From Candidatus Omnitrophica bacterium 4484_213 (lineage in GTDB: Bacteria > Omnitrophota > 4484-213): a stretch of 43,262 nt of DNA. The translations under genes and the position numbers were made by a program. The DNA is taken from the NCBI GenBank assembly GCA_002085025.1, contig MZGK01000021.1:1-43262 (forward strand), read 5' to 3'. Positions 1 through 43,262 of this stretch are shown piece by piece. The notes under the pieces are model-generated. The model did no database searches. It was not told where the DNA came from and saw nothing but the letters and a program-made list of their open reading frames with translations. How positions within the stretch are numbered: position 1 is the stretch's first letter; each line of letters opens with the position of its first letter.

Positions 1-55
1 AAACGCGAATTTCCGCGAATCTGAGACGCTAATATTCGCGGGAATTCGTCTATTT

Positions 56-622
56 TTATTCGCGACTATTTACATTCCGCGTCTTAAACGGCATTCCAAA
101 CATTGTCAATAACTCTTTTGCTTCTTGTTTGGTCTTATTATTAGCAACTACAATCGTAATATCCATACCTCGTATTTTATCTACTGTATCTATGTCAATT
201 TCCGGAAAAGTAATCTGTTCTTTTATAGCCAGTGTATAATTCCCTTGCTGGTCAAAAACATCCTTTAGCCCCGAAAAATCTTTGACTCGGGGTAAAGCAA
301 CATTCACCAAACGGTCTAAAAATTCATACATCCTTTTTTTCCTTAAGGTAACCTTACATCCTACGCTCATCCCCTTTCTAATTTTAAAATTAGAAATAGA
401 CTTCTTCGCTTTTGTTTTTATAGGTTTTTGCCCGCTAATAAGAGCGAGCTCTTTGGCTATCTGGTCTAAAACCGCGCTCCCCTCTCCCGAACCCACATTT
501 ATAACAATCTTCTCCAGATATGGGGTTTGCATCCTATTCTTATAGCCAAATTTCTTTACCATTTGAGGAACAATCTCCTCTCTATATTTCTTTAACAGTC
601 TGGGAATATATTTCTTAGTCAT
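56..622 (-). CDS. rplE: 50S ribosomal protein L5
   Basis: [39 protein letters not shown] motifs; follows rplX. Confidence 0.97.
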
Positions 623-649
623 ATTAAGGTTACCAACTCACCAGAAAAC

Positions 650-757
650 CACAGGGGTTAGAAAGGGATAGTAAGGGTTAACAAGGGGTAGTAGGGGAGT
701 TTCCCATTCCCTTTCTAAACCTTACCACCCCCTTATCACCCATACTAACCCTTTTTT
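650..757. repeat. G-rich/C-rich ~10-mer inverted repeat element, copy 1
   Basis: GGGGTTAGAAAGGGATAGTAAGGGTTAACAAGGGG arm followed by complementary C-rich arm ending CTAACCCTTTTTT; similar copies at ~4790, ~27075, ~32235. Confidence 0.85.
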
Positions 758-780
758 CCTCCCTGGTGTGCTGGTGATTT

Positions 781-1092
781 CTATATCTTCTCTCCGCACC
801 CCCTACACACTCTTATCTTAGAGCCGTCTTTAAGAATTTCTGTCCTAAACCTTGTTCCTCGTGAACATCTCGGGCAAAAAAGCATCACATTAGAAATATC
901 TAAGGGAGCCTCTTGAGAAATAATCCCTCCCTGGGGATTTCTCTGGCTTGGACGAGTGACTTTTTTAACTATATTTACCCCCTCTACAAGAACTTTCCTT
1001 TTGGGAGGAAAAACCTTCAAAACCTTTCCCTTCATTCCTTTATTCTTTCCGGCAACAGCAATGACTAAATCGCCTTTTTTTATTTGCAGCAT
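781..1092 (-). CDS. rplX: 50S ribosomal protein L24
   Basis: KOW motif IKKGD..VAGKNKG..GKV, VEGVN, EAPLDISNV, C-terminal CxxC pairs. Confidence 0.97.
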   Translation of the reverse strand: MLQIKKGDLVIAVAGKNKGMKGKVLKVFPPKRKVLVEGVNIVKKVTRPSQRNPQGGIISQEAPLDISNVMLFCPRCSRGTRFRTEILKDGSKIRVCRGCGEKI

Positions 1093-1220
1093 TTCATTCC
1101 TGTAAGTAGCGAGCAGAGAAACATCTACAAATTTACTAATCTATACGAATGCTTTTATTCGTAAATTCGTAAGAGACTCGTAATCAGTTGATAGTTTTCT
1201 TGTTACTCTCTACTTTTGGG

Positions 1221-1592
1221 CTATACCACTTCTGGTGCCAAGGAGATAATTTTAGTAAATCCTCTATCTCGCAATTCGCGAGCAACCGGGCCAAAAACCC
1301 GCGTTCCTCGCGGATTATTCTGGGCATCGACGAGAATCACAGCATTAGAATCAAACCGCAAATAAGAACCATCCTCTCGACGAACCGGACTCTTTGTCCT
1401 CGCTACTACCCCCCTAACTACCTCTCCTTTTTTTATCGTACTTCCCGGAATTACCTCTTTTACATTGCTGATAATAATATCCCCCACGGAAGCATATTTC
1501 CGATTGCCCCGCTTCAATACTTTAATACAAGAAACCTTCTTTGCCCCTGAATTATCAGCAACTGTCAAAATTGTGCGCATTTGAATCATCAC
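1221..1592 (-). CDS. rplN: 50S ribosomal protein L14
   Basis: [30 protein letters not shown]. Confidence 0.98.
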
Positions 1593-1666
1593 TTAAACAA
1601 TGACGAATTCCTCACCGACCAATTAAGGAATGAGTTTAATTTCCCCCTTTCATCATTCGGGTTTCG

Positions 1667-1906
1667 TCATTTGCTAATTTCTACTATCCTCCACCTCTTG
1701 TCTTTGGACAAAGGACGCGTTTCTCTAATCTTCACTTTCTCCCCTATTTTGCTTTTATTCTCTGGGTCATCAACCTTGAGTTTGGAAAACTTCTTGATTA
1801 TCTTATTATAAACCGGGTGTTTAACTAAACGCATAACCTTCACCACTCTGGTTTTATCCATTTTATCGCTTACTACTATTCCTGTCCTTTCCTTACGCTT
1901 GCTCAT
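1667..1906 (-). CDS. rpsQ: 30S ribosomal protein S17
   Basis: [26 protein letters not shown]. Confidence 0.97.
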
Positions 1907-2112
1907 TTTTCCTCTCTCTTTGTAGGGTTTTTCCTCTCTCTTTGTAGAGTTAAGACCCGCGCAATATCTTTTCTCATCTGCTTAATTTGAGCAAACTTTT
2001 CAAGCTTCCCTGTTTTCATCTTTTGTCTTAAAATAAAGAGTTCTCTTCTCAAAGCCTCTAATTTCTGCGTCAATTCTTCTTTGGTTAATTCTCGCAATTC
2101 TTTCGCTTTCAT
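1903..2112 (-). CDS. rpmC: 50S ribosomal protein L29
   Basis: MKAKELREL...RKDIARVLT; lies between rplP and rpsQ. Confidence 0.96.
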
Positions 2113-2119
2113 TCAATAA

Positions 2120-2284
2120 GTTCATAACTTACGGAAGTGCGGAGCACGACGTAGGTTATTTGAACGCATTGAACCCTGCTAAATCCGCCTCCGGCGGAAT
2201 TTCGCCTTCAGCGAAATTATTCAACAGGGTAAATTCAACTAACAGATCTGCGAAGCACAAAGTGTTTCGCAAATCTGAGTTTCA
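2120..2284. mobile_element. Composite three-hairpin REP/MITE element, copy 1
   Basis: Central CCCTGCTAAA...TTCAACAGGG unit nearly identical to the one at ~5838-5893; same flanking layout ending GTTTCA. Confidence 0.7.
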
Positions 2285-2285
2285 T

Positions 2286-2690
2286 TTACCGTTCTACAAA
2301 CTCCGTTCGAAAAGGCAATTTATGAGCACAAAGCCGCATTGCCTCGCGGGCTAACTCCCGAGGAACCCCTTCTATTTCAAATAAAACCCTTCCTGGCCGA
2401 ACTACACAAACCCAATGGTCGGGCGTCCCCTTTCCTTTACCCATCCTTGTTTCCGCTGGTTTCTTGCTTACTGGTTTATCCGGGAAAACCCTTATCCAGA
2501 TCTTTCCTCCCCGTTGAACCTTACGGGTTAAAGCCACACGGGCGGCTTCAATCTGATTATCCCTAAACCAGCCACACTCGATTGCTTTCAAACCATATTT
2601 ACCAAAATTAAGCTGGCAACTTTTTGTACTTATCCCCTTGCGACGGCCCCGCTGGATTCTACGGTATTTAACTCTCTTTGGCATTAACAT
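2286..2690 (-). CDS. rplP: 50S ribosomal protein L16
   Basis: [27 protein letters not shown]. Confidence 0.98.
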
Positions 2691-2750
2691 TGTTATAAGA
2701 ACTGAAGAACATAAGAACTAAAGAATTTTGTTCTTCCGTTTTTTAGTTCC

Positions 2751-3464
2751 TCAGTTTTTAGGTTTCCATTTTGATTTTTCTCGAGAAGCCTTGTTTAAAA
2801 ATTTGCTCTCTGAACCAAAAGAACTTTGGTTTAGCTTCTTATTAATCTCTTCCCCTTTATAAACCCATACCTTTACTCCGATTATGCCATAAGTAGTGTG
2901 GGCCTCCCAAAATCCATAATCAATATTCGCCTTGAAGGTATGTAAAGGGATCTTTCCCTCGCGATATCCCTGGCTACGAGCAATCTCTGCTCCGGCTAAT
3001 CTCCCTGTACAAACTATTCTTATTCCTCTTATGCCATGGCTTAGGGCTGAACTAATTGCCTTCTTCATTGCCCGCCGAAAGGGAACTCGTTTCTCTAACT
3101 GAAAAGCCACTCCTTCGGCAATTAATTGGGCATCTGTTTCTACTTCTTTCATTTCCTTTATATCAATATAAACATCTCTTTTTATCAAATTATAAATGTC
3201 CTCTTTCAAGCGGTCAATCTCCTGCCCCCTTCTGCCAATAATTATCCCTGCCTTGGCTGGATAAATATCAATTTTAACCTTATCGCCAAGGCGACTTATC
3301 TCAATCTTAGAGATTCCACTATGCAAGAGTTTCTTTTTAATATAGCGGCGGATAAGGATATCCTCATAAAGAAACTGGGCGTATTGTTTTCTGTCAAACC
3401 ACTTTGACCGCCACTGCTTGGTCAGAATCAAGCGATTGCTTAAGGGTAATATCTTCTGTCCCAT
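2751..3464 (-). CDS. rpsC: 30S ribosomal protein S3
   Basis: MGQK, KH motif GIIIGRRG, GRLAGAEIAR, PLHT, TTYGIIGVKVW. Confidence 0.98.
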   Translation of the reverse strand: MGQKILPLSNRLILTKQWRSKWFDRKQYAQFLYEDILIRRYIKKKLLHSGISKIEISRLGDKVKIDIYPAKAGIIIGRRGQEIDRLKEDIYNLIKRDVYIDIKEMKEVETDAQLIAEGVAFQLEKRVPFRRAMKKAISSALSHGIRGIRIVCTGRLAGAEIARSQGYREGKIPLHTFKANIDYGFWEAHTTYGIIGVKVWVYKGEEINKKLNQSSFGSESKFLNKASREKSKWKPKN

Positions 3465-3499
3465 TTGGCTCCTGAATTATTTCATCGAGATTAAAAACT

Positions 3500-3821
3500 T
3501 TAATTCTATCCCTTTTCTTTTTAATCTCTTGAATTAAACTATCTTCTTGTTTTAAACTCTTTGGACGAAAATCCGATCGGCTCTAATCCTTGGCGGACCT
3601 CTTCACCTTTCCTTTTGCTCCAAATATTCTAATGTTTGAAGACTATCTTTAAACTTAGGCGAGACAATGCAAACATTAATGTCGCTCCACTTTTTTCTTC
3701 CATTTATCTGCGAACCAAAGATAATTACTTGATTTATAGGAAAAGCATCTTCCTGAGATAATCTCTGAACATATCGTTTGACGATTTTGCTTGCTTTTTT
3801 TGCAATTCTTCTTTTAACCAT
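3500..3821 (-). pseudogene. Minimal nucleotidyltransferase (MNT antitoxin-like), degraded
   Basis: IIFGSQ...WSDINVCIVS with DxD changed to DIN; early stop at 3603; LEPIGFS tail resumes downstream. Confidence 0.7.
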
Positions 3822-3945
3822 AAGAATAAACTTTGAGTTATCTTCAAATATTTCTGGGCAGATTCTCTTTTATTATACCTCTTATAAAACTCAAATTTTT
3901 CATCGGCATAACGGCCGGCAATATTAAAAGTAGAAATTTGGCATT
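3734..3945 (-). pseudogene. HEPN-domain C-terminal fragment
   Basis: FNIAGRYADEKFEFYK...YLKITQSLFLWLK resembles HEPN C-terminus; 5' part absent, abuts REP hairpin at 3947. Confidence 0.6.
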
Positions 3946-3946
3946 C

Positions 3947-3969
3947 TGTCCGAAGCGAAACTTCGGACA
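3947..3969. repeat. REP hairpin TGTCCGAAGCGAAACTTCGGACA
   Basis: Perfect stem; exact reverse-complement copy at 34274-34296 and a variant near 34095-34115. Confidence 0.85.
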
Positions 3970-4055
3970 TTTACTTCGGACAGTGTTTTAATGATTATTG
4001 CCTGTCTAAGAAGAAATGTGCACGTCCCTAATTTCCGTGTCCCCAATTTTCCTAA

Positions 4056-4773
4056 TTAGCAGCAGAGGGCGTAAGCTTTTACGCAGGCATTCCCATCTGG
4101 GCTTGATTCCCAATATAGTCCCGGTCCATAAATATGCCAAGTTCCGCCTTTCCAGCAGTTTTTGGATATGATTTCTGGATGCCATTGGCACTAGTCGACA
4201 GATGACCACTACATTCTCCACCACCACTTATTAACCATTTATCTGAGGGACAGGAAACATCACAACTAATTGAGCCGGAGTACTGGCAGCATTCCTTCTC
4301 AACAATCTCACAATCACTAAATCCTCCTTCCCTACCAACTCCCCTCACCTCATAGACAGTATCACTTTGGCTATCCCAGCCAGCGGTATAATCATACTGA
4401 TGATTGGGGTTACCTGTGGGATAGGTATCCTTGAAGATAACTACATCATTAGCATTAAAGCTTATCTCTTCTTTACTGCCATCGGGCATAATCTTAAATC
4501 CTCCGGTTTTATTATCATATCCTCCTTCTTCTACCGGTTTTCTCCAATACATACCATCAATCCTGCTGCTCCCCATTATACTTGCCCTTTGGGCAAGTCC
4601 CCTAACTCACTTTGAGAACCTATTGGGGTTACAATAGTGCGGATTTTTATTTCATCAGCAGAAGCGGGTAGCGGGGTACAGGTAGAGGGTAGCGGGCAAA
4701 AGACAGAAAACAGAAGAAACAAAAAAGCGGAAACCGATAACCGCAAACCAATAACCGAAAATAGCTTTTTCAT
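4056..4773 (-). pseudogene. Secreted protein with Cys-rich C-terminal domain, two frameshifts
   Basis: Signal peptide (ORF 4576-4773), shift at ~4577 into ORF 4079-4576 (CPSDKWLISGGGEC...SYP), second shift at ~4150 to GTWHIY...KAYALCC*. Confidence 0.65.
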
Positions 4774-4790
4774 TTTGACTCCCTTGACTA

Positions 4791-4875
4791 TGGGTTAACA
4801 GGGGTTAGTATAGGTTAGTAAGGGCTAGAAAGGGAATGAAAAACTCCCTTCCTACCCCTCGCTAACCCTTTTTTC
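4791..4875. repeat. G-rich/C-rich inverted repeat element, copy 2
   Basis: GGGTTAACAGGGGTTAGTA...GGGCTAGAAAGGG arm and CTAACCCTTTTTT end. Confidence 0.75.
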
Positions 4876-4885
4876 CTTAGCGAAC

Positions 4886-5221
4886 TTATTTCCTATCTAA
4901 CTCTACATACAAATGCACTGTGCGGTGCAATATCGGTGTTGCCCTGCCCATTGCCTTCGGTTTAAACCTCTTTAGGCGCGGACCATCCTCGGCAACTATC
5001 TTGGCAATATAAATATCCTTGGGACCTATTTCTTTCTCCTTTTGTTGGGCATTGCTGATTGCTGATTTTAAAACCTTTTGAACACAATAGACTGCTCTTT
5101 TGTTGGTAGCCTCTAATATCGCTAAAGCCTTATCTACCCTCTCTCCCCGAATTAGGTCAATGACCTTTCTTACTTTATAAGGGCTTCCCTTCAAGTATTT
5201 TCCTTTTGCGGAGGCAAGCAT
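4886..5221 (-). CDS. rplV: 50S ribosomal protein L22
   Basis: SPYKVRKVIDLIRG, SAISNA, GPRLKRFKPKAMGRA. Confidence 0.97.
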   Translation of the reverse strand: MLASAKGKYLKGSPYKVRKVIDLIRGERVDKALAILEATNKRAVYCVQKVLKSAISNAQQKEKEIGPKDIYIAKIVAEDGPRLKRFKPKAMGRATPILHRTVHLYVELDRK

Positions 5222-5254
5222 AATAACTCAACTTTGGCCTTACCAAAGTTGAGA

Positions 5255-5465
5255 AGCACCAAATTACAAGCACCAGATTACAAACAAGCACCAAATTACA
5301 ATAACCAATGACCAAAACAACTACTTAAGAGCATTCTCTTGTTATTCTTTGTTCAATCATTGTAATTTTGGTTCACCCTGTTAAATAATTCCGCCAGAGG
5401 CGAAATTGCCACGAAGTGGTATTTAACAGGGGCAATTGTGATTTGTAATTTGGGATTTGGAATTT
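5255..5465. repeat. Inverted heptamer-repeat array with a MITE nested at ~5377-5432
   Basis: CACCAAATTACAA/ATAACCAATGACCA left arm; TTGTAATTTTGG...TTTGTAATTTGGGATTTGG right arm interrupted by CCCTGTTAAATA...TATTTAACAGGG. Confidence 0.8.
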
Positions 5466-5494
5466 TACGAACTTTGGCACTTGCCAAAGTTCGG

Positions 5495-5779
5495 TCATTT
5501 CTTATCCTTTGATTTTTCTGTCTTTGAACCGTGTTTTTTAAAGATACGCGTAGGAGCAAACTCACCCAATTTATACCCTACCATATTTTCAGAAACAAAC
5601 ACGGGGATAAAACTCTTTCCATTATGAACAAGAAAGGTATATCCGACAAACTCCGGAATTATTGTTGAACGACGCGACCAGGTCTTGATCGCCTTTTTTT
5701 CTCTGCTATTTCTTAATCTGTTTATCTTTTCTAATAATCCCCTATCCACATAAGGCCCTTTCTTGATTGATCGTCCCAT
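5495..5779 (-). CDS. rpsS: 30S ribosomal protein S19
   Basis: [31 protein letters not shown]. Confidence 0.98.
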
Positions 5780-5784
5780 TCAAT

Positions 5785-5947
5785 GAGCCCCAAACTTATG
5801 GAGTGCAAGCGAACATAAGTTTGTTGGGCGAATTGAACCCTGTTAAATCCGCCTACGGCGGAATTCCGCCTTCAGCGAAATTATTTAACAGGGTAAGTTC
5901 AACCATACGATTTAGCTTCGGCTTCGTCTCGCTAAATCGTGGTTTCA
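5785..5947. mobile_element. Composite three-hairpin REP/MITE element, copy 2
   Basis: CCCTGTTAAATCCGCC...TTATTTAACAGGG core with flanking hairpins; terminal GTTTCA coincides with the rpoC TGA. Confidence 0.7.
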
Positions 5948-8900
5948 CTTAAACCCTGTCCCTGCGGGGATAAGGTGACCCATAATTACATTCTCCTTCA
6001 AGCCCAATAGATCATCTCGTTTTCTAGCTATGCTGGCTTCGCTAAGAATACGGGTAGTCTCTTGAAAACTGGCGGCGGAAATAAAACTCTCGGTAGCCAA
6101 AGAAGAACGAGTAATCCCTAACAAAACTAAAGAGGCCTGGGCTAAACGTTTATTTTCCTTGCGCATCTTCTCATTCTCAGCCTCAAATTCAAAGCGGTCT
6201 ACCTGTGAACCAGTTAAAAACTTGGTGTCTCCGGGGTCTTCTATCTTTACCTTTTTTAGCATCTGGCGAATAATTATCTCAATATGCTTATCATTAATCT
6301 CCACTCCCTGAACGCGATAAACCTCCTGAATTTCATTTACCAGGCATTCCTGCAATCTCTTAAAACCGGAAACCTTCAAGATATCCTGTAAAACAATAGA
6401 GCCCTCAGTAAGTTGTTGTCCCGCAGTAACATGGTCTCCGCGATAGACATCTAAACGCTTACCATGGGGAATAAGATATTCCTTCTTGGTTCCGGCCGGG
6501 TTGCTAATTATAATCTTTCTTTCTCCTCGTATAGATTCCTCTAATTCCACCACGCCGTCAATCTCGGAAATAATTGCCGGGTCTTTTGGCTGGCGGGCTT
6601 CAAAGAGCTCAGCCACGCGCGGGAGCCCCCCAGTAATATCCCTGGTTTTAGAAATCCCCCGAGGGATCTTAGCCAAAAGGTCACCACTGTGTACCTGCTG
6701 ACCGTTCTCGACAGCAATATGTGCCTGTGCCGGAAGAGGATAAAAAGCAAGAATATCTCCCTTCCTATTTTGAATAATAATCTGTGGATGCAGGTCCTCC
6801 CTTCTATAATCAACTATTACCCGTTCAGTCACCCCGGTAGAAGGATTTCGTACCTCGTGCATAGTTACGCCCTTCTTTATGTCTTCAAATCTCACCATTC
6901 CGTTTACTTCTGTTAATATTGGCAGATTATAAGGGTCCCATTTAGCCACTATCTTTCCTTTCTCTACTTCTTTATTCTCCTCGGCTATTATCGCTCCTAA
7001 GGGAACAACATGCTTTTCTAATTCCCGACCTTCTTTGTCCTGAATGCTTATCTGCCCAGAGCGACTGAGAACAATCAAGTCTCCTTCATGCATCCTGGCG
7101 GTCTTTAAATTATGATATTTAATTATCCCTTTGTTTTTGACTTTAACAAAAGAGCGCTCAACTACCCGACTGGCTGTCCCTCCAATATGGAATGTCCTAA
7201 GCGTTAACTGCGTCCCTGGTTCTCCAATGGACTGAGCAGCAATAATCCCCACTGCTTCTCCTAACTCCACTGACCTACCGGTAGCCAAATTCCGACCATA
7301 GCACTTAGCACAAACCCCTTTTTTTGCCTCACAGGTGAGCATCACTTTGTCGTTTACTACATTGACAATCCTATCCACGGCAACCCTGCCTACTATTCTC
7401 TCTTTCAAGCTGGTTACAACCTTATCTCCCTCAATAATGGCGGAAACAAAAACTCCGTTTAGAGTCCCGCAATCCTCCTCTGTAACAATTACATCCTGAG
7501 CCACATCAATAAGACGTCGGGTTAAATAACCTGCATCAGCGGTCTTGAGAGCAGTATCAGCCAATCCCTTGCGTCCACCATGGGTAGAAATAAAGTACTC
7601 AAGTACAGTAAGCCCTTCCCGAAAATTAGCAATGATTGGATTCTCAATAATCTCTCCCGAGGGCTTAGCCATCAATCCTCGCATTCCTGCTAATTGTCTA
7701 ATTTGTTGTTTGGAGCCACGCGCCCCGGAATCAGCCATCATAAATAAGGAATTAAAATCTCCCAAGCCATTAAATGTTAAATCAGCAACCTCATCGCTGG
7801 TGTGCGTCCAGATATCAACGAGTTTATTATGCCTTTCACCTTTAGTAATTAATCCTTTCTGGTACTGTTTATTAATCTCGGCAAGTTTTTCTCGAGCTTC
7901 TTTTATATATTTCTCCTTCTGAGCAGGAATTTTTACATCGCTTATCGCAATCGAAAGTCCGGAAAAAGTAGCATATTCAAACCCGATTTTCTTTAAACGA
8001 TCCAAAAGGAGTACGGTTTGCCCCTGACCGAATTTACGCAAGCAGGTAGAAATTATCTCTTTCAATTTAGATTTATCGACGACTTCATTAATAAACCCAA
8101 ATCCTTCAGGGAGAACTTGGTTGAATAAAACTCTACCTACAGTAGTAGTAATTAATTTCTGTCTTCTGTCTTCTCTCTTCCCTTTTGCGTCCTCTATTTT
8201 TATCCAGGAATGCAAACCAATCTTCTCATTTTGAAAAGCAACAACTACTTCTTCTAAATTACTAAAAGTAAGGATTCTCTCTGATTCCTTATTATATCTA
8301 GATTTGGTTAAATAATAACAGCCCAGAGCCATATCCTGGGAAGGAACAGCAATCGGCTTACCATTAGCCGGGGAAAGAATATTATTGGCTGATAACATCA
8401 ATAGGCGCGACTCTGTTTGGGCTTCAATAGATAAGGGAATATGAATAGCCATCTGGTCCCCATCAAAATCAGCATTAAATGCAGTACACACTAAAGGGTG
8501 AATGCGAATAGCATCTCCTTCTGTAAGCAGAGGTTGAAAGGCTTGAATTCCTAAACGATGCAAAGTAGGAGCGCGGTTTAATAAAACAGGATGTTCTTTA
8601 ATTACCTCTTCTAAAATATCCCACACCTCCTGGCACACCTTCTCTACCATTTTTCGGGCCCCTTTAATAGTATGGACAAAATCTCTATCTCTTAATCTTT
8701 TAATAATAAAGGGCTTGAATAACTCCAGAGCCATCTTTTTGGGGATGCTGCACTGATGAAGCTTAAGCTCAGGCCCAACAACAATCACTCCCCTACCTGA
8801 ATAATCAACCCTTTTCCCTAATAAATTCTGACGAAATCTCCCCTGTTTCCCACGCAGGGCGTCACTTAAAGACTTTAAGGGTCGGTTATTAGCCATTATT

Positions 8901-9925
8901 ACGCGCCCATGTCTTCCGTTATCCAAGAGAGCATCTACTGCTTCCTGGAGCATCCTTTTCTCATTGCGAATAATAATGCTTGGGGCATCTAATTCCATAA
9001 GTCGCTTTAGGCGATTATTTCTATTGATGACCCGCCGATATAAATCATTCAGGTCACTAGTAGCAAATCTTCCTCCATCTAAAGCTACCAGTGGCCTTAA
9101 ATCCGGCGGGATTACCGGAAGGACCTCTAAAATCATCCACTCAGGTTTGTTATCTGATTGCCTAAATGCCTCTACAATCTTCAATGTCTTGATTATCTTG
9201 TGTTTGTTTGTGCCTGATTTATATCCTCCCCTAACAAGTCCTTTATTCTCCGCTTTATGGGAGGCGAGAGCTTTGCGCAAACGAGAAGACATACGTCCTA
9301 GATCAACCCTGGACAAAAGTTCCTTTATCGCTTCTGCTCCCATTTTAGCCCTGAACTCCCTTGGTGAATCCTCTGTTCGCTCTTTAATACTGCGAACACT
9401 ACTCTTATTCTGTTTTGGAGATTTCTCTAACGGGGTGAATTTCAGGTTTTGCCTTAATGCCTGCTGATACTCCTCTTCATTCAGAAGTTGCTTTGGTTTA
9501 AAAGAAGTCTCGCCAGGGTCAATAACTATATACTTCTCATAATAAAGTACCTTCTCTAAATCCTGAACACTCATTTCTAATAAACTGCCGATAGCACTTG
9601 GAAGAACCTTAAAAAACCAAATATGAGAAACCGGAGCGGCTAATTCAATATGACCCATTCGCTCCCGACGAACACGGGAATAAGTAACCTCTACCCCGCA
9701 ACGGTCACAAATAACCCCTTTATGCTTAATCCCTTTATATTTTCCGCAACTACACTCCCAATCCTTTACCGGGCCAAATATCTTCTCGCAAAATAGACCA
9801 TCCTTTTCGGGCTTAAATGTGCGGTAATTAATCGTCTCCGGTTTCTTCACCTCTCCTCTTGACCACGACCTAATTTTTTCAGGAGAAGCTAAACCAATAC
9901 TTATACTATCAAAATGGAAAGCCAT
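5945..9925 (-). CDS. rpoC: RNA polymerase beta' subunit (with an insertion and an apparent in-frame gap)
   Basis: NADFDGD catalytic motif, Zn-ribbon [37 protein letters not shown]. Confidence 0.98.
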
Positions 9926-10016
9926 AATTTTAGCCAGAGGACAGTTTACAGTCTATAGAAAAAATCTGTCTCCTGTTATCTGTTTTCTGTATCCTTGCAG
10001 TTCTTTTATTAAAACA

Positions 10017-13000
10017 TTAAACGACTCCGGGGTTTCTGAATGAAAAACATTCTCTCCGGCCGAGCACATCATCACTCTTTACGGTAAGCAATTCCTGCAA
10101 GGTGTAAGCTGCTCCATAAGCCTCCAAGGCCCAGACCTCCATTTCCCCAAAACGCTGTCCACCAAACTGGGCTTTTCCTCCCAGAGGTTGTTGAGTAATC
10201 AAGGAGTAAGGACCAACAGAACGGGCGTGAATCTTATCCTCCGCCAGATGATTTAACTTCATCATATAAATATAGCCAACAGTCACTTTCTCATCAAATG
10301 CCTTGCCAGTTATCCCATCAAACAAAGCAACCTTTCCATCCTCGGGCAGCCCTGCTCTTTTCAACTCTTCTCTTATCTGCTCCTCGCTAATTCCATCAAA
10401 TACCGGAGAAGCATAATAGGTATTTAAAACCTTTGCTGCCCAACCTAAATGCGTCTCCAGAATCTGACCAAGATTCATCCGTGAAGGCACCCCCAGAGGA
10501 TTCAAAACTATCTGTACCGGGGTCCCATCAGGCAGAAACGGCATATCTTCCTCAGGCAGGATCTTAGCCACCACTCCTTTATTCCCATGCCGACCAGCCA
10601 TCTTATCTCCTACAGAAAGCTTCTTCTTGCAGGCAACCGAAACTATAATCTTCTTCAAAACCCCGGTCGGGAGTTCATCCCCCCTCTTCAATCTATTTAT
10701 TTCTTCTCTCTCTTGACTGTCAATCTGCTGGGTCCTTTGACGATATGTTTCCTCAATCTCCATAACCTCCTTTTCTTTAGAGGAAGAAATCTTAAGAGCA
10801 AAGAGATAATTCAAAAGTTTAGGAAAGAGATCACCAGTAATGAGCTTGCCCTTTTTAAAAATAATCTTGCCTTTTCTGTCCAACAAATCTCCTTGCAACT
10901 GCTCTCCGATCAGCACCCTTTTTATCGCCTCAACCATTGTCCTCTTTATTTCTCGTTTAGCGGCCCTAGCTTGCTTTTGAATTTTTTCAATCTGAATAAG
11001 CTCCTTAGTTTTCTCTTTTCTACTCTTCTTCTGTAAATGCTCAAAAATCTTTATATCAATTACTACCCCTTTAACCCCCGGAGGGACAACCAGAGAAACA
11101 TCCTTTACATCACTTGCCTTCTCGCCAAATATTGCCCTCAATAACCTCTCTTCGGGAGAAAGTTCGCTTTCACTTTTGGGGGCAACCTTTCCCACCAAAA
11201 TATCTCCCGGACCTACCTCTGCTCCGAGGTGCACAATCCCATTTTCATCCAACTTCTTGAGAGCTTCTTCACTCATATTAGGAATATCGCGAGTAATTTC
11301 TTCTGGGCCTAATTTAGTTTCCCGACACTCTATTTCAAATTGCTCTATGGAAATAGAGGTATACAAATCCTCCTTGATTACCTCCTCACTAATCAACACA
11401 GCATCCTCAAAATTAAATCCCCGCCAGGGCATAAAAGCAACCAAGAGATTTCTCCCCAGGGATAACTCTCCGCCTTCAACAGAAGGCCCACTGCTAATAA
11501 TTTGCCCTTTCTTTATCCTTCCTCCTTCCCTAACAATTGGTCTTTGATTTATGCAGGTAGAGGCATTGCTTCTTTCAAACTTTCTTAATTTATAAACCCC
11601 GTTAGAAACCTCAGACGAGAGCTCTCCCCGAGAGTCTTTTTTAACAGGGCTTATTACAATTTCATCAGCAGATACACTCTCTACCTTTCCATCTTGTAAA
11701 GCAATCAAAGCGGCTCCCGAATCCTCGACTATCTTCTTTTCCAAGCCGGTTCCTACCAAGGGAGGTTCAGGAAAAAGAAGAGGAACAGATTGACGCTGCA
11801 TATTCGAACCCATCAAAGCCCGATTAGAATCATCGTGCTCTAAAAAAGGAATTAAACCAGCGGCTATGCTTATCAACTGTTTTGGAGAAACATCCATATA
11901 GTCTATCTTATGAGGAGGGAGTTTTGAAAAATTCCCTCCTAAACGACAAGAAATATAGGGGTCAAGAAAACAGCCCTGCTCATTCAGGCGGGCATTTGCC
12001 TGAGCAATAGCATATTTACCCTCTCTATCAGCGGAAAGATACTCAATAATAGAGGTAACTCGCTTCTTCTCTACTTTTCTATAAGGGGTCTCCAGAAAAC
12101 CAAATCTATTTACTCTGGCGTATGTGCTTAAAGAAACGATCAGACCAATATTAGGACCTTCAGGGGTTTCAATAGGACAGATGCGACCATAGTGGGACGG
12201 ATGGATATCACGCACCTCAAAACCGGCACGTTTGCGGGTAAGCCCGCCTGGGCCAAGGGCGCTCAGGCGCCTCTTATGAGTGAGTTCAGCTAAGGGATTG
12301 GTCTGGTCCATAAATTGAGAGAGTTGGCTGCGGGCAAAAAAGTCCTTAATGCTCTCTGAGATTATTTTATGATTAATTAAACTATGCGGCTTGACTTCCC
12401 CTTTGGAACTACGAGAGACACTTTTCTTATGACCGCGTGGCAAGAAAGCCATCTTCTCTTCTATCGCTCTTCGCAACCTGGCCAGAGAAAAACGAAATTG
12501 CTCCTGCAGTAACTCTCCTACTGTTCGGACTCGTCGGTTGCCTAAATCGTCGATATCGTCAACCTCTGTTTTACCCTGTTTTAGTTTAAATAGATAGTTA
12601 ATCGCCTCCACCACATCTTCTTTGGTAAGAGTTCTTTTGCTTAAAGGAACAGAAAGATTCAATTTTCTGTTGATTACAAACCTACCTGCCTCTCCCAGGT
12701 CATATCGGCGGGGGTCATAAAGCAGTTGGTCTCTCCAAAGTTTGGCGCTCTCAAAATCTTGGCGATCATCAGGTCTAATCTTCTGGTATAAATCCATCAA
12801 AGTTGCTTCAAAACTCGGATAGGGGTCTTTGCTCAAGGTATTAATGAGGCTCTTTACTTCATCGCTTTCAAATTCCTGAGTATCCTTCGCAGTAAAGACC
12901 CGCACAGAATCCAATGCTCCCAGAGAACTCTGATGAATAAGCTTGGTCAACAAAGATTGGTCTATCTTTTGCCCTGGGGAAATAATAACATCCCCCTCTT

Positions 13001-13739
13001 TGTTCAGCACTGTCTCAGCACTAACTCTGTTGAGTAATCTTCGCGAAGAAAAGTGCCCTCCTATTTTAATTGCTTCAGTAGAACAAAATAATTGAATAAT
13101 TTCGTCATTAGAAGCACATCCTAAAATTTTTAATAAGGAAGTAGCCAATAGCTTATGGCGACGATTAAAATAGGCATATAAAATGTTAGTGGGCTGAAGT
13201 TCTATTTCTATCCAGACCCCGTAACAAGGGATAATGCGAGCATAAAAAACTTGTTTGCCCTCACCCTGGCTCGTTTGCTCAAAGCAAATTCCCGGCGAAC
13301 GATGCAATTGATTTACAATCACTCTCTCTACACCATTGATAATAAATGTCCCTGATGAAGTCATTAAAGGAACCTCCCCAAGATAGATTTCCTCTTCCTG
13401 AGTAGGTATTGAGGGTTCTTTGCTTACCAAACGGACCTTTATCTTTAAAGACCCGGAATAAGTAAATCCTTGACTGCAGCATTTCTTAATAGAATATTTG
13501 GGCATCCCAATAGAGTAACTTATAAATTCTAATCTAAGCTTGCCATCCGAACTTTCAACAGGGAAAAATCTGAGAAAAGCCTCCTGGAGCCCTCGTTTCT
13601 TCCTCGAAAGAGGCAAGGAATCAATCTGCAGAAAATCACGAAAAGACTTGGTCTGCACTTCTACCAAATTTGGCAGTTTTAAAACCTCGGGGATACGAGA
13701 AAAAGTTTTTCTTTTAATCATAATACTTAACTTTGGCAT
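10017..13739 (-). CDS. rpoB: RNA polymerase beta subunit; C-terminus frameshifted, conserved tail continues to ~9953 in another frame
   Basis: GDKMAGRHGNKG, GGQRFGEMEVWAL, TVKSDD; ETPESFNVLIKELQG lies out of frame. Confidence 0.97.
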   Translation of the reverse strand: MPKLSIMIKRKTFSRIPEVLKLPNLVEVQTKSFRDFLQIDSLPLSRKKRGLQEAFLRFFPVESSDGKLRLEFISYSIGMPKYSIKKCCSQGFTYSGSLKIKVRLVSKEPSIPTQEEEIYLGEVPLMTSSGTFIINGVERVIVNQLHRSPGICFEQTSQGEGKQVFYARIIPCYGVWIEIELQPTNILYAYFNRRHKLLATSLLKILGCASNDEIIQLFCSTEAIKIGGHFSSRRLLNRVSAETVLNKEGDVIISPGQKIDQSLLTKLIHQSSLGALDSVRVFTAKDTQEFESDEVKSLINTLSKDPYPSFEATLMDLYQKIRPDDRQDFESAKLWRDQLLYDPRRYDLGEAGRFVINRKLNLSVPLSKRTLTKEDVVEAINYLFKLKQGKTEVDDIDDLGNRRVRTVGELLQEQFRFSLARLRRAIEEKMAFLPRGHKKSVSRSSKGEVKPHSLINHKIISESIKDFFARSQLSQFMDQTNPLAELTHKRRLSALGPGGLTRKRAGFEVRDIHPSHYGRICPIETPEGPNIGLIVSLSTYARVNRFGFLETPYRKVEKKRVTSIIEYLSADREGKYAIAQANARLNEQGCFLDPYISCRLGGNFSKLPPHKIDYMDVSPKQLISIAAGLIPFLEHDDSNRALMGSNMQRQSVPLLFPEPPLVGTGLEKKIVEDSGAALIALQDGKVESVSADEIVISPVKKDSRGELSSEVSNGVYKLRKFERSNASTCINQRPIVREGGRIKKGQIISSGPSVEGGELSLGRNLLVAFMPWRGFNFEDAVLISEEVIKEDLYTSISIEQFEIECRETKLGPEEITRDIPNMSEEALKKLDENGIVHLGAEVGPGDILVGKVAPKSESELSPEERLLRAIFGEKASDVKDVSLVVPPGVKGVVIDIKIFEHLQKKSRKEKTKELIQIEKIQKQARAAKREIKRTMVEAIKRVLIGEQLQGDLLDRKGKIIFKKGKLITGDLFPKLLNYLFALKISSSKEKEVMEIEETYRQRTQQIDSQEREEINRLKRGDELPTGVLKKIIVSVACKKKLSVGDKMAGRHGNKGVVAKILPEEDMPFLPDGTPVQIVLNPLGVPSRMNLGQILETHLGWAAKVLNTYYASPVFDGISEEQIREELKRAGLPEDGKVALFDGITGKAFDEKVTVGYIYMMKLNHLAEDKIHARSVGPYSLITQQPLGGKAQFGGQRFGEMEVWALEAYGAAYTLQELLTVKSDDVLGRRECFSFRNPGVV

Positions 13740-13759
13740 TCTGCCAAAGCTGCTTAAGC

Positions 13760-13870
13760 CCCAATAACTATTATCCCGGTTTGGTTATTGGTTATTGGAA
13801 TTTGTTTGTATCTTGTATCTTGGTTATTGGTTATTGCAACGATATTTGTCATTGGTCATTGAGACTTGGG
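13760..13870. repeat. Heptamer-repeat array (TTGGTTA/TTGTATC)
   Basis: TTGGTTATTGGTTATTGGAATTTG...TTGTATCTTGTATCTTGGTTATTGG; short left arm only. Confidence 0.8.
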
Positions 13871-13875
13871 ACCTC

Positions 13876-14427
13876 TCACTTTACCTCTACCTTCGCCCCT
13901 ACAGCCTCTAATTTTTTCTTTATCTCTTCTGCCTCTTCTTTGTTAACATCCTTCTTTACTGTCTGGGGGGCCTGCTCTACTAAATCCTTTGCCTCCTTTA
14001 ATCCCAGGGTAGTAACTGCTCTAATCTCTTTAATCACCTGGATCTTTTTATCTCCCACGGTGGTGAGAACTACTTCAAAACTACTCTTTTCTTCATCTTT
14101 AGGGCTTTCCTTAGAGGCAACAGAGGTAACCCCCGGAGCCGCTACTACCGGCGCTGCCGCAGAAACGCCAAATTTTTCCTCTAAGGTCTTCACCAACTCT
14201 GAAAGTTCAATTAGGGTCATTTTCTCGATGGCACCAACCACATCCTTTAATCTCTGGCTGAGAGATGCCTCTTCTTTTTTCTCTTGAGAAATAGGTTTCC
14301 TCTCTTTGTCCTCTTCCTTTTTCTTTTTTTTCTCGGCAGGTATCTCTGATTCTTTATCCTGCGAAACTGCTCCTTCCTCTTTGCCTTTCTCTGCGTTTTC
14401 TTTGATTTGCTTTTTTTCTTCAGTCAT
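13876..14427 (-). CDS. rplL: 50S ribosomal protein L7/L12 with charged N-terminal extension
   Basis: [34 protein letters not shown]; GGAGG SD before ATG 14427. Confidence 0.96.
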
Positions 14428-14470
14428 TGCTCCTCCCTCTTGTCAGGAGACAGAACTCAGAAAAATTCTG

Positions 14471-14995
14471 TTATCTGTTACCTGTTCTCTGCTTTCTTAA
14501 TTCCTCTATCACCCTCACCAGTCTTCTTAAATGCTCTTTTAATATGTAGGTAAAATTAGTTAAAGGAGACTGGATAAGGTTTAAAAACATAGCAATTATT
14601 ACTTCCTTAGATGGCAAAGCGGCAATCTTCTCAATATATTGGGGAGAAAAAAAATCATCGCCGATTATTCCTCCCTGGATATTAAAATTCGGGTGTTTGG
14701 CCTTAAAACCAACGGAAACCCGTGCCAATTCTTCAATACTGCCTCCATAACAAACACCTGTTTGTCCGCTTAAATCAAGAGAGACATTCCTTTTAATTCT
14801 TCGCAAAGCTATCTTAAAAAGGGTATTCTTTACGCCGAAATAAGACGCAGAAATAGAAGCAAGCTTCTCTCTCAACTCTTCAACTTCAGCAACGGTCAAC
14901 CTCTGATGATTAGCAATCAGTAAAGCCGAAGAGCCGGAAATTCTTTTGATTATCTCCTCTACTATTCCTCTTTTCTCAAAACTGACTTTAGGCAT
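14471..14995 (-). CDS. rplJ: 50S ribosomal protein L10
   Basis: LTVAEVEELR, VKNTLFKIAL, LPSKE; lies between rplA and rplL. Confidence 0.93.
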   Translation of the reverse strand: MPKVSFEKRGIVEEIIKRISGSSALLIANHQRLTVAEVEELREKLASISASYFGVKNTLFKIALRRIKRNVSLDLSGQTGVCYGGSIEELARVSVGFKAKHPNFNIQGGIIGDDFFSPQYIEKIAALPSKEVIIAMFLNLIQSPLTNFTYILKEHLRRLVRVIEELRKQRTGNR

Positions 14996-15023
14996 TGTTG
15001 GTTTTAAAATTATCCTTCTGTAA

Positions 15024-15707
15024 TTAGCGCTTGGTTATTTTAAGTCCTGGGCCCATTGTGCTGGAAATAGCCAGGCTTTGAATATAATGCCCTTTCAGCC
15101 CGGCTGGTTTCTTTTTCTTTACTGCTTCTATCAGGCAAGAAATATTTTCTTCGATTTCCTGCTCTGAAAAAGAGATTTTGCCTACTGCTAAATGAATACC
15201 CCCATCCTTATCGTTCTTGAATTCTACTTTTCCCTTTTTTATCTCTTGGACTGCCCTGCCTATTTCATTGCTAACTGTCCCTGCCTTTGGGCTGGGCATT
15301 AGCCCGCGCGGGCCTAAAATCCTCCCTAACTTGGCTATCTGGCGCATTACATTAGGCGAACAAAGGACAGCATCAAATTCCATCCAACCCTTTTCTATTT
15401 TCTCTATCAAATCCTTAAGGCCAACAAAATCAGCGCCGGCCTCTTTGGCCTCTTGGGTTAATTTCTCATCCTCGCAAAAGGCCAGAACCCTCTTTTTCTT
15501 GCCTGTCCCATAAGGTAAAACAACACTGCCCCTCACTGACTGTTCTGTTTTTTTGGGGTCAATACCTAATTTTAGAGAAAGCTCCACGCTTTGGTCAAAT
15601 TTAGGTTGAGGCACCTCTTTCAAAACCTTAATTGCCTCTTTTATCTCATAAACCTTATTTTTATCTACTGACTTATAATTTTCTCTAATTCTCTTACTCT
15701 GTTTCAT
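15024..15707 (-). CDS. rplA: 50S ribosomal protein L1
   Basis: KFDQSVE, LPYGTGK, LGPRGLMPSPKAGTV, SSTMGPG. Confidence 0.98.
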   Translation of the reverse strand: MKQSKRIRENYKSVDKNKVYEIKEAIKVLKEVPQPKFDQSVELSLKLGIDPKKTEQSVRGSVVLPYGTGKKKRVLAFCEDEKLTQEAKEAGADFVGLKDLIEKIEKGWMEFDAVLCSPNVMRQIAKLGRILGPRGLMPSPKAGTVSNEIGRAVQEIKKGKVEFKNDKDGGIHLAVGKISFSEQEIEENISCLIEAVKKKKPAGLKGHYIQSLAISSTMGPGLKITKR

Positions 15708-15745
15708 TTTTCAATGACGCCACAATTTAGGCGACTGCAAGGAGA

Positions 15746-16183
15746 CTAAATTGCAGTTTCATTTATACCTATCCCCATACTTCTTGCCGTCCCTTCAATG
15801 ATCTTTACAGCCGCAGCCAAATCCCCTCGCACATTTAAATCCTTCATTTTGGTCCGGGCAATCTCCTCTATATCCTTTCTGCTTACTTTCCCAATCTTTT
15901 CTTTGCCGGCATTGCCGGAGGCCTTAGCCAGACCACAAGCCCTTTTCAAAAGAACTGCGACTGGTGGACTCTTGACAATAAAATCAAAGGATTTGTCTTT
16001 ATAAATGGTCAGAACAATTGGCAAAATTAGCCCCTCTTTCCCCTTGGTCTTCTCGTTAAACTCCTTGCAAAACCCCATAATGTTAACCCCATGTTGCCCT
16101 AAGGCAGGTCCTATGGGAGGAGCAGGATTTGCCTGTCCGGCCGGAATCTGTAATTTCACCTTTGCGATAATTTCTTTAGCCAC
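15746..16183 (-). CDS. rplK: 50S ribosomal protein L11
   Basis: [33 protein letters not shown]; GTG start. Confidence 0.98.
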
Positions 16184-16229
16184 GTTTCCTCACTCGCTAT
16201 GCTCGCTCGTCGGAAGACAGAAGACAAAA

Positions 16230-16462
16230 ATTGAAATCACCAATAACCAAGATACGAGACACAAACAAATTCCAATAATCAATAACCAAACAAAAAATTC
16301 TATTGCGATTTGTCGATAATCGAAGAAAGGATTTTCTTACAGTCCTCTCTTCTAAATCAAATCCTCTGCTCATTATTTATCCTGTTTGGTTATTGGAATT
16401 TGGTGATTGGTTATTGTTTGGTTATTGCACCTTGGTGATTGTATCTTGGCGATTGATTATTT
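16230..16462. repeat. Inverted heptamer-repeat arms flanking a gene remnant
   Basis: CACCAATAACCAAGATAC...AATAACCAAACA versus TGTTTGGTTATTGGAATTTGGTG...GTATCTTGG. Confidence 0.85.
16300..16373 (-). pseudogene. Four-helix-bundle protein remnant (termini only)
   Basis: ATG frame MSRGFDLEERTV joined out of frame to KKILSSIIDKSQ*; both resemble family termini and the 40.7 kb paralogue (LEKRT, LFTSIARK). Confidence 0.65.
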
Positions 16463-16486
16463 AACACTGTTATCTGTTTCCTGATA

Positions 16487-16621
16487 TCATATTTTCAATG
16501 TATTAGCTATCCGATTAAGCAGCTTAATTTGCTCCTGGTGTTTTCGCTCTTGCTGTCGCTGTATGTCCTTTGCCTGACCAGCCAATTTAGTTATATCGCC
16601 GAAGTCTCTTAAGTTAAGCAC
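16487..16621 (-). CDS. Small 44-aa helical hypothetical protein
   Basis: AGGAGG SD then GTG; MLNLRDFGDITKLAGQAKDIQRQQERKHQEQIKLLNRIANTLKI*; below the ORF-track length cutoff. Confidence 0.55.
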   Translation of the reverse strand: MLNLRDFGDITKLAGQAKDIQRQQERKHQEQIKLLNRIANTLKI

Positions 16622-16670
16622 CGTTCCCTCCTCCTATAACTTCGTTATAGCTAATCTCTGTAATTTAATT

Positions 16671-18167
16671 TTAATCTGTGCAATCAGACATCCGCCTTAG
16701 GCGGATGTCTTTTAAATCCTCTGACCTGTCTAAATCAATCTTGTATCTCTCTAAGATTCTTCTATTCGCTTCACTTAAACCATCTTTATCCAAAACTATC
16801 TGCCTCCCTGTGCCCTCTACTATGAAAACATCGTATTTTCCTGTGTTCTCTTCAACGGCTTGCACCAAATCTTTCATAGTGGAAATTTTTTTACCATTGA
16901 CCCGGGAAATTACCTCATCCTCAAGCCACTCATAATCTACATTAATCTCATCAGCCATGACCTTGGTTAATACAATTACCTGTTTTCGCTCTTTTGATAT
17001 CTGTCCATTAAGACAGTAATTGACTAAGTTGCTTGGGGCATAGGATAGATCTGGCCAACTTTGCAGATAGTTCATTGTCAAGGGCTGAAATACTAATCCC
17101 CCAACGATATAATAAGTGGGGCTTGTATCATACTGCATATAAGGCACCAAGTGGCAGGAAGTCAATAAGTTGGTCAACCTGATTCGCATCGGTATAACCC
17201 TGCCTCTGCGCAAAATTTTTAATCGGACACTATCCCCAATATATTTACTTTGAATCGCATAACTGAAGTAAATCCTTTCATCATTCCTAAATTTTATTGT
17301 CCCGTCGTTTCCAATATCTCTTCCCTCAATGGAAAGAAGGATATCGCCGGGTTTTAACACCTTTGCTGCCGCAGAATCGGGAATGATCCTAACTATCAAA
17401 ACTCCGCTTTGCTCTTTTTGCATATTGTATTTAAAACGAATGCTCGGGTTTTCCATAGATTGCCAAAGTACTCCTAAAGCCGGAATTCCCTCGTAGCTGC
17501 CATCACTTATATCCTTTAAAAAACGCTTGATGACCGGAGCAGGGACCATATAAGCGATATTTTCTCCTTCTGCGGCTTGAAAAGCCACACCTACTATTTC
17601 GTCGTTTTTGACTACTGGACCACCGCTACTGCCGGGGTTAATTGCCGCATCCATCTGACAAGTCAAGAGAGGTATCCCACTATGAGCATACCGTTGGTAT
17701 TCTACACGGGAAATAATTCCCTCGGTAATACACAATTTATCGCCACCTGTAGGAAAACCATAGACAATAACTTTATCTTTGACCTCTGGCAAAGAACCAA
17801 TTTTTAACGGCTCAACCCCGGAGAAAAATGCTTCATCGGCAACCTTCAAAAGAGCCAGGTCACATTCATGCGCTACTGCCTCCACTTCGGCGACATATTT
17901 TTTAACCTGGCCAGCGCGTTTTACCTGAATAAATGTTTGATCACCAACTACATGAGCATTGGTTAAAATTCTTTTGCCCTCAATAATGCACCCTGAACCA
18001 GTGCGTCTCTGTTGACCGACCATCTTCCAGGGTTCACCATAATCGTGTTCATCATATACGGTATATACTTTTACTATCGCTTCTTTTGTATCCTGCCGGG
18101 CATACACCGGCGAAATACTAAAACAACCTATAACTACCAGTAAGATTATCTTTGAAAATAATTTCAT
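16671..18167 (-). CDS. Secreted HtrA/Deg-family serine protease with PDZ domains
   Basis: Signal peptide; TNAHVV (His), CDLALL (Asp), DAAINPGSSGGP (Ser); PDZ-like regions. Confidence 0.9.
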   Translation of the reverse strand: MKLFSKIILLVVIGCFSISPVYARQDTKEAIVKVYTVYDEHDYGEPWKMVGQQRRTGSGCIIEGKRILTNAHVVGDQTFIQVKRAGQVKKYVAEVEAVAHECDLALLKVADEAFFSGVEPLKIGSLPEVKDKVIVYGFPTGGDKLCITEGIISRVEYQRYAHSGIPLLTCQMDAAINPGSSGGPVVKNDEIVGVAFQAAEGENIAYMVPAPVIKRFLKDISDGSYEGIPALGVLWQSMENPSIRFKYNMQKEQSGVLIVRIIPDSAAAKVLKPGDILLSIEGRDIGNDGTIKFRNDERIYFSYAIQSKYIGDSVRLKILRRGRVIPMRIRLTNLLTSCHLVPYMQYDTSPTYYIVGGLVFQPLTMNYLQSWPDLSYAPSNLVNYCLNGQISKERKQVIVLTKVMADEINVDYEWLEDEVISRVNGKKISTMKDLVQAVEENTGKYDVFIVEGTGRQIVLDKDGLSEANRRILERYKIDLDRSEDLKDIRLRRMSDCTD

Positions 18168-18248
18168 TTTTCTCCTTATATAATCTTCATTATCCGTTTA
18201 ATCTTTGTACTCTGTTTTTTTAATCTCTATAATCGGATATACTCTCTT

Positions 18249-18954
18249 TTATCGGATATCTTTGGTAAATTCCCTCAGCTCCTCCAATTTCTTTAATGCT
18301 TTGCCTGAATCTATGGATTCTTCTGCCATTTCAATCCCTTGTTTAATATCATCTGCTTTGTCGGCGGCATAGATTGCACAACCGCTGTTTAGTAAAACAA
18401 TATCGCGGGGGGGAAATTTTCTTCCCTTCAAAATCTCCAGCGCAATCTTAGCACTTTCCTCTGTGTCTCCTCCCTGTAAATCTTCTATCTTTGCCAGCGG
18501 AAGATTAAAATCCTCTGGTCTGAATTCATAATTTTTTATCTCTCCGTTACGCAATTCAGAAACAAAGGTTTTGTCGACAGTAGAGACCTCATCCATCCCA
18601 TCGGCGCTGTGCACTACTAAAGAGTGCCGGGAACCCAAATTTTTTAGAACAGTTGCTAATAAAAAACACAGCTTTTTATCATAAACCCCCAACAATTGAA
18701 ATTCTATCTCCGCCAGTGCCACAGGTGTCCAGAACATCGGATTTTGTTTCTATCTTTACTGCATATTCACGCATAATCTTCGCCCCCGCGGTAATCTCCT
18801 CCACGCTTTCGCCCTTCATTCTCAAAGCGGTGAGAAAAGCAGCAATCTGAGAAGGAGCCGCCTCTCCTTTCATAATCTCCTGCATTACTGCTTCCATTTC
18901 CCTTTCTTCTAAATCAATGCCCTGAACAACTTTATTGATCGTCTGTTTAATCAT
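18249..18954 (-). pseudogene. trpD: Anthranilate phosphoribosyltransferase, central segment missing with frameshift
   Basis: [19 protein letters not shown] joined out of frame to QLLGVY..DGMDE; TFNIST, KHGN and GSAD motifs absent. Confidence 0.85.
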
Positions 18955-19687
18955 CTCCCTCTCCCAGAGCAAACAATTTGGAAAAAACCTGCATTGGTTT
19001 CTTCTCCTTTAAAATCAACCTTATCTCTTTCTCAAGCCGCTGAGGTTTTAATTCTTTTAACATCCCTTTTTCTATCGCTTCTTTAATCAGTCTTTTTGTC
19101 TTCCTTTCTATGCAGAAATTATGACGCACAGCAAAACGTACTGCTCTTAGGATACGGGTGGGGTCATCAATAAAACTCAAATTGTGCAGAACTCTTATTC
19201 TTTTTCTCCTTAAATCCTCCTTCCCTTTAAAAGGGTCGATTAGTTGTAGCCCAGGGTTGGATTCATTCAAAGAAATTGCCATTGCGTTTATGGAAAAATC
19301 TCGTCGTTCTAAATCTTCGATAATACTTGCCGGACTCACATTGGGGAGAGCCGCGGGTTTTTTATATCTCTCCTTACGCGTATTGGCTACATCCATACGC
19401 ATCTCTCTTCCTTTAAAATTATAAGAGATAACCGCTGTGCCAAATCCACGGTGAGTTTCTATCTCGCCATTTAATGCCTTAGCCAAAGCCATAGCAAACT
19501 CAATCCCTTCCTTAAAGTCTCTGCTTTCAGCTACTAAATCAATGTCCCAATTTTTAACCCCCAAAAGGAAATCGCGCACAAATCCACCGACGACAAAAAT
19601 AGGTAAATTCTGCTTGACAGCTATCCCAATGGCTAATTCTAAGATGTTTAAAATTGAAGGAGGGAAGTGAAATTGTTTTTTTCTCAT
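18947..19687 (-). CDS. tRNA nucleotidyltransferase (CCA/A-adding class II), short form
   Basis: [33 protein letters not shown]. Confidence 0.85.
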
Positions 19688-19729
19688 AGGAAGAAATATC
19701 AAAGTAGGTCCTTCGCTCCGCTCAGGATC

Positions 19730-19860
19730 AAAAATTTACCCCGTTAGAGAACTTCGTCCTCTAACGGTTTGCGCTGACGGTGGCATTAAACCACCGTCAG
19801 CTTCAATCGGTAATGGCCACCGATTGAAATCGCTGGCTTTCTCTAACGGGGTAAATTTTT
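19730..19860. mobile_element. MITE-like multi-hairpin element with 21-bp terminal inverted repeat
   Basis: AAAAATTTACCCCGTTAGAGA (19730-19750) and TCTCTAACGGGGTAAATTTTT (19840-19860); internal hairpins. Confidence 0.75.
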
Positions 19861-20214
19861 GGAAAGCAGATAATAAGCCGGATTCTGTATCTAAATGGTC
19901 ATTTCTCTTATTTCGATATTGCTATCGGAATTAAACGATTTACCCGAGATTTATCCCGAAACTTCGGGACGAAGATTGCCACTTCTTCATCTCCTATTTA
20001 ATCTTTCTCCGTATAGAGATTGCCCCGTTTCACCTCCTCCCCCTACGCTAAAGCTTTGGGGGATTGCTCGTCTCTGTGGCTCTTATCCTCCCCAGCACTA
20101 ATTTTCTCAGGAAATTAGTGCTGGGTGATCTCCTGTTAGGAGATTATACTGGCAATCGGAGTCCGGACTTTCCTCCTCAGCCTAAGGCTGAAGCGACCAT
20201 TTGTCTGCTTTCCA
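19860..20214 (-). ncRNA. rnpB: RNase P RNA
   Basis: GAGGAAAGTCCGG near the 5' end, ACAGAATCCGGCTTA near the 3' end, P1 pairing GGAAAGCAGA/TCTGCTTTCC. Confidence 0.95.
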
Positions 20215-20332
20215 TCCGTCAGAGGCGAATGATCCTGGCTCCGATTTATCGGGGCGAAGGACCTATTCACTTTGGTTCAGGTTCTTCGTCGCCTTCGGCT
20301 CCTCAGGATCAAATTTTGCCGAAGGCGAAATT

Positions 20333-21944
<1,612 letters not shown>

Positions 21945-22075
21945 ATATCACTGATTACACTGATGAGACCACTGATTACACTGATGATTTTATCAGCGTC
22001 ATCATTTTCAATCAGTGCTATCAATGATGTATCAGTGCCATCAGTGTTTAAATATCAGTGCCATCAGTGTTTAAC
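21945..22075. repeat. Inverted 9-mer-type array (CACTGATTA/ATCAGTGCC) overlapping the dnaG 3' end
   Basis: CACTGATTACACTGATGA twice versus ATCAGTGCCATCAGTGTTTA twice. Confidence 0.8.
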
Positions 22076-23820
22076 ACCCGCTGGTATTCTTCTAACAATT
22101 GAGAAGATAAGGTTTCATCCTCCTTTTCCTCGGCAGATTCAATTCTTTTCTGCAAATCCAAAAGCTTGGCTTCTCTTTTCTTTCTCTTTATCCTCTTGAT
22201 ACAGTCAGAAGCAATAGATATTTTTTTATTAAGGTCAAGAGATTCTTCCAATTGATTAACGCAAGAGGATATCAATGAATCTAAACCCTCTATCTCTTCT
22301 TTTCTTAATTTTTCTATTAACTGACTCAGGGGAATTCTCCTTTCCTTAGATAATAAAAATCTGACTATTTTCCCAATAGATAAATTTCTAAACTCATCCG
22401 GTTTTAAGCTCTTTCTTACCAATGAAATTACTTCTTCTTCTGTGAGCATCAATCCTAAAAGGATTTTTTCTTCCCTGTATTGAGTAGGAACGCTTGCTTT
22501 AAAAGAAACATTTTTCTTCCTCTGCCTTTTTCTATCTAACGCATCAAGTTTTTCTATCTCGAGATATAAGGAGTCCTCTCGAATATTCAACTTTCTAGAT
22601 AATCTTTTTATGTAAGCATCTCTTAAAACTGCATCTCCTATTTTGTAAAGAGAAGAAATCATCTCTTTACTTACTTTTGCTAAATCCTCGGCTTTTTCTA
22701 AATCGTATCTCTGAGAGAGAAAATTTAATTTATAGTCAAAAAAATCATCTGCCTTTTCTATTCTCTGAATAAACCTCTCTTTGCCTTCTTTTCTTATACA
22801 CTCATCGGGGTCTAAACCGCGGGGTAGCTCTACCACTCCCACGGGCACATCTTCCTCTATAAATAATTCTAATTCCCTTACCGAGGCCTCCTGGCCGGCT
22901 CTATCACCATCATAAATAATAATACACCTTTCTGCATACCTTTGCAATACTCTTATCTGCTGGCGGGTTAGCGCTGTTCCCAAACAGGCAACTGCATTGT
23001 AGATTCCAAACTGAACCAGAGCAAGCAGGTCCAAATACCCTTCTACAACAATAACATCTTTTTTAATGAAATGTCGGGCAAAATTTAGCCCATAGAGATA
23101 CCTGCTTTTATTAAATAAGACTGTCTGGGGAGAATTCACATATTTGGGCACCTGGTTGTCCAGACGGCGACTGCCAAATCCTACTATTCTTCCCTGGGGA
23201 TTAAATAAAGGAAAGATAAGTTTGTTGATAAATCTATCCAGTTCTCTCCCATCTTCCCTTTTTATAATTAGTCCTGCTTTAATCAAGAGTTCTTGTTTAT
23301 AACCTCTTTTTTGGAGATAAGTTAAAAGCCTATTTCTGAACGGCGCATAACCTATGCGAAATTTAGAAATGAGTTCTGAGGATATTTTACGCTTTTTTAA
23401 ATATTCCCGAGCCCCCTTGCCTTCTTCTCTGTTCAAAAAATTTTGATAGTAGGCAGTGGCTAGTTCATTTAACTCATATAATTTAGGGGTAATTTCTGAA
23501 CTTCCCTTATTTATATTTCCTGTGACAAGATGGGAGATATCCACACCTGTTTGTTTTGCCAGAATTTCTACTGCCTCTGGAAAACTGATATTTTCCTGCT
23601 TCATTAAGAAAGTAAAAACATTGCCTCCTACTCCACAACCAAAGCAATGGAATATCTGCTTTTGGGGATTAACCATAAAAGAGGGGGTTTTTTCCTGATG
23701 AAAGGGGCAAAGCGCCTTAAAAAGATTGCCTGTTTTTTTTAAAGGAAGGTAGTGCGAGATTACTTCTACAATATCGGCTCTTTGCTGAATCTCTTCAATA
23801 ACCTCCTCAGGGAAAAACAT
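22048..23820 (-). CDS. dnaG: DNA primase
   Basis: CPFH..EKTPSF..FHCFGC zinc finger, KYVNSP, TOPRIM VEGYLD and YDGDRAG; start set at ATG 23820. Confidence 0.97.
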   Translation of the reverse strand: MFFPEEVIEEIQQRADIVEVISHYLPLKKTGNLFKALCPFHQEKTPSFMVNPQKQIFHCFGCGVGGNVFTFLMKQENISFPEAVEILAKQTGVDISHLVTGNINKGSSEITPKLYELNELATAYYQNFLNREEGKGAREYLKKRKISSELISKFRIGYAPFRNRLLTYLQKRGYKQELLIKAGLIIKREDGRELDRFINKLIFPLFNPQGRIVGFGSRRLDNQVPKYVNSPQTVLFNKSRYLYGLNFARHFIKKDVIVVEGYLDLLALVQFGIYNAVACLGTALTRQQIRVLQRYAERCIIIYDGDRAGQEASVRELELFIEEDVPVGVVELPRGLDPDECIRKEGKERFIQRIEKADDFFDYKLNFLSQRYDLEKAEDLAKVSKEMISSLYKIGDAVLRDAYIKRLSRKLNIREDSLYLEIEKLDALDRKRQRKKNVSFKASVPTQYREEKILLGLMLTEEEVISLVRKSLKPDEFRNLSIGKIVRFLLSKERRIPLSQLIEKLRKEEIEGLDSLISSCVNQLEESLDLNKKISIASDCIKRIKRKKREAKLLDLQKRIESAEEKEDETLSSQLLEEYQRVLNTDGTDI

Positions 23821-23926
23821 AACAACGCCAATGATTACAGCAATTAAATAAAGATTTTTGCAACGATGCAAAATAATACAAGTTAAAAGGATTTATCGCT
23901 GTAATCGTGTTTCTTTATCGCTCCAA

Positions 23927-24415
23927 TCACTTCTTTTTAATCAATTGCCAAATCTTTGTTCCGCTATCTAAAAGATAAGGGGCAAGCAAGGATTTTTCTT
24001 TAACCGCCGTCTTTAATGAAGAAAGGGGTAAAAGATTCAGAAAAAGAAGAATGAAAAAAGCAATTGCTGTCCCTTTTAATAGACCTATACACACCCCAAA
24101 TATCCTCTCTGGGGACGAGATATCCCTTTTTACCTCTTTTGTTCTCATTCCTAATAAATTAGACAAGAAATAAAAAAGTATATAAATTAAAATAAATGAA
24201 AGAATATTAGAAATAGAAAGAGATAGGGTTAAACGGCTATTTATTACTTTAGCCAGAAAGGGATAACTGAAAAAGGAGATGATTAAAGCAAGAATCACCC
24301 TAAGGAATTTAACAAACTCATAAAAAAAACCATGAATAAACCCCAAAATAACACTCCATAGAAGTAAAATAATAATTAAAACATCTATCCAATTTAGATT
24401 TTTTAACCAAGCCAT
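23927..24415 (-). CDS. cvpA: CvpA/colicin V production family membrane protein
   Basis: NWID..GFIHGF..E, ERIFGVCIGLLKG, S.LAPY; four hydrophobic segments. Confidence 0.8.
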   Translation of the reverse strand: MAWLKNLNWIDVLIIILLLWSVILGFIHGFFYEFVKFLRVILALIISFFSYPFLAKVINSRLTLSLSISNILSFILIYILFYFLSNLLGMRTKEVKRDISSPERIFGVCIGLLKGTAIAFFILLFLNLLPLSSLKTAVKEKSLLAPYLLDSGTKIWQLIKKK

Positions 24416-24563
24416 CAGTCTATAGTAAGCAGTTGGCAATTAGCAGTTGACAAATAAAGTCAATAGGCAATTGACAGTAGGTAAAGAAATACCAAAGAAA
24501 GTTACTTACTGCATACTGCCAACTGATTTACTACCTACTGCTTACTGCATATTGCCTACTGTT
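24416..24563. repeat. Inverted heptamer array (GCAGTTG/CTACTGC)
   Basis: GCAGTTGGCAATTAGCAGTTGAC arm versus ACTGCATACTGCCAACTG...CTACTGCTTACTGC arm. Confidence 0.8.
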
Positions 24564-24566
24564 TTT

Positions 24567-25447
<881 letters not shown>

Positions 25448-25478
25448 TTATGGTAAAAATGCAAACTTCTGTCATAAA

Positions 25479-26192
25479 TCATAAATTTAATACTTTTTTT
25501 TGCTCGCTAATTATTTCTTCTATTCCCTGTCGGGCTAAGTTTAACAATTTATTTAATTGCTGTTTATCAAATGGTTTTCTCTCGGCTGTTCCTTGAATCT
25601 CAATAAACTCTCCCTTCTCATTCATCACCACATTCATATCTACTTCGGCCTGTGCATCCTCTTGATAATTGAGGTCAATCAGCATCTCTTCGCCGACAAT
25701 ACCCACACTTACTGCGGCTACAAAATTTCTTATCGGCAACTCTTCCAAAAAACCCTTATCCTGCAGAAACTCCAGACAGCTCACCAAGGCCACCCATCCG
25801 CCGCTAACGCTTGCTGTCCTTGTCCCGCCATCGGCTTGGAGAACATCGCAATCAATCCAAATTGTCCGCTCCCCTAAATCTCTCAAATCCACTCCACTTC
25901 TTAAAGAACGCCCGATTAATCTTTGTATTTCGAAAGTGCGACCGCTTCTTGCGTGGGCTGCTTCCCTTAATACTCTTTTTTCACAGGCGCGGGGAAGCAT
26001 TCCGTATTCAGCGGTTATCCAACCTTCTCCCTTTCCCCGCAAAAAGGGGGGCACTTTTTCCTCTACCGAAGCCGAACAAATTACCTTAGTATCACCCAAT
26101 TCAATCAGACAGGAACCCTCGGCATATTTTAAATAGTTAGGGGTAATCTTTAATTTGCGTAGTTTGTTATTACCGCGTTGATTTTTACGCAT
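25479..26192 (-). CDS. rph: Ribonuclease PH
   Basis: [41 protein letters not shown]. Confidence 0.97.
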
Positions 26193-26293
26193 TCTTTATG
26201 CCTCGCTACCGCTCAGCATTGATCACAGCGATACCCTTACGCGCACAAGTTAAATACCGATTGCACAGATTTTAGTACGGGATTTATTCCATG

Positions 26294-26812
26294 CTACCAG
26301 ATATATTTTCCATAACAGTCCACGGCTACTATTGCGGGAAAATCCACTACATCTAAACGATAAACCGCCTCTCCTCCCAATTCAGGATAAGCAATTAATT
26401 CCTTTCTTTTCACAAAAGTAGAAAGCAAGGCCCCACAGCCACCAAGGGTAACGAAATAAATCGCTTTATATTTTTTAATTGCCCGGATAACCTCTTCTGA
26501 GCGCCTGCCTTTGCCGAGCATCCCTTTTAATCCCTTCTTCAGTAGTAAAGGCGTAAACCTATCCATTCGCGAACTCGTGGTCGGTCCACAGGAACCGATA
26601 ATTTTTCCCGGAGGAGTGGGCGTAGGAGCACAATAATAAACTGCTTGTTTGTTAAAAGAAAATGGCAGCTTTCTTTTGTTTAACAAAGCCTCTTTGAACC
26701 TTTTGTGCGCCTGGTCGCGGGCAGTATAGATAATTCCATTGAGTAGGACCTCATCACCAACTCTTAGCTTTCTGACTTTGGTCAGTGTTAAAGGAGTTTC
26801 AAGATGAATCAT
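26294..26812 (-). CDS. Fe-S hydrolyase (fumarate/tartrate) beta subunit
   Basis: YTARDQAHKR, GPTTSSRMD, GKG.R. Confidence 0.92.
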   Translation of the reverse strand: MIHLETPLTLTKVRKLRVGDEVLLNGIIYTARDQAHKRFKEALLNKRKLPFSFNKQAVYYCAPTPTPPGKIIGSCGPTTSSRMDRFTPLLLKKGLKGMLGKGRRSEEVIRAIKKYKAIYFVTLGGCGALLSTFVKRKELIAYPELGGEAVYRLDVVDFPAIVAVDCYGKYIW

Positions 26813-26834
26813 AAGTTAAAGCAAAAATGGGCTA

Positions 26835-26972
26835 AATCACCAATAACCAAGATACAAACAAATCCCAATACCCAATAATCAATAACCAAAGTAAGATGAT
26901 GGTTTCTGCTTGGTTATTGGAATTTGGTGCTTGGTTATTATTTGCTTATTGTATCTTGATGTTTGGTTATTT
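26835..26972. repeat. Inverted heptamer array with short empty loop
   Basis: CACCAATAACCAAGATACAAACAAAT...AATAACCAA versus TTGGTTATTGGAATTTGGTG...GTATCTTG; same family as 16230-16462. Confidence 0.85.
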
Positions 26973-26980
26973 TTATAACT

Positions 26981-27056
26981 TGGAGCTAACCGTGGGACTT
27001 GAACCCACAACCGGCGCATTACGAATGCGCTGCTCTACCAATTGAGCTAGGTTAGC
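26981..27056 (-). tRNA. tRNA-Thr(CGT)
   Basis: GCTAACCTAGCTCAATTGGTAGAGC, GCGCA-TTCGTAA-TGCGC, GGTTCAAGTCC, CCA end. Confidence 0.95.
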
Positions 27057-27071
27057 ATAACTTCCTCAAAC

Positions 27072-27175
27072 CACAGAGGTTAGAAAGGGATAGGAAGGGT
27101 TAGCAGGGGGTAGTAGGGGAGCTTCTTCTTCCTTTTTAAACCCTTACTACCCCTTATCACCCATACTAACCCTTT
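27072..27175. repeat. G-rich/C-rich inverted repeat element, copy 3
   Basis: Close match to 650-757, including CCCCTTATCACCCATACTAACCC. Confidence 0.85.
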
Positions 27176-27222
27176 TTCTTCTCGCTGGAGACTGGGAACT
27201 TCTGAGAACGTGAAGCGTGAAG

Positions 27223-28056
27223 CTATATTATTCTACTTGCTCTCCTCAGTGCCCAACAACTTATATTCAGAGCCACAGGCAAACCAGCAATATGGGTAGG
27301 ATAAACGAGAATTCTGACCCTTAAAGCGGTTGTTCTGCCTCCTAATCCTAAGGGTCCAATTCCCAATTTGTTTATCCGTGTCAAGAATTCCTGTTCAAGT
27401 TTGGTTAAATTTAACCGAGAATTTACTTTATCTACTGGTCGAAGCAATGCCTGCTTGGAAAGAAGAACTGCCTTATCCAGACTTCCTCCTATTCCAATGC
27501 CGATAAATAAAGGCGGGCAGGCATTTGCCCCTTTTTCTTTTATTATCTTTACAACCCAATCTCCGATTTCCTCAATTGTTGCCGTGGGCTCAAACATATA
27601 AGTTGCGCTGGCATTCTCACTGCCGAACCCTTTTGGCATCAGCGCAATCTTCATCTTATCGCTTGCTGAAATATTAAGATGAATTACTGCTGGGATACTC
27701 TGTGGGTTCTTTCGCAAAAAAGGATCCACAACTGAGTTCCTAAAATAGCCTTTTTGATAACCCTCTTTTATTCCCCTATTTATTGCCTTTTCTAAATCTC
27801 CTTTGATTATTAAGTTTCTGCCAATATCAATAAAAACTATTGGTAGCCCAGTATCCTGGCATAAAGAGAGTTTCTCTCTTTCAGCCAGAGAACAGTTTTC
27901 GATTATCTTCTGCAAAATTTTCTTTGGCCTGCCCCTTTCTTTATCAATGCCCTCTTTAATTGCCGCAAGGACATCTTTGGGCAAATTTCTGTTTGCCTCT
28001 AAACAGAGCTGGGCAACAGTATCTTCAATCTCTTTTGCTTTTATCTGACGCATCAA
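27223..28056 (-). CDS. Fe-S hydrolyase (fumarate/tartrate) alpha subunit
   Basis: CQDTG, PKGFGSEN, ANACPP, HIAGLPVA, SCWA. Confidence 0.93.
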   Translation of the reverse strand: MMRQIKAKEIEDTVAQLCLEANRNLPKDVLAAIKEGIDKERGRPKKILQKIIENCSLAEREKLSLCQDTGLPIVFIDIGRNLIIKGDLEKAINRGIKEGYQKGYFRNSVVDPFLRKNPQSIPAVIHLNISASDKMKIALMPKGFGSENASATYMFEPTATIEEIGDWVVKIIKEKGANACPPLFIGIGIGGSLDKAVLLSKQALLRPVDKVNSRLNLTKLEQEFLTRINKLGIGPLGLGGRTTALRVRILVYPTHIAGLPVALNISCWALRRASRII

Positions 28057-28139
28057 ATAGGGACTACAACGATAAAATTGAGACTACAACGATAAATTAA
28101 TCACAAATGCATCTTGTGCCCGTGAGGGTATTGCCGTAA

Positions 28140-29105
28140 TCAATGCTGAGCGGTAGCGAGGCATATTTTATTTTTTCCCAAATGTTTTGCTTGATATAAT
28201 GCTAAATCTGCCTTTTTAATTACCGAACCCTCATTTTGTCCATCTTCGGGGAAGTTAGAAATTCCGATGCTGACTGTCAAAGAAAAGTTCTGTTTTATTA
28301 CATTCTGCAGGCGCTCACCTGCCTTTAAAGCCTGTTCTTTGGTGGTCATTGGGAGAAGAATGACAAACTCATCTCCGCCATACCTGAAAACTGTATCTGC
28401 CGCTCGCACTCCTTTTTTTAAAGAAAAAGCTATTTTTCTGAGCAATCTATCGCCAAACAGGTGCCCTCGGGTGTCATTATATTTCTTAAAATCATCGATA
28501 TCAAGCAGAAATAAAGAAAAGAATTGGTTGTAGCGTTTTGCTCTATTAATTTCTTTTTCTATGAACTCATGAAAATAGCGGTAATTATAAACATTGGTTA
28601 GACCGTCAAGAATGGAAAGCTTTTGATAATGCCTCTTTTGTCTTGCTTCCTGCAAAAGGCGCTGCCTTTCAATTGCCCGTTCGAGAACTATCCTCATCTT
28701 TTTAGAAAGAAAAGGCTTACTAAGATAGTCATAGCCCCCTTCCCGGATTATTTCCACTGCTGATTCTATAGAAGGATGAGCACTGATAACAATTACACAG
28801 CTATTTTCATCTATTTCTTTAATTCTTCTAAGAAATTCTAATATATCTACCTTTGATATCCTAAAATCAATAATTACTATTAAAAAGGGAATCTGCTCAA
28901 TTATCCTTAAAGCCTCTTCCCGAGTAGCGGCAAACTTCACCTTGCGCTCATATTGGAGAAATAGCCTTTTAAATAAATCCCGCGTTGTTTTATTTTTACT
29001 AACAATTATGGCATCTACCCCCTTAAATAATTGGTTTTGGCGAACTGTATCTTTGGCGGATTTAACGGAGGGAATATCTTTAGAGATTATCTTTCTTTCT
29101 TTCAT
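28140..29105 (-). CDS. REC-GGDEF diguanylate cyclase
   Basis: Receiver-like domain (IVIID, YLSKPF), DGLTNVYN, DIDDFK.YND..GH, RYGGDEF. Confidence 0.92.
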   Translation of the reverse strand: MKERKIISKDIPSVKSAKDTVRQNQLFKGVDAIIVSKNKTTRDLFKRLFLQYERKVKFAATREEALRIIEQIPFLIVIIDFRISKVDILEFLRRIKEIDENSCVIVISAHPSIESAVEIIREGGYDYLSKPFLSKKMRIVLERAIERQRLLQEARQKRHYQKLSILDGLTNVYNYRYFHEFIEKEINRAKRYNQFFSLFLLDIDDFKKYNDTRGHLFGDRLLRKIAFSLKKGVRAADTVFRYGGDEFVILLPMTTKEQALKAGERLQNVIKQNFSLTVSIGISNFPEDGQNEGSVIKKADLALYQAKHLGKNKICLATAQH

Positions 29106-29454
29106 AATATATGGCTTCTACATCCTTGTTTTCTTTTACCGACACCGCTGAAAGCCAACACCCTCTTTTTTTAAAATCTTTCTCTAATTGCTTAAAGATA
29201 TACTGGGCTATGTTTTCCGAGGTAGGGCTAAAAGACAAAACCTCATTTAGATACTTATGGTCTAAATTTTCTAAAACTTTAATTAATCTCTCTTTGACTT
29301 CGCGGAAATCGACAATCATCCCATCTTTGTTTAACTTCTCTGCCTTGAGACAAACCTCTACCTCCCAGTTATGCCCGTGAAGGTTCTCGCATTTATTTCT
29401 TTGGAAAATTCGGTGAGCGGCGCTAAAGTCCTCTTTTACTCTAATTTTATACAC
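29080..29454 (-). CDS. queD: 6-carboxy-5,6,7,8-tetrahydropterin synthase
   Basis: FSAAH, CENLHGHNW, LDHKYLN, PTSENIA. Confidence 0.92.
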   Translation of the reverse strand: MYKIRVKEDFSAAHRIFQRNKCENLHGHNWEVEVCLKAEKLNKDGMIVDFREVKERLIKVLENLDHKYLNEVLSFSPTSENIAQYIFKQLEKDFKKRGCWLSAVSVKENKDVEAIYYERKKDNL

Positions 29455-30266
29455 TCTACTCTCCCGATACCCTTTTGCAAAAAATTCTTTCCCAGTTTTT
29501 TAAATCTCTGCGGGGAATCGCTGACATAAAACCTAATCTTTCCCTTTTTATTTACCTCGCTCCTGCGAGGAGGGGGATAAGCAGCAAGCAAATTCCTCTC
29601 CTTCAAAATCTCTCTTGCTTTCTTTGCCGTCTCACTAGCAGAATCAATCAAAATTACTCTCTTGCCAACCGCTTTTTTTATCACTTTCCTTAACAAAGGA
29701 TAGTGCGTGCAACCCAAAATTAAGATATCTATCTTGTTTTTTAAAAAACCTAAATATCTTTGAGCAATCTGCTCGCTAATTTTGTTTTCTAACCAACCCT
29801 CTTCAGCTAAAGGGACAAATAAAGGACACTCCTGAGTAGAAATTTCAACATTTTTATTTTCTCTTCTGCTAAATTTCCTAATTGTGCGTTGATATATCCC
29901 ACTTTCAATAGTCGCCGGGGTAGCGATAACCCCTATTTTCCCCCTGCAGATTTGGACAGTTTTTTCTACTATTGGTTCAATAACGCCTAAGACGGGCACA
30001 CTGAATCTCCTTTTCAATTCGGGGAGAGCCACTGCTGACGAGGAATTACAAGCAACAATAAGCAGTTTGATATTAAACTTCATTAAAAATCGGGCATTGT
30101 GCAAAGAGAATTTTTTGATAATCTCTCTAGACTTTGTCCCATAAGGAACATGGGCAGTATCGCCAAAATAGACAATCTCTTCTTGCGGTAAAATTTTCTG
30201 AAGAGCGCCTACAACGGTCAAGCCACCTATGCCGGAGTCAAACACACCGATAGGCCTGTCCCGCAT
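29436..30266 (-). CDS. murI: Glutamate racemase
   Basis: FDSGIGGLTV, PYGTK, VACNS, LGCTHYP. Confidence 0.96.
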   Translation of the reverse strand: MRDRPIGVFDSGIGGLTVVGALQKILPQEEIVYFGDTAHVPYGTKSREIIKKFSLHNARFLMKFNIKLLIVACNSSSAVALPELKRRFSVPVLGVIEPIVEKTVQICRGKIGVIATPATIESGIYQRTIRKFSRRENKNVEISTQECPLFVPLAEEGWLENKISEQIAQRYLGFLKNKIDILILGCTHYPLLRKVIKKAVGKRVILIDSASETAKKAREILKERNLLAAYPPPRRSEVNKKGKIRFYVSDSPQRFKKLGKNFLQKGIGRVECIKLE

Positions 30267-30285
30267 TGATACCCGGGTCCGGGCC

Positions 30286-31270
30286 CTATCTCGTAAATCC
30301 ATTTGTTCTCTCGTATTTTGCTTTGTAGCTCATTATCCCCCGGGCTATCCCCCGGGCAATCTTATATTGATAGACAGGATTTTTTAATCTTATCTCTTCC
30401 CTGGGATTAGAAAGAAAGCCCACTTCTACCAAAACGCCGGGCAAATCTATTCCCCTCAGGACATAAAAATTGCCTCCCTTTACACCTCGATTTCGCAAAT
30501 TAGTCTCTTGGGCTAATCCCCGGGAAATTGCCTCTGCTAATTCCATACTCTCTATCCTATTCTCCCTATAGATGATATTCCATAAACTGATATTGGCATT
30601 TCTGGAAAGAAAGTAGTTTTTCTCAGGCGTAAATTGAAAAGCTGCGTTTTCTCTTTTAGCCACCGCCCGCGTCCAATCATCCATTTCTTCTGAGAGATAA
30701 TAAACCTCAAACCCGCGAGGGGTCTGCTTCTTACCTCTAGCAGAGTTGGCGTGGATACTCACAAAAAAAGCATCTCTATTTTTATTAGCAATTTCCGTCC
30801 TTTTTTTTAAAGAAACAAATCTATCGCTCGCTCTGGTTAGAACAACCTTTAAACCCTTTTCTGCCAAGACTTTTCTTAAATAGCGAGCAATCTTCAGATT
30901 CACTTCTTTTTCTTGCACTCCTCGTCGGCCAATCGCCCCGGGGTCCTTGCCTCCGTGTCCGGGGTCAATAATAATGGTTTTAATTCTATAAATCTGTTTT
31001 TCAGAATAGAGACTCCTTGAGATAGAAATTGTCTCCAACAATAAAACTTATTTTTTTATTTTCCTTATTTAAGGTTACCTTCCGGGTTAAAAAATCATAA
31101 TCGCAATCCCAGCCTGTGGAAATGGATGCAGAAATTAGAGGCAAATAACTTCTGCCTCTGATAGTTACGAGCTTATGCGTCCTTATACTCTGGCTGATAG
31201 GAGCGCAGGAGGTTAAACAAAAGGTAAAAAAAAATATTAGAACCGATATTCTAAAATTTTTGGGTCGCAA
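30286..31270 (-). CDS. N-acetylmuramoyl-L-alanine amidase (Amidase_3); putative lipoprotein N-terminus split off by a frameshift at ~31015
   Basis: IDPGHGGKDPGA, EKEVNL, SIHAN, VLVEVGFLSN in 30286-31041; LTSC lipobox in ORF 31001-31270. Confidence 0.85.
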
Positions 31271-31310
31271 AGTCCGAACCTCCGAAAGTGATTTTTGCTA
31301 ATTATGTTTT

Positions 31311-31811
31311 TATCCTCAGCCCCGAAGTTTCGGAGGGCTTCCCTGCCGGCAGGCAGCGGCTCTCGCCCTGCACCAGAACGGTTCAGGGCTCGCTTCGCGA
31401 GGAAGGAAAGAAAAAACAAAAGGTGGAAATCTGCTTTGCAGATTTCCCATCCTCAGCCCGCCTACGCTAAAGCTACAGGTATTATTAGGGACAACTTCTC
31501 TATTGTCCTTAAAAGGAAATTGGCGGGCTTCGGCTCTCGCTTCGCGCAACACAGCAAAAATCTGCTGCGCAGATTTATATTTGCCCTTTGGACCTAGGGG
31601 GCTTACCGAAGGTAAGTATAATCCCCTAGCTATCCTGCGCTTGCCTTCGGTAAACTTCGGCTCAGATTTCCCTCGCCTTTAGCTCGGGCAAATCTCTTCG
31701 CCTTACGGCGTAAGGAAAATGGAATAGCGCCCTGACGCTTCCGTCGGGGCTATCCTCCTCGCTTACTCGCTCCGCTCGCGCACTCGTCGGCTCTCGCTTC
31801 GCGAGAAGGGA
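31311..31811. repeat. Array of four diverged nested REP-like units next to the tmRNA 3' end
   Basis: Units start ATCCT at ~31312, 31449, 31632, 31752 and share CGGCTC(TCGCTTCGCG). Confidence 0.7.
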
Positions 31812-31812
31812 A

Positions 31813-32195
31813 TGGTGGAGGCGCGGGGATTTGAACCCCGGTCCCTAAATACTTCCGTAAGAGCATCTACATACATAGCCTATTTTTTGAATTCGCTTCT
31901 CCTCTCTCCAATAGGCAGGATAAAAAAGAAGCTATCCTGAAAAGAAATTCGCCCTCTACCCTTCAGGAAAGGATAGTTGGCTATCCTGCTGCCTTAATCT
32001 ATCTTAACCCGCAGGCAGGTCAAGTAGACCGCTACTGATTAGACAGCAGCTAATGCCTCAGAAGCAAGAATTTCTTCTGCTTCTGCTACTGGATTGTAGT
32101 TGGCATTTGTATTTTGCCTGGTGTTTAATGAGGCCTCCAGACAACCTCAGTATGCCGCTCTCACCTCCATATTTAGATCGAATCCTTTCGCCCCC
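31813..32195 (-). ncRNA. ssrA: tmRNA
   Basis: 5' GGGGGCGAAAGGATTCGA, 3' GGTTCAAATCCCCGCGCCTCCACCA, tag ORF at 32039-32104, adjacent smpB. Confidence 0.95.
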
Positions 32196-32233
32196 ACGAA
32201 AAAGGTCACCAAGTCACCAGTCATCAGAAAATT

Positions 32234-32338
32234 ACAGGGGTTGGAAAGGGATAGAAAGGGTTAGCAAGAGGTAGCAGGGGAATTTCTCATTCCCTTTCTA
32301 ACCCTTCTTACTCCTTATCACCCCGTACTAACCATTTT
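32234..32338. repeat. G-rich/C-rich inverted repeat element, copy 4, overlapping the smpB stop
   Basis: GGGGTTGGAAAGGGATAGAAAGGGTTAGC arm and CCTTATCACCCCGTACTAACC arm. Confidence 0.8.
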
Positions 32339-32812
32339 CCCTCCCTGGGGACTGGAAACTGGGAACCTTTTGCTGTAGCCTGCGGCTTTCTTCATCTCCC
32401 TTTCTACTTCTCTTTTCTTTATCTTTTCCCGTTTATCATAAGCTCGCTTTCCCTTGGCAACGGCCAATTCTACCTTTGCTAGATCCCTCTTAAAATACAA
32501 CTTTAAGGGAATCAAAGCCATTCCTTTTTCGGCTACCTTTCCTGCCAATCTATTAATTTCTCTTTTATGAAGTAGGAGTTTTCGCAGCCGCAGAGGATCA
32601 TATTTTGCGTCACTACTCTGCGAAAAAGGACCGATATAGAGATTGGACAAAAAGACCTCTTCTTTCTCTATATGAGCAAAGCTATCTTTTAAGCTTACCT
32701 TTCCCTCGCGTAAAGATTTTACCTCACTGCCCTTTAGTTCAATCCCTGCTTCTAAGCTTTCTAAGATAGTATAATCATATCTTGCCTTGCGGTTGGTGGC
32801 TATTGCTTTCAT
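32318..32812 (-). CDS. smpB: SsrA-binding protein
   Basis: NRKARYDY, EAGIEL.GSEVKSLR, RKLLLHK, GKRAYDKRE. Confidence 0.97.
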   Translation of the reverse strand: MKAIATNRKARYDYTILESLEAGIELKGSEVKSLREGKVSLKDSFAHIEKEEVFLSNLYIGPFSQSSDAKYDPLRLRKLLLHKREINRLAGKVAEKGMALIPLKLYFKRDLAKVELAVAKGKRAYDKREKIKKREVEREMKKAAGYSKRFPVSSPQGGKMVSTG

Positions 32813-32843
32813 ATTTTACCATATAGAGCCAAAATAGTCAAAG

Positions 32844-34082
32844 TTAAAACTTCTTTTTACGCCAATTTTCTTCTATTTTTTCTAGACTAAAATAGCATTT
32901 TTGCCGAAAGGCGTCTTCGATACTTTCTCCTTCCTTTAATTTCTCCAATATCTTCTTAATCCGCCACATTCCGTATTCGTCAATTATATAACTTACAAAG
33001 CAATAAGATTGCTGGTAAGCACGAGTAACGAGCTCGGGAGAAGCGCAGGAAAAAGCAATTTCCAAATCCCTAAGAGAAAAAAAGCCTCTTTCTTTTAATA
33101 TTTTATAAAAGCGCTCTAATTCTGCTGAAGGGCCCGGATATTGTTCATATTGGGCTAACCCCTCGTTAAGCCAGATTGGGCAATTTCCTCCTGCCAAATC
33201 GCGCACCAAAACATGGGTATATTCGTGACGGAGAACTTCTTTGAGTTTGCCTTTTATATCTAAAACCTGGTCAGCGGAGATTCTGATTTTACCGTCATAG
33301 ACCCCTAAGGACCTTGTATTTACTAACTTTTGATAATCATCGGTTGAATAGACCAAAACAATTACTTTGTAGTGAGGAAAATAATTGAAGTCCTGGCCAA
33401 CCTCCCGATATGCCTGCTCTAAATAATCCCTAATTTTATACTCCTGATTTCGGACGGCATTTTCCTGATAGCGAATATCAAAGTGGTAATTGCTGACTTT
33501 ATCCAACTTACTCTCTACCTCAATCTCCTGCGAAATTTTTTCTAATCTTCGCTTTATTCCCTCCTGCTCGGGGTTTATTTCTAAACATCTTTGCCAATAC
33601 TCCTTTGCTTCTTTTACCTTCTGACTATCGTAGCAAACATCCCCCAATAGAGAAAGAGCATCGGGATTATCCTTATCGTAAGATAATGCCTGCTTTAAAA
33701 ATCTTTCTGCTTCTCGGTATTTCCTATTTTGAAAATATTCATAACCCTGGTTAATGCATAAAGCAGTTATGTTTTTAATCAACAAAGGAGTCCTTTGCAA
33801 CTCTAGCGTCTTCTTTAAAATATCAATTGCCTCTTCTGTCTTGCCCTCGTCGGCTAATTTCAGGGCATAATTATTATAAGCAGTGCAGAGATTTCTTCTG
33901 ATAGTCTCATTATTGGGAAATTGCCTTGAGGCAATTTTAAACTGCAAAATTGCCTCGCGATATTCTCCTCTATTTAATGCCTCTATTCCCTTTTGATTAT
34001 GGTTCTCCCTGGCAGGGACATTGGGAAGAAAAAGGAATAAAAAAAGAAATAAAACTAAATAAATCTTTAGTTTTTTAGGCAT
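32844..34082 (-). CDS. Secreted TPR protein with peptidase MA-like (HExxH) domain
   Basis: Signal peptide, TPR helices, HEYTH and WLNEGLAQY. Confidence 0.85.
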   Translation of the reverse strand: MPKKLKIYLVLFLFLFLFLPNVPARENHNQKGIEALNRGEYREAILQFKIASRQFPNNETIRRNLCTAYNNYALKLADEGKTEEAIDILKKTLELQRTPLLIKNITALCINQGYEYFQNRKYREAERFLKQALSYDKDNPDALSLLGDVCYDSQKVKEAKEYWQRCLEINPEQEGIKRRLEKISQEIEVESKLDKVSNYHFDIRYQENAVRNQEYKIRDYLEQAYREVGQDFNYFPHYKVIVLVYSTDDYQKLVNTRSLGVYDGKIRISADQVLDIKGKLKEVLRHEYTHVLVRDLAGGNCPIWLNEGLAQYEQYPGPSAELERFYKILKERGFFSLRDLEIAFSCASPELVTRAYQQSYCFVSYIIDEYGMWRIKKILEKLKEGESIEDAFRQKCYFSLEKIEENWRKKKF

Positions 34083-34181
34083 AACATAGCTTTGTCGGAA
34101 GCGAAGCCTCGGACAAAGCTACTTTTGCGTTTTGCGAAGTCTTTGCGTCTTGGCGGTTCTTTTTTTGCGTCTTGGCGGTTC

Positions 34182-34268
34182 TGGTGCCGAAGCGGGGATT
34201 TGAACCCCGATGAGATTGCTCTCACTAGCTCCTGAAGCTAGCGCGTCTGCCAGTTCCGCCACTTCGGC
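34182..34268 (-). tRNA. tRNA-Leu(CAG)
   Basis: GCCGAAGTGGCGGAACTGGCAGACGC, CTAGC-TTCAGGA-GCTAG, long variable arm, CCA end. Confidence 0.95.
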
Positions 34269-34297
34269 AAGTTTGTCCGAAGTTTCGCTTCGGACAG

Positions 34298-34573
34298 TCA
34301 AAATCCAATCTCAAAACTCTCAAACTCTCCTGTTGCTTCCTCCCATGCGACTTCTACATCTCTAATATACCTTCCCAAAAAACTTTTCTGAATCTGCTGC
34401 ATAAAATCCTCTAAGAGACCTTTCTCCCCTTCAGCAACTACCTCTACTCTTCCGTCTCTGAGATTCTTTACCCACCCCTTCAGACCTAAAGATAGAGCAA
34501 TCCTCTCGGCAGTAAACCTAAACCCTACTCCCTGAACATAACCTGAATAAAAGAGATGGATGCGCGAAATCAT
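34298..34573 (-). CDS. acyP: Acylphosphatase
   Basis: [22 protein letters not shown]. Confidence 0.95.
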
Positions 34574-35028
34574 ATAAGTTTAATTATTCCCTTTGCCCCC
34601 AGCGTTATCAATATCCCGGCAATGATAACCCCACCAGTCATTGCCGCAAAAGCCAAACGATGTTTCATCCCCAACAAAAATGCGGCTATTGAGCCAGCCC
34701 AGATACCCGAACCGGGTAGGGGTATGGCCACAAATAGCATCAGACCGAACCAACCATATCTCTCTACTATTCTCGTCTTTCGCCTGGTGTGATAAAAAAC
34801 CCATTCTAAGACATTGTGCCCTATCTGAGAATGCCTGCTGAGCCAATCGGAAAAGTGCTCTAAAAACCACAAAATCGGAATTATCGGAGTCAGATTACCT
34901 AATAGCGAGGCAACAAAGGCATAACCAGGCGGTAGGCGAAAATTAACAATCGCTATGGGAATTGAACCTCGTAGTTCGGTAATCGGCAGCATCGCCAATA
35001 AAAAGGTAAGAAATATCTTGCTTAACAT
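34570..35028 (-). CDS. Small multidrug export-family (COG2426-like) membrane protein
   Basis: [25 protein letters not shown]. Confidence 0.85.
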
Positions 35029-35030
35029 TG

Positions 35031-35843
35031 TTAAAAGATTTCCAAATCTGAAGTTTTAACCCAGCCTGTTTTTTTATCGGAACGTTCAATTTTGCACCAG
35101 GAGTCTTTGAGTGAGACTACATAAATTTTCATACCTTCATAGAGAGTAAAATGTGTTGTCGCTGTATCAAACGGTTCAAATTTAGCATCTGTCTTTTCTG
35201 CAATTATTACCGCTTCTTTACCCGCTACTGAGGCTTTCTCAAATAGTGCAATAGAAAATAGGACAAAAATAATAATCAAAATCGCCAATGTGCCAGCCCT
35301 GTATTTTCTGATAGAGGGAATATACATAGTCAGCGAGATAACCAAGAGAATCATTGTAAATATTACGGCTAAAGAAAAAGCCAATCCATCAATGGTAAAC
35401 AAAGAAAATACCCGAGCAAAGGCGATTCTATACCCTTGGGTTTTGGTTTCAATAACACCCCCTTTTATCAATGACCTTGCGTATTCATAGTTCGATTTTA
35501 AATCACTGTCTCTGGGGATGAGCCGCTTTGCTTTTTCATAATTGAGGATTGCTTTACCAAGCTTACCCTTCTTAAAATAAGAATTTGCCAAATTATAATA
35601 AAGATTGCCACTTTCAAACCCTGAATTTAATACTTCTTCATATGCCTTTATTGCCTTATCATATTTTTCTTCGGAATAGTAGGTGTTTGCGCGGTAGAAG
35701 TTGCTCTGAACATCTGCATAAAGCACAGGGCAAAGAGCAGAAAACACAAAGTAGAATAGCATGGTACACAAAACAGAGCGCATTAAAGTGCTTAAAGTTT
35801 CTAAGTGCCTAAAGTGCCTAAAATTCTTACCTTCCATTTGCAA
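35031..35843 (-). CDS. batE: BatE-like TPR/SH3 membrane protein (start uncertain, alternative ATG 35783)
   Basis: LYYNLANSYFK..LGKAILNYEKA, two TM helices, C-terminal LYEG..W..GWV SH3-like domain; operon position. Confidence 0.8.
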   Translation of the reverse strand: MQMEGKNFRHFRHLETLSTLMRSVLCTMLFYFVFSALCPVLYADVQSNFYRANTYYSEEKYDKAIKAYEEVLNSGFESGNLYYNLANSYFKKGKLGKAILNYEKAKRLIPRDSDLKSNYEYARSLIKGGVIETKTQGYRIAFARVFSLFTIDGLAFSLAVIFTMILLVISLTMYIPSIRKYRAGTLAILIIIFVLFSIALFEKASVAGKEAVIIAEKTDAKFEPFDTATTHFTLYEGMKIYVVSLKDSWCKIERSDKKTGWVKTSDLEIF

Positions 35844-35952
35844 CTCCTAACTTCCCGTTTAAAGTGCCTGAAGTTTCTAAGTGCCTAAAGTGCCTAAAAT
35901 TAACTTTAGGCACTTTACAATTTTAGCTCACTTTAGGCACTTTCTAGACTTT
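35785..35952. repeat. 9-mer AAAGTGCCT inverted array at the batD/batE junction
   Basis: Tandem AAGTGCCTA units versus TTTAGGCACTT units. Confidence 0.85.
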
Positions 35953-37842
35953 CTTCCTCTCCAGATAATCAATGACCTTACGCATATCATTAAAGACAAT
36001 CTCTGCTTTAGATTTGTCAAACTCTCCTACAGCCTCTGCCCTCTGCCCTATGCCCTTTGCCTCTCCTAAGGGCGCATAGCGGGCCATATCGCAAGCGCTA
36101 AGGACACCAGTTAATTTATCTAAAATTTCACCATCTATATTTTTAGTCTCTAATATTTTCTTAACTGCATCAATAGTTACGGCACCTGCAGGCAGGTGAA
36201 GCTTATCCGCCAGATATCCTATTAAGGTCTTATGGACGCAATCGAAAAACTCTCCGCTTTTTCCCTGCTCTAAAAATCTTCGTGCCCTTGTAATTCCTTG
36301 TCGAGCTTTCACCGGTGCCTGCAGACGTCTGGCATATCGTTCATCGCTCTTAAGCTTCTCTTGATGTTTACGAAAAGTTACCAGAGCACTAAAAACAATC
36401 AATATAAGTAAGTGATAAAACCAAAAACCTGCTCTCTGATAAGGATACTGGTCTATTCGTTTCAATCTTCCCGGCGATTCCTTAATATAAACAATATCTC
36501 TACCTAAAAGTTCCTCCTTGGCTGCCTTTACAACAGCTTGGGGGATTTCCACAATTTTTAATTCACCGCCTTCTGGTTTGCTTACCGAGATTGGAAAAGG
36601 CCCCTCTACAAGTGAACAGTACTTTCCCGTGTGAGGATTAAAGAAATTGAAGGTTATTTTAGGAATTTCTTTTACCTTCTCTGATTGGGGAATAAGTACC
36701 TGCTCAAAAACCTTAGCGCCTTGACCTTGTTTTGCCTGCGGCTGGTAAACCTTAAATCCTTCTTTTGAATTTAGAACAGGGCTGGATACGGTATCAAAAT
36801 TCCCTGTTCCAGTTATAGTCATTGTTACTGTAATTGGGTCGCCGGCCTTTACTTCTTTGGGTGAAACCTCGGCTTTAAATTGGAAATTACCAATCGCTCC
36901 CTTAAAATTAGCCGGTTTGCCTTCACTGGGTAATGGTCGGACGCTAATCTTCAAAGGTGATGATGTAACCTGAAATGGATAGGCTTCGTAGCGCCCAAAA
37001 AAGTCGTTAAATATATCCTCGTCAAAAAATCGGCCAAAGAAATCATTATCAAATCCAAAGAAATCATTATCAAATGGTGTGCGTCTGCGTCTTTGCCGCT
37101 TATGAACTATAAGATTGCAATCTACTTTAGCCGGGCCTAAGAGAAATTGGCCAGGTTTCACCGCAAACATATTAGTATTAAATTCAATAACATCATAAAC
37201 AATGCCGCCAATAGTCTGACGGTACTGTTTAGGCTCTCCAAATTCTTTTATGGAAAAACCTTCGTGCTCAAATTTCGGATATTGAATGTCCCTCACTCCC
37301 AGACGGTTTATATATAGTTTTATAAATAAGGGGATAGACTCATTCACATAAGGTTGCAATTTCCCGGCTTTAACGGTAAGAAAAATCCTATCCTTTAACT
37401 CTTCTTCTGAGATTGTTCCCTGAGCAGTGCTGGGTCTTTGAGTTTGTCGTGGCGGTGGTGACGGAGCGGATACAACCTCAACGGTTAAAGCCTGAGAAGT
37501 AAAGGTTTCTCCATTAATAACCACCGAAAAAGGTCCAATCTCAAATTTTCCTGTTTTTAATGGTATTAATGTATAAATATGGGTTATGGAAGAAGAAACC
37601 CGACCATTGACAACAGATATCCTTGTTGAAGGACCAAGATAGCGCACCTGAAAGCCATCAATCCCACCAATATCTGGCGCAGATACATTCTGCGTCCCAT
37701 AAAATGATAAGTTAAGTTGCAGGTTCTCTCCTAAAGAAACAGTTTTCCGATCTACAGTTGCTTCAAACCGTATATCAGAAGCAAGAACCACTCCTTCTAA
37801 AACCACCAACAATAATAAAACAATAATAACTTTTTTCAGCAT
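35944..37842 (-). CDS. batD: BatD family protein
   Basis: Signal peptide, repeated Ig-like BatD domains, F.GAIG.F, FFNP.TG.Y, C-terminal TM helix and CD.ARYAP. Confidence 0.85.
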   Translation of the reverse strand: MLKKVIIVLLLLVVLEGVVLASDIRFEATVDRKTVSLGENLQLNLSFYGTQNVSAPDIGGIDGFQVRYLGPSTRISVVNGRVSSSITHIYTLIPLKTGKFEIGPFSVVINGETFTSQALTVEVVSAPSPPPRQTQRPSTAQGTISEEELKDRIFLTVKAGKLQPYVNESIPLFIKLYINRLGVRDIQYPKFEHEGFSIKEFGEPKQYRQTIGGIVYDVIEFNTNMFAVKPGQFLLGPAKVDCNLIVHKRQRRRRTPFDNDFFGFDNDFFGRFFDEDIFNDFFGRYEAYPFQVTSSPLKISVRPLPSEGKPANFKGAIGNFQFKAEVSPKEVKAGDPITVTMTITGTGNFDTVSSPVLNSKEGFKVYQPQAKQGQGAKVFEQVLIPQSEKVKEIPKITFNFFNPHTGKYCSLVEGPFPISVSKPEGGELKIVEIPQAVVKAAKEELLGRDIVYIKESPGRLKRIDQYPYQRAGFWFYHLLILIVFSALVTFRKHQEKLKSDERYARRLQAPVKARQGITRARRFLEQGKSGEFFDCVHKTLIGYLADKLHLPAGAVTIDAVKKILETKNIDGEILDKLTGVLSACDMARYAPLGEAKGIGQRAEAVGEFDKSKAEIVFNDMRKVIDYLERKKV

Positions 37843-37910
37843 CTCTTTAATGAACTGAAAAATAACTTTAGGCATTTTAGGTGCTTAGAAACTTTAGACA
37901 TTTCTCAAAA

Positions 37911-38732
37911 CTACCAATCCTTGAGTACAGGCGGATAATATCTCCCTCTTGCTTTTCTCTGCATATTACCGACTGACTGGTCCTGCTGGTCATAACGCTC
38001 AAGTAACATCCTTGCTTCCTCTTCCGACATCTCCCCTTCTGCTTCTTGTTCCGCTTCATAGCCTTTAGCTTGTTCTATATCCTGTTCTTTTTGTTTATCT
38101 TCTTTTTCTTCGTCTTTCCGGGCAGCTTCCCGCTGTTTATGTTCATCTTTTTTTTCTTCTCCCTCTGCCTTTTGCCCTCTACCCTCTACCTGTTTCTCTT
38201 TATCCTCCGAGCCCTTAGCCGAGGAGGATTGTCGCTTTAACTTATCTAAAAGAATTTTAAGCTCTCTTTCTACAAATTCATGGTTGTATTTGGCATTGAT
38301 ATCCTTCTCATTTAATTCTATTGCCCGTTTATAGTAATCAAGCGCTTCGCGATACAAACCAACAGCTGAGGATAGGTCCGTATTTTTTTTAAGCGTGCCT
38401 AAACGATATTTGCTGTTTCCTATATTGTAAGCCGCCTTTTCTTCAATCTTGGGATTGTCGCTAAGCAATGCTTTGTTGAAAGCCTTGATGGCTTTTTCAT
38501 AATCTCCTTTCTGGTATAATGCTGCACCCATGTTAAAGTTAACTACATCAGAGTCAGGCATATCAACCTTAGCCTCATTGTAATATTTTAAAGCCTCATC
38601 AAACTTGCCCTGACGGTAAAAGCTATTTCCCTCTTTTACGCTGGCAGGGGCAGATGCAGCAAAACAAAGAGACTGCTTGAAAAATATAATGGTAACCGCT
38701 AAACAAGATATTACAAAGATTTTCCTGGACAT
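37911..38732 (-). CDS. batC: BatC-like TPR protein
   Basis: TPRs, AKYN.E, low-complexity Q/E/K linker, MSEEEARMLL, terminal KDW. Confidence 0.8.
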   Translation of the reverse strand: MSRKIFVISCLAVTIIFFKQSLCFAASAPASVKEGNSFYRQGKFDEALKYYNEAKVDMPDSDVVNFNMGAALYQKGDYEKAIKAFNKALLSDNPKIEEKAAYNIGNSKYRLGTLKKNTDLSSAVGLYREALDYYKRAIELNEKDINAKYNHEFVERELKILLDKLKRQSSSAKGSEDKEKQVEGRGQKAEGEEKKDEHKQREAARKDEEKEDKQKEQDIEQAKGYEAEQEAEGEMSEEEARMLLERYDQQDQSVGNMQRKARGRYYPPVLKDW

Positions 38733-38743
38733 TTGACTACAGT

Positions 38744-38815
38744 AAAGTGACTAAAGTTTCTAAATGCCTAAAGTGAGCTAAAATTAACTTTAGGCACTTT
38801 CTAACTTTAGGCATT
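38744..38815. repeat. 9-mer inverted array at the batB/batC junction (empty)
   Basis: AAAGTGACTAAAGTTTCTAAATGCCTAAAG versus CTTTAGGCACTTTCTAACTTTAGGCATT. Confidence 0.85.
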
Positions 38816-39811
38816 TTTCCTCCTTTCACTTATAAAAAGCTCTCCTAAAAGTAAAAGAAATGCTAAGACTAAGGGAATCTGAAAGCGTTCTTCAAATTGC
38901 CTGGCTAATTTACTCTCCAGTTCTCGCTTTTCCATTTTGGAAAGTTTCTCTTTATAAATCAAGTCTAAGCCGAACTCAGTAGCCCCGGAACGGACATAAC
39001 TGCCACCGGTAGCAAGGGCTATCTTCTGTAAGGTAGTTTCATCTAATCTGGATTTAACCACATTACCCTGACGGTCTTTTAAAAATGTCTTGTTACCTTT
39101 CTCATCTGTAAGGGTAATTAATTCACCTTGAGGTGTGCCGATACCGATACAAAATATTTTCACTCCTTCTTTTTTTGCCTCCTCAGCGGCTTTTTCAGGA
39201 TTACTCTCATGGTCTTCACCATCACTAATAAGAATTAGCACCTTGTATTTTTTTAATCCCCCTTCATAACTTCTCATCGCCTCTTTTATTGCTTTTGAGA
39301 TTGAGGTGCCGCCGCGGGGAATTATATTGACATTCAAACTATTCACTGAAAGAAGAAATCCGCCGTAATCTACAGTTAAAGGACATTGCAAAAACGCCTC
39401 ACCGGTAAAGGCAATGAGCCCCACACGATCGCCTTTTAAGTGTCGGGTGAAATCTTTTAGAGCCAGTTTTGTCCGTTCTAATCTATTGGGTTTGACATCG
39501 GTGGCTAACATACTTTTGGAGGTATCTACGGCGATAATAATATCCAGACCTTTGCGCTTTATCTCCTGCCAGTGGAATCCCCACTGTGGACGCAAAAAGG
39601 AAAGAACGATCAAAAAAACTGCCAAGATCATTAAAATGATTTTAACTCTTTGGTTTCTCTTATCTAACGAAGAGGTTAAATCTGCAATAAGGTTCTTCTT
39701 CGCAAATCGCTCCATTGTGGCTTTTCTTTTTTTAGATGACCAAAGATAAAATCCGGCAAGCGCTACTATAATCCACAATAGATGTAATGCTCCTAAATTA
39801 GCAAATCTCAT
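38807..39811 (-). CDS. batB: BatB vWA-domain protein
   Basis: RPQWG, MIDAS DTSKSM, PNRLE, PLTVD, SDGEDH. Confidence 0.88.
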   Translation of the reverse strand: MRFANLGALHLLWIIVALAGFYLWSSKKRKATMERFAKKNLIADLTSSLDKRNQRVKIILMILAVFLIVLSFLRPQWGFHWQEIKRKGLDIIIAVDTSKSMLATDVKPNRLERTKLALKDFTRHLKGDRVGLIAFTGEAFLQCPLTVDYGGFLLSVNSLNVNIIPRGGTSISKAIKEAMRSYEGGLKKYKVLILISDGEDHESNPEKAAEEAKKEGVKIFCIGIGTPQGELITLTDEKGNKTFLKDRQGNVVKSRLDETTLQKIALATGGSYVRSGATEFGLDLIYKEKLSKMEKRELESKLARQFEERFQIPLVLAFLLLLGELFISERRKNA

Positions 39812-39820
39812 AATAAGTGA

Positions 39821-40648
39821 CTAAAGTTGTAAAGTGTCTAAAGTGAACGCCTCAGTTTTGCTGGCAATATCTATTAAGGTATCTTCATCAATATCTATCT
39901 TTATTGATTGGTAAACCTTATTACCAAAGAAATCTCTTGCCGGATAAGGAGCCAAGCCTCTGGTGCCCGCGCCAATAGTATACACCTTTATCTCTAAAGA
40001 CCGGGCGGCCTCGGCGGCTAAAGAGGGTGAAATATCACCGGCATTGTTCCTTCCATCGGTTAATAAAATAACTACTTTACTCTTGGCTTTTGTATCTTTA
40101 AGCCGATTTAGACTGGAGGCCAGCCCCAAACCTATGGCTGTACCATCTTCAATCATTCCTATCTTGACACGCTCAAGGTTTTGAAGCAACCAGTTATAAT
40201 CAAGAGTCAGCGGACTTACAGTATATGCTTGCGCTGCAAACGCTACGAGTCCTATGCGGTCATTTTCTCTACCTTGGATGAATTTTTGGACAACATCTTT
40301 TACCGCATCCAGACGGTTGACTCTCTTACCTCTCAATGTAAAGTCCTCAGCCAGCATACTTGTAGAAACATCTAAGGCTAAAACAATATCAATACCTTCG
40401 GTTTCAATCTTAGTTTCCTCCAGGGGTTCTTGAGGTCTAGATAAAGCCACTGCTATCAGGCAAAGGGCTATAATCCGGAGCAAGTATACATTCTTGGCGA
40501 GAACCACTCTCAGGGATGGCTTCACTCGCTTAAGAAGCTTATCTGTAGAAAAAGTGAGGCTTGCCCTGATTTTTCTCTTCCGTAAATAGTATGCTCCTGC
40601 TAAAACGAGAGGAATCAATAATAAAAATAAAGGATTCTGAAAAGTCAT
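39821..40648 (-). CDS. batA: BatA vWA-domain protein, C-terminally truncated
   Basis: ALSRPQ, GIDI, DVSTSM, DGTAIG, LLTDGRNN; runs into repeat after IASKTEA with no C-terminal TM segment. Confidence 0.85.
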   Translation of the reverse strand: MTFQNPLFLLLIPLVLAGAYYLRKRKIRASLTFSTDKLLKRVKPSLRVVLAKNVYLLRIIALCLIAVALSRPQEPLEETKIETEGIDIVLALDVSTSMLAEDFTLRGKRVNRLDAVKDVVQKFIQGRENDRIGLVAFAAQAYTVSPLTLDYNWLLQNLERVKIGMIEDGTAIGLGLASSLNRLKDTKAKSKVVILLTDGRNNAGDISPSLAAEAARSLEIKVYTIGAGTRGLAPYPARDFFGNKVYQSIKIDIDEDTLIDIASKTEAFTLDTLQL

Positions 40649-40693
40649 GATAAAAGTGCCAAAAGTTTTAAGTGCCTAAAATGCCTAAAGTTA

Positions 40694-40951
40694 TTATTTT
40701 CTCTTTCGAGCAATAGAAGTAAATAGCGCTAGAAGTTCGCTACTTTTATTCTCAAAATCAGCCAAACTAACAGATCTATTAGCCTCCCGGTAATTTGCTC
40801 CTATGGAAGTCTCGCTTTTTATTACTTGGTAACGTATGATATTACTAACTGCGTTATTAGGTAATTGAAATGCAATATTTATAATCATCAACGCAAAATC
40901 TTTGGTCCGCTTTTCTAATTTTCTAGCAAATTCTCTATTACTCTTATCCAT
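40694..40951 (-). CDS. Four-helix-bundle (23S-IVS protein/bAvd-like) protein, apparently lacking helix 3
   Basis: LEKRTKDFA, Q..KSETSIGANYREA, S.ADF.NK, ELLALFTSI; usual KEA.ET.YWL segment absent. Confidence 0.8.
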   Translation of the reverse strand: MDKSNREFARKLEKRTKDFALMIINIAFQLPNNAVSNIIRYQVIKSETSIGANYREANRSVSLADFENKSSELLALFTSIARKRK

Positions 40952-40969
40952 TTTAGGCACTTTGAAACT

Positions 40970-41911
40970 TTAACTTACTTTAGGCATTTCTTCTTTTGTC
41001 TGGTCAATCAGTTTCTTTGCTGATTCAAAGCTTAAACCCACCTCTTTTTCGGGAGGTTTATACCTGGCGAATTTAACAAGGTCGCAATGGGATAAGAAAT
41101 CACGCAAAAGACTTTTGTGTTCATAAGAAAGTGCCTTGTTGTCTTTCACGCTATTTAAAAATTCTTCTGTAGTCATCTCCGGTGCGCGTAAATTGAAGCG
41201 ATTTTCTAAGTAGTGCCTTACAATATCAGACAATTCAATATAATAAAGTTTCAACTCTCCGCGCCTTAGATATTCCTTTTGCGTAAGTGCCTCAAGTGCC
41301 TCGTAGGCAATTTCATGGGCAGGTCGAGGAGGAAGAACAGTTTGAGTTTTTTTGCGTTTAAATAAAAAGAAGGCAGTACCTGCCCCTAAGGCTATTAGCC
41401 CAAGAATTCCCCATAGATACCAGGGAATCTTAACAGGAAAGCCAATTGGTCCAGCAATTTCTCGTATATCGCGTTTATCTTCGGCGTTCTCTAAGATACT
41501 TTCTACTTCTACAGTAATCTCATCAGTGGAAACCTCTTGCCATTCTTTTTGGCTTTTCTTCCTATATTTAACTCTGGCCTCAGGAATTGAATATTTACCA
41601 CTTGTATATGTATCAAGCACATACCACTGCCGATATGTTTTGGTCCTAAACCATCCCTTTCGTGATGTGCCAAAATCTTTAATCGCAAAACCACCCAGGT
41701 TTTGGCCAAATTCAGGGAACTTTATCTCAATATCCTTATCTGCTTTAACGGTGATGCTATAGGTTATCTTATCACCAATGGTTGCTTTATCTTTATCCAC
41801 CGAGGCAGAAACCTCCAGAGGTAGCTTATCAATGGAACCTTGCTCTGATGCAAAGCATATAGCCGGCGTCAAAATCAATATTAATAGCATAGCGCATAGA
41901 GCATAGCGCAT
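40970..41911 (-). CDS. Bat-operon-associated membrane protein
   Basis: Signal peptide from ATG 41911, IGD.I, DIREI, TM helix, PAHEIA, RHYLE.RF...APEMTTEEF, DLVKFA. Confidence 0.8.
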   Translation of the reverse strand: MRYALCAMLLILILTPAICFASEQGSIDKLPLEVSASVDKDKATIGDKITYSITVKADKDIEIKFPEFGQNLGGFAIKDFGTSRKGWFRTKTYRQWYVLDTYTSGKYSIPEARVKYRKKSQKEWQEVSTDEITVEVESILENAEDKRDIREIAGPIGFPVKIPWYLWGILGLIALGAGTAFFLFKRKKTQTVLPPRPAHEIAYEALEALTQKEYLRRGELKLYYIELSDIVRHYLENRFNLRAPEMTTEEFLNSVKDNKALSYEHKSLLRDFLSHCDLVKFARYKPPEKEVGLSFESAKKLIDQTKEEMPKVS

Positions 41912-42004
41912 AGGATTAAAGCATCTTCTTATTTCTGCCATAAGAGAATAGCTACTTAATTGACATTTTTTGGCTTTCATCATCATTTTAAGGATAAAAG
42001 AAGT

Positions 42005-42086
42005 TAGCGAAAATAATTCTGGCAAGACCGCATAACTCATAAACCATTTGGTCAATCTGGTGCTCGTATTCTTTGACCTTGGCTTG
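42005..42086 (-). pseudogene. C-terminal remnant of a type IIG-like restriction-modification enzyme
   Basis: QAKVKEYEHQIDQMVYELCGL resembles the ID..VY.LYGL terminal motif. Confidence 0.5.
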
Positions 42087-42198
42087 CCTGCCTGCCGAAG
42101 CCTCGGCGTAGGCAAGTTTTTGCGACTTTTCAAGGCAGTCTTCAGACCTAACGGAGTAAAACAAAGAAATAAATGTTTAGTTCTTTTAACTTCCATCA

Positions 42199-42560
42199 TC
42201 AAGTCATATTTTTCTCAAAACTTTCAAAATCCTTAACAGGAGCAACAAATTTTGAATCTCTTATAAGTTCAAACCTCTTTTTAGCACTTCCTATCTTAAT
42301 TTTTTCATCGGATTTCAATTCATAAATATTATTAGTTCCTTTGGTTTCAACTACAAAGTAAATTTTTCCTTCAATATGCCCATCCTGAGCTCTTTCTATT
42401 ACTATTGCTCAATCAGGCGTGTAATTGCCAGCAGGTGTTTCTATTTTGTACTCATTGGGTAGTTTTATGAACAATTTTATGCGGGAGTCTTTATCAAGTG
42501 TCTTAGCAAACTCTTCTTCTGTATTTGATTCTTTAATTATCCTATCATAAACTGAAACCG
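42199..42560 (-). pseudogene. Type III restriction (Res) nuclease C-terminal fragment
   Basis: S.TEEEFA..LD...IKLFIKLP..YKIETPAGNYTPD*AIV...YFVVETKG...EKIKI; in-frame TGA at the conserved Trp. Confidence 0.8.
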
Positions 42561-42711
42561 TTCTGATCTTCTTTTGAAAATATGCCGACTGCTTTTTTAA
42601 AGATATCACGCTCCATTTGTGTTGCACGTAATTCTTTGCGGAGCGCGGACTGAGCCGGTATTTATCTTACTACCAACTCTTCAAAGTGTCCACTTTTTCG
42701 GGGGAAGATCA
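42545..42711 (-). mobile_element. IS3-family remnant
   Basis: Left end TGATCTTCCCCCGAAAAAGTGGACAC; OrfA tail LRKELRATQMERDIFKKAVGIFSKE with AAAAAAG motif. Confidence 0.7.
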
Positions 42712-43247
42712 AAATAACTCCATCATCTCTTAATAAACTCCTTGCTAAAAATAATCTTGGATAAATAAAATTGAGCCAGTCGGAGTGATACCTGCCGCTT
42801 GCTTCTGTATTTGTAGTAAGTTTTTGCCCTTCACTGTCAATTTGTCCTGTTTTCTCTAAATAATCCTTTAAGGGTTGTTTAAAATTATCACGATAGAAAA
42901 TCCTTACCCGTGTTATAAGGTGGGTCTATATAAATCATTTTCACTTTGCCAAAATAGGGTTTAAGCAATAATTTCAATGTCTCTAAATTCTCACCGACAA
43001 TGACAATGTTTTCTGTTTTATCAAAATCAACGGATTTTTCTTTGTCGGGTTTCAAAGTGCCATAAGCAGGAGCTTGAATAAGTTCGTAAAGATTGTTTTT
43101 CCCAGCCCAGTTGGAATAAAATCTATCGTCTTCCTTCTCAATAATCTCACCACTTAATAATACCTTTAACTTCTCAAAATTTATTTTATTATCCTCAAAA
43201 ACTTCAGGATAAATTGTCTTTAATCCTTCCTTAATATCTATCTTCAC
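42712..43247 (-). pseudogene. Type III R-M methyltransferase (Mod) N-terminal fragment
   Basis: GENLETLKLL, IYIDPPYNTGKDF; frameshift at ~42897 to YRDNF...GRYHSDWLNFIYPRL..ARSLLRDDGVI, ends at the IS3 end. Confidence 0.85.
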
Positions 43248-43262
43248 CCCGTTAGATAGTGA

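Follow-up and report, generated by a model that had tools for sequence, protein, structure and literature searches.

The window analyzed here is the whole 43,262-nt stretch of DNA, a contig of Candidatus Omnitrophica bacterium 4484_213. Near one end of it, an ORF of the four-helix-bundle (4HB) family PF05635/TIGR02436 is flanked on either side by an array of degenerate 9-mers of the AAGTGCCTA type, the two arrays being inverted relative to each other. This cassette occupies the stop/start junction 5' of batA, between two protein-coding genes of a Bat operon rather than in an rRNA helix. The features of the locus and of the neighboring junctions are as follows.

35783..35943, minus strand: composite gene-less element at the junction from batD to the TPR gene, with two direct 41-nt unit blocks and an inverted arm
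37859..37903, minus strand: arm-only units at the junction from batC to batD, in a single orientation and overlapping the candidate batD start
38743..38816, minus strand: gene-less hairpin at the junction from batB to batC, with the same units as the cassette (fold z −3.1; 1 of 300 shuffles as stable)
39815..39845, minus strand: arm-only remnant at the junction from batA to batB, with units in a single orientation
39821..40648, minus strand: batA, with a BatA N-terminal domain and a VWA domain; its start abuts the 3' arm of the cassette
40649..40693, minus strand: 3' arm, TAACTTTAGGCATTTTAGGCACTT...TTGGCACTTTTATC, filling the interval between the 4HB stop and the start codon of batA
40694..40951, minus strand: 4HB ORF remnant, 85 aa from its ATG
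40952..40995, minus strand: 5' arm (coding strand), composed of degenerate AAATGCCTAAAGT / AAAGTGCCTAAA units
40970..42202, minus strand: operon gene upstream of the cassette; BatD/DUF11-like domain, weak match to the LB_053 family

As an earlier note on this DNA had described, the ORF (40694-40951) is bracketed by inverted 9-mer arrays, at 40654-40691 and 40952-40990. Read on the plus strand, the former consists of AAGTGCCAA, AAGTTTTAA, GTGCCTAAA, and ATGCCTAAA units and the latter of TTTAGGCACTT...TTTAGGCATTT units. The units are degenerate, number two to four per arm, and have a period of 9 versus the 7 that is usual in the 4HB-cassette family; the best inverted arm pairs were 13 nt at 100% and 28 nt at 79% complementarity. 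The 5' arm encodes the C-terminal tail of the upstream gene, including its last codons and stop (40970-40972), and terminates at the 4HB start codon. The 3' end of batA reads into arm-type units, and ∼60 C-terminal residues found in its relatives are missing. No transposase was found within or adjoining the window cassette, and a promoter/terminator scan of the region returned one promoter-like site (1.7 expected) and no terminator-like site. Because the cassette leaves no room for a promoter of its own and is co-oriented with the operon, it is probably transcribed along with it.

The window ORF scored 22 bits against PF05635 (cut-off 33.8; profile positions 7-61 of 106) and 31.9 bits against TIGR02436 (cut-off 24; positions 2-57 of 109), whereas an intact 120-aa allele, P0001, exceeded both cut-offs with 63 and 81.9 bits, respectively. 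The window ORF is 94% identical to residues 1-69 of P0001 and has lost residues 70-104 (35 codons), a deletion that takes out the greater part of helix 3 together with the first part of helix 4, including six nearly invariant residues. The window copy therefore cannot form a four-helix bundle and is a broken family member; the earlier description of a four-helix-bundle gene fits the intact allele but not the deletion derivative in the window. The structure model of P0001 (pLDDT 95.1) has helices at residues 3-27, 34-58, 63-90, and 96-118, and its best structural matches were 2RLD and 2GSC (TM 0.75-0.89) followed by the Avd proteins of diversity-generating retroelements (DGRs) (4DWL, 8UB7; TM 0.70-0.80). 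The fold is thus shared with Avd, as the earlier note had stated, at 11-14% sequence identity to the Avd chains. Among 400 genomes of the phylum, the closest non-self match to the window cassette was 42-46% identical, and the only close relatives of the cassette that were found lie on two contigs from metagenomes, L045 and L060. The PF05635/TIGR02436 family is very large and has no known function; apart from DGRs, the only natural setting described for it, to our knowledge, is the rRNA intervening sequence (IVS).

Thirty-seven batA loci were examined, of which 30 had a readable upstream junction. Fifteen of these were tight (−11 to +6 nt), five measured 17-26 nt, five held gene-less hairpins (36-123 nt), four held 4HB cassettes, and one was an unexplained 282-nt gap. 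The comparison shows that the junction normally is a tight stop/start overlap, with the cassette as a derived insertion. In the metagenome strains L045 and L046, with flank identities of 99.57% (2554 nt) and 99.87% (3801 nt), the site carries an intact 446-nt cassette in the former and 21 nt in the latter. Run X3 likewise held an empty form of the junction, and run X4 yielded one contig skipping 40648-40989 and another with an intact ORF, so that the filled/empty variation anticipated for this orthologous junction is present. These alignments show a presence/absence polymorphism of the cassette among strains with flank identities of 99.6-99.9%. Since near-identical strains lack the whole package, the cassette behaves as a movable insert, although it carries no transposase. 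The L045/L046 comparison revealed neither a target-site duplication nor a fixed end sequence, and ∼21 nt were replaced. Simple deletion was rejected as the origin of the empty L046 form, its 21-nt junction not being a sub-string of the L045 cassette. The same junction carries a different 4HB gene with CCAGTGA-type arms in a same-genus genome (G001) and in L068, unrelated to P0001 by BLASTP (E 0.56), and wholly different units occupy the same junctions in a sister species. In both cassette types the first unit of the 5' arm is similar to the native junction sequence.

The history of the unit was separated from that of its surroundings by comparing L045 with L060, a genus-level relative. The left arm, ORF, and right arm were 88.2%, 81.8%, and 84.8% identical, respectively, in comparison to 53.3% for the upstream gene and 66.0% for batA; at third codon positions, the ORF retained 65.8% identity versus 41.6% for batA. 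These values show that the arms and ORF were inherited as a single unit that is younger than the neighboring genes. That a distant lineage has the same cassette at the same junction could have come about by recombination instead of transposition. Identity of the ORF by codon position was 86.7%, 93.3%, and 65.8%, a pattern showing purifying selection on the ORF in the relatives of the broken window copy.

A 361-nt transcript of the window cassette was predicted to fold with the arms paired and the ORF looped out, with a minimum free energy (MFE) of −79.6 in comparison to −68.0 ± 5.3 for shuffled sequences (z −2.2; 3 of 100 shuffles fold as stably), and the arm-arm duplex alone gave −26.7 versus −17.5 ± 3.6 kcal/mol, a value equaled by 16 of 1000 dinucleotide shuffles. 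The arms pair above shuffled controls, as the earlier note had supposed, but taken by itself the window stem is only moderately above chance, and it is the relatives that give the case its strength. The arms would form a stem of ∼35-40 bp that loops out the ORF and joins the upstream stop to the batA start. In aligned columns from 45 loci, the 213 non-Watson-Crick pairs between arms included 41 sense G·U and 41 A·C pairs; these equal counts give no sign of selection on the sense transcript for pairing, and the complementarity of the arms looks like a product of recent copying of DNA, not of long-term selection on RNA. No match to RNase III (PF14622, PF00636) was found in the source genome (85.8% complete), whereas the enzyme was found in all four other genomes of its family. 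PF14622 likewise had no match in eight genomes with armed cassettes, all of them 92-99% complete. RNase III was rejected as an obligate partner, PF14622 being present in 20 of 29 4HB-positive and 8 of 12 4HB-negative genomes, which is no association.

The pattern extends well beyond this locus. RNAduplex energies (−27 to −100 kcal/mol) were discarded as a flank statistic, being driven by composition and leaving the loci not separable from controls, and a DNA-level local complementarity score was used instead. A score of at least 24 was reached by 45 of 60 Omnitrophota 4HB loci (22/32 and 23/28), which are related and non-independent, in comparison to 21 of 700 ordinary ORFs (3%) drawn from the source genome alone. 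Outside the phylum, which was explored by tblastn on plasmids (26 of 28 records were cyanobacterial), six of eight cyanobacterial plasmid 4HB loci scored at least 29 and had the inverted-array layout seen in Omnitrophota, in agreement with the proposal that such flanks would be enriched elsewhere in the family. These loci include plasmids of Calothrix and Nostoc, and in Anabaena sp. 90 the 4HB gene sits between cas6 and cas4 (cas6|4HB|cas4). The upstream neighbor was co-oriented with the 4HB gene in 53 of the 60 loci. Protein and arm similarity were correlated among cassettes (rho 0.235; 0 of 500 permutations as high), and 28 of 60 protein pairs with an alignment score of at least 300 had dissimilar arms, which indicates a quicker turnover of arms than of the gene. 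Like-armed cassettes encoding proteins 62-84% identical were found in unrelated contexts (ribBA|ribH, cheA|cheB, trpE|trpG, and tRNA spacers), consistent with the suggested non-transposase cassette that targets operon junctions. The source genome has a second cassette, at atpH|atpA; genome G003 carries a copy of it (86% identical) at a different junction, where the flanks are 70-77% identical.

Units of the cassette also occur without a gene. The motif AARTGCCTAA (at most one mismatch) had 26 matches in the window versus 10.35 ± 3.32 in shuffled sequences, none of 100 shuffles reaching 26, and the matches were concentrated at 35786-35942, 37868-37903, 38745-38816, 39815-39841, and 40654-40989. 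A stricter motif had 34 matches genome-wide, made up of 16 on the source contig, five on contig C43 at MoxR/DUF58 junctions, and 13 singletons; with 21 of the 34 in two operon regions, this is not the genome-wide dispersal of the REP/BIME type. Gene-less copies lie at four further junctions of the window and at two on C43. The gene-less junction hairpins were predicted to be strongly folded (z −3.1 to −6.9; 0-1 of 300 shuffles equally stable), the composite element after batD reaching z −5.7 as a whole and −6.9 for its inner part with none of 300 shuffles as stable. Joints linking 40691 to 37859 were seen in three runs; repeated arms can link contigs. Recurrence of the same arms without cargo at Bat junctions, as first described, was thus observed, but their reading as vacated sites did not survive. 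The units are absent from the other junctions of relatives; the gene-less copies in the window are arm-only copies confined to the source lineage, and the true empty sites are the tight stop/start overlaps of relatives.

We considered whether the arms are generic junction hairpins, a REP/BIME-like population that forms part of the target, with 4HB genes landing or surviving in their loops. Short-repeat arrays that passed filtering number 253 in the genome (27 per 100 kb); a reverse-complement match lies no more than 1.5 kb away for 117 of them and no more than 100 nt away for 54. Of the four 4HB cassettes in the source genome, three have arm families with gene-less copies elsewhere, and rRNA IVSs are likewise sited at helix tips. 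Yet AAGTGCCTAA-type units were found in all three loci with a window-type cassette and in none of 18 without one, and at additional junctions in the source genome only, with none elsewhere in the operons of L045 and L060. This distribution shows that arm-only copies spread to six further Bat and MoxR/DUF58 junctions in the source lineage only. A generic origin is also at odds with arms that are 85-88% identical across lineages whose flanking genes are 53-66% identical and with related cassettes that bring like arms to unrelated contexts in different genomes. We regard this explanation as unlikely.

The units mark seven junctions in two functionally linked clusters (Bat and MoxR/DUF58) on two contigs and occur almost nowhere besides, as might be expected of a host regulatory device for processing, stability, or translation coupling of these genes, with the 4HB protein as a TRAP-like oligomeric reader of the units in one regulon. 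Counts of two to five units per arm across all arms, a solved homologue with five chains (2RLD), and the purine richness of the upstream arm on the sense strand (771 vs 476) would suit such a reader, and Avd homologues bind nucleic acid. Homology of 4HB proteins to Avd is stated in PMC10053308. However, the window 4HB protein lacks 35 residues, six of them nearly invariant; in close relatives whose gene is intact, the other junctions lack these units; the sister species has entirely different units at the same junctions; and most relatives have tight, hairpin-free junctions. A regulatory device thus seems quite improbable. Still harder to sustain is a MITE-like DNA element whose arms are terminal repeats for an enzyme acting in trans, such as a Y1 (IS200/RAYT-type) transposase, with the 4HB gene as a passenger: the symmetric G·U and A·C counts fit an origin at the DNA level, the arm-only copies look like non-autonomous derivatives, and a Y1_Tnp protein with palindromes of its own on either side is encoded at C32:337-996 (27.3 bits), but the cassettes share neither a target-site duplication nor a terminal sequence, the RAYT palindrome is unrelated to the cassette arms, and an ORF that is under purifying selection and tracks its arms is unexpected for a passenger. 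A reverse transcriptase-dependent, DGR-like mechanism was rejected for the source genome, which had no PF00078 match and where the neighbors are Bat genes; in this respect, and in sequence, the cassette differs from DGR Avd. Nor was a pair of template and variable repeats noticed in the sequence as read.

The explanation that we favor, with reasonable though incomplete confidence, is that the window locus holds a decayed copy of a short-repeat-armed 4HB gene cassette, a ∼0.45-kb transposase-less insert built like an ORF-bearing 23S rRNA IVS. By analogy to the IVS stem in rRNA, the stem could lessen the harm from insertion into a translationally coupled junction. The cassette might move by recombination following the uptake of DNA, through a host enzyme that acts in trans, or through action of the 4HB protein on the repeats around its gene. 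MITEs, and REP/BIME elements with their RAYT transposases, are hairpin-forming intergenic repeats with possible mobilization in trans, and the cassettes resemble them in having gene-less, hairpin-forming copies at operon junctions, perhaps also mobilized in trans, in a genome with a RAYT-like gene (at C32). They differ in that there is no shared consensus, each cassette clade having arms with its own unit and no conserved terminal sequence, in their non-transposase cargo, in the lack of a target-site duplication, and in the restriction of the window repeat family to one operon set. The likeness to the ORF-bearing 23S IVS, of which the helix-45 IVS of Coxiella burnetii with S23p is an example that is excised by RNase III (PMC4990558), is closer: each has a PF05635 ORF in the loop of a terminal-inverted-repeat stem, here as a predicted fold, the ORF is often decaying, and the IVS has long been suspected of being selfish or mobile. 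In contrast, the host site here is a stop/start junction of a protein operon, the arms are whole 9-mer arrays, and arm-only copies have spread to neighboring junctions. One rRNA-borne case was met, in a plasmid rRNA gene of Azospirillum. We rate the window locus as a variant of the ORF-bearing rRNA IVS design that lies outside rRNA, in a protein-coding operon.

The arms also recall the intergenic heptanucleotide repeats described as tandem heptamers of cyanobacteria and heptameric SSRs of Xanthomonas and Nostoc (PMC4692102), TAACTGA repeats of Beggiatoaceae (PMC4679880), and Nostoc heptamers near start codons (bioRxiv 10.1101/2022.06.06.494920). These too are short degenerate tandem units before start codons or between operon genes that vary between close relatives and have no known function; here, unlike there, inverted pairs of arrays surround a PF05635 gene, and the three sources contain no occurrence of S23 or four-helix-bundle genes. 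In the openly searchable literature, we found no published description in which PF05635 genes located outside rRNA are connected with short tandem repeats in their flanks. A wider proposal, which we offer tentatively and consider possible rather than probable, is that repeat-armed 4HB cassettes are phylum-spanning transposase-less mobile elements of which the rRNA IVS is a special case, that the 4HB oligomer acts on its own arms, that the arms may be target-seeded, and that arm-only offspring are the source of the heptamer/STRR-type arrays of cyanobacteria, Xanthomonas, and others.

The locus carries a hazard for annotation, since the arms supply coding sequence for C-terminal tails and signal peptides in neighboring genes and are associated here with a truncated batA. 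It also offers a natural experiment in which one junction is found in six states: bare, with a short tandem, with a gene-less hairpin, and with an intact, a broken, or a different cassette. The purpose of the IVS ORF and the origin of intergenic heptamer repeats would become jointly testable in culturable carriers such as Nostoc, Anabaena, or Calothrix, and the orphan family PF05635/TIGR02436 gains a defining context.

The candidate cassette, a four-helix-bundle (4HB; PF05635/TIGR02436) ORF between two inverted arrays of degenerate 9-mers (the arms), is located in a part of the window in which every gene is on the minus strand.

Features of the Bat operon, in operon order, and the cassette arms
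40970-42202, minus strand, BatD-domain/LB_053-like gene, first
40694-40951, minus strand, small 4HB ORF, second
39821-40648, minus strand, batA, third
38807-39811, minus strand, batB, fourth
37911-38732, minus strand, batC (TPR), fifth
35944-37875, minus strand, batD, sixth
35031-35783, minus strand, second TPR gene, seventh
40952-40995, minus strand, 5' arm of the cassette, reverse complements of AAGTGCCTA-type units
40649-40693, minus strand, 3' arm of the cassette, units of AAGTGCCTA type

The stop codon of the gene upstream of the 4HB ORF lies within the 5' arm, and the 3' arm directly abuts the batA start codon. A promoter and terminator scan of window positions 40400-41200 returned no excess of promoter-like sites and no terminator-like sites. 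The 4HB ORF scored 22 bits against a Pfam cut-off of 33.8, with a match limited to the first half of the PF05635 profile. An intact 120-aa allele (P0001), carried by the metagenome relative L045, scored 63 bits on PF05635 and 81.9 bits on TIGR02436, matched 2RLD in the PDB (E 6.5e-22), and yielded an AlphaFold model (pLDDT 95.1) with helices at 3-27, 34-58, 63-90, and 96-118, the structural matches of which were 2RLD and 2GSC first and then DGR Avd chains (TM 0.70-0.89). Measured against P0001, the window copy lacks 105 nt in frame (residues 70-104), a deletion by which six nearly invariant positions are lost; the missing 105 letters are present at 40743/40744 in a contig of public run X4. On the basis of these sequence comparisons, the window ORF is a broken member of the 4HB family.

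The junction upstream of batA was examined in 37 of 45 metagenome loci encoding BatA relatives, several of them near-duplicates, and was readable in 30. Fifteen of these junctions were tight (-11 to +6 nt), an ATGA overlap being typical; the others comprised five of 17-26 nt, five with gene-less hairpins of other units (36-123 nt), four with a 4HB gene, and one 282-nt gap without explanation. Filled and empty forms among relatives, as the earlier note had proposed, were observed directly: the flanks of L045 and L046 are 99.57% identical over 2554 nt and 99.87% identical over 3801 nt, and the site of the 446-nt cassette in L045 is 21 nt in L046, with no target-site duplication in this comparison. 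The 21 nt were ruled out as a sub-string of the L045 cassette. Run X4 contigs include one allele skipping 40648-40989 plus one intact filled allele, and a run X3 contig has an empty allele at the cassette junction. The same-genus genome G001 (sister species) is collinear with the window (genes 81-93% identical); at the same junction, it and locus L068 carry a different 4HB gene with CCAGTGA-type arms, the product of which is not related to P0001 by BLASTP (E 0.56). All other G001 junctions contain GCGCATAG-type inverted arrays in place of the window's units. At G001:C105 (1465-1630 and 2380-2560; L041), inverted arrays straddle the batC and batD start codons, one arm encoding a charged N-terminus and the other part of a hydrophobic signal peptide, so that the first ~30 codons are replaced between species while the mature parts are 81-93% identical. 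The window's batD contains, within its 3' end (36030-36060), CTCTGCCCTCTGCCCTATGCCC units matching the type that fills all junctions in G001. In each of the two cassette types, the opening unit of the 5' arm looks, on post hoc inspection, like the native sequence of an empty junction (GTGCCTAAAGT and GAGACTAAAGT of L046; the GCCAGTT/GACCAGT first unit and GACCAGACCAAGCCAGAG of locus L049).

At locus L060, from a lineage in which BatA is only 69% identical, this junction is occupied by a 4HB gene of the same type, interrupted by a premature stop, between the same arms. Between L045 and L060, identities were 88.2% for the left arm, 81.8% for the ORF, and 84.8% for the right arm, as compared to 53.3% for the upstream gene and 66.0% for batA; third codon positions were 65.8% identical in the ORF versus 41.6% in batA. 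Because the arms and ORF are more alike than the flanking genes, the unit that they form is younger than the genes around it. First and second codon positions of the ORF were 86.7% and 93.3% identical, and the codon-position pattern indicates purifying selection on the 4HB protein.

PF05635 matches were found in 29 of 41 related Omnitrophota genomes, and the enrichment of complementary flanks predicted for such genes held, as measured by the local complementarity score between 130-nt flanks. The median score was 28.5 for a first set of 32 loci, versus 14 for mismatched flank pairs (n = 480) and 15 for shifted positions (n = 320), with 22/32 and 19/32 loci above the 99th percentile of the positional and mismatched controls, respectively. 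In a second set of 28 loci, found with P0001 as the query in 400 genomes, 23 scored at least 24 and only eight exceeded the mismatched 99th percentile because arms are common to related cassettes; among ordinary ORFs of the window's genome (700 sampled from 810), 21 reached 24. A strict periodicity test was passed by 19/60 upstream and 26/60 downstream flanks and by 1/240 control segments; the period was 7 in 41 of the 45 periodic flanks, making the window's period of 9 unusual. Protein similarity correlated with arm similarity (rho 0.235; 0/500 permutations as high). Clades whose proteins are 62-84% identical and whose arms are alike occupy unrelated contexts across genomes (e.g., ribBA/ribH, cheA/cheB, trpE/trpG, sugar-nucleotide genes, and tRNA spacers), and neighbors were co-oriented with the 4HB gene upstream in 53/60 cases and downstream in 45/56. 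We conclude that complementary arms are the rule for the 4HB family. Five Omnitrophota cassettes (L091, L096, L100, L105, and L110) sit within tRNA transcription units, in spacers directly beside or between the tRNA genes.

The window's genome has a second cassette in its atpH/atpA gap (G000:C27:16997-17304), now a pseudogene whose frame is broken at least twice. Its more intact counterpart in the related genome G003 (86% identical; L137, G003:C50, 13050-13614, followed by a self-complementary CCCAG/CTGGG array) is at another junction 2.4 kb away in the same ATP-synthase region, and the orthologous atpH/atpA gap in G003 holds only an 81-nt hairpin; the flanks are 70-77% identical. Outside the phylum, 6/8 cyanobacterial plasmid loci had flank scores of at least 29, insertions at cas6/cas4 and cmr2/cmr3 among them. 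Annotated 4HB genes interrupt CRISPR-Cas operons on plasmids of Anabaena sp. 90, Pseudanabaena galeata, and Picosynechococcus (L122, L124, and L125), between cas6 and cas4 twice and between cas10/cmr2 and cmr3 once. Arrays are direct, not inverted, at two loci (Pseudanabaena, with long AAAAGCT/AAAAGCC arrays on both sides, and Gemmatirosa). An Azospirillum match is inside a 23S rRNA gene.

The arm motif has 26 matches in the window, grouped at five gene junctions, versus 10.35 ± 3.32 in shuffles (0/100 reached 26). Across the 932-kb assembly, 21 of 34 strict matches are on the window's contig or at the MoxR-DUF58 and DUF58-PPIase junctions of contig C43; the remaining 13 are singletons. The cargo-less arms at Bat junctions had been regarded as empty cassette forms. 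Instead, since AAGTGCCTAA-type units occur in three loci with the window-type cassette and in 0/18 loci without it, and at further junctions only in the window's genome among the loci compared, the gene-less copies are recent, lineage-specific arm-only offshoots, not vacated sites. The batA 3' end (39815-39900) runs into arm-type units and lacks ~60 C-terminal residues of G001 batA, and a run X2 contig has 210 letters there versus 42 in the window; the arm-only insertion was apparently accompanied by a deletion that truncated batA. Contigs of runs X2, X3, and X6 join 40691 to 37859 (the cassette 3' arm and the batC-batD arm, with an identical 10 letters between), reflecting either a rearranged relative or linkage of contigs via the shared repeat. 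Other repeat elements were also noted. A Y1_Tnp (IS200/RAYT-like) gene (G000:C32:337-996, L129; 27.3 bits) with CTTCCACACCAGGTGTGGAAG-type palindromes on both sides looks like a REP/RAYT unit, and a palindrome like these also occupies the batA junction of metagenome locus L063. The flanks of a 94-aa ribosomal-protein-like ORF (window 5495-5779) are also strongly complementary (score 56) and consist of another repeat family, GGCGGAATT.../...CCGCC-type.

When the 361-nt sense RNA was folded, the arms paired with the ORF in the loop (z -2.2; 3/100 shuffles equally stable), and the duplex of the isolated arms reached -26.7 kcal/mol versus -17.5 ± 3.6 (16/1000 shuffles as good); the arms pair better than shuffled controls, as the reading in the earlier note requires. 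Gene-less hairpins at other junctions folded more clearly (z -3.1 to -6.9; 0-1/300 shuffles as stable). The arms may clamp the host transcript across the insert, which would put the upstream stop beside the downstream start at a junction where the two genes normally overlap by ATGA. Two results temper this RNA-level reading. Arm mismatches showed no wobble bias (41 G·U, 41 A·C, and 131 other in 1460 aligned arm columns from 45 loci), a symmetry in keeping with one arm having recently been copied from the other as DNA, not with selection on sense-strand pairing. Furthermore, profile searches did not find RNase III in the window's genome (85.8% complete) or, with PF14622, in eight genomes with armed cassettes (92-99% complete); it is present in all four other genomes of the window genome's family. 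The arms have a polarity, with purine enrichment of the upstream one on the sense strand (771 vs 476), and no reverse transcriptase was found in the window's genome.

The cassette matches the design of the Coxiella 23S intervening sequence, in which RNase III cuts a 28-bp terminal stem, the loop contains an S23p ORF, and tandem heptamers that vary among strains precede the start codon (PMC4990558). Published work already connects the family with rRNA intervening sequences and with Avd (PMC4990558; PMC10053308). Papers on intergenic heptamers (PMC4679880, PMC4692102, and a Nostoc preprint) contain no occurrence of 4HB genes, and full-text literature searches turned up no account of such a cassette outside rRNA. 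Beyond the known design, the locus contributes arms built of 9-mers, a near-isogenic pair of filled and empty alleles, the occupation of one junction by two cassettes that BLAST does not relate, codon-position evidence for a cassette younger than the genes beside it, a test of mismatch symmetry, and evidence that its gene-less copies are offshoots specific to the lineage.
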